64,000 nt of DNA from a virus, in IMG/VR virus record IMGVR_UViG_3300045256_000282, positions 64,001-128,000 of that record. The stretch is one strand, 5' to 3'. Shown here piece by piece: positions 1-64,000 of the stretch. How positions within the stretch are numbered: position 1 is the first letter of the stretch; each line of letters opens with the position of its first letter. Position numbers and translations under genes: made by a program. A model generated the notes under the pieces. The model made no database searches, had not been told where the DNA came from, and saw only the letters and a program-made list of their open reading frames with translations.

Positions 1-163
1 TATCTCCGAACACTGCGTTGATTCCAGCAGTATAAACTCCGATATCATTCTCGAATCTCTTCAGGTACGGACTGAGCACCTCATCTACGACCGCGACTGG
101 TTTTGAGTCTCTCTTGCCGCAACCTGTCAGGATCATCATCGCTATCAGGATGATAACTCTCAT
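1..163 (-). CDS. Lipoprotein, partial (runs off the left edge)
   Basis: ATG at 163; MRVIILIAMMILTGC signal peptide with lipobox; frame open to position 1. Confidence 0.7.
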   Translation of the reverse strand, partial: MRVIILIAMMILTGCGKRDSKPVAVVDEVLSPYLKRFENDIGVYTAGINAVFGD

Positions 164-164
164 A

Positions 165-404
165 TTATGACCCAACCACGTCGTAGATCGACACGAGGAG
201 GTCACGAGCAACTTGAGCCTTACCTTGGGCTAACACGTCGCCGTTAAGCATAGCGTAGGCTGTGTAAACACCATTCTCGTACTGGATCTCGATGTTGCCA
301 AGCTTTGTCTGGGTAACTGCTACTGCGCCAGTCTTACGAGCAAGGGCTAAGTCTTGGTTTGCGAACTTGATGAGTTGAGCTTTGATGACTTGTAAGTTGT
401 TCAT
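165..404 (-). CDS. Hypothetical early protein (79 aa)
   Basis: Start moved to ATG 404 behind GAGGT RBS and the promoter at 424-452. Confidence 0.75.
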   Translation of the reverse strand: MNNLQVIKAQLIKFANQDLALARKTGAVAVTQTKLGNIEIQYENGVYTAYAMLNGDVLAQGKAQVARDLLVSIYDVVGS

Positions 405-423
405 ATCGTTACCTCTTGAATAC

Positions 424-452
424 AGTATCTCAAAGGCGACTAAATATGTCAA
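424..452 (-). promoter_or_regulatory. sigma70-type early promoter
   Basis: TTGACA-17 nt-GATACT. Confidence 0.7.
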
Positions 453-651
453 ATATTATCTTACGTAACATAAAATTGTGTTACGTCTTGTGTTACACAT
501 GTGTCTTTTGTGACACATGTCGTCGGTATGTCGTCGCCCATCTGTTGAGAGCTATCTCAAATGTTTAAAGCTTCGTGGCCTAAATGTTGAGAGCTTAAAA
601 TTTGGCCGCATTATCGTAGCGGCTCCCCTCACGCGACTAGGGGTCGATTAA

Positions 652-1077
652 TTAGAACTCGATGCCAAGGGAGACCATACCAGTCTTGTTGGTAAGCCCT
701 TGCACGCCTAACAGAAGGTCAGAGTCTTCGCCTAGGCGTCGGCTGTAGCCAAGACCACCCACGGCTCCGTACTTTTGTTCTGCTTCGATAGCTGTTCCGT
801 TACGCTGAGCGTCGATGCCGTTAGGACCGACACCACCCATGATCTGAACCAGGTTCATCTTGCGCTTGACCACGGTACGAACGACCGCGATCTTCTTCTC
901 GACGACCTTCTCCACGACCTTAACAACTGGCTTCTCTACTACCACGGTCTTAACTACCGTGCGAACCTGACAAGATGCTGGCTTCTTCTTAGCAACCGGC
1001 TTCTTGTGGCAAGGGCATTGGTCTGCCATTGCGTTTACCGACATCAAACCTACTACTAAAGCGATGATCATTTTCAT
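652..1077 (-). CDS. Secreted/outer-membrane protein with Val/Lys-rich stalk and C-terminal amphipathic beta-strands ending in Phe
   Basis: AGGAG RBS; signal peptide MKMIIALVVGLMSVNAMA; C-terminus ...GLGYSRRL...MVSLGIEF. Confidence 0.6.
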   Translation of the reverse strand: MKMIIALVVGLMSVNAMADQCPCHKKPVAKKKPASCQVRTVVKTVVVEKPVVKVVEKVVEKKIAVVRTVVKRKMNLVQIMGGVGPNGIDAQRNGTAIEAEQKYGAVGGLGYSRRLGEDSDLLLGVQGLTNKTGMVSLGIEF

Positions 1078-1096
1078 ATGCGTTCTCCTTATGTCC

Positions 1097-1125
1097 AAGT
1101 TAACAAAATGGATTAATTTAGTCAA
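1097..1125 (-). promoter_or_regulatory. sigma70-type promoter
   Basis: TTGACT-17 nt-TAACTT. Confidence 0.6.
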
Positions 1126-1131
1126 GATAAT

Positions 1132-1163
1132 AAAAAAGGGGGCGGTCGAAGGAAACCGCCCCC
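1132..1163 (-). terminator. Rho-independent terminator after the PA14 lipoprotein gene
   Basis: 9-bp stem GGGGGCGGT/ACCGCCCCC followed by T6 on the minus strand. Confidence 0.85.
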
Positions 1164-1170
1164 AGCACTC

Positions 1171-2451
1171 TTAGTGTGTCAAGAGTGACTTACCAACGAC
1201 CGTTCTAGCGATCGTTGAGGATGACCATTCAAGGAGTAACGCGATCTGTGTGCGAGGACCTTGGAAGTAATCGATCTGGAAGGCATGACTACCTTGCGAC
1301 AAGAAGCCAGTGGCGGTCTTGGTCGAAGGAGCATGCAAACCGTCATGATTAAGCGCCACAGCTCCGTCAAGCTTAAGGATCGCACCATCGTCAGCCGTGA
1401 GGTAGAACGTGTAGGTGTCTGCCTTAGCAACCGCAAGCTTACCTACGCAGCGAAGTCCGTACCACTCTAGGTACTTGGTTCGAACAGAGCTGTCGTTGAT
1501 CTTAGGGAAGCCGCCAGCGTAGTTCGTGTCGCCAACGTCGAGTTGGTCCATGACGAAGGTATACACCGGAGTCATCGTGCTGAAATCAGGTACGTTAGAA
1601 GGCTTAGTAGCGATCAGGTCGTACATCTTGCAAGACAATCCAGCCTGAACCGTGGGAGCCTTAGGCTTCTTCACGCAATAGGCGTTGTCGTACTTGTCTT
1701 TCTTGAGCTGCTCGGTAGCCTTACATTTAGGCGTACCGCGGCTGCTGATTGGGGCATCGTACACACGGCCAGCAAGAAGCGCTGCACCAAGTTCAAGCTC
1801 GTTCTCAACGTCCACGTCAACCGACTGACTTACGTTGGTCGTCTGAGTGTTCGTCTGCGTATTAGTCTGAGACTGGTTGTTTGACTGGTCCTGGCTGTTG
1901 CTGTTCGTCGAGCTGTTGTTCGTCGAGTTGTTAGCAGAGTTAGACGCAGTCCCGCTGTTGCTCACCGTGCCGCTGTTGTTGGCGTTGGAGCTTGACGTGC
2001 TGTTACCAGCCGAAGATGTCGAGCTACCGCCAGCTCCGCCAGTTGCCGATGCGTTACCGCTCGAGATCTGGTTGCTGTTAGAAGCCGAACCACCCTGAGC
2101 ACTACCGCCCTGAGAAGTTGACGTGTTGCTGTTGCTGTTCGTAGCGCTTCCACCCTGTGAGGTTGAAGTTCCACCAGTAGCAGTGCTTGAACCACCTTGC
2201 GAGGTTGAGTTCGAGCTACCGCCAGAGGCAGAGTTGTCGTTGGTGCTGTTGCCGCTGTTGCTGATGCTTCCACCAGAACCCCCTGCACCTCCTGCTCCAC
2301 CAGCACCGCCAGCAGAACTATTGTTGATGTCGATGTTGATCGTTGGCGCAGGTAAACCTGATCCACCGCTGCCAGTTTCGTATACTACCTTTTCCTTACC
2401 ACAACCCGTAAGAGCCAAAGCCCCTGCGAGGATAAAAATACTCGTTTTCAT
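1171..2451 (-). CDS. Lipoprotein with Ser/Gly/Asn/Thr-rich linker and C-terminal PA14 domain
   Basis: Lipobox LALTGC; about 190-aa low-complexity region; YTFYLTADDG...NHDGLH...GSHAFQIDYFQG...LEWS is the PA14 pattern. Confidence 0.8.
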   Translation of the reverse strand: MKTSIFILAGALALTGCGKEKVVYETGSGGSGLPAPTINIDINNSSAGGAGGAGGAGGSGGSISNSGNSTNDNSASGGSSNSTSQGGSSTATGGTSTSQGGSATNSNSNTSTSQGGSAQGGSASNSNQISSGNASATGGAGGSSTSSAGNSTSSSNANNSGTVSNSGTASNSANNSTNNSSTNSNSQDQSNNQSQTNTQTNTQTTNVSQSVDVDVENELELGAALLAGRVYDAPISSRGTPKCKATEQLKKDKYDNAYCVKKPKAPTVQAGLSCKMYDLIATKPSNVPDFSTMTPVYTFVMDQLDVGDTNYAGGFPKINDSSVRTKYLEWYGLRCVGKLAVAKADTYTFYLTADDGAILKLDGAVALNHDGLHAPSTKTATGFLSQGSHAFQIDYFQGPRTQIALLLEWSSSTIARTVVGKSLLTH

Positions 2452-2492
2452 GCGTTCTCCTTCGTTTTACGTAGGGATATACCTACACGTTG

Positions 2493-2521
2493 AATATATC
2501 CTGATCCATCGACTTGGTCAA
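2493..2521 (-). promoter_or_regulatory. sigma70-type promoter
   Basis: TTGACC-17 nt-TATATT. Confidence 0.7.
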
Positions 2522-2527
2522 GTATGT

Positions 2528-3661
2528 TTAAGCTTCTCGTAAACCATCGAAATCTTTAGCGTTACACTCTTCTTTAAATCGATCGTATTGCTTGTTCGCA
2601 TAATCCTTAAGACTCAAGGGCTTACCCACGTACGCTTCCATCGTCAGAGGAAACAGTCTACCCATCGAACCCTGACTCTTGATCGCGTAATCCTTGCGCG
2701 TCTCGTGCTTGTTCTCGGCGTGAAACTTCTCAACCTCTTTTAAGGCCCAAGAAAGCTCCTTCGTGACCACGGACTCGACCCTGCTCAGCAGCTCGAGTGC
2801 TGTTGGGTCGTCGCTAAGCGCAGCCCGCATGTCGTCTGCCTTCTCCTCAAGAACGGCCTCAAGGCAGTAACGGAAATTCAAAGCGCCATCTTTTACCTTG
2901 TGCTTCTGCACGTACCAGTCGGTCTTCACCTTGACCATCTGACCGCTCTTCAGCACCCAGATGAACCCCTCGATGTTCTCCATTTCCCGTACTATGTGCT
3001 GTTTAGTATAAAATGCCGTATCTAAATCAAACTTTTTCGTGCAGAATCCTTCGACGAAGTTCTCCCAAACCTTAGGGAACGTCTTGATCTGACTTATCGG
3101 CATGTACTTACCAGTGTACTTGTGCCTTACGTTCAGCACTACCAACTTCTCTTCCTGGTATTTCACAACGATTCGGTTGTTAGGAGCAACGTACTCCATG
3201 TTTACCGTGTACTCCATCCTGTCAAGCTCCAAAAGCTCGGACACGAACTTGTAACCCATGGAATATGCTAAGTTTCTAGCCCAAAGAGCCTGGTCTGACG
3301 ACAGAGTTCCCTTCGTCTTTGTGAACAAAACATTATCTACGACGTATGTTGATATCAAGCTACCGTCCAGCTTGGTCATAACCCTCTCCACATCGCTAGG
3401 CTCGATGCACTGGGTCATAGGATTCTCGTTTAGGTTGAAGAACTTCTCCATAGGACGAGATGCGATCCTGACCGGCTCTCCGCCGTCCATCTCAAACATG
3501 ATCCCGCGAGCCTCAAGAGCCCCGTCCTTCAGCCAATCCGCGTATGAGCAGTACCTGTAGTTGAATATTCGAAACGTTCGACCAAGCATGAACTCGTCCT
3601 TGTAGTAGAAAGAGTTCGAATCTTTGACCAACTTCATCAAGTTACTGTAAAGAAGCATCAT
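2528..3661 (-). CDS. rnlA: RNA ligase 1 (T4 Rnl1 family)
   Basis: EARGIMFE, SRPMEKFFNLNEN, motif I KLDGS, EYVAPNNRIVV, EGFI, KVKTDWY; GAGGTG RBS before ATG 3661. Confidence 0.9.
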   Translation of the reverse strand: MMLLYSNLMKLVKDSNSFYYKDEFMLGRTFRIFNYRYCSYADWLKDGALEARGIMFEMDGGEPVRIASRPMEKFFNLNENPMTQCIEPSDVERVMTKLDGSLISTYVVDNVLFTKTKGTLSSDQALWARNLAYSMGYKFVSELLELDRMEYTVNMEYVAPNNRIVVKYQEEKLVVLNVRHKYTGKYMPISQIKTFPKVWENFVEGFCTKKFDLDTAFYTKQHIVREMENIEGFIWVLKSGQMVKVKTDWYVQKHKVKDGALNFRYCLEAVLEEKADDMRAALSDDPTALELLSRVESVVTKELSWALKEVEKFHAENKHETRKDYAIKSQGSMGRLFPLTMEAYVGKPLSLKDYANKQYDRFKEECNAKDFDGLREA

Positions 3662-3704
3662 AGGCACCTCTACCACATGATAATATGTTTGCAAGGATTT
3701 TACA

Positions 3705-4346
3705 ATGAAAATTTTGCTACTTTCAGACACCCATGGCCAAAAAGTTAAGAATCTACCTAAGGCCGACCTACTGATCCACTCAGGGGACTGGTCAGGTGCT
3801 GGTACGTACAAGGAGACTCGAGACCTCATCGAGTGGCTCCAGACGATCAAGCACAAGTTCGGCAAGATTGTCGTAGTTCCCGGCAACCACGACAGATGGG
3901 TAGAGGCCAATCAAGCACAAGCCAAACGAGAGTTTGCAGATAACGACATGGAGCTTCTGATCCATGAGTCAACCTTCCATATGGGTGCTATCATATACGG
4001 TCACCCGATGACGCCGATCTTCGGTAACTGGGCTTTTATGGGAAATGATCGCCAGAGGAAGCTCGCGGCTGATGCTATACCTCTTGATACCTCGATCCTG
4101 GTCAGTCATGGTCCACCGCTGGGCTACCTGGACAAGCTAGCAGAGAACGGCTCGGCTCCAGGCATGTCCGTAGGGTGTAAGCACCTAGCAGAGGCGGTTC
4201 TACGGGTTCAACCTGAGATGCACGTATTTGGTCACATACACGAGGGAAGTGGAGTCATGACGCTGGGCAAGACATTACTGGTCAACGCGTCACACATGGA
4301 CGAGTACTACACGCCAACGAACGCGTTCAAGGTTGTTTACCTATAA
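3705..4346 (+). CDS. Calcineurin-like metallophosphoesterase
   Basis: SDTH, HSGD, PGNHD, SHGPP, FGHIHE motifs. Confidence 0.9.
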   Translation: MKILLLSDTHGQKVKNLPKADLLIHSGDWSGAGTYKETRDLIEWLQTIKHKFGKIVVVPGNHDRWVEANQAQAKREFADNDMELLIHESTFHMGAIIYGHPMTPIFGNWAFMGNDRQRKLAADAIPLDTSILVSHGPPLGYLDKLAENGSAPGMSVGCKHLAEAVLRVQPEMHVFGHIHEGSGVMTLGKTLLVNASHMDEYYTPTNAFKVVYL

Positions 4347-4364
4347 GCGGACATTTTATGGGGG

Positions 4365-4535
4365 TTAAATTAACCCTATTGACGACCTTTTTTGGGGGGT
4401 ATCCTTGGCGTAGCATTCCTTCGAACAGAAATGCATGATGCGACCCTTCTTCGTGGTGCGGGCGATACAAACCCTCTCACCATTGCCTAGTAAGATGCGA
4501 CAGATATCACAGATGATTCCGCCGATCTTGATCAC
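4365..4535 (-). CDS. Small Cys-rich zinc-binding protein (56 aa, below ORF-track cutoff)
   Basis: GTG start overlapping upstream stop (GTGA); CDIC...HFCSKEC. Confidence 0.55.
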   Translation of the reverse strand: MIKIGGIICDICRILLGNGERVCIARTTKKGRIMHFCSKECYAKDTPQKRSSIGLI

Positions 4536-4750
4536 GCGGGGTCCTCTTCAAGCTCAGACCAGTTTGGATACTGATCTTTCGTGATTAAAACTTTCTCAGC
4601 CTCACCTTGGAAGTTGCTGTAATTTCGGTTCCAGTATAAAACAGTTGCCTCGGTACCCTCGTCAGTTTCTTTCACAGAACCGATGATAGCGATGTCGATG
4701 TCTAAGCAGTTCTTGTGACGGTAGTACTTCCAGGACTTAAACGGTGTCAT
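4532..4750 (-). CDS. Hypothetical protein
   Basis: ATGA overlap with upstream gene; GAGG RBS. Confidence 0.65.
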   Translation of the reverse strand: MTPFKSWKYYRHKNCLDIDIAIIGSVKETDEGTEATVLYWNRNYSNFQGEAEKVLITKDQYPNWSELEEDPA

Positions 4751-4989
4751 CTGAGCACCTCTCCGCGTCCCTGTTCTCCTGGCATCCATCCTTCGGATAC
4801 GAGATCATAAGGACTCTTTTCCATGGCCTTTTCGCACTCTAGGTGCATACGGCCAGTGTTGAAGTCGCCTTCCCAATGGTAGGCTCTGTATAGGTGTTTC
4901 TCACCCTTCTCGATCTTGGTAGCGCATCATTCACAAGAGTAATCCTTCCGACCTTTTACGTAGCTAGATCGAATTTCAGTATAGCTCAT
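4747..4989 (-). pseudogene. CxxC zinc-finger-like gene interrupted by in-frame TGA at codon 21
   Basis: MSYTEIRSSYVKGRKDYSCE*CATKIEKGEKHLY...MHLEC; ATGA coupling at both ends; TGA at 4927-4929. Confidence 0.7.
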
Positions 4990-5339
4990 TCTGGCCTCCG
5001 CTTGTAAAGCTCAATCTTGTAGATGCTATTGTAGGTCCTAAGAAGCCAGGTATCTGAATCTTCACCAGGTTCTGCGCTGATCGCAGCGCTAGTCCACATG
5101 CGATCACTCTTAAATCCGCGTCCGAAGCTCATGCACTTCTCGCCCGTCCAAGGATGAGCAGCAAATATAGCATCACCCACGTACACGTCACCAACTGGAA
5201 TCCAGGAGGATTGACCTTCTCGGTGTCTCGCAATCTTTGTAGCCCTGAAGATGGCATCACCCTTCTCGTCAAGCCAAGCCTGAAGTTTTGCCAAAGCCTT
5301 TTCGTCTACGGTATATGGTAAATCGTTATCGTTGCTCAT
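4986..5339 (-). CDS. Hypothetical protein
   Basis: ORF track; packed in operon. Confidence 0.7.
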   Translation of the reverse strand: MSNDNDLPYTVDEKALAKLQAWLDEKGDAIFRATKIARHREGQSSWIPVGDVYVGDAIFAAHPWTGEKCMSFGRGFKSDRMWTSAAISAEPGEDSDTWLLRTYNSIYKIELYKRRPE

Positions 5340-5357
5340 TTCTTCTTTCCTTCTCTT

Positions 5358-5609
5358 TTAAACTACACGTTCGTAAGTTTTATCAAAGATATCAGGCTTG
5401 CAAGGATAAAACTCACCGTTAACACCTTGGATTATGTAGTCACCCGGACTGGCGGTGATGATCCCTTCAAGGGTTGGAATCTCAATCTTACCCTCTGACG
5501 TCATGCTAGACATCAGGTTACCTATCCACTTGCTGATCTTTAGGAATGACTCAACACTTCCGTCGTAAAGCTCAGCCTCGATAATTACAGGTTTCTTACG
5601 GTAACGCAT
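5358..5609 (-). CDS. Conserved small phage protein (RKKPV...PGDYI...YPCKPDIF type)
   Basis: MRYRKKPVIIEA...TLEG...GDYIIQGVNGEFYPCKPDIF. Confidence 0.8.
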   Translation of the reverse strand: MRYRKKPVIIEAELYDGSVESFLKISKWIGNLMSSMTSEGKIEIPTLEGIITASPGDYIIQGVNGEFYPCKPDIFDKTYERVV

Positions 5610-5836
5610 TATTCACCTTTCGATCTCCAAAGTACTTTCTTGTTAAAATGATGCCTTATCCTGGCCTCTCCGTCAATAAACATCATAAGCTCTCCCTTGA
5701 GCTTACCTGGCCATCTCCAATGATTCTTGTGAAATCTTCCGACGATGCTCTCAAGCTCGTCAATGGCAAGTCCCGTATAGCTTAACGCTTCTTCTAATCT
5801 TTCTTCGTCTGATAGGTAAAAAGCAGAGTAGATCAT
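5609..5836 (-). CDS. Hypothetical protein
   Basis: ORF track, overlapping start/stop coupling. Confidence 0.6.
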   Translation of the reverse strand: MIYSAFYLSDEERLEEALSYTGLAIDELESIVGRFHKNHWRWPGKLKGELMMFIDGEARIRHHFNKKVLWRSKGE

Positions 5837-6084
5837 AGCTCGTCCTCTCTTGCCTCTCTGAAGTCGCTAGGGTGAACCATGGCCACTATCTTACCATTGT
5901 ACCGAGCAACTATGCAATGACCAGGAACGTTAGGGATGTTGGATAGGAAGTAAACAACCTCACCTCTTTGGATGGGTCCAGAAATCAGGTCTGCGTCATC
6001 AATGAAAGCAGGATCAAATACAATAGCTTCGCCCTGTTGCCAGTTCGTGCGTCTTACAGGTTTGCTATTGCGCTGCTTCTTCAT
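5833..6084 (-). CDS. Hypothetical protein
   Basis: ORF track, AGGA RBS. Confidence 0.65.
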   Translation of the reverse strand: MKKQRNSKPVRRTNWQQGEAIVFDPAFIDDADLISGPIQRGEVVYFLSNIPNVPGHCIVARYNGKIVAMVHPSDFREAREDEL

Positions 6085-6093
6085 CGTTTCCTT

Positions 6094-6303
6094 TTACTTC
6101 TCCGCTCCACAGATAACAGAGTAGTCTCGCTCTCCCCATTTTCTGAACAACTTAACACAAGGAGAATCGTCGTAAAGCTCACCGCACCGCTTCTTGGTCT
6201 GAGCAAGAACCTTTCGGTCCTCTTCATTCCACGGGAAGCCGGACACGTTCTGCATCTTAGTCTCTGGACAGGATAGGGCGGCCAACGCTAGGAGAGTGAT
6301 CAC
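6094..6303 (-). CDS. Small secreted Cys-rich protein
   Basis: Hydrophobic N-terminus and 4 Cys. Confidence 0.6.
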   Translation of the reverse strand: MITLLALAALSCPETKMQNVSGFPWNEEDRKVLAQTKKRCGELYDDSPCVKLFRKWGERDYSVICGAEK

Positions 6304-6467
6304 TCTTCACTCCTATTGTCAGCAAGCTCTAGCTGATATTCTACGGACGTGTTGGAGACAGCCTCGATAACCTCATCCATATGATCTTCTGGCACCTCTC
6401 GGTAGTTTCTCCAGAAGTCCTTAGGTTTCATATTTTCTTTAGCAATCTCGACACACATCAGGCACAT
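6300..6467 (-). CDS. Small hypothetical protein (MCLMCVEIAK...)
   Basis: 55-aa ORF filling the gap; GAGG RBS; coupled stop/start. Confidence 0.55.
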   Translation of the reverse strand: MCLMCVEIAKENMKPKDFWRNYREVPEDHMDEVIEAVSNTSVEYQLELADNRSEE

Positions 6468-6468
6468 A

Positions 6469-6669
6469 TTAACCTCTCAAGAGTACCTTCAAGATCAACG
6501 CACCAACAACCAGGACGGTGCCGATTACGGCAAGTCCCAAAAGGGTTGCGACGAACTGCGCCGCGTAAAAACCCAGGGTTGCTTTAAAGATCGTTTTAAA
6601 AGGGTGCTCTGCCAGTTGTTCTTTTGCTGCTTTGAGTAACTCGTTTGCTGAATCTTTGTTATTGTTCAT
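6469..6669 (-). CDS. Small membrane protein
   Basis: Long hydrophobic C-terminal segment. Confidence 0.65.
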   Translation of the reverse strand: MNNNKDSANELLKAAKEQLAEHPFKTIFKATLGFYAAQFVATLLGLAVIGTVLVVGALILKVLLRG

Positions 6670-6700
6670 TTTTTGCTTCCTTATTCGTTTGATTTACGTA

Positions 6701-6952
6701 TCAGTACGGAGAATCATTTCCCCTAGGCTCATGGTTGCTTCCTGCGATGTAATTACATACCGTGCAAGTCAACCTCTCGGTAGTGGGATGGTACGTCCAC
6801 TTGTGAGGTGGGCAGTTCTTTTCCTTACCGTGAACCTCATCCTGAAGCTCTTCTAGGATCTTCTGTCTTTTCTTCCTAGCATCAGCCTCCATCTTGTTTC
6901 CAAGCATAGCGAAACCTACTATAAAGATCAAGATAAAAGCAAATGTTAGCAT
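6701..6952 (-). CDS. Membrane-anchored protein with C/H zinc motif
   Basis: N-terminal TM; CPPHKW...CTVC. Confidence 0.65.
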   Translation of the reverse strand: MLTFAFILIFIVGFAMLGNKMEADARKKRQKILEELQDEVHGKEKNCPPHKWTYHPTTERLTCTVCNYIAGSNHEPRGNDSPY

Positions 6953-7404
6953 CAGTGAAAGGTCCTTCCGCTATTGCTGCCGTCGTTTCCGCTGCCCTTT
7001 TTAGGTTTAGAGGTCGACTTATCCTGATCGTTTCGCAGCTCCTTGATCTTCTCAACAATTTCAGTCGTGAGTTTTTCGATAGTGTAGTGACCACCGCTGC
7101 TCAAGACCGTGTCCATACCAATGCAAAGACTTTTAAGCGCATTGGAGTGGATCGTACTGATAGCTCCTGCCAGTTCTTCCTTCGTGATCTTCTCTCCAGG
7201 CTTAACCATATCTTTATCTGACTCGAGATGGCCCGCCTCCATCTGACCAGCTCTTTGAAGCAGGAGGTGACTCATGCTGTCAAAAAGGGCACAGAAGTCC
7301 AACTCCTCGTCGAGGCCTTGGGTTGCAGTCTCGTCGATAAGAAGGCCAATCTTCTTATTAAAATCCTCTAACAATTTCTTTAATTTTGGGTCGATGTCAC
7401 TCAT
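6952..7404 (-). CDS. Hypothetical protein
   Basis: ORF track. Confidence 0.7.
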   Translation of the reverse strand: MSDIDPKLKKLLEDFNKKIGLLIDETATQGLDEELDFCALFDSMSHLLLQRAGQMEAGHLESDKDMVKPGEKITKEELAGAISTIHSNALKSLCIGMDTVLSSGGHYTIEKLTTEIVEKIKELRNDQDKSTSKPKKGSGNDGSNSGRTFH

Positions 7405-7585
7405 CTTTAGCTCCTAGCTCTCCGTTATTAAAAACTCCCTGCATCCGCATGACGTCCACCAAACCGTTTGCAGCCATTCGGATCTGTTCCTGAATAGATC
7501 TGATATTGTCCATTTCTTCAGACATCTTACTCGTTGTCTTATAAATCTTTCCATCAACCTCAATAGTTACCTTAATTTCCCTCAT
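7397..7585 (-). CDS. Hypothetical protein
   Basis: Start reassigned to ATG 7585 behind GGAGG. Confidence 0.6.
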   Translation of the reverse strand: MREIKVTIEVDGKIYKTTSKMSEEMDNIRSIQEQIRMAANGLVDVMRMQGVFNNGELGAKDE

Positions 7586-7877
7586 CTTCGTACCCTCCCG
7601 GATAAACGTCGCCGTTCTCGTGAATCTTATCGTCCTCGTAGGGGGCAACAGCCCTACGATAAAACTCTAACTTGCATCCCTCTAAAGCTCCAACTATGTC
7701 GTTGTAGTTCTGGTAACGGGCTGAGTATCCGCCGTCAATGTTCTGACTTGTTATGAATGAAAGGCAAAGCTCTGTCAAAAGATAGTTAAGCTCTCCAGCG
7801 GTCTTGATGTCAGTGCCCTTGATCGTCGCTGTCAAGTTGCTTAGGTTTGAGCGATCCTTTTCTTTAATGTATGGCAT
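7572..7877 (-). CDS. Conserved phage protein (MPYI...GELNY...KLEFYRR...PYED-K-ENGDVY type)
   Basis: Recognisable widespread phage motif set; function unknown. Confidence 0.75.
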   Translation of the reverse strand: MPYIKEKDRSNLSNLTATIKGTDIKTAGELNYLLTELCLSFITSQNIDGGYSARYQNYNDIVGALEGCKLEFYRRAVAPYEDDKIHENGDVYPGGYEDEGN

Positions 7878-8172
7878 CTTTACCTCCAGGTAGTATCTTA
7901 AAAGAAACTCTTAGCATCTTAACAGCTTCCTCACAAAGTCTTTCGGACTCGCACAGTAAGGAAACACCATAGGCGGACGCGATAGCCCCACCGAGAGATT
8001 CTGGCGAGTTTTTTGATGCTGTTTGAAACAACTGCATCGAAGTCTTAACTGCTTCTATGCCAATCCTGATCTTCCCGATGTTCTTAAATCGCATAGTATC
8101 AGTCAAGTATTTATTAGCCTTGATCAGCCTAGCTACTGATTCGGAAAGTTCGGAGTTAATTGGATTCGACAT
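7864..8172 (-). CDS. Hypothetical protein
   Basis: ORF track. Confidence 0.65.
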   Translation of the reverse strand: MSNPINSELSESVARLIKANKYLTDTMRFKNIGKIRIGIEAVKTSMQLFQTASKNSPESLGGAIASAYGVSLLCESERLCEEAVKMLRVSFKILPGGKDAIH

Positions 8173-8662
8173 CGTCCCTCGAGATCTTCGTAAGCTCTAT
8201 ATCCCCCAAGAGGATCATCACCCGACCGGAGTTCTTCTCTCCGATCCAGCGAAGCATCGTCTCCCTAAGATCGTTTAGGGTCTTAGCGGTCAGGTTAAGT
8301 TCTTCGTGATTTTTTATGACAACAGCAAGCCTATCTTGTGGACGCAGCCTAAGAGTTTTAACCTCTCTGATAAGCTTCGCAGCCTTGAGATCGTCTTCCG
8401 TTGGAGGATCAATCTTGTCAACTTCTTCGATGAGTTCCAGCACGTTTTGGATGATAAGGTCACTGTCAAGGGTTGAGGTGAAGCTTCTTTTTCCGCTTGA
8501 GGCAGTGACCGTCTTATCAGAATGGTCATAGGTAACTCGAACAGCTTCCAAACCCTGCTCGTCTGAGTAGGCATAGATGGTCTTAGACCCAGTGTATTCT
8601 GGAACACCTACTAGGGTGAAGTTCAGCTTAAAAAGTTGTGACTCAAGATCGTTGAAAAGCAT
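8156..8662 (-). CDS. Hypothetical protein
   Basis: ORF track; GAGG RBS. Confidence 0.7.
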   Translation of the reverse strand: MLFNDLESQLFKLNFTLVGVPEYTGSKTIYAYSDEQGLEAVRVTYDHSDKTVTASSGKRSFTSTLDSDLIIQNVLELIEEVDKIDPPTEDDLKAAKLIREVKTLRLRPQDRLAVVIKNHEELNLTAKTLNDLRETMLRWIGEKNSGRVMILLGDIELTKISRDDVESN

Positions 8663-9371
8663 CGTAAACCTCTATTATCTCTTGTAGGGTAGCCGGTCTG
8701 TACTGGTTTGTCCAGGGCATCCCAGGGGAGTCAACGCCTACGTTGATCATGATCGAACCGTTTGGAGTCTTCCTAACTCCCCACTTCTCATGTACGTGGC
8801 CGCACAGTAGTGGCAGACCATCTTCGACCGCTGCGTACTTGTTGACCTTGTACTGTCTATCTTCCTCGTCAGCTATCGTGTACGCGCTCGAGTATGGGAT
8901 GTGATGCAGGTTAAACGTACCGATACCTGGTACCTCTAGTTGCCCTTTGACCATGATCTCGGACCATCCCCATGATTTATACTTTTCTTCCCATACCGCC
9001 CTGTTCTCAGGCTTCTTACCCTTCTTGTGCGAAGGATGGGGAAAGTCATGATTGCCAAGGACTAGGATCTTCTTTCCGTTCAAAAGCGGGGTGTAATACT
9101 CTACAGCTCGAGCTGCAAACGCAAAGTCACCCAGGTGATAAACAATATCTTCTGGAGAAACCACCGCATTCCAGTTACGAACCATGGCGTCGTTCATCTC
9201 TACGACGTCTTTCTGAATAGCCGCAGCCTTCTTCTCGGCGTCCTCGTAACCAACACTTGCCGAATCCTTAATGAAGTTATCGAGATTCGTGGTAAAGGGT
9301 CGACCACAATACCGAATTACGTTAGTGTGAAAAAAATGACTATCGCTCGTTAGAAAGATCTTCGCCGACAT
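8643..9371 (-). CDS. Phage metallophosphoesterase (calcineurin-like)
   Basis: TSDSHFFH, NWNAVV...YHLGDF, GNHD, GHVH, NVGVD. Confidence 0.9.
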   Translation of the reverse strand: MSAKIFLTSDSHFFHTNVIRYCGRPFTTNLDNFIKDSASVGYEDAEKKAAAIQKDVVEMNDAMVRNWNAVVSPEDIVYHLGDFAFAARAVEYYTPLLNGKKILVLGNHDFPHPSHKKGKKPENRAVWEEKYKSWGWSEIMVKGQLEVPGIGTFNLHHIPYSSAYTIADEEDRQYKVNKYAAVEDGLPLLCGHVHEKWGVRKTPNGSIMINVGVDSPGMPWTNQYRPATLQEIIEVYDAFQRS

Positions 9372-9552
9372 CTGCTGCCTTCTCCCATTCGTAGTAGAAC
9401 TTGTTTCCTTCTTCGTCCTTGAAGACAGCATTCTTACCAACTGCTTTCATGAACATCAAAGCCCCCTTGCCGTTTTCTTTAGCAAGTTCTTTTACACGGC
9501 TTACAAAATCTTTGTAATCCGAGGCTTTTATCTTCACGTAGTAATGGTACAT
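9340..9552 (-). CDS. Hypothetical protein
   Basis: ORF track. Confidence 0.6.
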   Translation of the reverse strand: MYHYYVKIKASDYKDFVSRVKELAKENGKGALMFMKAVGKNAVFKDEEGNKFYYEWEKAADVGEDLSNER

Positions 9553-9698
9553 TAGGCCGCTTTCTTCTTGCTCTTCTTCGAGTTATCGAGTACCACCTTG
9601 TTGATCAGCACCTTAGCCTTAAAATCAACGTAGTAAACGATGGTCTCAGGTTGCTTCTTAGCTTCCGTCTTCTTAGGTTCTAGCTTGATAATGTTCAT
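9552..9698 (-). CDS. Small Lys-rich early protein (48 aa)
   Basis: AGGAG RBS directly downstream of the promoter at 9718-9746. Confidence 0.6.
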   Translation of the reverse strand: MNIIKLEPKKTEAKKQPETIVYYVDFKAKVLINKVVLDNSKKSKKKAA

Positions 9699-9717
9699 GG
9701 TCTTATCTCCTGAGAAC

Positions 9718-9746
9718 AGGATACCTAGTTGTACTCTTTAGGTCAA
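9718..9746 (-). promoter_or_regulatory. sigma70-type promoter
   Basis: TTGACC-17 nt-TATCCT. Confidence 0.65.
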
Positions 9747-9749
9747 GCT

Positions 9750-10078
9750 TTATCTTTGAAATTTCTTACACCAGTGACTGTGTCCAGGATGACCCAGCTT
9801 ATCTGCACCACACTCGCATATGGGCCTATTCCATCCGCCGTCCGCGTACAGCTTATGAACGTTTATACCGGGGGGGCTGGCGGTCCAGAGACTTGGCCAT
9901 AATTGGCAATGTAATCAAATCCACCATAACCTGTGTCGTAGCTAACCCACTCGTAATAGGACCCATCATAGTCGACGTAATACAGATCAATCTTAGCTTG
10001 CTCAAAGCTTCCCCAATACGTGATCTCTTTGGCGACCTTTCCGCCGTACCTGTTGTTCAGATGGGCCAAGATTCTCAT
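9750..10078 (-). pseudogene. Frameshifted gene (C7 tract) encoding a paralog of 20013..20336 with C-terminal CxCG...H..WC motif
   Basis: ORF stops at 9863 just after C7 (G7 at 9870-9876); the -1 frame continues to CECGADKLGHPGHSHWCKKFQR*. Confidence 0.7.
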
Positions 10079-10179
10079 AGCTCACTTCATGTTGGGTTTA
10101 TTGATCCACCAGTATGTGCCTAGGGCTGTTGCAGCAAGTACGGATAAGACCTTGATGATAATGGAAAGTACGGTAAGCA

Positions 10180-10986
10180 TCAAGAACTCTTCTTTACGTA
10201 TCCTGTGTTCTTCTTCTCCCATTGCTGGTCGTCATCAAACGACTTTGGGCCAAGGTCAAACATGTGCATGGAGACGGACTGCTCGACCTTCACCGGATGG
10301 AGACCTGGAAACTTCTTCTTGCAAAACTTAGTAACCATACCTTCAAGTTCTTCATAGTAAGACTTGGTCAGGTACATGTTGTATAAAAGCTCTTGAGTAG
10401 CATCTTTTCCGATACGATCAATGAACGTGTCCCAAAAAGCTACGAGAGGGGATTGTCCTCGCTTAACCTTCAAGGATTTTAAATCAGGCAAAGAGACCTC
10501 TTCGTAGTCTTCTTGGTTCAAGATCTCAGGCTGACGAGGAGGGCGGCTAGCAATGATCTCTTCGTCGGTCTTTACCTTCGGGATTCCATCAGCTACGAAC
10601 GTGTATTCAGAATCGCGCAGTAGAACTCTACCGTCTTTATGAACCTCAACCACCGCCTTTGATAGGTTTGGACTATCTTCTGCGCCAAATCTTCCTTCTG
10701 ACTCGTACAAGACAAATACGCTGGTGCCGAGATCCTTAGCCAGATCCTTGATCGACTGAATCTCCTTAGTCACGTCAAGGTCACCATACCAGATCTTGCC
10801 GTGCTCTTTCGTAAACACGTTAGCGTTAAAAACTACGAGGTTGCTAGGATTGTCGTAACGATAAATCGACTTAGACCCTCCGACCATCTTACCCATGTCG
10901 CCCAAGTTAAACTGGGCGATCTTCTCAGGAGTCGAACCCTTCTGTTTAAAATCTGACGGAAATGGTACGGTTTTACTTGTTTTCAT
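10180..10986 (-). CDS. Hypothetical protein
   Basis: Start reassigned to ATG 10986 behind GGGAG. Confidence 0.75.
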   Translation of the reverse strand: MKTSKTVPFPSDFKQKGSTPEKIAQFNLGDMGKMVGGSKSIYRYDNPSNLVVFNANVFTKEHGKIWYGDLDVTKEIQSIKDLAKDLGTSVFVLYESEGRFGAEDSPNLSKAVVEVHKDGRVLLRDSEYTFVADGIPKVKTDEEIIASRPPRQPEILNQEDYEEVSLPDLKSLKVKRGQSPLVAFWDTFIDRIGKDATQELLYNMYLTKSYYEELEGMVTKFCKKKFPGLHPVKVEQSVSMHMFDLGPKSFDDDQQWEKKNTGYVKKSS

Positions 10987-11641
10987 TTGTTTCTCCCTTC
11001 CATCCAAGCGCCTCCGCAATAGATGGGAATTCTTTTTTAAAGATCTCACGAGCCTCCAAGGCAATCTCCTTGTGTTCTAGCTGTGTTCCGTTTGCTGAAC
11101 GTAGATCTATGTAGTGAACCCAGCTTCTTACCGGGCCTGTCATGTAGAGCTTGGTCTTAGTTCCTAAAGGAAGAAGAAACCTAGCACATTCTTTTGCGAT
11201 ACCTCGTCGCAAAGCTTCTTGATAAAGGGCTTCAGCAGTCGTGTTAACGCCTATCGCCGCATTTAAGAACCAGTCGACATCCTTTGCTGGGAGATCATCG
11301 ACACTGTTCTGCCTGTTCTTAACATCTTGACGTCTCGGCTCGTGAAGCATGAACTCCGTGACCTCGGCGTAACGTTGACTGAATTCTTGAAAAGTAAAAC
11401 TTCTGTGCCTGAGGATCTGAGCTGCGATAGCTCTACTAGTTTCGATCTCAAGGGTCATGAAGGCGTGCTCAAAAGGGCTCCAGTGATTATTCTTGATCAG
11501 GTAGCTGATAAGCTTTGGTGCCGTCTCAAAGTTGTTCTGGTTTGATGGATTACTGACCCTAGCAACAAAAGAGATAAGCTCTTCTGCAGCTTTTCCGTCA
11601 AGATCTCCGACTCCCTTTGTTACTGCAACAAGCTTAACCAT
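10973..11641 (-). CDS. thyX: FAD-dependent thymidylate synthase
   Basis: HWSPFEH, RHRSFTFQEFSQRY (RHRx7S), AKECARFLLP, TQLEH. Confidence 0.95.
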   Translation of the reverse strand: MVKLVAVTKGVGDLDGKAAEELISFVARVSNPSNQNNFETAPKLISYLIKNNHWSPFEHAFMTLEIETSRAIAAQILRHRSFTFQEFSQRYAEVTEFMLHEPRRQDVKNRQNSVDDLPAKDVDWFLNAAIGVNTTAEALYQEALRRGIAKECARFLLPLGTKTKLYMTGPVRSWVHYIDLRSANGTQLEHKEIALEAREIFKKEFPSIAEALGWKGETNENK

Positions 11642-11898
11642 GACTGCCTTGCTCCTTTAGCCGCACATTGACGAATACGCTCACGAGTTACGTGAGCAAC
11701 CTCTGCCATTCTCTCTAAGGATACTCCAGCAGCCACGCCACGTAAAGACCTTCCCACCCTAGAAGTGTGCTTAAATTGACTGTGCTTTAATAGGTACTTA
11801 GCTTCGCTCTTGGTCGGAAGGATCGTTTCCTGAGCCATCAGCTTCCGCTGAATCTGAAACCAGATCTTCATTAACCTGTGTTGTATTTTCTTGATCAT
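11620..11898 (-). CDS. Small stand-alone sigma70 region-4-like HTH protein
   Basis: SLERMAEVAHVTRERIRQ matches RpoD region 4.2 (TLEEVG...VTRERIRQ); GGAG RBS before ATG 11898. Confidence 0.6.
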   Translation of the reverse strand: MIKKIQHRLMKIWFQIQRKLMAQETILPTKSEAKYLLKHSQFKHTSRVGRSLRGVAAGVSLERMAEVAHVTRERIRQCAAKGARQSWLSLLQ

Positions 11899-12193
11899 CT
11901 TCTTCTCCCATAAGAGATACGATAGCCGCATGCTTACTTTCAGAAAGGATTGAGCCGATCTCACCGACCAGCGCACCAGAGTCTTCCACTAAGGCTGCGT
12001 GCTCGATCGATTCGTGGGCGTACTCATTACCCATCTCAAGCCAATGAAGACTCTCAGAAGGCTCTTCGGACTTCTCGGAGATCAAGTATGCTGCGATAGC
12101 TCTGCTCCCCCACTTGATAGCGGTCTCTTTTTGGATATCCTGATAAGACTTCTTGTCAAGCTCCTGTAGCGCTGCGTCGACGTCAAATTGCAT
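11798..12193 (-). CDS. Hypothetical acidic protein
   Basis: ORF track; GAGG RBS. Confidence 0.65.
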   Translation of the reverse strand: MQFDVDAALQELDKKSYQDIQKETAIKWGSRAIAAYLISEKSEEPSESLHWLEMGNEYAHESIEHAALVEDSGALVGEIGSILSESKHAAIVSLMGEEDDQENTTQVNEDLVSDSAEADGSGNDPSDQERS

Positions 12194-12194
12194 A

Positions 12195-12554
12195 TCAGCT
12201 ATCCTCTAACTTTCGAGGCGCAAAAGGACGTGGAGGACGGCGATCGCGTGAAGCCTTAAGCTTAGCCAAACCAGCGCCTGGGCGAAGGATGTCTTGCGAG
12301 ATAAGTTTTTCTCGAAGAGCCTTAGTTTGTTCTTTTGACATGAAACCGTCGTAGGGCTCACCGACCTTGATCTGTCCTGAAGAGAGGAGCTTTTGACGAA
12401 ACTTTGAGGCGTCTTGGTCTGTCATCTCTCGAGGTAGGCCATACCCAGGAACACGAAGCTCCTGAGCACTAGGGATCTCGCGCTTACTTGGACGAACAGT
12501 GATCTTATCTTTTTGTGATGGCTTGTACATACCTTCTCCTTTTTTGAAGTCCAT
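12195..12554 (-). CDS. Hypothetical basic protein with an internal duplicated R(Q/E)KL(L/I)S segment
   Basis: ORF track. Confidence 0.65.
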   Translation of the reverse strand: MDFKKGEGMYKPSQKDKITVRPSKREIPSAQELRVPGYGLPREMTDQDASKFRQKLLSSGQIKVGEPYDGFMSKEQTKALREKLISQDILRPGAGLAKLKASRDRRPPRPFAPRKLEDS

Positions 12555-12600
12555 GACATGAATATATCATGAGGGAGAAGGGTTAAAAAGGGGAAAGTTG

Positions 12601-12660
12601 TGTAGGCCCCCGTAGGGTCGTCGGGCTTTGTGAGTAGATGACCAATAAACTCGGCCTACA
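12601..12660. ncRNA. Putative 60-nt structured RNA (three-way junction)
   Basis: 8-bp closing stem TGTAGGCC/GGCCTACA enclosing hairpins GAGT/ACTC and CCCG/CGGG, whose loops are complementary (GGTC/GACC). Confidence 0.5.
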
Positions 12661-12664
12661 AAAT

Positions 12665-12738
12665 TGGTTGCGGGACCCAGAATCGCACTGGGGTCTCGAG
12701 GTTATGAGCCTCGCGTGGTACTTCTCCACTATCCCGCT
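12665..12738 (-). tRNA. tRNA-Met(CAT), initiator-like, with non-canonical D and T loops
   Basis: Acceptor AGCGGGA/TCCCGCA with 1:72 mismatch; D stem GTGG/CCAC; anticodon arm CGAGG-CTCATAA-CCTCG; T arm CCCAG-TGCGATT-CTGGG; encoded CCA. Confidence 0.9.
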
Positions 12739-12750
12739 ATATTTAAAGTA

Positions 12751-12877
12751 TTAGGTGCGTGGGGGAAAGCCGCGTCGGAGCCACCCGACAGCACTATCGT
12801 TACATGTTGGCTAACAAGTCCTAGTCGCCTGCTCATCCCTATAGGTTCAACGATATGAATCGTGTCCACGCACCTAA
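12751..12877 (-). ncRNA. Putative 127-nt multibranched structured RNA
   Basis: 12-bp terminal stem TTAGGTGCGTGG/CCACGCACCTAA; internal helices TATCGTT/AACGATA, GTCGGG/TCCGAC, TGTT/AACA; G-U pairs favour the minus strand. Confidence 0.55.
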
Positions 12878-12879
12878 AG

Positions 12880-13083
12880 TTATTCTTTTTCTCTCTGATA
12901 CTCACTGTAAAGCATCAAAAACCAACTAACAACAGCCAAAACACATCCGACCGTTATGCTCTTAATCCTATCACCAGCTATCTGATGGAGCATGGCTCCT
13001 GCGCCAGCTCCCATGAAAACCCCTATGAACTTGGCGAGTGATCCCCATACAGCTTTCTTTAAGGCTTTCTTTTCTAGACTCAT
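12880..13083 (-). CDS. Small two-TM membrane protein (holin-like topology)
   Basis: Two hydrophobic segments with charged termini. Confidence 0.55.
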   Translation of the reverse strand: MSLEKKALKKAVWGSLAKFIGVFMGAGAGAMLHQIAGDRIKSITVGCVLAVVSWFLMLYSEYQREKE

Positions 13084-13934
13084 GGCGAAAAAGGCAGAGA
13101 GTATTGTCTGATGGGGTGGTTTGGATCGTTGTAATATCTCGAGTAAACATCAATCATTCCGCGAGGATATTGCTTCATCAGGATGTAACACCACAATTTG
13201 TAAGATAGTTTCCACAAAATGTTACGGTTCTTTAAAAATTGCCAATCGCAATAAGGTAATTTCCTTGCATCAGTATCGCCAACATCCTTGAAACATCCCA
13301 AAAATTGACCTACGAGTATGCTTAAGAAGGCGATAGGGCCGATCCATCTGCCAGCCGTCATACGAAGATAGGCTATATGACCAGGAGATCTTCCATGCCA
13401 TCCAGCTAGGCAAAACTGGTCTGGGTGATTGTTGTTCCAAAACATCTTAGGCTTAAAACCAGAACGGATAAACCGCCATAGGCTTATCGGGGTCAAACAC
13501 CAAAGGATTGACGCCCATCTTGCGATCCCGTAATACTTAACGTTATTCTCAGAAGCCTGACCCATATCTGGGCCAGTGGCATGAACAGTATTTCCGTGCT
13601 CGTAGGATCTCCTAGAGTAAGCCCCACCATCAAACAGCCCCGAGAAGGTGGCGATCGCTCCGGTGTTGTCCATCGAGTCAAACTCATCCCCACCAGGAAC
13701 CCTAGAGCTTACTCCAGGAAATGTTTCTAGGGATTCGTAGACCTTCCTTAGTCTTTCGATCTCTTCCTTCTTAACGCTATCCGGGGTTTCTGAATCATTG
13801 ACTAAACAAATCAAGTACTCTAAGGTAAAGAGCGCTCCGTTTTGGGTAGGCTCGCCTTTTCCATCCCTAGTGTAAAGACCGTTTAAACCAAACTTGTCGC
13901 GATACTTAAGGAAATCTTGATATAAGTTACTCAT
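13080..13934 (-). CDS. Hypothetical protein (aromatic-rich, 284 aa)
   Basis: ORF track; no recognised motif. Confidence 0.75.
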   Translation of the reverse strand: MSNLYQDFLKYRDKFGLNGLYTRDGKGEPTQNGALFTLEYLICLVNDSETPDSVKKEEIERLRKVYESLETFPGVSSRVPGGDEFDSMDNTGAIATFSGLFDGGAYSRRSYEHGNTVHATGPDMGQASENNVKYYGIARWASILWCLTPISLWRFIRSGFKPKMFWNNNHPDQFCLAGWHGRSPGHIAYLRMTAGRWIGPIAFLSILVGQFLGCFKDVGDTDARKLPYCDWQFLKNRNILWKLSYKLWCYILMKQYPRGMIDVYSRYYNDPNHPIRQYSLPFSP

Positions 13935-13953
13935 ATGATCAAGATTCGTTCTT

Positions 13954-14415
13954 CTAGTAGGACGACGCGATTCTTCCGTTTCTTCTGTAAAAACCGTAAG
14001 AGGTATCCTCAGAATCTACCGGCTCGTTGTGCTTATCACACCAGTAGTAGCTTGTTTCTAAGGTAAGTTTCTTACAATTCTTGTGCCTACATTTGCGCTT
14101 AGTTGAAGCGGGTCTCGAGCTGGGAGCATCAAAAGAGGCGATCCTTACTGCTGTGATCAGCGATATTCCTAAGATCTTTCGGGAGTTCAGTATCCTCATT
14201 CGGATCTCGTTTATCTCGCTATCGATACGCTGAAGATCAATACCATCTCCCCTGTTCTCGTGCTCTAAGTGAAGTCTGCGTCTAAAGTTACGGAGAAAAT
14301 TCTCCATAGCGTCAAACCCTCTCATCGCCACCGCAAACGTCGTACCATCTTCTTTAGCCAAGTTTCTTACCAGGGCCTTCTGTTCAGTTGTCGGGATCTC
14401 AAAATCTTTTTCCAT
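13954..14415 (-). CDS. Hypothetical protein with C-terminal Cys/His motif
   Basis: CRHKNC...WCDKH; start at ATG 14415. Confidence 0.65.
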   Translation of the reverse strand: MEKDFEIPTTEQKALVRNLAKEDGTTFAVAMRGFDAMENFLRNFRRRLHLEHENRGDGIDLQRIDSEINEIRMRILNSRKILGISLITAVRIASFDAPSSRPASTKRKCRHKNCKKLTLETSYYWCDKHNEPVDSEDTSYGFYRRNGRIASSY

Positions 14416-14430
14416 AAAATACCTTTCTTT

Positions 14431-14467
14431 AAGAAAGGGGCCAGGGATAACCACAAACCCTGGCCCC
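14431..14467 (-). terminator. Rho-independent terminator after the DUF932 gene
   Basis: 10-bp stem GGGGCCAGGG/CCCTGGCCCC followed by TTTCTT. Confidence 0.75.
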
Positions 14468-14478
14468 AGGAGATAGGA

Positions 14479-15441
14479 TCAAGCGGCTGTTGCCAACATG
14501 ACCCCTATATCGAGCGCTCGCTTGTTAAGCGTTGCGCTCTGCCCAAACCACATCTGATCAAGACGAACCTGATTATCTTCACCCCTCTCGTACTGGAGGT
14601 ACTCGCTTACAGCGTTGTAAGCTGCCCACATAGTACCCTTAACACCAGGGAGATCGTTGCCTCGTCCTTTTTCAAACAGAGGCTGAACAGCGTTGATGAT
14701 GCGCTTGTTGTTGATGTTAGCTACGTTACCTTCAGCTTCCAAGATCTTCTTGTTGGAGTTGAAGACGAGCTTCACGTACTTCTCAAGATCTGCCTGATTG
14801 ATCTCTTTTGAGGCAAGTAGGCGATATTGATCAGCGGTAGACTCAAACTCTGCGTTAGCAAGGTTCATGACGTTACGAATCTCTTCGAGGTTCGACACAA
14901 CGTTCTTGGTATGACGAACTCGGATAAGCTTGCTTGCCTTCGAATCGTGAGCAAGAGCCATCGTGTTTGCGCAGACCACTCTAATTGGGGTGAAGCCCAC
15001 TCGAACCGCAAGGGTTCCGTCGTGACTGTTAGACAAGAGGACGTACTTTTGAACCGCGTCACCCTTTACTACTTCCATCGGATCAAGCTTAAGCTTAGCG
15101 AGTACGAACACGCGCTGACCTTGGCGAAGGCTTCCAGCCGTCTCGATAGCAGCTTCGCCACTTTCGATGAAGGGGCGGAAGAACTCAAAAGCTTCCGTAT
15201 TCTGCAAAGGGTTATATGAAGGACCAACAACGCCCAAGATGCGAGAATCGCTTGAGCGACGGGTAGCAAGAGCGGGGAGGATCTCTCCGCCTTGGCTAAG
15301 GACTGGTTCGGTCGTAACCTTCCAGTCAAGTCCAGCGGCAACGATAGCGTCTTCAAGGCTAGGGGCCTCTACGAATCGTTTACCTAGCTTGTGCCAGGGG
15401 GTTTCTCCTACGTACAGCATTTGTTCAATTTCGTGGGCCAT
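14479..15441 (-). CDS. DUF932-domain phage/plasmid protein
   Basis: MAHEIE...TPWHKLG, AGLDW, YNPLQN-EAF-FF, ETAGSL, NSHDGT, TPIRVVCANT, GTMWAAYNAVSEY. Confidence 0.9.
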   Translation of the reverse strand: MAHEIEQMLYVGETPWHKLGKRFVEAPSLEDAIVAAGLDWKVTTEPVLSQGGEILPALATRRSSDSRILGVVGPSYNPLQNTEAFEFFRPFIESGEAAIETAGSLRQGQRVFVLAKLKLDPMEVVKGDAVQKYVLLSNSHDGTLAVRVGFTPIRVVCANTMALAHDSKASKLIRVRHTKNVVSNLEEIRNVMNLANAEFESTADQYRLLASKEINQADLEKYVKLVFNSNKKILEAEGNVANINNKRIINAVQPLFEKGRGNDLPGVKGTMWAAYNAVSEYLQYERGEDNQVRLDQMWFGQSATLNKRALDIGVMLATAA

Positions 15442-15482
15442 TTGATTTCTCCTTCGTAAAAGCTTTATTGCCTTACAAGATC

Positions 15483-15510
15483 AGAATACCATACCCAAAC
15501 AGTAAGTCAA
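15483..15510 (-). promoter_or_regulatory. sigma70-type promoter (extended -10)
   Basis: TTGACT-16 nt-TATTCT with TG at -15/-14. Confidence 0.6.
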
Positions 15511-15703
15511 AGAAAAAGTAATCACTATCTCAAATATATGAGATTTGAACAAAAAAATATACGTCAACTAAAAGAAAAAGGGGCTCATCTATAAGCTTTC
15601 TTAATCTTATTGTACAGTATCTTAAGCCCCACGTAGGTTAGTGCTAAGGGTATTCCGCCAGGGATCAGGACAATAGCCGCAAGTACGGCCTTCTTTGTTT
15701 TTG

Positions 15704-16171
15704 TCATTTTCCACTTGAACCAAAACCACCCTCTCCGCGTTCTGAGGTAGACAATTCCTCACTTAGAACAGGAATAACGGTAGGATAAGGGATGATGATA
15801 AGTTGGCCGATCTTGTCCCCAACATTGTATCTTGCCATCTTATCTGCAAGTTCATCAAAAGCTTTTCCGTCGATCTTAAAACGAAGCTTGATCTCTCCAC
15901 GATAGCCACTATCGATCACGCCCACAGAGTTCGCAAGGATAAGACCCGTTTTGCTGATAGACGATCTTGGGAAGAGTAGTCCTACGTATCCTTCAGGGAT
16001 ATCTACAGACAACCCTGTGCCGTATTCTAGGAAATAAAAACCATTATCCGCATCTGCGGTAGAAGACGCTGATGTTGCGGTCAGATCTAGACCGGCGTCA
16101 CCTAACTTTGCGTAGCTGGGTAGGACAGCATTGTTGTCTAATTTCTTAAATTTAATTTCCATATTTTCCAT
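15704..16171 (-). CDS. dut: Trimeric dUTPase
   Basis: AGLDL, PRSS, GVIDSGYRGEI, IGQL, RGEGGFGSSG. Confidence 0.95.
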   Translation of the reverse strand: MENMEIKFKKLDNNAVLPSYAKLGDAGLDLTATSASSTADADNGFYFLEYGTGLSVDIPEGYVGLLFPRSSISKTGLILANSVGVIDSGYRGEIKLRFKIDGKAFDELADKMARYNVGDKIGQLIIIPYPTVIPVLSEELSTSERGEGGFGSSGK

Positions 16172-17039
16172 CCCTTTTTTCTGCGTTAAAATGAACCATA
16201 GAGGCCATTACTGTTCTCCAGGTTCTGCTTTTTGCCCCCTTAGCATCAATATCTATGACTGGAACCTGAAGATCAAGGTATGAATGAGCCCAGTCCTCCA
16301 GGATTTGCGCTATCTTCTTGTTTGAGAAACCGTCCTTCATATCGTACGGAACTTCTGCCGTGTCTACGTAGATGATGCTAGGATCTTCTCTCAAAACGTA
16401 AAGACCGGGAGAGCTGATCGGATCGCATATCTTAAGTACGTGCTCCTTAACTTGATCATCTTTAAGCTCTGAATAGATCTTCTTCTCTAAGTCAATAAGC
16501 TTATGAAGCCAAGCATCGTATTCCGGGTCTCTGTCGTTTATATTCTTTAACCATTTGTCCATATCCCTGTCGGGTCTGGCAGAATCAAGCTGGTCGTGAG
16601 CGATATCACGAGCGAGGTCGCTTTTTGCTACAGCAAAAGACTGCACTGTTGATCCCCAGTACGTTTTTGTTAAACCCAAGGTGCTGATCGTACGAAAAAC
16701 GAAGCTGAAAAACAGATCTAAGTTAAACCATCTCTTTTTAATGTTGACCGTGTCTTTCCAGATGCCGTTAACATCTTCTAGCCAAGACTTAAAATCTAAA
16801 ATCCAGTGTTTTCGATCCTTCTTATCAAGCAAGTCGAGACCGACTTGGAAGTTGACATCTGTCCACGCATGACCTTCTACGTCGTATGACCCGTCTTCTT
16901 TTGGGCCATCGGTATCTATCTGCTTATTGTCCTCACCCCATTTTGGGTGGTTCCACTTCTCCATCCCGGTGATGGAGATCGCAAGATAGCCACGTTTTTT
17001 TGATGTTTTTACTACGTCTTCAAGTAAGTTCTTTGCCAT
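16152..17039 (-). CDS. Hypothetical protein
   Basis: ORF track, 295 aa. Confidence 0.75.
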   Translation of the reverse strand: MAKNLLEDVVKTSKKRGYLAISITGMEKWNHPKWGEDNKQIDTDGPKEDGSYDVEGHAWTDVNFQVGLDLLDKKDRKHWILDFKSWLEDVNGIWKDTVNIKKRWFNLDLFFSFVFRTISTLGLTKTYWGSTVQSFAVAKSDLARDIAHDQLDSARPDRDMDKWLKNINDRDPEYDAWLHKLIDLEKKIYSELKDDQVKEHVLKICDPISSPGLYVLREDPSIIYVDTAEVPYDMKDGFSNKKIAQILEDWAHSYLDLQVPVIDIDAKGAKSRTWRTVMASMVHFNAEKRDGKYGN

Positions 17040-17046
17040 ACGTTCC

Positions 17047-17406
17047 TTAATTATAGAGTGGATCTATCTTAAAACTAACCTTCCACCTTCGGTTAAAATC
17101 CTCTGGATTCATCACAAACCTAAGCAGACCTCTTCCTGGGTTTAACACTACTACGATCTCCTCCCTAACCTGCCGTCGCTCTATTACTCTTTTCTCGTAA
17201 GTGCGAAGCCTGTTGGATTCGATCTGGATCTCAGAAAGTATTGGTCCAGGAAACTCAATACCGAGCCAGCACTTTAACTTCATAAAAAAACCCACGGGCT
17301 TGAATATAACAGTCAGTCTTACCGTGCGTTTTTCGTGAGAAGCTATGGATCTTTCTATAAGTAAAGCGCCGCTAGTTTGATCCTTGGTGATCTTACAATC
17401 ACTCAC
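17047..17406 (-). CDS. Hypothetical protein
   Basis: ORF track. Confidence 0.6.
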   Translation of the reverse strand: MSDCKITKDQTSGALLIERSIASHEKRTVRLTVIFKPVGFFMKLKCWLGIEFPGPILSEIQIESNRLRTYEKRVIERRQVREEIVVVLNPGRGLLRFVMNPEDFNRRWKVSFKIDPLYN

Positions 17407-17738
17407 AGGTCGATCTTAGTACTTTCAAAAGCACGATTAAGTTGCTGAGACAAGTCTCCAGTAACTCCGATTAGTGTCGTGTTGGTGTTGTACCCAAACA
17501 ACTGAGCGACAGCCAGTGCTGTTACAGACTGACCTCGGTTTGCCACATAGCCGCCTCCAGGACCACGAATAGATTTCGTCATCCCTGCAACTCGAAGCTT
17601 GCGCACAACTTGCTCCACATAGTTGGTTGTTGAGCCGATCTTCTCAGCGATTACCTGACTTTTTACTGGAACCGTCTCGTTTTTGAGAACTTCCAGGGTT
17701 TTCAAAGCAATCTCTACGTTCTTGTTTACTTTTAACAT
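17403..17738 (-). CDS. Rrf2-family winged-helix transcriptional regulator, no Cys ligands
   Basis: IAEKIG...YVEQVVRKLRVAG...SIRGPGGGY. Confidence 0.85.
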   Translation of the reverse strand: MLKVNKNVEIALKTLEVLKNETVPVKSQVIAEKIGSTTNYVEQVVRKLRVAGMTKSIRGPGGGYVANRGQSVTALAVAQLFGYNTNTTLIGVTGDLSQQLNRAFESTKIDL

Positions 17739-17747
17739 GTTATCTCC

Positions 17748-17966
17748 TTAGATTCGAACTTTTGTTCCGCTTACTCGCATCATGATTACAGGATCTTCGT
17801 GCTGGATATAGTCTCCCTCAAGATGGCCACGAATAGCTCCTAAGCTCATCAGAGCCTGCTCAACTAGGGCTTGAGCTTCACGATTTCTCGTTGATTCAAG
17901 CAGACCTCTCCCTATAGAGATCATCTTTTCCAGCGCTTCTTTTTGACTTACAAATTTATCGTGCAT
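17748..17966 (-). CDS. Hypothetical protein
   Basis: AGGAG RBS before ATG 17966. Confidence 0.6.
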   Translation of the reverse strand: MHDKFVSQKEALEKMISIGRGLLESTRNREAQALVEQALMSLGAIRGHLEGDYIQHEDPVIMMRVSGTKVRI

Positions 17967-17974
17967 ATATTCTC

Positions 17975-18298
17975 CTAAAAATTCCATCTTAGCATTAATG
18001 ATTGACTATCTCTTGATTTGCCCAACTCTAGTCTATCACAAAAGTCAGGTACTTTAAAGCCCACTTTCGCTTCTTCTCCGCGAGAAAGCTTGTATGCGGC
18101 AACTCCGTATCCGGCGGTTTTTTCGACCGCATCAGGCGTATACTTGTGGGCAGTGTTCTTGGCGTAGTTCTCAACCATCTCCATGTTCTGGTACAAACCC
18201 ACTTGTTTCGACGTAGCCTCGGAAGTGGTAGAACACATGTTAGATGGCATCCAACTCATACTTGCGCAAAAACTAGCTATTAAAAAACTGTTAAACAT
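17975..18298 (-). CDS. Putative secreted protein
   Basis: GGAG RBS; hydrophobic N-terminus; ends in LRWNF. Confidence 0.6.
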   Translation of the reverse strand: MFNSFLIASFCASMSWMPSNMCSTTSEATSKQVGLYQNMEMVENYAKNTAHKYTPDAVEKTAGYGVAAYKLSRGEEAKVGFKVPDFCDRLELGKSRDSQSLMLRWNF

Positions 18299-18299
18299 A

Positions 18300-18512
18300 C
18301 TAATCTCCTCCACTACTCCAAGGATACCCCGGATCTTCTTCTTTTGCAAACGGAGGGGGGCCAGCATAGTAATCGATCTTAGTTTTAGAATTGTCCTTAA
18401 TTTTCAAGTTCTTATCGCTACACTTGGAGCAAGAGGGCGGGTTATTGACATTTAGCCAATTCTCCTCCCACTGGTAGCCACAATAATTGCACTCCAAGCT
18501 ATAGCGTTTCAT
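18300..18512 (-). CDS. Zinc-ribbon protein
   Basis: CNYC...CSKC. Confidence 0.7.
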   Translation of the reverse strand: MKRYSLECNYCGYQWEENWLNVNNPPSCSKCSDKNLKIKDNSKTKIDYYAGPPPFAKEEDPGYPWSSGGD

Positions 18513-18678
18513 TCGTCGCCCACAACGCCAAAGCTACTATTGCCCATAGACGAGGTTGCGTTTAGCTTGGAGGCTTCTTTTCGAGCCTCCTCCTCGTCCT
18601 TAAACTCAGCAACAATTCGAAAAGATCCCTTTCCTAGTTGCTCATATACCAACCAAACTCTAACTTCTCTTTGATAGC

Positions 18679-18915
18679 TCATCGACGACCTCCAAAGGTT
18701 CTTTCGTGATCTCTAACAGCTCGGTCGTGACTCTCCAGTTCATCGCAGAACTTTTGAATGGCTTTTGAGTTGTTCGAGATCGTGTTTAAGTCAACATCTC
18801 TGTAATCTAGCGCTGCTCTAGACTGTTCGTTCAATCCAGCCTGACATCCTCGGTTATACTCGCTTAATGACGCACAGCCAGAGAACAGAACCATGATAAG
18901 TGGTAAGTATTTCAT
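18679..18915 (-). CDS. Small lipoprotein
   Basis: MKYLPLIMVLFSGC lipobox. Confidence 0.7.
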   Translation of the reverse strand: MKYLPLIMVLFSGCASLSEYNRGCQAGLNEQSRAALDYRDVDLNTISNNSKAIQKFCDELESHDRAVRDHERTFGGRR

Positions 18916-18916
18916 A

Positions 18917-19231
18917 CTACTCTCCTTTGACCTTAAGCAATTTAAACGTAAGCGCTACGCCAAGAAGGGCTACTACGATCTGAACAAAAAGACCGAAAAC
19001 CATTCCGACCACTCCACTCGAGTAGATCAGCACCATACCTGCAGCAGAACCTGCGCCTTGAGTTACAAGACGATGAGGTGCTCCCAAAAGACCCCCGATC
19101 AGCAGGAGTACCGAGGCCATAGTCATGTGGTTATCAAACAAGGCTAACACGCCAGTCATGCTGACCAAGAACCAAGCGATAACCAAAACCTTACCGTACT
19201 TTTCATTCAAACTTCTAATCTTATCTAACAT
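18917..19231 (-). CDS. Multi-pass membrane protein
   Basis: 3-4 hydrophobic segments. Confidence 0.7.
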   Translation of the reverse strand: MLDKIRSLNEKYGKVLVIAWFLVSMTGVLALFDNHMTMASVLLLIGGLLGAPHRLVTQGAGSAAGMVLIYSSGVVGMVFGLFVQIVVALLGVALTFKLLKVKGE

Positions 19232-19243
19232 ACCTTCTCCTTA

Positions 19244-19741
19244 TCACCAGGGAATCATTATTTGAAGTCCCAAGGTATCTCTTCCCTGGTTGGGTTTAAA
19301 GATACCGGCACTCGAGATGTGCTTGTATTGAAATCCGATAGATACTTTTGTTTTTTGATCCCTGATCCCAAAACCAAAGTCCTCAAAGAATTGCGCAGGT
19401 CCACCTAGAACCGTATCTGGGGAGCTGATGAGGCCAACACCCTGAAAGAAGTTGACGTACAGAGCGCCAGCCGTTGGCTCGACACCAATCGAGTAAGATC
19501 CAAAAGCACTGCTTTTAGCGCCATCTCGTCCAGAATGGTCAGACCAGAATCCGATCTCCCACTTCTTCTCAAGAAACGCAAGCTCGTCTTGGTAACCTAG
19601 AGATAAGCCCTTTTGAGCAGCCACGTCTTCGGTGTGAGCGTTCACAGAATACTTTAAAAACGTACCTTCCGCGCCAAGAGACCTGGCTGGCGAAAAGGCC
19701 ACTAGAGAAAACAAGCTAATAATAAGTAAAAACTTTTTCAC
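19244..19741 (-). CDS. pagL: PagL-like lipid A 3-O-deacylase (outer-membrane beta-barrel)
   Basis: Signal peptide; FFEDFGFG...YKHISSAGIFKPNQGRD matches the PagL H-x-S-N-A-G-x3-P-N-x-G-x-E motif; aromatic C-terminus; 165 aa. Confidence 0.75.
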   Translation of the reverse strand: MKKFLLIISLFSLVAFSPARSLGAEGTFLKYSVNAHTEDVAAQKGLSLGYQDELAFLEKKWEIGFWSDHSGRDGAKSSAFGSYSIGVEPTAGALYVNFFQGVGLISSPDTVLGGPAQFFEDFGFGIRDQKTKVSIGFQYKHISSAGIFKPNQGRDTLGLQIMIPW

Positions 19742-20040
19742 GATACCTCCGTTTGGAATCTATAAGCTTTTTCTATAAAGTTCTCAATGTCCAGCATAGC
19801 AGCGCTTGCATCTAAGATCAACTTGTCAAAATCTTGTTTTGTGGCGAACTGTACGTTATCCACCGTACGATGAACCTCATACGGCTTACATCCAAAATCG
19901 TGAATCTCAAACACAACCGTGTCGTGAAACACGAAGCTAACCTTTCCTGGGTACGTCTTAGTGCCGTCCCAGTTAACTCCCACTACCCATCTACCAATGT
20001 CTTTTTCCGTAATCAAATTGCCTCCGATATCTTGCACCAA
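19738..20040 (-). CDS. Hypothetical protein
   Basis: ORF track. Confidence 0.6.
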   Translation of the reverse strand: MVQDIGGNLITEKDIGRWVVGVNWDGTKTYPGKVSFVFHDTVVFEIHDFGCKPYEVHRTVDNVQFATKQDFDKLILDASAAMLDIENFIEKAYRFQTEVS

Positions 20041-20336
20041 TGAGCATGGCGGTTGGGGTTTGACGTCTTATGCGCCCCGCAGTCACATTCTGGCACACTT
20101 TTTGCGCTTGTAATCTCTACAGGGGGCATGTCGTCTAGGTCGTACATCTTGCCAGGCATTCCAGGAGGGGTGAAATCGATGATGTTACCCCCATACCCCG
20201 TTACCCAAACTTCTAGATGTCCATCCCATTGGTACGTGTCCGTGTAGGATGTGAATACATATCCGTCGTTCGGAGCTTCTTTCCAGGAACCATCCGGCCA
20301 ATAGGTAAAAGTTTTATACATAACTAGGTTTTTCAT
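20013..20336 (-). CDS. Hypothetical protein with C-terminal CxCG...H..WC zinc motif
   Basis: CDCGAHKTSNPNRHAHWC; GAGG RBS before ATG 20336. Confidence 0.7.
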   Translation of the reverse strand: MKNLVMYKTFTYWPDGSWKEAPNDGYVFTSYTDTYQWDGHLEVWVTGYGGNIIDFTPPGMPGKMYDLDDMPPVEITSAKSVPECDCGAHKTSNPNRHAHWCKISEAI

Positions 20337-20518
20337 TTTTTGACCTCGTACAAGTAGGTTAGGCAAAAGCCCGCCAATATCGCCGTAATAATCGCCTGAA
20401 CACCGAGGAACATGGCGATCTCGTTCGTAAACAGTATAGAAGTTCCGAAGTAAAAGACTGAATAAGCAATCCCTAAGCTTTTAGCGGCGCTTAGTATGTT
20501 TCTTAGAAGCTTTTTCAT
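20333..20518 (-). CDS. Small two-TM protein
   Basis: ORF track; hydrophobic. Confidence 0.6.
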   Translation of the reverse strand: MKKLLRNILSAAKSLGIAYSVFYFGTSILFTNEIAMFLGVQAIITAILAGFCLTYLYEVKK

Positions 20519-20741
20519 TCTTCTTTCCTTTCAATGACTTAGACGCTTTTTCTGACTTTTTAAGCTTAGAAAGTTCTGCCTCAAGCTTAGAGATCTCGTC
20601 CTCGATGCGCTCCGCCTGAACCACGAAGATCATCATCAGAGACTCGTGATTTTTGGAACCTTCAGCGGCACGATCCGTAGCAGCCAGAAGGCGCTTGTGA
20701 TGTTCTATATCTTGACGTAATTGCTCAAGTTTTGTACTCAT
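20481..20741 (-). CDS. Coiled-coil basic protein, first gene of the leftward operon
   Basis: AGGAG RBS before ATG 20741. Confidence 0.65.
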   Translation of the reverse strand: MSTKLEQLRQDIEHHKRLLAATDRAAEGSKNHESLMMIFVVQAERIEDEISKLEAELSKLKKSEKASKSLKGKKNEKASKKHTKRR

Positions 20742-20758
20742 CTTTTTCTCCTGAAACC

Positions 20759-20787
20759 AGAATATCAATCCGAACGGTATTGGTCAA
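20759..20787 (-). promoter_or_regulatory. sigma70-type promoter at the early/late divergence
   Basis: TTGACC-17 nt-TATTCT. Confidence 0.7.
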
Positions 20788-20815
20788 GTGATATTATGTT
20801 ATATGCAGTTGCCCT

Positions 20816-20824
20816 GAATCTTTA
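20816..20824 (+). promoter_or_regulatory. Putative late-promoter motif SAATCTT(T/G)A (also at 29272, 31971, 41039, 44458, 50864 on +; 40981 and 13939 on -)
   Basis: Same 9-mer recurs upstream of structural genes. Confidence 0.55.
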
Positions 20825-20898
20825 AAGGGATAGGGATAGGGGTAGGGACAGTCTTGGTTGTTACACCGCAACTTAGACTTAAGTAGTTGATTTTAATT

Positions 20899-23331
20899 AT
20901 GAAAAAAGAAATTCGATTTTCTGCCAAATTAGACACACAAGAGTTCGACCGTACAGTAGATCAACTACAGCGGAAGTTGAAGGATATCTATAAGGGTTCT
21001 GAGCAAACCCGCACGTCCTATCAAAACCAAGACCGAATGAGCCGGTTGGGCCTTGGTCAGGCACCAAGCGCCTCTGATAGGAACAAGCTAGATCAGGCCG
21101 ACGCAAAAGCTAGGCGAGATACCGACCAGTTTATAAAGCAACAGGTCAGAGATCAGGAAAAACTCGCTAAGACCATTAACTCTCAGGTCGAGGAGATGAA
21201 GAAGCTCCAAAAGATTCAAAAAGAACTTGCGAAAGATTCTGAAGAATACTTTAAAACGCAACAAAAACTTTCTCAGCTAGAAAAGCAGACCTCCATGAAC
21301 CGCGCCCAAATGCAGGCAAAAGATTCAGCGATATCAAACGCGCTGGATCAGCGGGAAGGAATGGGGATTGGTGGATTGGGCCGTTTAAGACAGGCGTACC
21401 AAAACGGAGGTATTGGCGGAGCAATGACCGCTGGCGGACGGATGGGCTCGCAATACCTGCGAGGCCTAGGACCCGGAGCACTTGCCGGGACTGTCTTGGG
21501 GGCGGCTGGATCTGCTCTTGCAATTCATTCTCAAATAGGCCTAGATATTGGAATGGCTCCTTCTGTTGCTTCTCAAAATAGGGGTCAGGCAGCTTCTACC
21601 TACAACGAAAACCTTCAAAACATTTTTTCTGGAAATGGTTATGAGGACGTATTCTATGCAAAAGAAAACAAAAAAGCCAGGGAAGATGCAAAAAAGGCAG
21701 TCGATGCTAAGCGAAAAAGCGATAAGGAAGGCATCTTTTCCCAATTTTTACAGGGCGCTGGAGGAGGCGCGGTTGCGGGCGGTGCGGCAGGATCTTTTTT
21801 TGGTGGCATTGGGGCTGGACCGGGGGCGATAATTGGAGGAATAATTGGAGGAATAGCCTCTCTTTTCAAAAATAGGGAAACCATCCTTGGAAATATGGGT
21901 GTAGGCCCCTACAAAGATACCCTAGAGTCTAAGTATGACGTTTTTGAATCTGATACGTTTAAAAGAAACAAAGAAGCAAATAAACAATTAGATCCCATCA
22001 AGAAGCTTGCTTTTGAAGATTTTCAAAAAAACATGATGCAAAATCTTAACTTCCAAAGAAGCACCGGGATAAACGATCAGCAGATGTTTGATTTTAATGA
22101 CCAGATAACTAGGTCTGGCTTTACTCGAAGCATGGGTAGGGAGGCCTCGCAAGGAATTCTTGCCGCTGGTGGATCTACCAGAGGAGCGCTAGGAAACGCG
22201 AGCCTATCTCTTCAGATGCAAAGGGATTACAACCTCACAAACGCAAATCAGGTACTCGGACGATTAAGCGGCACGATGGGCTCTGCCGCAGCTTCTGAAA
22301 AATCTTTGATATCCGTATTAGCCGCTGGTATGAAGGAAGGGTTAGACAAGTCTGAGTTTGCTGAAGAAAATAGGAAATTTACACAGGCCATAAGCGAGAC
22401 CATATATAGGACAGGCGCAAACGATCCGGCCACCGCTGCCATGATAGCAAACAGGGAGGCCAGCTTCTTAGCAAGCAAGACGACTAGGGGTATTGAGGCT
22501 GCTCAGTCGGCGTCTCAATTTGTTTCTGGCATCGAAAAACAAGGATCTGGCATAGGATCAGTTCTTGAAATGGGTGGCATGCTTAGCAATAAGAACCTAA
22601 GCAAGCTAAATCCAGTGTCTATGTCGGCTATTCAAAATATGGACATGAACCAGATCATGTCTCTAAGCCCAGCAGAGAAAAGTTCTCTCACTAGACAGGC
22701 TGGTTTTAATAGCTTTGACGAGTTTATTCAGGCCGTAGCACCTAACAAAGAGATGAAGCTTGCCGGACAGCTACCTCAGCTTTACGAGTCTGTTCAAAAA
22801 TCTAAGAAATTTAACGAAGCAAACAAGATGGGTCCTTTGACTAAGGAGCAGCAAGCTGAAGGCGAAGACGCAGAGGCTGGAGTGAAACTTGCACTTAAGG
22901 CCGGTTTTGGTTTAGATAATGCCTCCGCAGATTCGGTTTACAAAGAGATGATGGATACTGGAAAGTTTGACATAGCATCCATCAAGAAGATGAGTGAAAA
23001 GGTTCAAAGTTCTGCAGGAGCACCCACCGGAAGAGCCGCAGATACGGTGATCGGATCTGCTGCCTCAAACGAAGCTGCCGTTAACACGCTTCAAAAAAAC
23101 TTCATACCACAAATCGATAGCGCGGCCAGCTCCGTAGGTAAGTTTGCTGATGAGATCAACAAGTCACTAGAAACTATCCGAAAATTAGGAGAAGCTGGTA
23201 AGCAGGGGGATATGGTGGAAGAACTTAAGAAGCTCAACTCGAACATATCGTCTCGTTTTGCAGATCAACTCGGTAAGGATTCGAACGGGAAGCCCTTGGT
23301 TCAAGACCAGGGTTCTCCTCGAAGGGAATAG
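20899..23331 (+). CDS. Tail tape measure protein
   Basis: Helical Ala/Gln/Gly-rich protein; Gly-rich hydrophobic segment (GAVAGGAAGSFFGGIGAGPGAIIGGIIGG); directly upstream of baseplate genes. Confidence 0.7.
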   Translation: MKKEIRFSAKLDTQEFDRTVDQLQRKLKDIYKGSEQTRTSYQNQDRMSRLGLGQAPSASDRNKLDQADAKARRDTDQFIKQQVRDQEKLAKTINSQVEEMKKLQKIQKELAKDSEEYFKTQQKLSQLEKQTSMNRAQMQAKDSAISNALDQREGMGIGGLGRLRQAYQNGGIGGAMTAGGRMGSQYLRGLGPGALAGTVLGAAGSALAIHSQIGLDIGMAPSVASQNRGQAASTYNENLQNIFSGNGYEDVFYAKENKKAREDAKKAVDAKRKSDKEGIFSQFLQGAGGGAVAGGAAGSFFGGIGAGPGAIIGGIIGGIASLFKNRETILGNMGVGPYKDTLESKYDVFESDTFKRNKEANKQLDPIKKLAFEDFQKNMMQNLNFQRSTGINDQQMFDFNDQITRSGFTRSMGREASQGILAAGGSTRGALGNASLSLQMQRDYNLTNANQVLGRLSGTMGSAAASEKSLISVLAAGMKEGLDKSEFAEENRKFTQAISETIYRTGANDPATAAMIANREASFLASKTTRGIEAAQSASQFVSGIEKQGSGIGSVLEMGGMLSNKNLSKLNPVSMSAIQNMDMNQIMSLSPAEKSSLTRQAGFNSFDEFIQAVAPNKEMKLAGQLPQLYESVQKSKKFNEANKMGPLTKEQQAEGEDAEAGVKLALKAGFGLDNASADSVYKEMMDTGKFDIASIKKMSEKVQSSAGAPTGRAADTVIGSAASNEAAVNTLQKNFIPQIDSAASSVGKFADEINKSLETIRKLGEAGKQGDMVEELKKLNSNISSRFADQLGKDSNGKPLVQDQGSPRRE

Positions 23332-23334
23332 TAA

Positions 23335-25215
23335 ATGAGTCAAGCTTTCGTTTATGACGTAGCAAAAAACTCAGAAGATTCTCACCAGACAAGCCCCGCC
23401 TGGATGCTGACCTTTGTGCGTTGGGCAAACCGAGATCCTAATAACCACACAAACCCACAGGCCGCTGGTGGAGACCTTGCTGTAACAGACCCGCTTGTTG
23501 TTATCAACGACTGCGTATCCGTATCCGTCAACGTTTCAAAATCTTCTCACACACCCTCGATGTCGGCCATCTTAAGGGCTGGGGATATCAACTACCTAAC
23601 ATCCATAGCTCCCGGCGATTTCGTGTTCGTTAACATGGCGGACTGGGAAAAAGACATAGACGATGTTTACGAGAGAGCAAAGGCTTCTAAACCTATTAAC
23701 CAGTTTAAAGACGGTTTTAAAGGCTATTTTAAGGTTCAATCTGTCAGACGAATACTTACAGTTAATCCAGCTTCTGGATCTAAAGAGGTCATGTTTCAAG
23801 TAGAGGGCTTTGGCTTTACTGAATTTAATAACATGATTTACTTTAATCCTCACCTTATTCCACCCGGATCTGACAACAATCAGGCTCTTTTCTTGACCAA
23901 CTTAAGCAGGTATTGGCATAGTTTGTTTTCAACTAACGGACTCCCTACGGTGCAAGAGGTCATCAGGTTTTTCATTAAATCTTTTTTGGGAGAAGGTCAA
24001 CTAGCAGCAGGGATTAATAGGACGGTAAGGCAGTCTGGGGCAAACGCGGACTTCACTTCAAACACTCAATTTTATGTTCCCCAAGGCGTCGGCTCTTTGT
24101 TAGGTCAAGATAAGGCTAAGGCGGCAAAAGATCTCTATATCTACCTTATGGGGATACAACAGTATTCTTCGGGTAATACCAATACACCAGAACTTAGCCT
24201 ACTTCCTTCAAACCTAAACCCTGTACCTAAAGATGGAAGGTTTTTTTACACCAAACAGACATGTCAAGGAAGAGCTTTCGTAAAACCTGACTACTGGAAT
24301 CAAGTCCCTGTTTGGAGCGTAATGGAACAGTACTTAAATTCACCGATAAATGAGATGTACGTTTCTTATCGACCAGCCCCTAATGGTCTTGTGATGCCCA
24401 CCTTTACCATGAGACAGATGCCGTTTTCTAGCGAGAAGTATAAGGGTGTAGGAACAAAGTTTCTTAACCTACCACGCTGGAGGATTGATCCAGGCCTTAT
24501 CTATGACGTGAACATTGGAAGGGATGAGGCCGCAAGGATAAACTTTGTGCAAGTTTTTGGTATGATGACAGGTTCTGCTAGACCGGACCTTAGCATCGCG
24601 TACCCGATAGCAAAAGGCAATTACGTTTCTGACAATAAAGATATTAAAAGAAGTGGACTAAGACCGTACGTCATTACTTCCAACTTTGATCTCCCAGCAC
24701 TTCAATCGCAAACTAGCAATAAACAATATACCCGAGCCCTAGAATGGAAAAATCTTCTTGGGGATGCTCTTATTGGTGGCCATCTTAAGTTAAACGGCAC
24801 GATAACCACGGTAGGCATCGTTGACCCCATATCTCCAGGTGATAACCTAGAGTTGGGGGATACCGTGTATCACATCGAATCAGTTTCTCACTCAGCCACC
24901 TTAGCTCCAGGTGGTCAAAAGACTTTCCGCACTACCCTAGAACTTTCTCATGGCATCAGTAAGTTTTCTAATACTGAGAAAAAAGTTTATTCTCAGATGG
25001 TAAATAGTAAGATGGAGATTGAGTCGCGAGAAGATTACAATAACGGCGACGGTATGCTACCGGGAATTGTAGACTCTGAGACCGTATACCCAGATCCTTT
25101 CTTTGATATGGACGCTGCTTCAAAAAACAAAAGTTTTGATCTGCCACCCAAGTCTTTTGGTAAGCCGAAGAAACAGGGTAAGCTTAAGAAAAGATCTAAG
25201 AAGGTTGCAAAATGA
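23335..25215 (+). CDS. Baseplate hub / tail protein
   Basis: Position after TMP; C-terminal GTIT...ISPGDNL...YHIESVSH...FRTTLELSHG hub-like pattern. Confidence 0.65.
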   Translation: MSQAFVYDVAKNSEDSHQTSPAWMLTFVRWANRDPNNHTNPQAAGGDLAVTDPLVVINDCVSVSVNVSKSSHTPSMSAILRAGDINYLTSIAPGDFVFVNMADWEKDIDDVYERAKASKPINQFKDGFKGYFKVQSVRRILTVNPASGSKEVMFQVEGFGFTEFNNMIYFNPHLIPPGSDNNQALFLTNLSRYWHSLFSTNGLPTVQEVIRFFIKSFLGEGQLAAGINRTVRQSGANADFTSNTQFYVPQGVGSLLGQDKAKAAKDLYIYLMGIQQYSSGNTNTPELSLLPSNLNPVPKDGRFFYTKQTCQGRAFVKPDYWNQVPVWSVMEQYLNSPINEMYVSYRPAPNGLVMPTFTMRQMPFSSEKYKGVGTKFLNLPRWRIDPGLIYDVNIGRDEAARINFVQVFGMMTGSARPDLSIAYPIAKGNYVSDNKDIKRSGLRPYVITSNFDLPALQSQTSNKQYTRALEWKNLLGDALIGGHLKLNGTITTVGIVDPISPGDNLELGDTVYHIESVSHSATLAPGGQKTFRTTLELSHGISKFSNTEKKVYSQMVNSKMEIESREDYNNGDGMLPGIVDSETVYPDPFFDMDAASKNKSFDLPPKSFGKPKKQGKLKKRSKKVAK

Positions 25216-26267
25216 AGCTAAGGAACGGCACAGTATTGCCATCAGGCTTACTAGGAACAACCTCCTCAAGTCGAGTTACGGCTTTCAATAAGACGTATCA
25301 AAACCACGCGATCAGGGCTGGCATCGTGGTTAAGCGGTACGAGATAGAAGACAAGTCAAACGTATCAAAGCTTGCAATCGAATACGACGTGATGGTTATC
25401 GAGCAGGATGCTAACATGGGTTCCACACCCATCTTGTACAAGAATTGTCTTTCAGCAGACGGCTTGGGTGCCATCGCAGACTTCTTTGAAAAGAAGTTTA
25501 GGAAGCAGAAAAAAGCCGACAAGAAGACCAGAGGAATGGATTTCGTAGGCCAAGATGGCGCTATCGTGCTTTTGATGTGCCTAGACGGAGCCGGAGAAAA
25601 GGCGTTGATAGTTGGTGGACTAAAGCATCCAGAGAGAAAGACTAAGTTAGTAGGCAAGGAAGAGATTCTTGCTGGTGAGTACAACGGTGTAGCAATTACG
25701 GTTGGAGAAGATGGCTCTTGCAACCTTACCTTTAAGGGCGCAACCAATAATGACGGAACACCAAAGGATTCGTCTCAAGGCAACACTACGGTAGACATTG
25801 AGAAAGACGGAAGTTTTCAGGTTAAGAATAAGGGCGTTACCCAGCGCATGGAGAAGGCTGGAAAATATTCTCTTACCACGGAAGATTCTACAACCGTAAC
25901 CGCCAAAAAAGAGATCTCTTTAAACACCGAAGATAAGTTTTCCTTAAAAGCAAAGTCTGACGCAAGCATCGAATGTGTTAAGATGGCTCTAAAAGCATCG
26001 GGTTCTGCAAACCTAGAGATGCAAAGCCTTGACCTAATGTCGCAGGGTGAGGCAAACCTAAAGGCTCAGATGTTCAGCATCGAGGCTCAGAGCTTAGCAA
26101 AAGTTAAGGCTAGCACGATCGTACTTGACGGTTTTGTTAGCCTTGGGTCTGCTGGGGGTACTCCAGCACTAACCCTAAACACGCAGTTCCTAGGTGTCGG
26201 AAATCTCGGCATACCAGTAATCAGCACCGCGATAGGTCCGTTTTCAACGAAAGTGACTATAATATGA
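25212..26267 (+). CDS. Baseplate central spike (gpV/gp5-like)
   Basis: N-terminal OB-like region (GAIVLLMCLDG...IVGGL-HP) followed by beta-helix-like repeats. Confidence 0.65.
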   Translation: MKLRNGTVLPSGLLGTTSSSRVTAFNKTYQNHAIRAGIVVKRYEIEDKSNVSKLAIEYDVMVIEQDANMGSTPILYKNCLSADGLGAIADFFEKKFRKQKKADKKTRGMDFVGQDGAIVLLMCLDGAGEKALIVGGLKHPERKTKLVGKEEILAGEYNGVAITVGEDGSCNLTFKGATNNDGTPKDSSQGNTTVDIEKDGSFQVKNKGVTQRMEKAGKYSLTTEDSTTVTAKKEISLNTEDKFSLKAKSDASIECVKMALKASGSANLEMQSLDLMSQGEANLKAQMFSIEAQSLAKVKASTIVLDGFVSLGSAGGTPALTLNTQFLGVGNLGIPVISTAIGPFSTKVTII

Positions 26268-26767
26268 TGTTCCCGATCTTGTGGGCCTTGGCCGCAGTTT
26301 TTATCTTAGTTTCATCTCTCGAGTTTCCTGGGATCTGTAAGATTACCAAGAGCAAGGTCTTTGAGTTTGTAAGGTTCATGGCCTGGGTGACTCTTATTAG
26401 GGTAGGAGTCGCCTACCTTTCTGGAGCACATTATAAAGATCCAGACCCAAACTCCCCCATGAATACGATCAACCTCTTGTTCACCTTAGGGGTTTTTTGG
26501 GAGGATGTCTTTTTTACTCTACCCATACTTATAGCGGAGAAGATGGGCGCATCAAAAGTTACTAAGGGCATGATGATAGCGCTAAGCTCAATGGCGTTCG
26601 CTTCTGGCCACATAGCGTACGGTTTTCCGTGGTCCTTGATTACATTGGCCTATGTACCATTTGTCTCATACAAGTACGGAAGAAAACACGGTTTAGGAAC
26701 AGTGATGATTTGTCACATCCTTTATGACGTCATCACCTTGGCAAGCGTAAGATATCTGATGCCATGA
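26264..26767 (+). CDS. CPBP (CAAX protease/Abi-family) intramembrane metalloprotease-like protein
   Basis: Multi-TM; WEDVFF, FASGH, HILYD resemble the three CPBP motifs. Confidence 0.65.
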   Translation: MMFPILWALAAVFILVSSLEFPGICKITKSKVFEFVRFMAWVTLIRVGVAYLSGAHYKDPDPNSPMNTINLLFTLGVFWEDVFFTLPILIAEKMGASKVTKGMMIALSSMAFASGHIAYGFPWSLITLAYVPFVSYKYGRKHGLGTVMICHILYDVITLASVRYLMP

Positions 26768-27036
26768 CAAAGAGAAGAGGACTTCGCATTTCTAACAAGG
26801 CTGAGATGGACGCTTTGATGGCCATGGAATCTTCCTTGTTTTATGTTACTTTTTTAGGAGACGCGGTGGTTTTAAAAAATCAGATTACCTTTAACAAGTC
26901 TCAAGCGGAAAAGTGTTACGTGATGGCGCTTAACCAGGCTGTTGCGATGATGAACTCAGCCAAGAGCTTAAGGCAAAAGATAGAAGCCTCCACTGCTTTT
27001 ATGAGTGTACAAATACTTCAGCTTAGGATACATTGA
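26764..27036 (+). CDS. Hypothetical protein
   Basis: ORF track; ATGA overlap. Confidence 0.55.
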   Translation: MTKRRGLRISNKAEMDALMAMESSLFYVTFLGDAVVLKNQITFNKSQAEKCYVMALNQAVAMMNSAKSLRQKIEASTAFMSVQILQLRIH

Positions 27037-27043
27037 GGATAGT

Positions 27044-28429
27044 ATGCCGTTAAATCAAGATGACAGGATAGCATTTTCAAAGAAGATAGTTGAAGCGCCC
27101 TTCTTAATCGCCGCTATCAACAAGTCTAAGGAGACTATCCTTACCGAAAAAGAGAAGGCTCAGAAGCTTGACGACGGCCATAAGAACCTGGTCGACTCCA
27201 AGACAGTTCTGGTAAACGCATACCAGGGTGAGCTTATAAAGCTTGACGGTATTACAAGATCAACTCTTACGGAACAAGATCAGCAGGACGCCGCAAACTT
27301 CGTTCTTGGAAACAACCTTTATCCTAATAATCCACAAAATCCTCCGCCAAGCACCGCGCCATCGGTATGGACAAAAACTAAGCCTTACGCAAGAAACTTA
27401 GCGGTTGGCAAATTTTACAACGAAGCTTACGGTGCAACTGTTACGAAAGAAAGTGATGTCATCGCACTTGCCACAGCGGACGTTACAACTATACAGTCCA
27501 CATATGCTTTGATCGAGCAGGTTACCGGGCAAACCTGTACAACTCCAGGTGGAACATGCTCTATTCCAATGTACGTTACTCAACCTACGTGCGTGATGAA
27601 CGGAGGAGTTTGGACTCCTGGAGTCGACACCATCGCAACATATCCGGCTGTTCAAACAGCGCTTACCAATCTTATATCCAAGGTAAATGACATCAGAGCT
27701 TTCTTGGTATCGGAGGCGGCTACGATCTACACATCAGACTCTGACAATACCAGAAAGACCGAGAGCTTGGCGGCCCTAAACAATATAAACAACGTCACGA
27801 TACCCGCCATCGACGCATGGCTCGCACTTCCAAACTTTAACACAGCCCATGGACAGACAACCTGCTCAGGCTTTTTTGGATACAATCCTACCCTCTTAGC
27901 TCCTACCAAGTTAAGTACGGCCAACATAAACGCACTGCTAACCGCTCTTTCGAACAGGGGTACGTTTGCTACCACAAGATCAGGGCAGCTATCTGGATAT
28001 CTTGGTTCCATAACCCAAAACCTTTCTTCTGGGGACGTAACTGGTTCCGGTCTATATTTTGAGAGGTTCTCTTTTATCCAGCTTAGGCTGAACCTGTTGG
28101 GCGGATCTCTTATAACCTTAAAGGGTTATGAGCGTGCGAACAATGCTCAGGATGATCAAATTTCAAACATCAACGCCGCAAAAGCAACCTACGAACTTAT
28201 CCTAAGATGCTCTGCGTTCTCAGCACCCGCGACAGGAACCAAGTTTCTTAGCGTGAAAAGCACGACCGGACTATCTGCTGGGGACAACGTTTACGTTATA
28301 GCTGACGGTCAACCTGAGCTTACTAGGACCATCGAATCTGTTTCTGGGAATAGGATAGTCTTTGGCCAACCCATACCAGCAAACTACAAAGACAGCTCGT
28401 TTGGGCGAGTTTATAAGGATCTCACATGA
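27044..28429 (+). CDS. Putative virion structural protein
   Basis: GAGG RBS before ATG 27044; Thr/Asn-rich; lies in the tail module. Confidence 0.6.
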   Translation: MPLNQDDRIAFSKKIVEAPFLIAAINKSKETILTEKEKAQKLDDGHKNLVDSKTVLVNAYQGELIKLDGITRSTLTEQDQQDAANFVLGNNLYPNNPQNPPPSTAPSVWTKTKPYARNLAVGKFYNEAYGATVTKESDVIALATADVTTIQSTYALIEQVTGQTCTTPGGTCSIPMYVTQPTCVMNGGVWTPGVDTIATYPAVQTALTNLISKVNDIRAFLVSEAATIYTSDSDNTRKTESLAALNNINNVTIPAIDAWLALPNFNTAHGQTTCSGFFGYNPTLLAPTKLSTANINALLTALSNRGTFATTRSGQLSGYLGSITQNLSSGDVTGSGLYFERFSFIQLRLNLLGGSLITLKGYERANNAQDDQISNINAAKATYELILRCSAFSAPATGTKFLSVKSTTGLSAGDNVYVIADGQPELTRTIESVSGNRIVFGQPIPANYKDSSFGRVYKDLT

Positions 28430-28528
28430 ATTTAGTTGACCTTTTTGTTCAATCTATGAAGATAGTTCTTGCTATGACCGTAGTTTCGGCGTTAGCTGGA
28501 ATCGTATTAGGTTTTGTTTTGATACACT

Positions 28529-29116
28529 TCACTCAAGACTAAGTTCGCAGCCGTCTAGCATCTCTTGCAGGTAATGGTCCAGATACTTCTTGATGCAGTA
28601 CTCGCTTGGCATCCTTGAGTGCATGATAGATCTTGGGCATTTGTCTTCAAAGTAGCCGTTTTCTAAAAGATCCTTAGCACCCCATTTTGAATTGGGCATC
28701 TCTAGGCCTTCTTTGGATTCTGGGTAGGTGCCCTTGTCGTAAGTATGGTCCCTGTTACATATGCAGTGACCTGCTTCGTGAAAAACCAGAATTTCTCTGA
28801 CCAAGTCGCTAGAGTGTTCCCAATATAGGGTGTCTACCTCTATCTCAGTACCGCTATCCTCTAGTTTTGAGCACAAACCCACGATGCTGCCTTCTTTGCC
28901 AATCTCCGATTTCCCGGCGGTCAACCCCTCAAATAGGTTTGGGTACTTTTTGTCAAAATGTTCTTCGACCCTTTTCTTGTAATCTAACAGATAAAAATGG
29001 ATATCCTTATCTATGTTATTGAATTTCTTAGATGTTTTGTTAAAATTTGAAGTAACACAGGAAGATACTGCCGATACAAAAAGGATAAAACTCAATAAGA
29101 TCTTATACTTAGTCAT
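28529..29116 (-). CDS. Lipoprotein zinc metallopeptidase (HExxH, metzincin-like)
   Basis: Signal peptide ending VSSC; FHEAGHCICNRDH and downstream SIM Met-turn. Confidence 0.7.
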   Translation of the reverse strand: MTKYKILLSFILFVSAVSSCVTSNFNKTSKKFNNIDKDIHFYLLDYKKRVEEHFDKKYPNLFEGLTAGKSEIGKEGSIVGLCSKLEDSGTEIEVDTLYWEHSSDLVREILVFHEAGHCICNRDHTYDKGTYPESKEGLEMPNSKWGAKDLLENGYFEDKCPRSIMHSRMPSEYCIKKYLDHYLQEMLDGCELSLE

Positions 29117-29302
29117 TTTCTTACCAGTTTCAGGTTATGTCTACCCTTTAGGTTTCCCTTAAAGGCTTTTTCCTAAATCCTAGGATATGACCCACAAGGA
29201 GGCCAGCTAGGAAAGAAAACACTGATATTATGATCATTAGTTGGCTTGCTTCTTTCATTTTGACACCAGCACAATCTTGAAGGTAGGATATCACGGAGTT
29301 AT

Positions 29303-31924
29303 ATGGCATTTAATTCATCGGACCCCTTCGGGCTAGGCAAACAGATTGAAGACGTAGGCAGGTCCATATCCGATGGCCTTAAGCAGCTTACCCAAGAAAT
29401 TCAGGCCGGTAGCGGCTCGGCTTCCCCTGGACCATGGACAGAGTTTAAGGCCTCAAAAGAGGGTATGTTCCCATCCGTCCAGATCGACGGCGATCGTTGG
29501 AACCAACTTTACCCTTACCGGCTCGTTGTGTGGGACGCCGAACTAAAAAAGATCGTAGGCGCTGGTTTTGGTCAGTCTTTAAAAGAAAAGTATCAAAAGA
29601 TAAGCCCAGACTCTTACAGGATAAGCTTTGAGCCTATGGCTAGCGCCTGGGAGTTTAGGCTTCCAATAACACCTCAGCAATATTCCGTCTCTACTCCATT
29701 CACAGCCGTTACAACTGCTACTCAGCGCGGAATAGTTGAAGAGCACGGCGGTATCAAGTTTAAGATGATCAACTGCTCTGGGAGCCTTGGTGTTTGGGCT
29801 AACAGAAAAAGCCTAAACGGTAAACCCGAAAATCCCTCGATCCTCACGACCCTTTTTTCTGGAACCATCGAAGCGTTTCAGGGGGTAACTAATCAGATCG
29901 ATAGGACCATCAGATCCATCACATCGAATCACCCAGCTCCCAAGCCAACAGAAAAAAACCCAGAAGGATCAGACCTCGAGTCAACAGGGTATTACCAGAT
30001 GCTTCTTCTGGATCAGTTTTTGGAGCAATACTCTGAGTTTAAGAAACAACCTTTTGCAAAAGATTGGAGACTTGTTCTTGATATCCCAAAAGAGAACCAG
30101 TCTTTCATTGTCACTCCTGTTCAGTTTACGTACAGCAAGTCTGCCGACTCTCCAAACGAAACCAAGTTTAACTTTCAGCTAAAAGCTTGGCGACGGATTG
30201 ACTTAGCTGAAAAGGTTGCTCCTGCTACCTTTGACGACCTCACGCTTACCCCAGACCTTCTTAGAAAAGTAATAACTGCTGTTGAAGAAGCTCGAAGAAC
30301 TATCGGCGCTTCCTATAACCTGATCAAGGCTGTTAGGTCAGATTTTCAAACTCCTTTCAACATCCTTAGAGAGATCTCATTATTTGCAAAAGATGCTGCA
30401 GGACTACCGGCAGCAGTTATTGATCTGCCAAGACAGATAATTCAAGATGCAAAATCGTCTTTAAAAGATTCGATGAACAATCTTGATGATGCCTCTATTC
30501 AGCTTAATACGGGAACTTCAAAATCCTTAAAAAGCAGCCTTGCTACGGTAAAATCAACCTTTTCTTCAAGAGAAGGTATCTCCGACGCAGCGGTAACCTC
30601 CGGCCAAGTGGGCCTTTCTGCTAAGACAGCTCTCGATACTGATCCGTCTATCGATATCTTTAATAACCCAGAACAAAACTTTGACCTGTTTAATCTTTTA
30701 AGCGTTACAGACGTAAACTTCAACTTTGCTCAACAAGAAAGAATAGACAGTGATCTTGAGACGATACGAAACACTACGGTGGACGATCTTATAACTAAGC
30801 GAACTCAACTTTTAGAGCTTGCTCTTCAAATATCCAACGCTTTTGGTGCAGGAAGTCAGGATTACTCTGACATCTACGATACTCCGACTCCGTACAAAAG
30901 AATTCAACAGATGACGATTGATGAGTTTAGTATTCTAAAAAGCATCTACGATTCTATACAAGCGCTAGATTCTATAACGTCAACCAACGAGCTTGATCAG
31001 GGTAAGAACGACAGCGCTTTTGAGTATGTAGGAAGCTTGGCTTCAGATTCTAACATACCCTTTGAAAACAGCTTATCTAAGATACGAGTTCCAGTTCCGT
31101 TTGGGTTAAACATGGAACAAATGGCCGCAAGGTTTCTTGGCAATCCTGAGAGATGGATCGAGATAGCAACTCTTAACGCCATGAGAAGCCCGTACATTGA
31201 CGAAGATGGTTTCTTTTACAACTTACTTTCAAATGCAGACGGAAGACAGTTTAACGTAGAAACTAATCAAAACCTTTATGTTGGACAAAAGATCGTTCTA
31301 TCAAGTCTAACCCAACCTCAGACTACTCGAAGAATCATCAACATTGAGCAGATCAGTCCGACCAACTTTCTTATCACCGCCGATGGCCTTGACAACCTCG
31401 ATGTCTTCACGACCAATGATAAGGCCAAGATGAGGGCTTACTTGCCAGGTACGGTTAACAGTCAGGATCAGATCTACATCCCTTCTGAACAAGATGTGAC
31501 CGAGACGTTTTTAAGCAGACCCGTCCCCGCAACCAAGGGTGACCCCCTTGTAGGGTTATCAAAGATTGACTGGCTTTTGACCGAATCCGGCGACATTGCT
31601 ACGGACGCTTACGGGGATTTTAGGTTAGCCTTTGGTATCTCAAATCTTATCCAGGCACTTAAGATGAAGTTTTCAACCCCACCAAACAGGTTGCTAACCC
31701 ACCCTGGATATGGTGCCGGGTTAACCCCAGGCATATCCACTGCCGATCTTAGAGATTCTGATGTGATTCGTCAGATAATCAAGTCTATTCAAAATGATCC
31801 AAGGTACGGTGATATCATAAGCTTAAATATCGATAGGGTTGGACCTAAGTACTCCATATCCTTATCGGTTACGTTGGCTGATGGAAGCGGCGTCTTTCCG
31901 ATCAACTTCGTACTAAACGGATAG
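29303..31924 (+). CDS. Baseplate protein with LysM-like and C-terminal gp25/GpW-like regions
   Basis: MEQMAARFLGNPERWIEIATLN; GISNLIQAL...HPGYG...IQNDPRY. Confidence 0.65.
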   Translation: MAFNSSDPFGLGKQIEDVGRSISDGLKQLTQEIQAGSGSASPGPWTEFKASKEGMFPSVQIDGDRWNQLYPYRLVVWDAELKKIVGAGFGQSLKEKYQKISPDSYRISFEPMASAWEFRLPITPQQYSVSTPFTAVTTATQRGIVEEHGGIKFKMINCSGSLGVWANRKSLNGKPENPSILTTLFSGTIEAFQGVTNQIDRTIRSITSNHPAPKPTEKNPEGSDLESTGYYQMLLLDQFLEQYSEFKKQPFAKDWRLVLDIPKENQSFIVTPVQFTYSKSADSPNETKFNFQLKAWRRIDLAEKVAPATFDDLTLTPDLLRKVITAVEEARRTIGASYNLIKAVRSDFQTPFNILREISLFAKDAAGLPAAVIDLPRQIIQDAKSSLKDSMNNLDDASIQLNTGTSKSLKSSLATVKSTFSSREGISDAAVTSGQVGLSAKTALDTDPSIDIFNNPEQNFDLFNLLSVTDVNFNFAQQERIDSDLETIRNTTVDDLITKRTQLLELALQISNAFGAGSQDYSDIYDTPTPYKRIQQMTIDEFSILKSIYDSIQALDSITSTNELDQGKNDSAFEYVGSLASDSNIPFENSLSKIRVPVPFGLNMEQMAARFLGNPERWIEIATLNAMRSPYIDEDGFFYNLLSNADGRQFNVETNQNLYVGQKIVLSSLTQPQTTRRIINIEQISPTNFLITADGLDNLDVFTTNDKAKMRAYLPGTVNSQDQIYIPSEQDVTETFLSRPVPATKGDPLVGLSKIDWLLTESGDIATDAYGDFRLAFGISNLIQALKMKFSTPPNRLLTHPGYGAGLTPGISTADLRDSDVIRQIIKSIQNDPRYGDIISLNIDRVGPKYSISLSVTLADGSGVFPINFVLNG

Positions 31925-31998
31925 GTAAAGACTGATGTTTTTAGTAGGATATGGCAAAGTAGGCAGAACCGAATCTTTAAAGAAGAGCAGGTAAAAAG

Positions 31999-34900
31999 AT
32001 GGCAACTCCGCAACCAAAGTCATACGAACAGTTTCTTGGCGACATGCTGAGAGCCTATATCGCAAAAACGGGCATTAACGACCTGAACACCGGGTCGGCT
32101 GTTACCGCATTCTATGAGGCCGTAGCCCTTGAGATCGCACGTACAAGCGGGGATGTGTTCCAGCTACTTAGGGACCTTTCGGTTGATCGAGCTAAGGGTG
32201 ATGCTCTTAGAAAGATCGCTAAGGACGAAGGTTTACAAGAACTCCCAGCTCGGGTTGCCTCTGGACAGGTTACGGTTACCGACACGTCCTTTTCAAAGAT
32301 CTCAACTAAGATCTACGCCGGAGCAAATCCCCCTAACATCGGATCAAACACCATCCTGGTGTCTGATGCGACAGATTTTCCTGCAGTTGGCAGTGTTTAT
32401 ATCGGCAGAGGAAGCCCTAACGTTGAAGGACCTATAGCTTACTCAGCCAAGACCCCTATCGGCGGTTATTGGGCCATCGTCCTTACCAGCCCTACTACAA
32501 AGTTTCATAACATAAACGAATCCGTTATCTTGGCTCAAGGTGGTGTTCGAAACATCCAGGCAGGAACCGTAGTACGCGCCCCCGCGTCCGGCTCTAGTCC
32601 AGATATCAACTTCTCTGTCACTAAGCCAGCGGTTATTCTTGACGGGGAAACGACGGTTGATGGCGTCCAAGTATCGGCTCAAGAGCCAGGTACGGGTGGG
32701 AACGTCCCTATCGGTGCTATCCGAGAATTTAGCGCAGACCCTTTTTCTGGCGCTTCCGTAACAAACGCACTCCCCTTTAAGACTGGGCGCGACGTTGAAA
32801 CAGATGAAGAACTTCAGATTCGAATCAAAAGAGCAAGACTATCAAAAGGACTTGGTACGGTTCTTGCGGTTAAAAACTCCGTTATCGGAGCAACTCCTTC
32901 TGATGAAAATGCCACAATCGTAAGTTCAGAGATCTTAACTAGTTCTGATGGGCTGACAACCCTGTTCGTGGATGACGGAACCGGGTACGAGTCAAAAACT
33001 AATGGCGTTGGGATCGAAGTTTTAGTCGATGCAGCCATCGGCGGTGAAGATCATTTCCAACTTAAAACGGGTGGAAGACAGACAAGCATCGCAAAAGCTT
33101 TTATCGTTAGTAACCTGAAGGCCCCGTTTGACGTTGCCGGTACCGACAAGCTTTCTATCTCTATCGGCGGCACCGTAACCGAGCACACCTTTTCTGATTC
33201 AGACTTCGTAAGCCCAGGTGGCGCTACCGGGTATGAGATCGTTGCATCTATCAATGCAAATACCGCACTAGGTTTTAGCGCTGCTACGGTAAACGGTGGA
33301 ACTCAGATTATCCTCTTTGGTAAGGTAGAATCAAACGAAGCAATTCAGGCGCAAGAAGTCACCTCTGGAAGAAACGTTGCTACCTTGATCGGTCTTCCTT
33401 CAAACAAGGTCGAAACTGCTCGTCTGTTTAAGAATAAGGTACCTCTAAGTAAGGATGGAGCAAAAGCAACTATAAGCTCCGCAAAGCAAGTTGATTGGTC
33501 AGCATCGATCGCTTCTGGAGACACCCTCATTCTTTCTGTTGATGGAACGGCCTCAATTACTTATTCTATCTTAGACGCAGATTTTATCGCTCAAGGAACT
33601 TACACTACGGTTTCTGCTGGAAACAGTCTTGAAAGCTGGGTTGCAGTACTCAACAATAAGCTGACAGGAGTTACGGCAGCAATCGTTGGCGAGAGAATCA
33701 CGATCACCTCGAATCTTGGCCAATCTAATCGCGCTAAGGTGTCAATTGATGCATCCTCCACTTTAGTTACCAAGGGTATGTTCAGCACAGCCGAAGGCTT
33801 GACGTCTTCTGGTAAGGCTGCAGACTATCAACTTTCTAGAAATACGGCGCAAGTCAGACTAAACACGCCGCTATCTGCCGGAGACAGCCTTACTGCAGGT
33901 ACTCAAGATACTGAAGCTAGGATTCAATCCTCTCGGATCTTAGGAGGAACGGTCACCCTCTCCTCAGACGCCTATTTTTGGCTAATGGTCGACGACGAGT
34001 TGGCTTCTTTGGTATCGACTGCGGTCGTAGCTAATACCATCATCAACGTCACAAAACCTTCTGCAAATATCGTAAGATACAGCTCAACTTCTCCTAGCGC
34101 CTTCTCCAACGTACAAGTTGGCGACTACGTTATCGTGTGGAGTCAAGAGCTTAGTGCAGCCAACCGACTTGAAGGCAGAGTACATGCAGTATCGGCCCTT
34201 AACTTGGATATAAAAGTAGCCTCCGCCGAATATGCCGCCGCTGTTGTCGAAGGTCCTATTGTTTTTCAAGACGGTTTTGTAGTTTTAAGAAGCAAAAAAG
34301 TTCCTCAAAAATTTAAAGTTGGAGCTGGCACTAAGAGCTTAAGTGAGATAGCTGATGAGCTAAATCTTCAATCAACCAACTGTAAGTTCTCAGTTTTTGA
34401 TGACGAGATTCTTGTACTTAATACACTTACAAAAACCGATAGCGGAGCTATCCTGGTTGTTACCGCAGACACGAACGCTAAGCCGATATCTTTGCCTGTC
34501 GGAACCTCTAATACCAGCAACGAATCACTATATGCTTTTTACGAGAGCGGTTTTATTGAGGGTGGATTTCCTCTTTTTGTTCATTCTGACTTTGCTAGTG
34601 ACTCAAGCGGAGTTCCTCCAGATTCTTACATCTCGTCAATCGGGACTGGAATTAACTTGTCTGCCGCTGGACTTGATCCCAACTTCATAGTTGGTTACTT
34701 GCAGCCGTACGGGAATATTTTGGACGCGCTTTCGCCATCAGAAAATACTCCCCTCGATAGCTATTCTGGATCTAACATCTCTATCGAGCAAGATAAGTTT
34801 GTTAAACGTCTCCGAGTAGGAGATCGCTGGTACGCAGCAAACCCTCTTGATTTTGGACAAGAAGAAGAGATGATCGTCGTTCTTGATGGGGATGCGTCAA

Positions 34901-37900
34901 ACAAAACGTTTACGGTTCCTTTTTATCGTAGAACGAAGACCAACTCCACCCTTGCAGTAAATCCTAACTCGTTTAACGCGTACGATCTTGACGCAGGACT
35001 TACCGCGCCTTTTACCACCTATTTCAGCTCTTCTTACAAGTTTGATAATTACAAGGTCTTAATGAGAGCAAGAAACGTACTGGACCCATCTGGGATTCAG
35101 AACGCCTTGCTCTACAGGTCCACCCAATGGGGTAGGTCTGGTGAGAAGGTTAATATTGGGTACATCTACCCAACGTCGGCCAATTCTCCGATCAGCAGCG
35201 TAGTTACGGTTGATAAGAACGTAAACATCTCCATCTCGCTAAAATCTGGCGCAACGATTCCGACCACTATTGACGGAAGCACCGAGTGGGATGTTACGAT
35301 TACCCCAAACACCCCTTCTGCAGGGATAGATCAGGTGACCTATTCTTGGACTGGTACGGGAAGCGCTCCTGGGCTTACCGGATTAGCTGGAGGAGAGTAT
35401 GTAAACATACTTTCCGGTTCTCAACTTGATCCAGCAAACACGGGCACGTTCAGGATCAGCACCGAGGCAGGCTTTGCACCAACCTCAACCAGCTTTACGG
35501 TAGCAAGACAGAATGGTTCCGCTGTTGCAGAATCAAACAAGGCAACTCTGGTGGCTAACGTGTTTAGCTTCTATGCCTCCTCTGCAACTACGGGGTCCGA
35601 AATACAGTCTTATGTTGCGTCTAGTCTTTCAAACTTCTTAGAAGCCACTATCGTTAACGACACCGGACTTAGCGGCGGTGGAACTATAGTATTGAGTACC
35701 TTTGAAGATAGCGGTTTTACCTATAGCAGCATCTTCTTGAAGGACGGCTTAAACTGGATCGCAAGCACTAACTTGGCGGGATCGCCTCAGTTTACATTCA
35801 AAAAATCCTTAGATCTTCCAACAGCTCAAGGGTACGCTTTTACTGACGGGGAAGAGATCAGACTTGTACCAACCAATCTGGAGCAACTAGTTTCATTCTT
35901 AAACGTACTGGCCGTGACCGGATACACGACTCTTGGTAGGATCAATACTACCCGAAGAGACGGAAGACTAGAATTGTCTACTAAAACGCTCGGTGGAGAT
36001 GGGTCTGTTCAGGTGGTAGGCGGTCAAGCAAATGCCTCCGAAACTCCAGTGCTAGGCACTTCTCTTGTTTCGGAAAACAAGTACGTATTAACAAACGTGA
36101 ACAAGTCTGGATTAGACGGACTTCATAGCGATCAGTGGGTTAGACTTGAATCTGCGAACAAGCAAAAGAAGGAAACTCTTTTCAAGTCTTCCATGAGTGT
36201 CCGTATCGAATCAAACGTCCCTACCTCCAACCAATCTACGATAACTTTAGGGAACAGGACACTAGCCGATCGACACTTTGGGAAGCCAAGACACCACGTC
36301 CGTACTCGTTCGCGCAACTTTAAGGTTGAGCGTCAGGGTAACCTCACATGCTTTAGCTGGGACGGAACTGGAACCCAGCCCTTTTTTGAAAAGCTAGTAA
36401 ACTTAGACGACGCCTCTGGCGGAACTCTTAACGTTCAAAGGGTAACCGGAACAAGCGAAACACAGTACATCATCTTGACCGGCAACACCAACTTTACTGA
36501 GGTTTCTATCGGCGATCTGATCTCCGTACAGAACATGCTAAAATCAGCAAACAACGGCACGTTTCTGGTTACCGGCGTAAGTTCTGATGGTAAGATCTTA
36601 AGAGTGCTTAATGCTAACGGACAAGATCAGTTCTCAACCGGAACTTTTACGATCACGGACAACACAGATATCTCAGGAGACTCCTTCATAGTTAACGGAA
36701 ACGTTCTTATCGCAGGAGTTGACTTTGTCGTTGGCGGATCTGCGTCTGTTTCTGCTCAAAACCTAGCGTCAACGATCTCAGCACTTCCTGGAGTTAGCGC
36801 TACCTCATTCGGTAACGTTGTGACCATCCTTGCTGACAACGCTTCGGCAAATATCACGATCTCCTACGTCAATACCGTAGGTTCTCCGGGTGCCGTAGCA
36901 TCTGGACCCTCTCTTGCCGGGGACACCTTTTCTTCTGGAGACTTCTCTTGCACTACAGAGGTTGCAGAAAACGATACCATCATCATTGGATCGCCTTTCA
37001 ACATCCTGAACCAAGGAAAGTACAGGATTGTTAGACGTTACAATAACTCCTTCTATGTTGAAAATCTAAACTCGGTAGAAGAACTAGTTTCCATACCTTA
37101 CAACCCAGTATCTTTGGGTTTTGACGGAACAACCGGGTTTGACATCGTAGCTTCTGATAATAAGATCGTCCTGTCTTGGGACGGATCTGGAACAGAGCCA
37201 CAACTAGGAAACGCTAAGGTTGGCGATGAGATTACCTTCGGATCAGACTTCGCAGCTTCTAACCAAGGCACTTGGATGGTTAGTAAGTCTCAAGGTAAGT
37301 TAAAAGAAGTTACAAAGATCACAACGCCGCAAGGAAGCTTGATCGGTGCTGGTCAGTATTTCTATCTAAACGCAGCAGAAGATTCCACCCTTTACTATGT
37401 TTGGTATAAGGTGAACGGTATTGGTGTAGACCCTGCCGTCGTGGGCAGAACCGGAATCCTAGTAAATATCGCTTCTACAGACACTTCTTCTCAGGTGGCT
37501 TCTTTAACTGCGGCAGCCATCGATGTGTTGGCAGACTTTGTTGCCACTTCGTCGGGAAGTTCTGTTAGGGTCACTAACGCAGCCTTTGGACCTTCTACGG
37601 ATGCAGCAAATATCAACGTGGGTGGCGGCATAGTTATCCAGGTTGTTCAACAAGGACAAAGAACCTCTCTTGAAGCGATTAACGCTGCGGCAGTAAGCGA
37701 ATCTGGAATTGTCGTAACTGACGTTCTTGAGATTCACAGACCTCCTTTCTTAACTTACGAGTATGAGGCCACGGTTGCAGACGATACGTTCATGATAACA
37801 AGTGACTTCTTAGGATCTTCAAATCAGGGTAACTGGAAAGTTCTTTCTGTTCTTGATCAAGACCGCATCGTGGTTAGCGGCGCTATGTCGGATCTTGACC

Positions 37901-38550
37901 CGACCGGAGTACTTGGAAATCAAGGAAATCTTATCTTAGAAGAGCGCACTCCTTTTACTGGATACAAGCATATCCGCATGATAACCGTAGACCCAGCAAA
38001 TACTCTTCAACGAGGTATCGTTGTTTTTGATACACGATACCAGTCAAACAGAATCAACGAGGCGTCTGGAACTCAAATTTCTGCGGTAGGCAAGATGGAG
38101 TTTAGTGAAGTTCTAAGAAAAGGTCTTGATAGTTACAGGTACGACATCGGTCTTATCGGAGAAGCAAACAGGATCGTTTATGGAGAACCTAGAGACAACA
38201 CCACCTACCCAGGTGTTGCTGCTGCGGGCGCGGAGATCTTCATCAGACCTCCTCTTATCAGGAGAGTTAAGGTTGGAGTGGCTGTAAGACTTGAAACAGG
38301 TATTCCGTTTTCTCAGATCGTTGAGCAAGTTCGTACCAACGTCTCGGCTTTGATCAACGGTAATCCGATCGGAGTGCCGATCGCTATCTCCGACATCGTT
38401 GCGGCGGTCAATGCGATCCCCGGCGTTCGCGCTATGGTCATAACCTCTCCGCTGTACAACATATCAAACGATACGATCAACATCGGTCCTAGCGAAAAGG
38501 CTAAGGTCATTGACCCAGTCAATGATATCTCTACTACGCAGATCAACTGA
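31999..38550 (+). CDS. Giant baseplate J-like wedge protein (2183 aa)
   Basis: N-terminal J signature (RAKGDAL...ARVASGQVT...PGTGGNVPIGAI...GRDVETDEELQIRI) and J-type C-terminus (PIGVPIAISDIVAAVNAIPGV). Confidence 0.8.
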   Translation: MATPQPKSYEQFLGDMLRAYIAKTGINDLNTGSAVTAFYEAVALEIARTSGDVFQLLRDLSVDRAKGDALRKIAKDEGLQELPARVASGQVTVTDTSFSKISTKIYAGANPPNIGSNTILVSDATDFPAVGSVYIGRGSPNVEGPIAYSAKTPIGGYWAIVLTSPTTKFHNINESVILAQGGVRNIQAGTVVRAPASGSSPDINFSVTKPAVILDGETTVDGVQVSAQEPGTGGNVPIGAIREFSADPFSGASVTNALPFKTGRDVETDEELQIRIKRARLSKGLGTVLAVKNSVIGATPSDENATIVSSEILTSSDGLTTLFVDDGTGYESKTNGVGIEVLVDAAIGGEDHFQLKTGGRQTSIAKAFIVSNLKAPFDVAGTDKLSISIGGTVTEHTFSDSDFVSPGGATGYEIVASINANTALGFSAATVNGGTQIILFGKVESNEAIQAQEVTSGRNVATLIGLPSNKVETARLFKNKVPLSKDGAKATISSAKQVDWSASIASGDTLILSVDGTASITYSILDADFIAQGTYTTVSAGNSLESWVAVLNNKLTGVTAAIVGERITITSNLGQSNRAKVSIDASSTLVTKGMFSTAEGLTSSGKAADYQLSRNTAQVRLNTPLSAGDSLTAGTQDTEARIQSSRILGGTVTLSSDAYFWLMVDDELASLVSTAVVANTIINVTKPSANIVRYSSTSPSAFSNVQVGDYVIVWSQELSAANRLEGRVHAVSALNLDIKVASAEYAAAVVEGPIVFQDGFVVLRSKKVPQKFKVGAGTKSLSEIADELNLQSTNCKFSVFDDEILVLNTLTKTDSGAILVVTADTNAKPISLPVGTSNTSNESLYAFYESGFIEGGFPLFVHSDFASDSSGVPPDSYISSIGTGINLSAAGLDPNFIVGYLQPYGNILDALSPSENTPLDSYSGSNISIEQDKFVKRLRVGDRWYAANPLDFGQEEEMIVVLDGDASNKTFTVPFYRRTKTNSTLAVNPNSFNAYDLDAGLTAPFTTYFSSSYKFDNYKVLMRARNVLDPSGIQNALLYRSTQWGRSGEKVNIGYIYPTSANSPISSVVTVDKNVNISISLKSGATIPTTIDGSTEWDVTITPNTPSAGIDQVTYSWTGTGSAPGLTGLAGGEYVNILSGSQLDPANTGTFRISTEAGFAPTSTSFTVARQNGSAVAESNKATLVANVFSFYASSATTGSEIQSYVASSLSNFLEATIVNDTGLSGGGTIVLSTFEDSGFTYSSIFLKDGLNWIASTNLAGSPQFTFKKSLDLPTAQGYAFTDGEEIRLVPTNLEQLVSFLNVLAVTGYTTLGRINTTRRDGRLELSTKTLGGDGSVQVVGGQANASETPVLGTSLVSENKYVLTNVNKSGLDGLHSDQWVRLESANKQKKETLFKSSMSVRIESNVPTSNQSTITLGNRTLADRHFGKPRHHVRTRSRNFKVERQGNLTCFSWDGTGTQPFFEKLVNLDDASGGTLNVQRVTGTSETQYIILTGNTNFTEVSIGDLISVQNMLKSANNGTFLVTGVSSDGKILRVLNANGQDQFSTGTFTITDNTDISGDSFIVNGNVLIAGVDFVVGGSASVSAQNLASTISALPGVSATSFGNVVTILADNASANITISYVNTVGSPGAVASGPSLAGDTFSSGDFSCTTEVAENDTIIIGSPFNILNQGKYRIVRRYNNSFYVENLNSVEELVSIPYNPVSLGFDGTTGFDIVASDNKIVLSWDGSGTEPQLGNAKVGDEITFGSDFAASNQGTWMVSKSQGKLKEVTKITTPQGSLIGAGQYFYLNAAEDSTLYYVWYKVNGIGVDPAVVGRTGILVNIASTDTSSQVASLTAAAIDVLADFVATSSGSSVRVTNAAFGPSTDAANINVGGGIVIQVVQQGQRTSLEAINAAAVSESGIVVTDVLEIHRPPFLTYEYEATVADDTFMITSDFLGSSNQGNWKVLSVLDQDRIVVSGAMSDLDPTGVLGNQGNLILEERTPFTGYKHIRMITVDPANTLQRGIVVFDTRYQSNRINEASGTQISAVGKMEFSEVLRKGLDSYRYDIGLIGEANRIVYGEPRDNTTYPGVAAAGAEIFIRPPLIRRVKVGVAVRLETGIPFSQIVEQVRTNVSALINGNPIGVPIAISDIVAAVNAIPGVRAMVITSPLYNISNDTINIGPSEKAKVIDPVNDISTTQIN

Positions 38551-38557
38551 GGTTTGA

Positions 38558-40162
38558 ATGGCCGATAACGAAGAAAAAGAGTATAAGCGGTTAAGGGAGT
38601 TCTTAAATCCAGCAATTAAGGGTAAGAACACCGAGGCCGTCTTGCGCTCATTGGCAAAAGGTGCTGGATACCTAGTAGATCAGGTTGAAGCTGTAAATGA
38701 GCAACTTTACATAGCAACCGCCTCTGAACGATACTTGGATCAACGTCTTGCCGACTATAACCTTGTTCGCCCACCAAACGTTGGTCTGTCTGACGACGTG
38801 TTCAGAGAGATCGGTATTGCTGTAATTAACAGGAAGCAAGTTAGGGACCTAATCGAGCAGCTACTTTTGGCGATGTTCGGCGACGAATCTACTAACGCAA
38901 CTTCAAGAAGTTCAGTATTAGAACCCTACAACCTAGACGACGGCGACACGATTCAAATCTCTTTTGATGGTCAGGATACCGTTACCGTTCCTTTTACAAC
39001 AGACCAGTTTGCCAGCATAAGCAGCGCAAGTGCAGAGGAAGTTGCGGACGCCATAACGAGAGGTTTGAGAAAACAGGGTAAGACCGGAAGAGCTTTCGCA
39101 AAAGACGATGGCGCTGGTGGCTATGTGGTATTGATCTCAGATACTGTAGGTCCTTCGTCTTCTGTCACTGTTCAAGGCGGTAGAGCGCAGAACGTACTCA
39201 AGTTTGATAAGATCAGACCAACGATCGCAGGCCCCTCAACAACCTGGACTGTTAGTCAGATCTCTGGCGGATCTCTTCGTTTTACTTGGACCTCTGGGGC
39301 GAATCCGGGGATCGGAAAAGTAAGAGAAGGTGATTATGTTAACATTTATGGTACTGCTTTTAATCTCGAAAATCGTGGCACGTATACGATCACGTCGGTC
39401 AAAGGTGGAACTGTAGGAAATGCCTACTTTGAGATCGACAATCCAAACGGCACTCCTCAGGTCACTAATCAAGGGACCGTAGACGCCATACTTTTCTTTA
39501 ACCCTTTCGTCAACAACATCAGCACCAAGAGACGGTTTGCTGCAGCGTATCAGGTTGAGTCAAGGCTTCTTGAAGTTTTTATTCCTGCCACCACTAAGGT
39601 TGTTCGTCGCGAACGAATCGGATCGGCACATCTGCACGATGACGGTCTGCCGAGCCAACCTGGAGTTGAAGGTCCTTACATTTATGATCTCGAACAACCG
39701 TTCGTTATCTCTAACGTTGGGACGACATCAAACACGCAGTATGATCCAGACACTGGTCGGGTTATCTTCGTAAATGATGCGTCGACTTTTCCTGACGAGC
39801 AAGGATTTCTTATCTTAGGGTATGGCACCTCTCACCAGGAAGGTCCCATTCCTTATCTTGCTAGACCAAGCAATGGCTCGCTGCTATTAAATCCTTCTTA
39901 CAGGATAAAAAATATCCATCCTGCAGGAACTGACGTAGCTCTTGTTGCACAAACTGGACCTGTTGTCATCTCAAAAGATGGAACAGATTTTCCTTTTTAC
40001 ATCACCGATGTTGTGGCGGGGCGCTTGTACGCTCAAGACCTCATCAATACGGTGGCCGCTACTGGTATAAACGTTTTGATCACGATCGTTTACCCTGGAG
40101 ATGAGGGATTGTCTAAGTGGGGAACTGACAACAGCGAAAAAGTATCGGTATGGGGTGAATAA
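38558..40162 (+). CDS. Baseplate wedge subunit (gpI-like N-terminus)
   Basis: YIATASERYLD...LSDDVFRE; immediately after J. Confidence 0.65.
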   Translation: MADNEEKEYKRLREFLNPAIKGKNTEAVLRSLAKGAGYLVDQVEAVNEQLYIATASERYLDQRLADYNLVRPPNVGLSDDVFREIGIAVINRKQVRDLIEQLLLAMFGDESTNATSRSSVLEPYNLDDGDTIQISFDGQDTVTVPFTTDQFASISSASAEEVADAITRGLRKQGKTGRAFAKDDGAGGYVVLISDTVGPSSSVTVQGGRAQNVLKFDKIRPTIAGPSTTWTVSQISGGSLRFTWTSGANPGIGKVREGDYVNIYGTAFNLENRGTYTITSVKGGTVGNAYFEIDNPNGTPQVTNQGTVDAILFFNPFVNNISTKRRFAAAYQVESRLLEVFIPATTKVVRRERIGSAHLHDDGLPSQPGVEGPYIYDLEQPFVISNVGTTSNTQYDPDTGRVIFVNDASTFPDEQGFLILGYGTSHQEGPIPYLARPSNGSLLLNPSYRIKNIHPAGTDVALVAQTGPVVISKDGTDFPFYITDVVAGRLYAQDLINTVAATGINVLITIVYPGDEGLSKWGTDNSEKVSVWGE

Positions 40163-40584
40163 TGAAGAGTTTAATCTTAACAGGCCCATGCGTAAAGCTT
40201 TTTATAAACAATAAGCTTTATAAAGAAGTTCAGCAAGTTTCCTACTCGATCGACTACGGCGAGTACGAGATCTTTGGCATCGATTCGTCTTTTCCTCAAG
40301 AGATAGCGCCAGGAAGGTCTATGGTCAGAGGATCTATAACCGGCATCAGGATCAAGTACTCCGGGGGTATTCAGGCCTACGATGCAAGGCCCCTTATAAG
40401 AAACCTTATCGCAGCTCCGTACATAAGCATACGCTTAAACGACAGGGCTAGTGGGGAAGATGTGTTGTTTGTTCAGAATGCGAAGATAACGAATCAAAAG
40501 GTCAGCATTGGTGCAAAAGGCACCGTAAAGCTGAGCTTTGATTTTTCAGGGCTGATAGCTTACGAACCCCTGGATAGGGCCTAA
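40162..40584 (+). CDS. Tail tube-like protein
   Basis: 140-aa beta-rich protein, VQQVSYSIDY...IFGIDS..PQEIAPG. Confidence 0.5.
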   Translation: MKSLILTGPCVKLFINNKLYKEVQQVSYSIDYGEYEIFGIDSSFPQEIAPGRSMVRGSITGIRIKYSGGIQAYDARPLIRNLIAAPYISIRLNDRASGEDVLFVQNAKITNQKVSIGAKGTVKLSFDFSGLIAYEPLDRA

Positions 40585-40952
40585 TCTTGTACGTCTGGAG
40601 TAAACTTCTTACCGCGAGTTCTATGGGGGCAAGAGTCACATTTCCTGTAATACCAGGTTTCTGCGATCTTGTAGTACTTAACCATGCGTAACTTACCTTC
40701 TTTACACTTAAAGCAAGTCCGATCTTTCCCGACTGGTTTGGTCAAGCATGGCTCTGGAAGGGTCATCTTTTCGTCTTTTGAATCGTACCGATCCAAACAA
40801 CCTGGACACCAACCAGACTCAAGTCTGTTTAAGTTCTTGCGAATTCGTGATATTTCGGTCTTCAGCTTCTTGTTCTCGTGCGCTAACTTCTGGATTTTAC
40901 TGAATTCTTTATCACCGCGACTGCCTTTTCCACCGTTCCAGCTCTTTGACAT
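40581..40952 (-). CDS. Zinc-finger/coiled-coil protein, antisense within the structural region
   Basis: CPGC, CFKC, CDSC; GAGG RBS. Confidence 0.65.
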   Translation of the reverse strand: MSKSWNGGKGSRGDKEFSKIQKLAHENKKLKTEISRIRKNLNRLESGWCPGCLDRYDSKDEKMTLPEPCLTKPVGKDRTCFKCKEGKLRMVKYYKIAETWYYRKCDSCPHRTRGKKFTPDVQD

Positions 40953-41066
40953 ATCTTTTTGTACCTCAAGTACCCTAAGTTCAAGATTGCGCTGTCGTGA
41001 TAATGATATCGTAATAATGGGTCGTTTTCAACAGGACCGAATCTTTATAGGTAGAAGGACTCTATC

Positions 41067-43820
41067 ATGGCAGTAAGGCGTAGACAGAATTGGGTATCCC
41101 AGCAACGAGTTGACGTTCCGCATATTCGGTCGTTAGAGTCTGCCGCGTCCAATGACTTTGACGAACTTTTAAAGGGTTTCGTCACCGGCTCTAGCGGTCT
41201 GATCCTCAGAGGGTTTGAGATCAACATGACGGGCGCTATCGGGGGCGCAGCCGCTGGATTACAGCTCATCGTAGCCGATGGATGCATTTTTCATACCACA
41301 TCAAACGAATCCGGTACGTTTTACGTAGTCCCATCCTCAACCTCACCTGAGGTGATGAACTCGACTATCAACACCAGGGTTTCGGGGGCCTTTACTCCAA
41401 ACGCTGTCAACTATGTGGGTATCGAGTATGAGCGCATAATCGACGACACGACTTCTGACCAGATCTATATCTGGGACCCAACCAATAAGAACGAGGTGAC
41501 CAAGACCGTACCTCTAGCAAAGATCCTTCGCTATAAGATCGTAATCACGACAAGCGTTTGGGCTGCAAACGTTCTTCCTATCGCAAAAGTTACAACCGAT
41601 GTCGCTGGCAACGTCGTCGACGTTACTGACCAAAGAGCTATGCTCTTCAGGCTCGGAAGCGCCGGATACTCGAACCCAAACCCAGCATACGTTTATCCTT
41701 GGACAAATCAATCTGAGGGCCGATCTGAGAATCCACCAACCTCCACCTCTAATTCTTTAAATCCTTTCCACGGTGGGGATAAGATGATCTTCAACTTGAA
41801 GGAGTGGATGGACGCCATCATGTCCTCCTTCAAAGAGATCAAGGGAACCACCTACTGGTACTCCGAAAACTCTGGTGGGTCGCTAGTAGGATTAAGAGCA
41901 GACCTCGGGAACCTGGTATTTACTGGTAAGGGTAACATCTCTCACGATGCTACGACGGCTGGTAAGATTAACTGGTCTCAGGACATCTACCTTAAATTTA
42001 TCGGAAGCAGACTTTCCTACAAGATCGCTGCTAACACTTCTAGCTCAGACATCGTACTAGCTGATGATCAGGTTGCTTACTTCAAGCTTATTCGCGAGCA
42101 AACTATCATACCAAACCTCATCTGGACCAACGCTTCGGCTATCGTAGCCTCTGTTGGCGCTGTTGCTTGGACAGGGCCACTCGTTGCCGGTGACTGGTTA
42201 AAGCTTGCAACAGACGACACTACCCAATATTACCAGATTCAATCAGTTGATTCTTTGAGCCAAATCACACTAACAGTTCCGTTTGGCGGATCTTCAACAG
42301 GACCATCTGGCGCTAAGTCTCAATATGCTTTTGGTGTTTATCAAACCGATCCAGCACCTTCTACCGATCGCCACATCAAGATCGCAGCTAGAAAAGATGT
42401 TCCTTTTGATCAGAATAATTTCTGGATCATGGTTCGTGCAGATAACGGCGGAAGCACAGCTCGAGTTTACGCACGGTTCATGGCTGCTGAGCTTGAACAA
42501 GGTGAGCGCCGCCAGATCAGCGACAACCAAACCGATAACATCTTAGACTACATAGGTTCTCCAGACGAAGTGTCGTATGAGCCGCTGTATTCAACTCTTT
42601 TAGGACCCCTAGTTTCCGAGTCTACCGATATCGTGGTACCGAACGCCGTTTCTATCACAAGCGGCCAGTATTTTACTATCAATTCTGCAAACGACGCGAC
42701 CAGTTATTACGTTTGGTTTAACCGTGATGGAGCTGGTGGCGACCCCCTTGTTGTCGGAAAAACCCCTATTTCTGTAGCTATTTCTACTGGAGATTCGGCA
42801 AGTACGGTTGCTTCCGCTCTTGCGTCTTCACTTAACGCTCTTTCTGATTTTAGTGCATCTGCAGTAGGAAGCACCGTAACAGTTACCAATACGACCGTTG
42901 GACCATGTACTGATGCAGCTAACTTTAACGTTGGCGGAGCTTTCTCTATCACAGTAACCACCCAAGGTACTGGTCAGGCAAATCATTACATTATAGATAC
43001 GGAAAACCTGACTCTTTCCATCAAGAGACTTGATCGAGCAATTTTTGCAAATGCTGCAGATACAGATCCTAAAGCTTACGAAGAAGCCTACGATGTAATT
43101 GCCCCTATAACTGCAGGGACCAACATCACTATCCCCGTAGACTCTCGTTCAGGCGGATCAGTTAAGACCTATACGGTTGGCAAGGGACAACTTGCTGTTT
43201 TCTTAAACGGCCAATACCTTAGGTTGAACGACGACTTCTCTGAAGTTGGTTCTTCTGGCACCCAAAGCAACACGATACAAACATTAATAAATCTTGTTGC
43301 TGGAGATGTGCTTGAATTTAGGCTGATCAAGAACGGTTCTGGTGGAAGCGGCGGTGGAGGTGGTAGCGGAGAATCCAACACTGCTTCTAACCTTGGTAGC
43401 GGGGCAAGTGTATTTAAACAAAAAGTCGGTGTAGATCTTCAGTTCAGACGCATCAACGCCGGAGCTGGCGTTGTGGTTACTCAGAACGCAAACGATATCA
43501 CGATCACTTCAACTCCGGTTGCGGCTAGCGATAACGTTGTTGTTGTAAGTGGAACCAACTATACAGCTACCGTTGCGAACGACGCAATCTTGATCTCTGC
43601 TTCTGGAAGTAACAGAAACGTTGTGCTCCCAAGCGCTATTGGGAACTCTGGTAAGAGGATCAAGATCAAGATGCTTGATTCTGGTTTCCAGATTCTTATT
43701 AAGACCGTACTGAACCAGACGATTGACGGAGTTGACTGTACCGTATCGTCACTGAACATCGCTACTCAGTACGAGGTTGTTGAAGTGATCAGCGATGGCG
43801 CAAATTGGTGGATCGTATAA
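41067..43820 (+). CDS. Baseplate/tail fibre attachment protein
   Basis: 917-aa modular Thr/Ser/Gly-rich protein; shares a module with the J protein. Confidence 0.6.
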
Positions 43821-43821
43821 T

Positions 43822-44271
43822 ATGAGCTATAGACCATACGCAGCAATCATCGCAGAAGCATCTTCCTCAGCGTCGGGAATCAAGTTTGATCTTAAGAACG
43901 ACAGCGGCTCGGCCATCTCTGCCCTTCAACCAGTATCAACCGACGTTTTTGGTAAGGCAAAGGCCGTAGACGTTTCCGTAGAGTCAGATGCTTTGAAGGT
44001 CGTAGGCATAGCTGGTTCCAGCATCCCCAACGGTAGTTATGGCAGCATCTATAGCCATGGCAAGGTAGAGAACATCACCACTTCCTATGATTTTGGGGAT
44101 TATATATACGTGTCAAAAACAGGCGGACTGACCAACATCCTACCTTCCGAAGGCGTAGACGGGTTTGTGTCTGGTGATTTTATAATCAGGGTAGGGATAA
44201 TCGTTAGAAATCGAGTTACCCCTAGCCAAAAAGATTTAGTGATCAACATAGGCATAATCGGACAGGTGTAA
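43822..44271 (+). CDS. Virion decoration/cement-like protein
   Basis: VVGIA...GKV...GDYIYVSKTGGLT...RVG pattern. Confidence 0.5.
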   Translation: MSYRPYAAIIAEASSSASGIKFDLKNDSGSAISALQPVSTDVFGKAKAVDVSVESDALKVVGIAGSSIPNGSYGSIYSHGKVENITTSYDFGDYIYVSKTGGLTNILPSEGVDGFVSGDFIIRVGIIVRNRVTPSQKDLVINIGIIGQV

Positions 44272-44274
44272 GTT

Positions 44275-44472
44275 ATGGAAAGAATTAGGAAAGTTGACGT
44301 AGAAAAGCTTTCAGATCAAGACCTCAAGAACGTTGAGGACATGATTTCTAAGAAGATGAAAGAGATCACAGAGAAAGCGATTGTTGAAGCAAATCGCTAT
44401 CTTAACGTGTACGGCTATGAGGCGATCATGGCAATTCAGTTCAAACCCAAAGAAGAGGAATCTTTAGAGTAA
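44275..44472 (+). CDS. Hypothetical protein
   Basis: ORF track. Confidence 0.55.
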   Translation: MERIRKVDVEKLSDQDLKNVEDMISKKMKEITEKAIVEANRYLNVYGYEAIMAIQFKPKEEESLE

Positions 44473-44497
44473 GGTCCAAAGGACATAGGAGATAAAA

Positions 44498-46213
44498 ATG
44501 GCCGACATTAGCAAACTATCAAGATTATTTAACGGGGTCGCAAGGCAGGTTGACCTGTCCCTTAACACCCTGGTTGTGGACAACCTCAAGGTAAAGCTGG
44601 GCGGTTCAAGCCAGTTTACCTTCTCGGGATCGCTTACGGCTGGCCGTACGATCACGATGCCTGACGCCGACGTTAATCTAGGCTATATTGCAGCTCTAGT
44701 CACCCTGTCCGGGGTTTCTGGCGGGGCAACGGATCTTGGTACCTTTACCGGAACTACGATCTCTGACAACCGTACGATCAAGCAAGCTCTTCAAGACCTT
44801 GAAACCTATGTCGAAACCGTAAGTGCTAATAACGAGTTTCTTGATAGCCTTTTCAGGATCAAGGACAACTCTGACCCATCTAAGAAGATCGCCTTCGAAG
44901 CTTCCGGCATCTCCACCGGAACTGTTCGTACAATCACGATGCCTGATGCTGACGTTAACTTGGCAGATGCTAATAATGCCATCTTAAAGAACGGCACTCG
45001 CTCGTTTACTGCCGACCAGTCGATGGGCGGAAACAAGCTGACCAACTTGGCAGATCCTATCTCCTCTCAAGATGCTGTCACCTTGGCCTACATGAATGCT
45101 CGCTTGAACGGCCTCACTCCTAAGGCACCTGTTCGAGCTGCAACTACCGCAAACATCACGCTAAGCGGCGCTCAAACGATCGACACCGTGTCTATTGTTG
45201 CTGGTAACCGCGTTCTCGTTAAGAACCAGACGTTGCCAGAACAAAACGGTATCTACGTGGCTGCAGCCGGAGCATGGTCTCGCGCTGCCGATATGGACTC
45301 CCTTACCCCGTTTGATGAGTTCAACGGAGCGTGGACGGCTGTTCAAGAAGGTAGCCAGGCTGGCCAAGTTTATGTTCAGTACGGAACCGTTGCTACGGTT
45401 GGAACAGACCCCGTAACCTGGGCGTTCTACAATCCGATCGCAGGCCTTATCGGCGGTGATATGATCACCTTCGCAGGATCGACCTTCTCGGTTGACCTTG
45501 CTACTGTTTCAGGTCTCGAGTCTAGCAACCCAGGAAACGTTGCGGGTCAGCTCCGAGTTAAGCTCGAAGCCTCTAACCCAAGCTTGCGCATCACCGGCTC
45601 TAACGAGCTTGCTGCGAAGCTTGACGCGGCTGGTGCTATCACTAGCGGATCTGGTGGATTGATCGTCGGAACCGATGGCTCTACTACCGAGATCGCTTCT
45701 AACCAAGTCCGAGTAAAAGACGCGGGTATTACGGCTGCTAAGCTCAACACGAACGTTGCTGACCAATCAACCATCACTGGCGGCGCTGGATCTGCTCTTG
45801 CAGTTCAAAATGCTCCGTTGGTTCGCAAGAGCATGGTTGCTGGCGAAGCTTTTGCTGCCAACACCTCGTTCCTCGTTCGTATGGCGGTCAGCGGTGAAAC
45901 TGCTGGACGCGTTTACAAGGCTGATAAGGACGCCTCTGTTACTGATAAGTTTTACGTTGTCGGAGTTGCCCTTTCAACCTCAGCAGTATCGGCTGGACAA
46001 AGCATCACTGTTGTCAGCTTGGGTACCAGCGTGCTAGGATCTAGTGACACCCCGTTCGTGTCAGGAGATGTTGGCAAGGCAGTATTCTTGACTAGTTCGG
46101 GCGCTTTTTCGACGACCGCTCCTTCGGCAGCCAACGAAGCTGTTGCGCGAGTTGGTATCGTTGAAAACACGGATCGTATCTGGGTACAACCTGGGGTGGT
46201 CGGAGTTAATTAA
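44498..46213 (+). CDS. Tail/head fibre-like structural protein
   Basis: VRAATTANITLSGAQTID...RVLVKNQT...NGIY...WSRA fibre domain; duplicated RTITMPDADVNL. Confidence 0.7.
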   Translation: MADISKLSRLFNGVARQVDLSLNTLVVDNLKVKLGGSSQFTFSGSLTAGRTITMPDADVNLGYIAALVTLSGVSGGATDLGTFTGTTISDNRTIKQALQDLETYVETVSANNEFLDSLFRIKDNSDPSKKIAFEASGISTGTVRTITMPDADVNLADANNAILKNGTRSFTADQSMGGNKLTNLADPISSQDAVTLAYMNARLNGLTPKAPVRAATTANITLSGAQTIDTVSIVAGNRVLVKNQTLPEQNGIYVAAAGAWSRAADMDSLTPFDEFNGAWTAVQEGSQAGQVYVQYGTVATVGTDPVTWAFYNPIAGLIGGDMITFAGSTFSVDLATVSGLESSNPGNVAGQLRVKLEASNPSLRITGSNELAAKLDAAGAITSGSGGLIVGTDGSTTEIASNQVRVKDAGITAAKLNTNVADQSTITGGAGSALAVQNAPLVRKSMVAGEAFAANTSFLVRMAVSGETAGRVYKADKDASVTDKFYVVGVALSTSAVSAGQSITVVSLGTSVLGSSDTPFVSGDVGKAVFLTSSGAFSTTAPSAANEAVARVGIVENTDRIWVQPGVVGVN

Positions 46214-46539
46214 TGGCTAAGTTCACGAGGATCGTTAATGGAGTTTTGAGGTCTTTTGACGAGTCGGGTACCCCGACCGTCTACCTCCAACCTATTGACA
46301 TCGTATCGTCAGGGGCTGGTGCAAACCAGCTCAACGGTCCCGTGACGGCTGGTACTAACGTTACCTTGCCATCAAGCGGAACGTATAGCGGAGACGAGTT
46401 GATCGTAACGCTCAACGGCTCGTACTTAGACCCTGTTTTTGACTACAACTACGTGGGATCGGGAACCAGAACGCAAGTTTCTTTCACCTTTGACTTGGTA
46501 GTTGGTGATAGAATAGACTTCAAGAAGTATAGGAACTAA
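46213..46539 (+). CDS. Small structural protein
   Basis: Resembles the LAVFLNG...DF...GD module of 41067..43820. Confidence 0.55.
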   Translation: MAKFTRIVNGVLRSFDESGTPTVYLQPIDIVSSGAGANQLNGPVTAGTNVTLPSSGTYSGDELIVTLNGSYLDPVFDYNYVGSGTRTQVSFTFDLVVGDRIDFKKYRN

Positions 46540-46541
46540 TC

Positions 46542-49500
46542 ATGCCGAATATCTTTGACTTACGTCAGACACAGCAACGCTCAAGCCTCCCCTTCATCAC
46601 TGGAGCTGCAAACAGCCTCGGTAATGCGATCGTTTCGGCAATTGACGCTGAGTTGGCGAAACTTTTTGAAGATCGTAACGTTCTTTTGACCCAAGGTGGT
46701 TTGATCACCTACACGGGTACCCAGATCCAGTTTGGTGAAGCGCTTAAGCTTGAGATCAATTCTAAGGTGGCTGGCGGCTCTCCCGTAATCATCGACCTTG
46801 GATCGACCACTCGTACGGTCTCTGCTTCTGGCCGAATGGTTTATGCTGTTATTAATCGTACCGCTGGAACCGCTACGGTTACGGACGATGCAACAACCCT
46901 CCCTGCAGTAACTAACGCTAACCAAGAGGTGTTCTTGATCGCTAAGCGACAAGATGCTGCCGATGGTACTAAGCGCGTTTATTTCCGAACCGGAGCTGCT
47001 TTCAACGAAGGCCAAACCGCTCGATTGGGCTCGGCTGGTAGCGGCTCGGGAACTGGTGGTGCTGGTGACGACATTAACACTCTCCGCTTCAAAGCTTCTT
47101 TCTCAGACGATTTCTCTGACAGCCCAACCTCTTCGACCAGCGCAGTCAACAACACCCTTACTACGGGTGTTTATAGCGCTGCAGGTGCCGCTTACCGCTT
47201 AAGCTACGATGCTTCTAAGACCGTAACTGGTACCGGAACTAGCATGACCTTGTCTGCCACTCCAACCTACACGGTAGCCCCAGGGGATATCCTTGTGGTT
47301 GGTACGGAAGCTCGCCGAATTACTGTGGTAGCAACACAAACTTCTTACACGATTGAAGCCGCTTTTAGCGCTAACCCTTCGGCTGCTGCGGCTTGCGTTT
47401 CTCAGGCTGTTCACACTAACGACATCAGAGCGCATACCGAGAACAGTACTGGCCTTGCGATGAACGCACTCATCTCAGACGCAGTAAGCACCTTCATGCT
47501 ACGCTACAGAGATAGCGCCGCTAACAACGACTTTGTTTGGGATTATCCAGGCGCAGCCCTTATCGCCGCAAGCTCTTCCGCTGATAACGCTAACTGGAGC
47601 GCTCCCTACACTCGCACCACTACTCTTGGAACTACTGAGCCAATTCGTTCAGTACCAGTTTCTGGTTCACAGTTCCGTACGCGATTCTTCGCAAACGCTA
47701 CGAGCGGAAGTGGCGCTGTAAACATCCTCGATTATAAGGCCTATCTTCACGAAGATTCTGGCACGACTTCAGGCACCACGATGGATCAGGCTTACGGCCT
47801 CACCTCTGGAGCCGGAACTCCGATCAACTGCTCGATCAGCTCCTCGACTGGAAAAACTCGTATCACGACCACATGGGCGTACGCTACAGGCGTAAACCCA
47901 GGAACTCAGCAAGGTCAACTTGACGTTTACCTAGACGGAAAACTCCTCCCAAGATTTATCAACGCAACCCAAACCCCAGATGCTTACTATACGGAGATCT
48001 CAGCTCAAGTTATCGAGCTTGATCAGGACTATAGTGGCGCAGGTATTGAAATTGATATCAAGAAACGCGTAAGCGCGGTAGATACGACCTCACAGAACAG
48101 CACGAACCTTGGCTACCTGCAAGACATGTCTAAGGTTGGTTTTCAAGGCTTCGTTGATGAAAGCTCTTTGCTTTCTCCGATCACTGGTGCTCCTTCCTCA
48201 TCTCAGTTCAGAACATTTGGTATCGTAAACAGAGCCTCTATCCCCAATCTTTCAAATGACCTCCGTGCCCGTATGGGTATCGATCGTATTCAAGTTCAGC
48301 AAGCGGTTGAGCTTCAAAACGAAGTTGGCCCCAACGGCGAGAAAATCTTTGGAGCTTTGAACGACGATAGAAACTTGATTCGTTTTGTCGGAAATTGGAA
48401 AAACTTAACAAATACTTTTGGTAGCGTCGTAAACCCTTCTGCTGTAGGTGATTACATCGAAGTAGTTTTCTATGGCACAGGCTTGAACATGCTTGTGGGT
48501 TTTGTAAATGAAACACAAGATATCAGAGTCATAGTAGATGGCGGATCTGAAGGATCAAACATCTGGCCAAATGGGTCTACTCTTTTAAACGGTAGAAATT
48601 ATAGCCAGAATGCTGTTCTTTCGATTGCTTCAGGATTGTCTCAAGGATTGCATACCGTGAGGATCAGGCAGGCAAACTTAGGAAGTTCCGGCGTTTACCT
48701 GACTGGTTTTGAGATTCTAAACGAATCTTCAACCATCAACGTCCGCCCTGGTACGTCTTATCAAAACGGCAAAAAGCTTGTTCTCTCTTCTGCTCAAAGT
48801 CTTGCATACAACTCAAGTTTTGAATCAATCCTTAGAGACGGCTCTTTGGTTGGATCACTTTCGACCAGGGGTGCTCACGTTGTTGTTTATCAGAAATCGG
48901 ACGGTACGGTAGCTAAAGCAGCTATCGAAACCAACAGTTCTGCTGCGTATATAACCTCTGCTGATCATACAAACGAAGAAGTTGCTAGAACCTATTATCC
49001 TAGAGAATTTGGCGCAGGAAGATCTGATGACTTTAGCACCCTTTTAAGCTCAGGGAGCACCAGAGCGTTTACTCTGGACGATGGTACTACAGCTCTTGCT
49101 TGCCAAAACTACGCCTTAAACAACGTTGGCGGTTTGGGAGACGGATTGATTGTGGGCTCTGGTGCGGGTGACTTTGTTACCTTCACGTTTGTTGGAACTG
49201 GTTTAGACATCACTAACGTGAGAAACGCTACCTCAAACTCTTCTTATACGATTACAGTTGATGGAACAAACGTACTGACAGCCTCCGTTTTTGGTGGTTC
49301 TGGTTTTAATAACGTCCTAAAGATAGCTTCGGGACTTCCTTACGGCACACACACTGTCAAGATCAACATGACCACCAACGGCGGTGTTGCTCTTGCTATT
49401 GGTAAGTTCATTGTTTATCAACCCAAGAAACCTTCCATTCCTGCAGGTGCAGTTGAACTAGCAGATTACAACGTCATGGCTGATTTTATAGCTAACACTA

Positions 49501-50456
49501 CGGTCGGCGTTGACACGATCTCTACGGGAATATTAAGAAAAAACTGTACGAGAGAGGGTGTTTATTTTGGAACTGGATGGACCCTCGGACTTGGACCAAT
49601 CAACAACTCCGGCGGTTTTTCTTCTGGCGGAACTACTGTAACATCTGGCGCATACATCGAGTACACCTTCTTCGGAACTGGTTTTGATTTCAGAGGTTTC
49701 GGTGGCGTTGGATATACTACAAATACTCAAGTTACGCTTAACGGTTTGAATGCGACAACCACCAACTTCCCAAGCTTGGTCTCTAGCGCGATCTCTCCGT
49801 TTACTTTCACAGCATCTACGGGTGTTTTAACACAAAACGGAGCCAACACGGCTGGAGCTGGTTTCAGGATCTCTGGGCTGCCTTTGGCAAAATACACTGT
49901 TAGATTTACGAACAACGCTAACGCAACGTACCTGGATATGTCAAACATTGACGTTATTACTCCTATCCACTCGGTTAAGTCTAACTTCCAAGCTGACCTT
50001 CAGAACACTCTTCCTGTCGGAAGCTGTGCTTTGAGCGATAACCGTAGGTTGAGCGCTGTGAAGAGCGAAGATCCTGCAAAAGCGACCATACAGGCAATCG
50101 GTATCAGCTCTGTCTCAACAACTTCAACGGTCCCGGTACCTATTCCAGACGCAACCTGCGTAGTCAGGACTACAAAACCACTCTCGTACATAGAAGTGTG
50201 GTTTACTGGATCTGCTACGAACACTTCGAACGGGAACTTTGTTCAAGGCGTAATATACGTGGACAATTTACCAGTAGCTGTTCCAAGTACAGCCTATCCA
50301 TTGAGCGGAAACGGGGATGCGATAGTTTGTCACGCTATTGTACCTGTTGGTGCGGGAACACACACCATAACGACCTATTGGAAAGTTAGTGCGGGAACCG
50401 GAAGTTTTCAATCAAATTCTGGTGAAAACCGCATCTTAACGGTACGAGAGCTATAA
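46542..50456 (+). CDS. Tail fibre/receptor-binding protein paralog 1
   Basis: Three F-x-GTG...VDG...SGL..G.HTV jelly-roll repeats plus a C-terminal beta-sandwich. Confidence 0.7.
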   Translation: MPNIFDLRQTQQRSSLPFITGAANSLGNAIVSAIDAELAKLFEDRNVLLTQGGLITYTGTQIQFGEALKLEINSKVAGGSPVIIDLGSTTRTVSASGRMVYAVINRTAGTATVTDDATTLPAVTNANQEVFLIAKRQDAADGTKRVYFRTGAAFNEGQTARLGSAGSGSGTGGAGDDINTLRFKASFSDDFSDSPTSSTSAVNNTLTTGVYSAAGAAYRLSYDASKTVTGTGTSMTLSATPTYTVAPGDILVVGTEARRITVVATQTSYTIEAAFSANPSAAAACVSQAVHTNDIRAHTENSTGLAMNALISDAVSTFMLRYRDSAANNDFVWDYPGAALIAASSSADNANWSAPYTRTTTLGTTEPIRSVPVSGSQFRTRFFANATSGSGAVNILDYKAYLHEDSGTTSGTTMDQAYGLTSGAGTPINCSISSSTGKTRITTTWAYATGVNPGTQQGQLDVYLDGKLLPRFINATQTPDAYYTEISAQVIELDQDYSGAGIEIDIKKRVSAVDTTSQNSTNLGYLQDMSKVGFQGFVDESSLLSPITGAPSSSQFRTFGIVNRASIPNLSNDLRARMGIDRIQVQQAVELQNEVGPNGEKIFGALNDDRNLIRFVGNWKNLTNTFGSVVNPSAVGDYIEVVFYGTGLNMLVGFVNETQDIRVIVDGGSEGSNIWPNGSTLLNGRNYSQNAVLSIASGLSQGLHTVRIRQANLGSSGVYLTGFEILNESSTINVRPGTSYQNGKKLVLSSAQSLAYNSSFESILRDGSLVGSLSTRGAHVVVYQKSDGTVAKAAIETNSSAAYITSADHTNEEVARTYYPREFGAGRSDDFSTLLSSGSTRAFTLDDGTTALACQNYALNNVGGLGDGLIVGSGAGDFVTFTFVGTGLDITNVRNATSNSSYTITVDGTNVLTASVFGGSGFNNVLKIASGLPYGTHTVKINMTTNGGVALAIGKFIVYQPKKPSIPAGAVELADYNVMADFIANTTVGVDTISTGILRKNCTREGVYFGTGWTLGLGPINNSGGFSSGGTTVTSGAYIEYTFFGTGFDFRGFGGVGYTTNTQVTLNGLNATTTNFPSLVSSAISPFTFTASTGVLTQNGANTAGAGFRISGLPLAKYTVRFTNNANATYLDMSNIDVITPIHSVKSNFQADLQNTLPVGSCALSDNRRLSAVKSEDPAKATIQAIGISSVSTTSTVPVPIPDATCVVRTTKPLSYIEVWFTGSATNTSNGNFVQGVIYVDNLPVAVPSTAYPLSGNGDAIVCHAIVPVGAGTHTITTYWKVSAGTGSFQSNSGENRILTVREL

Positions 50457-50524
50457 TTGATGATAAGTTCTGTTGTAAGATGTTTATAAGTTCCCATAAA
50501 AGGGATTAACAAGGAGAAACGAAG

Positions 50525-50860
50525 ATGGTAAAGTACACAAAAGAATTAGAATGGAAACAGCATATGGTCGATCTCGAAGCTTTTGAAGCTTGGGCTAAGG
50601 CTAACTGCGGCGCAGACTACTGCGGCAACTCTGCCGACGCCAAGCTGCGTTTGCACTTTCTTGAGCAACCTAGTCAAGCAATTGAGGACGCTATCGACTC
50701 TAAGTGGGAAGACTTAGACGACGAAGAACATCCTATGTGCGTATCTTATAAGTCTGAAGAAGAACGTAAGGTAGAGGCTCAAGCTAAAAAAGCCAGTGCT
50801 ATTAGCAAGTTGGCCGCTTTAGGTCTATCGCAAGACGAACTTAAGGCTATTTTAGGGTAA
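50525..50860 (+). CDS. Possible tail fibre assembly chaperone
   Basis: Acidic 111-aa protein between fibre genes; C-terminal KLAALGLSQDE. Confidence 0.45.
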   Translation: MVKYTKELEWKQHMVDLEAFEAWAKANCGADYCGNSADAKLRLHFLEQPSQAIEDAIDSKWEDLDDEEHPMCVSYKSEEERKVEAQAKKASAISKLAALGLSQDELKAILG

Positions 50861-50894
50861 GCACAATCTTTAGATGATAGGATAGAGATACACG

Positions 50895-53165
50895 ATGCCA
50901 AAACTATTACCATTTTCTCAGCTTGGACACCCAGACATCTCGTTTGTTAACTCAAGCTTGATCTCTGTCCCTAACACTCAGGTCGTTAACAGGGCTTCTG
51001 TCCGCAACCTTGCTGCGGACATGGGCGCTCGCATGGGCATCGAACGAGTCATTATCCAGCAATTGTTTGAGATACAAACAGAATCTGGTCCTAATGGCGA
51101 GAGGGTTCAAAAACCTTTAAACGATGATAAGGATCTTGTTCGTTTCGTAGGCAACTGGGCTAACTCGGTCGGATCTTCTGGGGTGTTTCCTTTCACATCT
51201 GTGAGCGGAGATTTTGCAGAGTTCACCTTCTTTGGTACTGGTTTGAACTTGCTTGTTCTTCTGGATGGAACTTCCAGGAGCTTTTCCTACACCGTTGATG
51301 GTGGATCTTTAACGGCATATTCCTATCCAGCTTCAGGAAGCAATACCCTTACTACCAGAAACTATTCGCCAAACCAGGTGGCTCCGATCGTATCCGGTCT
51401 ATCCGCTGGGATTCACACCGTTCGAATCCAGTCTACAAGTTCAAATACTTTCGTCATCTACGGTTTTGAAGTTTTAAACGAAACATCTACGGTTAGAGTA
51501 AACTCAGGTACTATCGTTAAGGATCAGCGCCAGTTTTCTCTTGAGGCCGTACAAGCTTTGTCTGCTAAACCCTCAACATTGACAGGATCTCGCGGCGGAC
51601 GCGTTATCGTTTACAATCAGGGCGGAGTTATCGGTACGGCTGTCCAAGCGGTCAATGCTTCTCAGCAAAACGTAAACTCAGCAGATCACTCTAACGAAGA
51701 GATTGTTCGTGTTTATCAACCAAGAGAGTTTGGTGCAAACAGATCGGATGATTTCTCAACGATCACAACCTCTGGTTCTGATAGGGCTTTTGTGTTAGAT
51801 GACGGAACTACCGCCCTTGCCGGATCAAGCGTTTTATTAAGTACAGTCTCAGGACTTCCAGAGGGGATAGCGCTGTCAGCGGTGAGCAATAGCATTCAGT
51901 TCACCTTCGTCGGAACTGGTTTGGACGTAGAGTATAGGGGTCTTAACGGAGCTGCTGCTACTAACCATGTTTGGTCTATCGATGGCACAGATATTGGTTT
52001 TCCTCAAACAGATGTTTTGTCCAATACGAAAGTTATTCGAAGAAAAGTTGTATCAGGACTTCCTTACGGAACTCACGTTTTTAGATACACAGTAACTGGC
52101 GCTACCCCAGAAGGTCAAGTGTTCAGCAAGTTCATCGTTTATCAACCTAAGAAACCTGCGGTTCCTTCTGGAGCTATCGAGCTAGCCGATTATAACGTCA
52201 TGGCAGATTTTTCTCCAGTAACCACAACCGGCGTATACACGGTGGGTACTGGTGTTCTTAAGAAATATATTCAAAACAGAGAGGGCACCCTTGTTGGGAC
52301 CTGGAACGTAAGTAGCCCCATCGCTCCCGGAAACTACACCTCTGGCCAATGGGCTCAAGGAACAACTAATGGTGGCTACATCGAGTACACCTTCTTCGGA
52401 ACTGGTTTTGAGTGGCGTTTCTATACAGACCCCTCTTACACAAGCTCTGCAACACTTTCTATTGACGGGTTAACTGCAACAAGTACAAACTTTCCTGCAG
52501 CAACGTTCTCTGTGACCTCACCAGCTACCTACAACACAAGTACTGGGGTTTTAGCTGAAAACGTTACCAACGGATCAGGAAGAGCGCTTAGGGTTTCTGG
52601 CTTGACGTTAGCTAAACACACGGTACGTCTTACCAATAATACCACCTCGTCTTTAGATATCGCGTCTTTTGACGTTATAACGCCTATCCACGCCCCAAGA
52701 TCAAACTTTCAGGCGGACTTACAAAACACGCTTCCTGTTGGAAGCTGTTCTTTGTCAGACTCAAGACAGTATTTGCCAGCAAACTTAAGCCCTCAAAAAG
52801 CTTGGGCACAGGCGGTTGGTGTTACTAGTAACCCTACGACCACCTCTACTACCCTTGTTGCTATGCCTGATATGTCCTTGACTATTAAAACTCAAGGAGG
52901 AAAATGCTTAATACATTATAGCTTGTCTTCCTCGTTAAGCGCTGGAAGTAATACTTATGGAGTGCAGCTTTTTGTGGACGGAGTTCCTGTGGGTACTCAA
53001 AAACAAATTATGCCATTTACAGCAGGGGCCGTTGTTAGTGTAAGCGACCAGTTTCTGGTAAATTTGAGTCCTGGTACTCATAAGGTCGACTTGTATTGGT
53101 ACGCTTCTGCAGGTACTTTTACTGCTATTACAACACTTCGTAATTTGTCTGTAGAGGAATTATAA
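50895..53165 (+). CDS. Tail fibre/receptor-binding protein paralog 2
   Basis: Same ~720-aa cassette as paralog 1 with almost no N-terminal extension. Confidence 0.7.
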   Translation: MPKLLPFSQLGHPDISFVNSSLISVPNTQVVNRASVRNLAADMGARMGIERVIIQQLFEIQTESGPNGERVQKPLNDDKDLVRFVGNWANSVGSSGVFPFTSVSGDFAEFTFFGTGLNLLVLLDGTSRSFSYTVDGGSLTAYSYPASGSNTLTTRNYSPNQVAPIVSGLSAGIHTVRIQSTSSNTFVIYGFEVLNETSTVRVNSGTIVKDQRQFSLEAVQALSAKPSTLTGSRGGRVIVYNQGGVIGTAVQAVNASQQNVNSADHSNEEIVRVYQPREFGANRSDDFSTITTSGSDRAFVLDDGTTALAGSSVLLSTVSGLPEGIALSAVSNSIQFTFVGTGLDVEYRGLNGAAATNHVWSIDGTDIGFPQTDVLSNTKVIRRKVVSGLPYGTHVFRYTVTGATPEGQVFSKFIVYQPKKPAVPSGAIELADYNVMADFSPVTTTGVYTVGTGVLKKYIQNREGTLVGTWNVSSPIAPGNYTSGQWAQGTTNGGYIEYTFFGTGFEWRFYTDPSYTSSATLSIDGLTATSTNFPAATFSVTSPATYNTSTGVLAENVTNGSGRALRVSGLTLAKHTVRLTNNTTSSLDIASFDVITPIHAPRSNFQADLQNTLPVGSCSLSDSRQYLPANLSPQKAWAQAVGVTSNPTTTSTTLVAMPDMSLTIKTQGGKCLIHYSLSSSLSAGSNTYGVQLFVDGVPVGTQKQIMPFTAGAVVSVSDQFLVNLSPGTHKVDLYWYASAGTFTAITTLRNLSVEEL

Positions 53166-53166
53166 C

Positions 53167-55845
53167 ATGGGCGCAACTATCGATATTAATAAGAAGTCTA
53201 ACGTAAAGCAAAACACCGCAGGAGATCTGATCAACAGTCAGCTCAATCAGCCGGTCATTGCTAGGTACGAAGCCACATCTTCTTTAGGACAAACGACCAT
53301 CAACCTCCCGTTCTTGGTTGATCAGTCTAACACTGACGCTTTTGACCTTTTCGTAGACGGACGCCTTCTTCGTATCGGCGCTTCAAACGACTTTACCTTT
53401 TCTGCTATCGACGGAACCAACTCCTCTTCTACCATCTCTTTAGGTGCCCCTCTTTCGGCCAACCTCAACATCATCGCTATTAAAAGAGGCTTGAAGAAAG
53501 AGCTTGAGTTTCAAACGGACTCTCGCTTTCAGCAAGGGTATGATCTATACGCCTCCACTTTCCAAGGATTCGTAGATGAGTCTGCTAGGCTCACTGCTAT
53601 CAGCGGAGCGCCTTCTTCATCTCAGTTCAGAACATTTGGTATCGTGAACAGGGCCTCTATTCCCGATATCGCCAACGATCTTCGTGCTCGAATGGGTATC
53701 GATCGTATTCCTGTTCAACAGATTATTCAGCTTCAGACCGAGTTTGGACCTAACGGAGAACAAGTGTTTGGAGCCTTAAACGATGATAGGAACTTGATTC
53801 GTTTTGTAGGGAACTTCTCAAGCTCGGTTACTGGAAACGGTACCTTTATCCTCGGCGGAGCAAATACCACCGATTACGTAGAAGTTGTTTTCTATGGAAC
53901 TGGGCTAAATATCCTTCAAAACCTAGGTGGTTCCGGTTACGATCTTAGAGTCACAGTTGACGGCGGATCTGAGGGCGGAAACGTTACCGCTGGCACATAT
54001 TCTACCGTTCTTCAGGCTAGGAATTATAACACAAACCAACCCATCAACGTAGCCTCAAACCTTTCACTTGGTATTCATACTGTCCGAATCAGACAAGCTG
54101 CCTCAAGCTCTCTTTTCGTTTATGGTTTTGAGGTTTTAAACGAATCTGCTTCCGTTAATCTTCGTCCTGGAACAGCTTATCAGAACGGCAAGAAGCTTGT
54201 TCTAAGTAGTGCTTCTAACATTGCTCCAGCAAGCGGACCCTTTGATTCCGTACTTCAATCTGGCTCCACGACATCTTTCTCTTCAACGAGAGGGGCTCGA
54301 GTTGTAGAATACATTAAATCTGACGGTACCAGAGGTAAGTCCGCATATCTTACTAATAGTACTCAGGGAAACCTTGCTTCTGCTGATCATACTTATGAAG
54401 AAGTGGTTCGTCGCTATAGTTTTCGAGAGTTTGGAGCTGGTCGTTCAGATGATTTCAGCAGTCTACCTGCTTCTGGCAACAATACTGCCGCCTTCACATT
54501 AGAAGACGGAACCACAACTTTAGTGGGCAGCGTAATAAATTCCTCAAATGATGCTATTAACTTTAACGGCGTTAACGCTTTTTTTACCCTAACTTTCGTG
54601 GGCACTGGCCTAGACATCATTTCCTTTATATCTGGGGGAAGTGAGAGTTTCACAACCTCTATCGACGGCAGTGCATCAGTTGGAACTACCACGGTCACCA
54701 ATACCACGCCAATTACTAGAAAAATAGTATCCGGCTTGCCGTATGGTACGCACACCGTTAAAATAGCCGTTGTTGGTACGCCAGGAACCAACCTTAGGTT
54801 TACCAATTTCATTGTTTATCAACCTAAGAAACCATCGATCCCTGCAGGTGCAGTTGAACTAGCTGATTACAACGTCATGGCTGATTTTAGTGCCAATGCG
54901 GTTGCGACGTACTTAAACGTTTCTACGGGAGTGCTTAGAAAGCAGGCAATCAGAGAAGCTGCTTACATAGGGACTTTTTTACTTGGAGGGGTAGACCCAG
55001 CCGATTCTGCTGGTAATTATACCTACTCGTCAACTAACGGCGATAGCGTAAGGTACACATTTTTTGGTACCGGGTTTGATTATAGGTTTTATGCGGCTAC
55101 TGCCAATTATAACTTTACTATTGCGGTAGACGGATCTACAAACTTGTCTGGATTTACCACGGGCTCTACGTTAGCGTCAGGAATGTCTTTTACGGCATCT
55201 ACTGGAACGGTTTCTGGAACCCCAGCATCACCTACTTACGGAAACAGTGTCAGGGTTCAAGGATTGACCTTGGGCTTACACACAGTGGTTGTTACTCGTG
55301 GAACTCAAGCTGCGACGTTCTTTCAGCAGGGCGCTATAGACATTATAACTCCAATTCACTCGCCTAAGTCTAGCTTTCAAGCAGATCTTCAGAACACTCT
55401 TCCTGTAGGGTCTCAAGGTCTTAGTGACTCGCGTCGCTTAAGTGCAGTTAAGTCTGAAGACCCTAAGAAGTTTAGGGCGGTCGCTGTTGGCATTTCCAAC
55501 AGCACTAACACCTCAGGAACTTTTGTTCCTATGGCCGATATGTCCTTGACCGTAACGTCTCCTGGTGCATGGTTTTCCGTTGACTTCGATACCGGATTAT
55601 CAGGAAGTGGCGGCGGTACGGCTGGACAGATTGGTCTTTATGTTAACGGTCAACTTTACGGTGCTGCAAACCAACACCAGGTTGCTGTTGCAGGGTATCA
55701 AAGCGTTCTTTCTTTTAGTAGGAAGGTGTACCTAGCTAGAGGTACGCACAAATTAGACATATATTGGCAAGGAAGCGGCGGCACTTTAACCGTTTACGGT
55801 AACTCTGGCAATCTAGGAAGACAACTTAGCGTTGTGGAATTGTAA
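53167..55845 (+). CDS. Tail fibre/receptor-binding protein paralog 3
   Basis: Same cassette; local near-identity at DNA level to paralog 1. Confidence 0.7.
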   Translation: MGATIDINKKSNVKQNTAGDLINSQLNQPVIARYEATSSLGQTTINLPFLVDQSNTDAFDLFVDGRLLRIGASNDFTFSAIDGTNSSSTISLGAPLSANLNIIAIKRGLKKELEFQTDSRFQQGYDLYASTFQGFVDESARLTAISGAPSSSQFRTFGIVNRASIPDIANDLRARMGIDRIPVQQIIQLQTEFGPNGEQVFGALNDDRNLIRFVGNFSSSVTGNGTFILGGANTTDYVEVVFYGTGLNILQNLGGSGYDLRVTVDGGSEGGNVTAGTYSTVLQARNYNTNQPINVASNLSLGIHTVRIRQAASSSLFVYGFEVLNESASVNLRPGTAYQNGKKLVLSSASNIAPASGPFDSVLQSGSTTSFSSTRGARVVEYIKSDGTRGKSAYLTNSTQGNLASADHTYEEVVRRYSFREFGAGRSDDFSSLPASGNNTAAFTLEDGTTTLVGSVINSSNDAINFNGVNAFFTLTFVGTGLDIISFISGGSESFTTSIDGSASVGTTTVTNTTPITRKIVSGLPYGTHTVKIAVVGTPGTNLRFTNFIVYQPKKPSIPAGAVELADYNVMADFSANAVATYLNVSTGVLRKQAIREAAYIGTFLLGGVDPADSAGNYTYSSTNGDSVRYTFFGTGFDYRFYAATANYNFTIAVDGSTNLSGFTTGSTLASGMSFTASTGTVSGTPASPTYGNSVRVQGLTLGLHTVVVTRGTQAATFFQQGAIDIITPIHSPKSSFQADLQNTLPVGSQGLSDSRRLSAVKSEDPKKFRAVAVGISNSTNTSGTFVPMADMSLTVTSPGAWFSVDFDTGLSGSGGGTAGQIGLYVNGQLYGAANQHQVAVAGYQSVLSFSRKVYLARGTHKLDIYWQGSGGTLTVYGNSGNLGRQLSVVEL

Positions 55846-55857
55846 TAAGGAAGTATT

Positions 55858-56847
55858 ATGCCAAGAACTCGTATAGATTCAAGCAAAAGAAACATGATCT
55901 ACAACCCTGAGGGCTTGCTCTTCCAAAGAACGGCTCCAGAAACTCCTACGAACATCGCTAACGACAACTTTGGTCCAGACCGCTGGAACGTCCTATGCTC
56001 AGCAAACAACGTAGCAATTTCTCGCTCCACCGATGCTCCTGCGGGTTCTAGACATTCCATGCAGCTAGCTAAGGCCACGGCAAGCGGATTTTTTGGCATT
56101 CATCAGATGTTTGAAGCCTCTGAAAGCATACCGCTTCAAAATCAATACGTAACCTTTTCTGTTTGGGTTAAAACGCAAAGCTCTCAGGTTTCTCAGGCCC
56201 GCATCTCTGTTTTAGGATGGACTGGTACCGCAGATTCGATCACCTCGTCGATAGTTTCTAGCTGGGCTTCAACTCCAACCTACATCGCAAACGTTACAGA
56301 ATACGCTGCTCAAACCGTAAGCTTGACCTCTTCTTGGCAGCAAGTTCAAGTAACCGCGTTAGTAAACGGAGCATGCAACAACCTCATGGTTCTTGTTCAC
56401 ACGACAAATTCCCAGCTTTCTGGCGACACCATGTTTGTTAGTCAGGCTCAACTGATAAACTCATCCGATTCCCAACCATACGTAAGGGTTGAAGACGAGG
56501 TTGAAGTATCTCGTTGTCAGCGCTACTACGAAAAAACCTATGACCTTGACACCGCTCCAGGTACAGCTACAACTACGGGGTCTTTTCATTCGTCCATCAG
56601 CATCACCGCATCTGGACAACCTGTTGTTCTATGGTTCAAGTACTCGGTACAAAAAAGAGCTACGGCCTCAGGGACCCTTTACAATTCAACAACAGGTGCA
56701 TCTGGAACATGGAACGACAACGGCGGAGCTACGATCGGTTTCGTCTTAGGTTTTGGAAGCCAATCCGGTGTCCGCATCTCAACTCCTAACGCTGTTACGA
56801 ACGGTCGCGTCTTTTCTGGACACGTAGTAGCTGACGCGGAGTTGTAA
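55858..56847 (+). CDS. Tail fibre-associated protein with carbohydrate-binding-like domain
   Basis: GPDRW...VTFSVWVK...EVSRCQRYYEK...ADAEL pattern common in phage fibre proteins. Confidence 0.65.
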   Translation: MPRTRIDSSKRNMIYNPEGLLFQRTAPETPTNIANDNFGPDRWNVLCSANNVAISRSTDAPAGSRHSMQLAKATASGFFGIHQMFEASESIPLQNQYVTFSVWVKTQSSQVSQARISVLGWTGTADSITSSIVSSWASTPTYIANVTEYAAQTVSLTSSWQQVQVTALVNGACNNLMVLVHTTNSQLSGDTMFVSQAQLINSSDSQPYVRVEDEVEVSRCQRYYEKTYDLDTAPGTATTTGSFHSSISITASGQPVVLWFKYSVQKRATASGTLYNSTTGASGTWNDNGGATIGFVLGFGSQSGVRISTPNAVTNGRVFSGHVVADAEL

Positions 56848-56848
56848 G

Positions 56849-57040
56849 ATGAAGATCTACGTTATAGACAAAGATACAGGACAAAAAGTTCACGAGTACG
56901 AAGCAGATGCCCCCGAACAGCACAAGTTTGGCGGACGTTGGGGTGACTCAGCTCATTGCGATCACGTACCTGCCTCTTCTGACGCGCCAAAGAAACCGGC
57001 TAAGAAGAAAGCTAAGAAGTCCGACTCTTCGTCCTCATGA
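56849..57040 (+). CDS. Small hypothetical protein
   Basis: ORF track. Confidence 0.5.
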   Translation: MKIYVIDKDTGQKVHEYEADAPEQHKFGGRWGDSAHCDHVPASSDAPKKPAKKKAKKSDSSSS

Positions 57041-57146
57041 AAAACGACCTTAAGATGTTAGCAGGGACTCTGCTTATTCTTACTTTTATGTATACTGTAG
57101 GGTACGGCATCATGGAGCTAGTCAGAGCCGTATCAGATCTTGCAAG

Positions 57147-57491
57147 ATGAGAATCATAAAACACATAAAAGATATAATTCAAAATAAGGCCCCAGCAGGA
57201 GCACTAAGATCTCCTAGGTGGCCCAAGGTTAGAGCTGAGCACTTATCAGCTAACCCTAAATGTGCAGTTTGCGAAAGTACGTCAGTTCTTGAAGTACATC
57301 ACATACGACCCTTTCACCAAGACCCTTCGTTAGAACTTGATCCTAAGAACCTCATAACGCTATGTGAGTCCAAGTCTAAGGGCGTAACTTGCCACCAATT
57401 CTTTGGTCACCTAGGCGATTATAAGAACGAGAATCCTAACGTGGTCAAAGACGCCAAATCTTGGAATAAGAAGCTTAAGAAAACTACTTGA
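57147..57491 (+). CDS. HNH endonuclease
   Basis: CAVC...EVHHI.P...NLITLCE...CH. Confidence 0.85.
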   Translation: MRIIKHIKDIIQNKAPAGALRSPRWPKVRAEHLSANPKCAVCESTSVLEVHHIRPFHQDPSLELDPKNLITLCESKSKGVTCHQFFGHLGDYKNENPNVVKDAKSWNKKLKKTT

Positions 57492-58479
57492 TCTTATCGT
57501 TTTTAAGGACGGTTTTCACCATAGCTCGAGTTGCAGCGTTGGTGTGAGCAAGGTTTATCCTGACGCTATCTCGATCATCTCCGCACACCTGTCCTGGCGT
57601 GGTTACGACCATGGAGCGATCAAGTAACTCCTTTAGCTTAGAATCAACCTCAAACAAGGCAAACATGCCCTTGTCAGGTATCGTCTGGTCTCCGAAGATC
57701 TTTGAAAGCTTCTCAACCTCAGTTCTGTTGCTATCTATGACCAGCTTTGACTTATCCCAGAAGGCTTCCATATCGACGCTGGTGAGGATCTCTTTAGCCA
57801 ACCACTGCGAAGGTAGGGAGATGCCGCAAGTGTCTAAGGTAGCCCATCTGGCAGCCCTGTCGTAGAGCCCCTGATCGTTAGTCGCAAGCCAACCGATCCT
57901 GATCCCGTTGATCCCGGTGAGTTTGCTCAAGCTTCCGGCCATAGCCTCATGCGGAGGGTATGGCGTGCAAAACTCCCTCGTACCTACGGTCCTAACTCCG
58001 TAAGTCGGAGAGTAGTATGCGGCATCCCAAACCCTTCTGCCGTCTGAAAAGCTAGAAGATACGACACCCTCAGGGTTACTAGGTGAATCTAGGATCTCAA
58101 GGTCATATGGAAAGTTCACCTTACTAGGGGTGTTAGAGGGAGAGTGAATTAGGCCGTGGTTCTGAGCGATACCGGGGTAAAAGGGAAAGTAAAGCTTTCT
58201 AGTGCTTACTCGGACAGTCTTTTCTTCTTTTTGAGCTGCTACGTACGCATTCAGCGCGTGAGTACACCCTTGAGTGATCAGGATGTGCTCGTAGTTCTTA
58301 CCAGTCAGTCTTCGTACGAGTGACCTAACTAAGATTACTAGTTCTTCTTCGCCTTCGTGCTTAGGATACCCGAAAGAGTCGATTGGCATCGGCTTAAGAA
58401 GGAGAGAAGGTGCTGTTTGAATAAGGGCTTCTCTGACTCCGTACGTGTCTCCCCATCCAAACTGGTGCTTTTTTTGCAT
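57484..58479 (-). CDS. PLP-dependent fold-type I aminotransferase/lyase
   Basis: SPSNPEG, DAAYY, SLSKLTGINGIRIGW (PLP lysine), C-terminal RIN. Confidence 0.85.
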   Translation of the reverse strand: MQKKHQFGWGDTYGVREALIQTAPSLLLKPMPIDSFGYPKHEGEEELVILVRSLVRRLTGKNYEHILITQGCTHALNAYVAAQKEEKTVRVSTRKLYFPFYPGIAQNHGLIHSPSNTPSKVNFPYDLEILDSPSNPEGVVSSSFSDGRRVWDAAYYSPTYGVRTVGTREFCTPYPPHEAMAGSLSKLTGINGIRIGWLATNDQGLYDRAARWATLDTCGISLPSQWLAKEILTSVDMEAFWDKSKLVIDSNRTEVEKLSKIFGDQTIPDKGMFALFEVDSKLKELLDRSMVVTTPGQVCGDDRDSVRINLAHTNAATRAMVKTVLKNDKIK

Positions 58480-58847
58480 GCTTCCTCCTCTATCTTCTTT
58501 CTTTCTGCTCGTCTAACGTCTACGCTCTTAGCAAACCTTGCCGCGATCTGCTCAAGATCTTTTGCTTGGTTGGCTAAAATTATCTTATCATTATCGGAAG
58601 CGTCTGACTCCATGATCTTCTTGTACATACCAGTAATCCCGTGGGCAAGGTACGCGCAAAGAGCAAACATGTCTGTTCCGGGGTCTAGGTTGATCCTAGA
58701 TTCAAGGGTTACCTCGTTCCTGATCCTAGCAGAAACTGATGGAGTCTTTTGACCGTAAGCATTTCGATCTTGTCTGGATAGGCGATCTACCGCATCTGAG
58801 TAAGATTCTCCATCCAACAAGTTATAAAGCCTATGCTCGTTACTCAT
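58338..58847 (-). CDS. Hypothetical protein
   Basis: ORF track; 3' end overlaps the aminotransferase gene. Confidence 0.6.
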   Translation of the reverse strand: MSNEHRLYNLLDGESYSDAVDRLSRQDRNAYGQKTPSVSARIRNEVTLESRINLDPGTDMFALCAYLAHGITGMYKKIMESDASDNDKIILANQAKDLEQIAARFAKSVDVRRAERKKIEEEACKKSTSLDGETRTESEKPLFKQHLLSFLSRCQSTLSGILSTKAKKN

Positions 58848-60064
58848 TTCTTGACCCTCTTATCCTTATCGTGCCTGTAAAGCTGCCTTTCCTTGATACT
58901 CTTCTGTAAATGCTCATCAAACCATAGCGGTCTAATGTTTTCTGCTCTTGCAGCTAGGGCCAACTCGTCGGGGTTCTTAAGATTAAAGGACGCAAGAGGT
59001 ATTACATGATCTAACTGCCACTTGCCCCTGCCGTTTCCCCAATTCTCCCATGTCATCTTTTGACCGGATATGGGGTCGTCGTAAAACTTAGACTCTATAT
59101 AGGTCTTAAAATCTTCGTAGGACATACCGATCAATTTTTTAGTGGTACTGTTTTTTTGAGCTTTCTTAGACTTTAAAGCCGAGCTTAGTCTGCTTCTGAG
59201 CAATAGGCTGATCTTGTAAACAAGATCTTCTTTATACCTTTCAGCCTGTCTTATGGATGCCTGCTTTTTAAGCTTATCTTTATTCTTTTTACGGTACTCT
59301 AACATGTAGGAGGCCCTAGCCTCCACTGTCTTTTCTCTCCAAAGCTTCTTTTCGGCCTTTCTCTTGCTTGATTTGTTTCTAATAGATGTACAATCTCTAC
59401 AAACATCCCCCGGCTTAACCTTACCGTTTTTTCTTTCGCAGAAGAATTTCAATGGCAATATTCTAGCGCAAGATCCGCAAAACGTCTCGCTATCAGGAAT
59501 AGGCGTCATCTTCCCGCTATAGATCTCGTACAGACTCTTGGTGACACGTTTATTTATGTGTAAGCCTAATCGAGATTCCCAAAGCCTGACGAGCTTTTTA
59601 GACAACTTGTAGTCTTGACCTTTTTCGGCCTCGATCTCAATGAACCGCTTGTTCTTAAAATTTTTACAGAATACGTCGTAGATTACAACAGAAACGGACC
59701 CCTCTTTGTCGGAAAGCCAAAAGATCTGGCAATCTTTATAAAGCCGAAAAGCTTTGTGATACCCCATCATGCGGATACCCTTAAGCACTCCCTTGATCGG
59801 AGTCCCTGTCAAATCCCAGTCGATCTCGTTTCTAAGGAACGCACTTCTGAGACCTAATCGTGTTTTGAACGTGATCTCTTCCTTGTCGGCGCTATGTCTC
59901 CACCTAAGTACGGATGGGACGGCTTTATGTTCATAATAAGTATCTGGACCCATGATCCGCAGCTTTTTCTTGGGTTTAAAAGAAGATACAAGTTCGCAAA
60001 AACGATCCCAGTCAACGTGGTCTGCCTTGTACTTTTGCTCAATTTCGAGGTAACGGGTGTCCAT
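58844..60064 (-). CDS. CYTH-domain protein fused to zinc finger and HNH endonuclease
   Basis: N-terminal EIEQKY, DTYY, LRWR, FIEIE (CYTH); CGSC...CRDC; WENWG...WQLDHVIPLASF...NIRPLW (HNH). Confidence 0.75.
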   Translation of the reverse strand: MDTRYLEIEQKYKADHVDWDRFCELVSSFKPKKKLRIMGPDTYYEHKAVPSVLRWRHSADKEEITFKTRLGLRSAFLRNEIDWDLTGTPIKGVLKGIRMMGYHKAFRLYKDCQIFWLSDKEGSVSVVIYDVFCKNFKNKRFIEIEAEKGQDYKLSKKLVRLWESRLGLHINKRVTKSLYEIYSGKMTPIPDSETFCGSCARILPLKFFCERKNGKVKPGDVCRDCTSIRNKSSKRKAEKKLWREKTVEARASYMLEYRKKNKDKLKKQASIRQAERYKEDLVYKISLLLRSRLSSALKSKKAQKNSTTKKLIGMSYEDFKTYIESKFYDDPISGQKMTWENWGNGRGKWQLDHVIPLASFNLKNPDELALAARAENIRPLWFDEHLQKSIKERQLYRHDKDKRVKK

Positions 60065-60209
60065 GGGTACTAGCCCTCCCTCGACAAAAATTCTGATATT
60101 TTTGCTTCTTCAGACATTCGAAACCTTCAGCTCTCTTTTGAGCCTCTTCCTGTCATAATCGCGCACGCTCTTGTGCCGACTTCTAGGAGGAGCTACGGGA
60201 ATGCGCGGT

Positions 60210-60827
60210 TTAATCTTCTTCAATTTCTTTTTCTTCGCCATATATACCGTCTGCCAAACCCAAATCTACCGCCTCTTGAGCTAGAAGAAGAGTGTCAAAA
60301 TCCAAAAGCTTATCTAGCTTCTTCTGCGAAAATCCGGGATCTTTTTCCTGAATCTTTTGAAGATAGATCTTGTTTAAAATAGAATCGTACCGTTTTCCAA
60401 ACTCTACCCAGCTACGGATCTTCTTAACATGACCTTCTTGCGCATCTGATCCGTGATGAATCATGACTACGGAGTACGGAGAAAGTAACCTTTCATCCCC
60501 TGCTTGCAAGATCAAGGAAGCCATGCTCATGACATACCCCGTAGCCTTAACCGTGACCTCGGATCGGCAAGAACGGATAGCGTCATAGATAGCCATTCCA
60601 TGAAAAACGTCTCCTCCGGGGTTGTTCAAGATGATCGTAATAGGCTCTTGAGATGCTGCGTCTAAAAGGTACAAGTTTTTAATCGCTCTCTCGGCCATCA
60701 AAAAATCCACGCCATTCTCACCATTCTCGTCACTACCTTCAGAGCCAATGTAGATCGTACGAGTAGGAACATGGATGCCGTAATCGTGCAACCTGTCGAC
60801 TTCATCCCTGGTAAATCTTTTGCTCAT
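60210..60827 (-). CDS. clpP: ClpP-like serine protease
   Basis: NNPGGDVFHGMAIYD, VMSMASLI (catalytic Ser), MIHH, AQEAVDLGLAD. Confidence 0.9.
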   Translation of the reverse strand: MSKRFTRDEVDRLHDYGIHVPTRTIYIGSEGSDENGENGVDFLMAERAIKNLYLLDAASQEPITIILNNPGGDVFHGMAIYDAIRSCRSEVTVKATGYVMSMASLILQAGDERLLSPYSVVMIHHGSDAQEGHVKKIRSWVEFGKRYDSILNKIYLQKIQEKDPGFSQKKLDKLLDFDTLLLAQEAVDLGLADGIYGEEKEIEED

Positions 60828-61714
60828 TCAAGTCCTGCCTTTTTTCGTCCGTTCTTTATACCGCTCTTGATAGCAACTATCCATTCGCTTCTCTTAAAAT
60901 CATACTCGCTTACGAAGTAAGCATCTAAAAACTCGATAGCGTCTTCAGCATAGTATCCGACCTTGCCAAACTCTGACCCTATCTTGAACCATTCTAGGTT
61001 ACGACCCTTACTCTTGTCAACCCCGCCTACCACCTTCTCCATAACCCACCCAGGTAGCTGTTTTGGCATAAGATTTCGATCTGCAATAAGCGCCCTCTTC
61101 TCGGAAGAATCACCGAAGCCCGTGGGCTTAAGGCCCTCGTATTGGCTTAGCCAGGCCGTAAGCTCTGCTACAGTAATCCTTGGTCTTAGGCTTACTAATT
61201 TCTGCTCCTTGCCGTTTCTTATAGCTCCTGGAAACCTGATGGATCTGGTAGGGTTTTTAGTTTTTTGGTCGGCCTTCTGCATCACGTTGAGTATCCAGTT
61301 TGCATAATAGTAGTACGTGTTATAGGAAGGTAGGGAGTCTTCAAGGCAGATGGCAAAGTGCAGGGACTTGTTACCAGAAAAAACGCAGGCCGAGTAGGGG
61401 AGGTTCATGACGCCCACGTAGGTCAACTGATCCTGCAAAGGCATGTCATCAACCTCTACCAGGAAGTTTCTAAAAGACGTGACGTTCTCATCTCTTCGAA
61501 AACCCTTAGTAGGGTTCAACGCCACAAGCTTAATCTCGGATGTGGATATGATCTTGTTCTCAACCTTGTCACTTGGAGAAACAAGCTCGATCGTTTCGTA
61601 GTCAAGATGGGTTAGCGGTACGCTGTGGTAGCCAAACTCATCGTGACTTACGCAGATCTCCTCACCTTCCCTAAACAACAGGTCGAGAAGCTGCCTTCCC
61701 GACTGTGCTATCAT
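60824..61714 (-). CDS. DNA primase (AEP/RepB-like)
   Basis: FLVEVD, FSGNKSLH, NPTRSIRFPG; adjacent to the helicase. Confidence 0.75.
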   Translation of the reverse strand: MIAQSGRQLLDLLFREGEEICVSHDEFGYHSVPLTHLDYETIELVSPSDKVENKIISTSEIKLVALNPTKGFRRDENVTSFRNFLVEVDDMPLQDQLTYVGVMNLPYSACVFSGNKSLHFAICLEDSLPSYNTYYYYANWILNVMQKADQKTKNPTRSIRFPGAIRNGKEQKLVSLRPRITVAELTAWLSQYEGLKPTGFGDSSEKRALIADRNLMPKQLPGWVMEKVVGGVDKSKGRNLEWFKIGSEFGKVGYYAEDAIEFLDAYFVSEYDFKRSEWIVAIKSGIKNGRKKAGLE

Positions 61715-62082
61715 ACGCTACCCTGATGACTCCCGCTAGCTTCTTGAGCGGCTCGCATAACTTCTTGTTCTCGTCTACGAGCTTCGATCTGAGCCTCTCG
61801 TTGTTTCTTTGCGTTCCTGAGCTGCTCGAGTAGTACGATAGGGTTGACCCGCTTATTCTCCATAAGATATAGGGGCTTCTTCACATCGTCATTAAGCATG
61901 ACTGGCTTACCGTCTTCTCCGGTTACAGGATAAAGATGACCCTTATTGACAAGCTTCTGCCACTTAGAAGAGCTTCCAAGAAAAAGCTTGCTAAGCTCTT
62001 TAATCTCCTGACGCTCAGCGTAAGTGAGAGGTCTTTCAAGATCTACGATTTCAGACTCAACGGACTTGTTTTCATTTTCCAT
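61711..62082 (-). CDS. Hypothetical protein
   Basis: ORF track. Confidence 0.65.
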   Translation of the reverse strand: MENENKSVESEIVDLERPLTYAERQEIKELSKLFLGSSSKWQKLVNKGHLYPVTGEDGKPVMLNDDVKKPLYLMENKRVNPIVLLEQLRNAKKQREAQIEARRREQEVMRAAQEASGSHQGSV

Positions 62083-63154
62083 TTATTGCATTCTCCACTT
62101 TTTTTGCGATACGATCCGCTTCTTTTTGTTTAGTCCATGCTACATATGGTGCGTGATCTAATTCCACATATAGCCCCTTATACCACCCTACCACAACTTC
62201 CTGGCTTGTCATATCCCCGCTACTCCAACGATTTTTATGGATGATGAATTTGGTCTGGTAAGTTTTCTTATCTGCGACCATCTCCATCGCACAAGTTACT
62301 GGAGTTATGATTCCTTTGAAACCTCTTAACCTATCCTCAAAAGACCTGTCCTCATCCCCGTTACTGTTGTGCAGTTGAGCCATCACGGTTATGGGGGAGC
62401 TTAGGTACCTGTTCTTAAAACCGTCCAGATACTGCATAACACTGCTAAGAATTTCCCAGGTTTTTGCGTTTGGGTTAAGCTTTGAAAAGGATATCTTTTG
62501 AACATAGTCGATGATGATCTGATCGTACTTCTGATTGTTCCTGATAACGCTCTCTAGCACGTTTTGGATACCTTCGACCGTTGTTGTTGTTCCCGACGTG
62601 GCGTAGCTTGAGTCCGATATTACGTTGATAAACTTGCTTAACTTTTCGATTCCTTCGTTTAGTACTCTTTTTTGCTCGTCAGTAAACTCGTTGTGGTTGG
62701 CATATGGCCAGCCTTTGATAAGGCAGGTTATCCTGTTGTAGACATCAGCGACTGCTTCTTCGTTTGTTATGATCAGGGTTTTTCCCCCTACCATTGCAGT
62801 ATGAAAGGCTATGTTAGAAACAAGTGTCGATTTACCGCCGTTGGTGTTTGCGGCTATCAGATTAATGTTTTTTCCAAAATTCGGTACGATCCCGTTAAAA
62901 GATTTTGTGATAAACTTCTTGCAGCTTTTAGCTGCTTCCATGTACTCTTCGTTTTCTTTGATGATCTTTCTTACGTACTCTTCCCGGTCGGACTCGATGT
63001 TGATGTTTTGTAGAGCTTCAACTTCTTCTTTGGACTTAACGTACCTCTGATAGTCTGCCTCTGTACGGAACCGATCAACAGCCTTCTTCTTTAAAAGAAG
63101 CTTACTTGTTTCTTCTGCTTCCTTTTGAAGGTTTAGTACGTCTTTGTTACTCAC
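62072..63154 (-). CDS. SF4 (DnaB-like) replicative helicase
   Basis: Walker A AANTNGGKS, TNEE, Walker B IIIDYVQ, MAQL, KNR. Confidence 0.8.
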   Translation of the reverse strand: MSNKDVLNLQKEAEETSKLLLKKKAVDRFRTEADYQRYVKSKEEVEALQNINIESDREEYVRKIIKENEEYMEAAKSCKKFITKSFNGIVPNFGKNINLIAANTNGGKSTLVSNIAFHTAMVGGKTLIITNEEAVADVYNRITCLIKGWPYANHNEFTDEQKRVLNEGIEKLSKFINVISDSSYATSGTTTTVEGIQNVLESVIRNNQKYDQIIIDYVQKISFSKLNPNAKTWEILSSVMQYLDGFKNRYLSSPITVMAQLHNSNGDEDRSFEDRLRGFKGIITPVTCAMEMVADKKTYQTKFIIHKNRWSSGDMTSQEVVVGWYKGLYVELDHAPYVAWTKQKEADRIAKKVENAINGK

Positions 63155-63599
63155 AAAAATCCTCGGGTACGCCTAGTAGTTTTACAAAATCTTTATCTAC
63201 TTCTGTTTCAATGATCATCGATTTGTTGATGAGGTCCGGGTTGACAGGATTCTTAATAAAATCGTCTTTTTCCTCCTTAGGCTTAGACTCTACCCTAACA
63301 GCTATCGTAGAAGGAAAAACTTCTGCCGATGCCTTATTCCATGCAATTTCTATCTGATCTAGCCACCATTCCTTCTTCTTAGGATTCGCGCTAGATTGCC
63401 ATTTACAAAGCCTCTTTATCTTGTTTGCGTAAACGATCCCGATATCTTCAAAAGTATATCCGGCGTCTTTAATAGAGGTGAACAGCGCGGCAAGTTTAAG
63501 ATCTAAGTCTTCCAGCCCGACGTTATTGTACTTAGGATTTATGTTCATCCTAAACCACTCGTCGATTAGAAAATCTATAGAAGGTATTTCTCTGTTCAT
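63147..63599 (-). CDS. Hypothetical protein
   Basis: ORF track. Confidence 0.65.
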   Translation of the reverse strand: MNREIPSIDFLIDEWFRMNINPKYNNVGLEDLDLKLAALFTSIKDAGYTFEDIGIVYANKIKRLCKWQSSANPKKKEWWLDQIEIAWNKASAEVFPSTIAVRVESKPKEEKDDFIKNPVNPDLINKSMIIETEVDKDFVKLLGVPEDFCE

Positions 63600-64000
63600 A
63601 GCTCTTGACTTGAGTTTAGCTTACCAAGTATGCGTCTGGCAAGTTCCAATTCCTTGTTCATTCCTTTGCTAGATAGGATCTTCTCCACCCTTTTTAGCAT
63701 CTTGATCTTGAGCTTCTTAGGGGCTTTCTCATACCTGTCAAGAAGCCTTTCCATCCTATACCTCTTTAAAAGCTCAAACTGCTCCTCCTGCGGGGGCACC
63801 TTATCTATCTGATTAAATACGGATAAGCTCTCATAGTTTTCGTAATCCTCAATCCAAACTGGGGCTGTTTGGCTGCTGACATATCGATACTTGATGTCGC
63901 CAACTGAAAACTTGCCTTTTTCTGGATACCGACCTAACTTTCTCTTAATCTCATTGTACTGAGATGGCGGTACCCTTCGGTATCCGTACCTATGAGGAGA
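63596..64000 (-). CDS. Hypothetical protein, partial (starts beyond the right edge)
   Basis: Frame of ORF 63596..63799 stays open to 64000. Confidence 0.65.
   Translation of the reverse strand, partial: SPHRYGYRRVPPSQYNEIKRKLGRYPEKGKFSVGDIKYRYVSSQTAPVWIEDYENYESLSVFNQIDKVPPQEEQFELLKRYRMERLLDRYEKAPKKLKIKMLKRVEKILSSKGMNKELELARRILGKLNSSQEL

Follow-up and report, generated by a model that had tools for sequence, protein, structure and literature searches.

How does a tRNA gene come to sit in the middle of a protein-coding operon, and what, if anything, do the structured sequences packed against its two ends do there? These questions are raised by a short locus in the genome of an uncultured phage. 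The window analysed here, meaning the whole stretch of 64,000 nt, comprises bases 64001–128000 of an uncultured virus record that is 149 kb long and about 93% complete. The source environment of this phage is a hot-spring mat. Identical DNA in public sequencing runs was found exclusively in hot-spring and microbial-mat metagenomes, possibly including the phage's own source sample; all of these are DNA runs, and no RNA run is among them. A first-pass annotation of the locus had described three back-to-back units separated by spacers of 12 and 4 nt, with a tRNA in the middle, and proposed that the two outer units are new stable RNAs, perhaps directed against tRNA-targeting defences.

The sizes and coordinates of the three units proved exact, with the amendment that everything is read on the minus strand. 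In that orientation the order is a 127-nt unit (12877..12751), a spacer, the tRNA (12738..12665), the tetranucleotide AUUU and a 60-nt unit (12660..12601). The 12-nt AU-rich spacer UACUUUAAAUAU (12739..12750, minus strand) forms the 5' leader of the tRNA, with U at position -1, and may serve as the leader removed by RNase P. The 4-nt spacer AUUU (12661..12664, minus strand) follows immediately on the encoded CCA and may act as an entry site for RNase E or exonucleases. Both spacers are AU-rich and unpaired in the predicted fold of the whole transcript. The units themselves are GC-rich (54% for the 127-nt unit, 59% for the tRNA and 55% for the 60-nt unit, compared with a genome value of about 46%). 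Folding of the complete 332-nt gap as a single RNA resolves the three units into separate domains with helix probabilities of 0.84–0.98, a modularity predicted thermodynamically from a single sequence. Abutment is exact: the domains meet the stop codon and the tRNA ends. The likeness to a processed tRNA cluster that had been noted for the layout is borne out. A further hairpin downstream adds to the three folded units, so that the entire untranslated gap of 349 nt is predicted to be folded.

Neighbouring genes all point leftward, on the minus strand, and are co-oriented with the three units. They include genes for dUTPase, thymidylate synthase, a DUF932 protein and metallophosphoesterases, and an RNA ligase of the T4 Rnl1 type is encoded about 9 kb from the tRNA locus. 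The remaining half of the window carries tail and baseplate genes. The best explanation of this setting is that the tRNA gene lies within a leftward operon that carries early and nucleotide-metabolism genes. The gene immediately upstream (12880..13083, minus strand), called from its open reading frame and translation, encodes a predicted membrane protein of 67 aa, and its stop codon lies 3 nt ahead of the 127-nt unit. This protein has a single relative (P0005), 65% identical and of equal length, which is known from one Logan assembly; alignment-based scans for a 67-aa relative of this type recovered no locus. Downstream lies a gene, likewise called from open reading frame and translation, for an orphan protein of 111 aa (12195..12530, minus strand), or of 119 aa if translated from the first AUG at 12554. 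A search of 5.8 billion proteins returned nothing except the protein itself. The database version (P0004) has 111 aa, corresponding to a start at the second AUG. This AUG, at 12530, comes directly after a Shine–Dalgarno sequence and is likely to be the true start codon. A neighbouring gene for a 284-aa protein has five relatives in viral and metagenome collections, none of which is accompanied by the cassette. Open reading frames that cross the units, of 58 aa on the minus and 64 aa on the plus strand, are regarded as non-coding, since they extend into the tRNA and lack a usable ribosome-binding site. A scan for transcription signals found no terminator adjoining the units and one weak promoter match. 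The latter resembles a sigma-70 site (TTTACA, 18 nt, AAGAAT; 12882..12911, minus strand; 9 of 12 positions matching) and would place the start of transcription at about the first base of the 127-nt unit. The count of such sites in the region equals the expectation from shuffled sequence and the sigma-70 consensus may not be that of the host, so the match is a chance-level lead only.

The middle unit is an initiator-type tRNA and is genuine. ARAGORN calls it tRNA-Met (CAU), the sole tRNA in the window. Infernal matches it over the full length of the RF00005 model at 54.4 bits (E 6e-9; gathering score 29), and the minimum free energy fold is a cloverleaf of 74 nt (12665..12738, minus strand) with CCA encoded. 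That the middle unit alone is a tRNA agrees with the Rfam scan, in which RF00005 was the one family matched in the region even at E<=10. The acceptor stem reads A-GCGGG-A / U-CCCGC-A, followed by A73 and CCA. An A1xA72 mismatch, the pairs G2-C71 and C3-G70, A73 and the CAU anticodon together support the initiator-like identity assigned in the first-pass annotation. In the anticodon stem, two of the three G-C pairs that characterize initiators are present (A29-U41, G30-C40, G31-C39), and the D-stem (GUGG/CCAC) carries U11:A24, as in elongators, in place of A11:U24. The D-loop, AGAAGUA, lacks GG, the T-loop is UGCGAUU and the variable loop has 4 nt. Initiator tRNA of E. coli has a C1xA72 mismatch. 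Bacterial tRNA-fMet thus shares with the phage molecule the 1x72 mismatch, G2-C71, C3-G70, A73 and the CAU anticodon, whereas the phage tRNA differs in having A1xA72 instead of C1xA72, two of three G-C pairs, U11:A24 and a 4-nt variable loop.

The first-pass annotation had called the initiator tRNA atypical. The unusual features are present, yet they are not peculiar to the locus; they are typical of a phage class. A scan across the viral collection for CAU anticodon loops followed by the T-loop UGCGAUU matched 53 viral contigs, against about seven expected by chance on a rough guess of the collection size. Among the matched contigs, ARAGORN confirmed 28 distinct tRNAs. In 18 of them positions 1x72 are mismatched, usually as C1xA72; the D-loop lacks GG in nearly all of the 28, and A29-U41 occurs in most. 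One of these tRNAs (L200) has the same D-arm and T-arm as the present molecule, and another (L187) also has A1xA72. Because the unusual features recur among at least 28 distinct phage tRNAs, they are no oddity of this locus. By sequence, the tRNA is assigned to a recurrent, phage-borne class of initiator type whose elbow is remodelled and whose anticodon stem has a weakened G-C stack. During infection this tRNA probably adds to the host initiator tRNA or takes its place.

The 127-nt unit (12751..12877, minus strand) extends from 3 nt past the upstream stop codon to 12 nt ahead of the tRNA and is predicted to form a stem-closed, Y-shaped RNA domain. Its ends are clamped by a perfect helix of 12 bp (UUAGGUGCGUGG/CCACGCACCUAA). 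Inside the clamp the predicted fold contains a 5-bp hairpin, a single-stranded junction of 10 nt and a long, irregular arm with four G-U pairs. The minimum free energy is -50.1 kcal/mol (z -3.54), and none of 200 shuffled sequences folded as well. Among 1597 windows of equal length, it falls within the most stable 0.2%, both raw and after correction for GC content. Helix probabilities are 0.70–0.99, and the fold is unchanged within the 332-nt transcript. The strand that carries the tRNA folds better than its opposite (-50.1 versus -44.4). The clamp is the sole perfect inverted repeat of at least 12 nt within 250 nt in the 64 kb, where about one such repeat is expected by chance; an anchored stem of that length is found at about 2% of random sites. 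The statistics for this unit are good but not overwhelming. As a predicted RNA domain it is convincing but orphan.

The 60-nt unit (12601..12660, minus strand) is a different matter. It is predicted to be end-paired through an 8-bp clamp (UGUAGGCC/GGCCUACA) that encloses two 4-bp hairpins, whose loops are able to pair with each other (GGUC/GACC). Loop A of the unit (UUGGU) could pair with the ACCAA at the tRNA 3' end as well. The fold is statistically weak: minimum free energy is -19.6 (z -1.63), 14 of 200 shuffles were as good, and stability lies in the top 3–5% of windows, with helix probabilities of 0.84–0.94. Anchored stems of at least 8 bp are present at 44% of random sites, and the plus strand folds better than the strand of the tRNA (-25.0 versus -19.6). 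The 60-nt unit does not rise beyond chance and is doubtful as a discrete structured element. Of the proposal that both flanks are structured RNAs, the part concerning the 127-nt unit holds, whereas the 60-nt unit fits it only nominally. Between the 60-nt unit and the downstream gene lies a further hairpin (12532..12581, minus strand; minimum free energy -18.5, z -3.32, one of 200 shuffles as good) that is predicted to sequester the Shine–Dalgarno sequence of that gene. In its 8-bp stem, CCUUCUCC pairs with the Shine–Dalgarno strand GGAGAAGG, and the stem encloses an inner hairpin of 9 bp.

Non-tRNA RNAs beside phage tRNA genes have been recognized since the work on T4 and T5. The precedent invoked for the locus is real and annotated. 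In T4 (NC_000866), the species 1/2 RNAs (rnaC, rnaD) follow tRNA-Arg, rnaD at 1 nt and rnaC at 6 nt behind it. T5 (AY692264) has six such RNAs among its tRNAs (RNAIII, RNAIV, RNA2H, RNAI, RNA1 and rna2), of which RNAIII, RNAI and RNA1 are found directly behind tRNA-His and RNAIV. Most of these stable RNAs are closed by a terminal stem, and a compensatory change in phage Eps7 preserves the T5 RNAIV clamp. The present units resemble them in being non-tRNA sequences on the same strand, a few nucleotides from a tRNA and end-paired, the T4 and T5 RNAs measuring 100–170 nt. They differ in other respects. The 127-nt unit has neither sequence nor covariance-model similarity to the T4 and T5 RNAs. A tRNA-like T-arm occurs in T4 rnaC and in T5 RNA1 and rna2 but is absent from both present units on either strand. 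The clamps of T5 reach about 20 bp and are AU-rich, whereas the present units have GC-rich clamps of 12 and 8 bp. Large tRNA arrays surround the T4 and T5 RNAs, in contrast to the single tRNA inside a protein-coding operon described here. One sequence identity did turn up: the clamps of T5 RNAIV and of the 60-nt unit are the same letter for letter (UGUAGG...GGCCUACACAA). Homology was rejected, as this stem is not constant among T5-like phages, one G-C pair being replaced by A-U in SpoonbillGilly and Eps7, and the motif was found beside no tRNA in a scan of the collection. The identity is probably due to chance. The best reading by analogy is that the locus would be the same kind of thing as the species 1 and 2 RNAs of T4 and RNAIII and RNAIV of T5.

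Comparable arrangements also exist beside tRNAs of other uncultured phages. At one locus (L002), a stem-closed unit of 157 nt (z -3.4) abuts an amber-suppressor tRNA; its sequence is unrelated, and as a candidate homologue of the 127-nt unit it was rejected, the alignment not being significant (371 of 500 shuffles scored as high). At two others (L177 and L159), a stem-closed leader (z -4.1 and -2.5, respectively) precedes a solitary initiator-type tRNA by 8 nt, and the clamp and a 3' hairpin are common to the two leaders, whose middle part varies. A further locus (L156) has stems on both flanks of the tRNA. Over the 28 tRNAs of the class as a whole, the frequency of anchored flanking stems does not exceed that at random sites.

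Relatives of the flanks were sought widely. Neither flank matches any family in Rfam 15, even at E<=10, in line with the view that they belong to no known family. When the 341-nt region was compared by BLAST with 50,697 phage records, the tRNA part alone found matches, and megablast of 8 kb around the locus against phage records gave nothing. The same genome holds no second copy of the cassette. In four related phage genomes, no cassette was found by BLAST of the region or by ARAGORN on the whole genomes; these relatives either have no tRNA or have a tRNA that lacks such flanks, and the region is hypervariable between them. The second tRNA of the same genome (Ile-UAU) and the tRNA-Met of one relative (G001) lie between genes without flanking domains. 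In 1.7 Mb of phage loci, among them the tRNA regions of T4 and T5, a covariance model built on the 127-nt unit recovered that unit alone. Neither clamp was found with a different cargo beside a tRNA in viral contigs. The clamp-plus-gap pattern of the 127-nt unit had no viral and two bacterial matches, a MITE and a low-complexity repeat. The former, from Pseudarthrobacter, has an 11-nt identical terminus and was set aside, being within about one match expected by chance and carrying unrelated cargo. The pattern TGTAGG..GGCCTACACA gave 55 matches in a scan of the collection, none of them beside a tRNA. Among these matches is a 13-member group of 84-nt elements, which lie mostly inside a coding region. 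Public contigs aligned over the region yielded tRNA-Met genes of other organisms over the tRNA, and no variants of the flanks. A resemblance to CRISPR repeats was discarded as well: two probes of 18–19 nt gave scattered single matches in bacterial genomes and no arrays sharing the hairpins. Covarying homologues, to which the first-pass annotation had looked for confirmation, thus appeared neither in the phage records nor in the four relatives, the viral and bacterial pattern scans or the 1.7-Mb covariance-model search. The flanks appear from these searches to be lineage-specific.

What could such flanks do? A tRNA inside a protein-coding operon poses a particular problem, since its excision leaves the upstream message with a new 3' end and the downstream message with a new 5' end. 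Stem-loops are known to protect message ends, as in the 5' hairpin of ompA and the 3' hairpins of T7 that are processed by RNase III. The present units are similar in that stable, end-paired structures lie exactly where tRNA processing would create ends. They differ in that the 127-nt domain is branched and no simple hairpin. Our preferred reading, held tentatively and at somewhat less than even probability, is that the flanks are cis-acting domains for processing, insulation and message-end protection around an operon-embedded tRNA. Transcription, each cleavage step and the stabilizing role are all put forward as conditional parts of this model. (i) The whole 349-nt gap between the 67-aa and the 111-aa gene would be transcribed together with the neighbouring genes. 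(ii) RNase P would cut at the 5' end of the tRNA, past the 12-nt AU-rich single-stranded leader. (iii) RNase E and 3' exonucleases would trim at AUUU, behind the encoded CCA. Short AU-rich single strands are the kind of site used by RNase P, RNase E and exonucleases. (iv) The 127-nt domain would then stand at the new 3' end of the upstream message and block 3' exonucleases; alternatively, it may be released as a stable by-product RNA. (v) The 60-nt hairpin domain would become a 5'-terminal stem-loop of the downstream message, whose ribosome-binding site would also be locked in a hairpin of its own. (vi) A fully folded, untranslated gap would moreover deny Rho a loading site.

Several observations point towards this cis-acting role. 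The three domains are predicted to fold independently, and the 127-nt domain is among the most stable predicted folds in the window. The four loci described above (L002, L177, L159 and L156) show the same architecture in unrelated sequence, and the stem-closed RNAs annotated in T4 and T5 are precedents. The genes are co-oriented, the scan for transcription signals detected no adjoining terminator and a single weak promoter match, and a regulatory hairpin of its own is predicted for the downstream gene. Sequence conservation is not needed for domains of this sort, in keeping with their absence from every relative; since the flanks appear lineage-specific, the notion that any stable fold will do fits better than a conserved trans-acting RNA. 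The phage's own Rnl1-type RNA ligase implies that tRNA biology matters to it, and such ligases may be linked to tRNA-targeting defences, as reasoned from PMC10264068. Against the same reading, the tRNA(Ile-UAU) of this genome and the tRNA-Met of the relative lack such domains, which are thus not required for embedding a tRNA. A simple hairpin is enough to protect an end, and the three-way fold of the 127-nt unit exceeds that need. The 60-nt unit is at the level of chance, and anchored stems across the class occur at the frequency of random sites. Finally, there are no homologues, and the structures are predictions from one sequence.

Other readings place the function elsewhere or deny it. The 127-nt unit, and possibly the 60-nt unit, may be independent, stable small RNAs, excised together with the tRNA, that act in trans against host defences aimed at tRNA or translation, whether as decoys, as sponges or as protectors. 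This is unlikely, although the 127-nt fold is strong and more elaborate than a terminator or a protective hairpin would be, and the stable RNAs of T4 and T5 are known experimentally from the same position. The promoter-like site would start a transcript at the first base of the clamp, but it matches at chance level. The 12-bp clamp has the length of a stacked tRNA acceptor and T-stem and may be a substrate for enzymes that act on tRNA ends; loop A of the 60-nt unit can pair with the ACCA end of the tRNA, but complementarities of 4–5 nt are expected by chance. The RNA ligase would suit such a role, whereas a partner protein did not come to light (a TROVE/Ro gene was not found in the 149-kb genome, with positive controls run, and RVT_1, for reverse transcriptase, had no match). 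PNK3P, peptide deformylase and CCA-adding enzyme families had no match in the genome either. No homologue or second genome copy supports a trans-acting RNA, and both neighbouring genes are orphans or nearly so. A more specific form, in which tRNA-processing enzymes free the 127-nt RNA as an abundant, free-standing small RNA that acts in trans, perhaps as a sponge for a host nuclease directed at tRNA or for some other RNA-binding defence protein, is distinctly unlikely. It would make the RNA a lineage-specific member of a very large, undescribed phage habit of keeping fast-evolving small RNAs in stems beside tRNAs. That the flanks have no function of their own, being spacer DNA left by the acquisition or decay of neighbours and folded by chance stems, is somewhat unlikely for the two jointly and has a higher probability for the 60-nt unit alone. 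That unit has a z of about -1.6 and a clamp of a kind found at 44% of random sites; a single 12-nt inverted repeat in 64 kb is what chance predicts; conservation was not found, and the region is hypervariable between relatives. The 127-nt unit resists this account, with a stability in the top 0.2%, no shuffle of 200 as good, clamp ends that coincide with gene and tRNA boundaries and a GC content 8 points above that of the genome. Large phage genomes are also densely packed, and 350 nt of inert spacer would be unusual.

The remaining proposals invoke known kinds of element. The clamps may work at the level of DNA, as terminal inverted repeats of a small mobile or recombination cassette (MITE-like, forming a hairpin or cruciform) that brought in the tRNA gene. 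Both clamps are perfectly Watson–Crick paired, without G-U, the cassette is absent from all relatives, and the tRNA has close relatives in unrelated phages, such as that of L200. The Pseudarthrobacter MITE with its identical terminus points the same way, but it is within chance expectation and differs in cargo. The cassette is also present as a single copy, no target-site duplications, transposase or homing endonuclease were found near the locus, and it is the non-tRNA units, and not the tRNA, that are bounded by the inverted repeats. The 127-nt unit, moreover, has G-U pairs in its interior and folds better on the tRNA strand (-50.1 versus -44.4), and a DNA-level element is very unlikely. It is extremely improbable that one flank belongs to a known tRNA-associated class: an HDV-like theta ribozyme, a Y RNA (YrlA), a retron msr/msd RNA or a degenerate tRNA. 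End pairing is seen in Y RNAs and retron RNAs too, but the genome has neither a TROVE gene nor a reverse transcriptase, and the T-arm motif is on neither strand. Theta ribozymes are found at the 3' end of phage tRNAs, often tRNA-Met (PMC10879173), and the 60-nt unit is similarly a small structured element with pseudoknot potential directly 3' of a phage tRNA-Met. It has, however, neither the topology that defines these ribozymes nor a G1 cleavage site at the end of the tRNA. The CCA tail, encoded here, is encoded in just 4.5% of theta-ribozyme-associated tRNAs (PMC10879173). A hand-coded search for the nested double pseudoknot (P1, P1.1, P2, P3, the catalytic C in J4/2, and G1 about 1–5 nt from the tRNA 3' end) found no credible fold, and the only solutions were degenerate ones that use the tRNA's own ACCA as P1. 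The lack of any Rfam 15 match at E<=10 speaks against all of these classes.

A new defence-related RNA system at this locus is not supported. With one orphan sequence, an uncultured phage and no relatives found, the locus itself gives little leverage on the function of its flanks. If these domains are general devices for processing and insulation, they would explain how phages can insert a tRNA in mid-operon without destabilizing the neighbouring messages. If they act in trans, they would instead point to a pool of rapidly evolving small RNAs in phages. More transferable is the class of initiator-type tRNAs to which the central gene is assigned, a class that is accessible in cultivable phages.

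The initiator-like tRNA(CAU) of the window (12665-12738, minus strand) belongs to a class that recurs among phages, whose members have the T-loop UGCGAUU, a D-loop lacking GG and an A29-U41 pair. This class comprises 28 distinct sequences from 35 viral loci (within L152-L204), and the 1x72 mismatch characteristic of initiators is present in 18 of the 28. Some of the genes are solitary; others lie inside large tRNA arrays.

Two related contigs, L177 (approx. 890-1058) and L159 (approx. 3081-3250), share a stem-closed leader with the clamp UGUUGGUG/CACCAACA and a conserved 3' hairpin. The leader lies 8 nt ahead of a solitary initiator-type tRNA and differs in its middle portion from one contig to the other. 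In the related phage genome G005 (contig of 108,664 nt), a stem-closed, structured unit of 157 nt (z -3.4, fold stability relative to shuffled sequences) precedes a tRNA of amber-suppressor type (anticodon CUA, 61.9 bits). The pair (locus L002, 3307-3546) lies two genes upstream of a homologue of the window's 284-aa gene, and TAG may be a sense codon in this phage. At phage locus L200 (3070-3216), a copy of the 5' half of a tRNA-Met, consisting of acceptor strand, D-arm and anticodon arm, stands immediately 5' of a complete tRNA-Met, and an ORF resembling HNH-type endonucleases follows downstream. The second tRNA of the genome under study, tRNA-Ile (anticodon UAU; genome positions 62553-62629, minus strand, just left of the window), is tightly set between ORFs, with no structured units on its flanks.

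RNAIV of phage T5 (L090, 6820-6966) was compared with the T5-like loci L205 and L206. Its closing stem extends approximately 10 bp past the annotated ends as an AU-rich helix, and in Eps7 the stem carries a compensatory change from G-C to A-U. A 136-bp element found in two copies in Pseudarthrobacter sp. (L150, 1032-1167 and 2090-2225) has terminal inverted repeats of approximately 21 bp, and its copies bracket a segment of approximately 900 bp. The element resembles a MITE or a pair of insertion-sequence ends and has no relation to the phage tRNA-flanking units.

Downstream of the tRNA locus, the Shine-Dalgarno sequence GGAGAAGG of the orphan gene is sequestered by a predicted hairpin (12532-12581, minus strand; z -3.3). 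Its probable start codon is the AUG at 12530 rather than the one at 12554.

Elsewhere in the window, a 460-aa protein of T4 RNA ligase 1 type, with RNA_lig_T4_1 and T4_Rnl1_C domains, is encoded at 2528-3910 (minus strand), and its gene is overlapped by a metallophosphoesterase ORF on the plus strand (3705-4346). A search of the phage genome for a kinase-phosphatase of the PNK3P type gave no match. The locus may constitute a tRNA-repair module.
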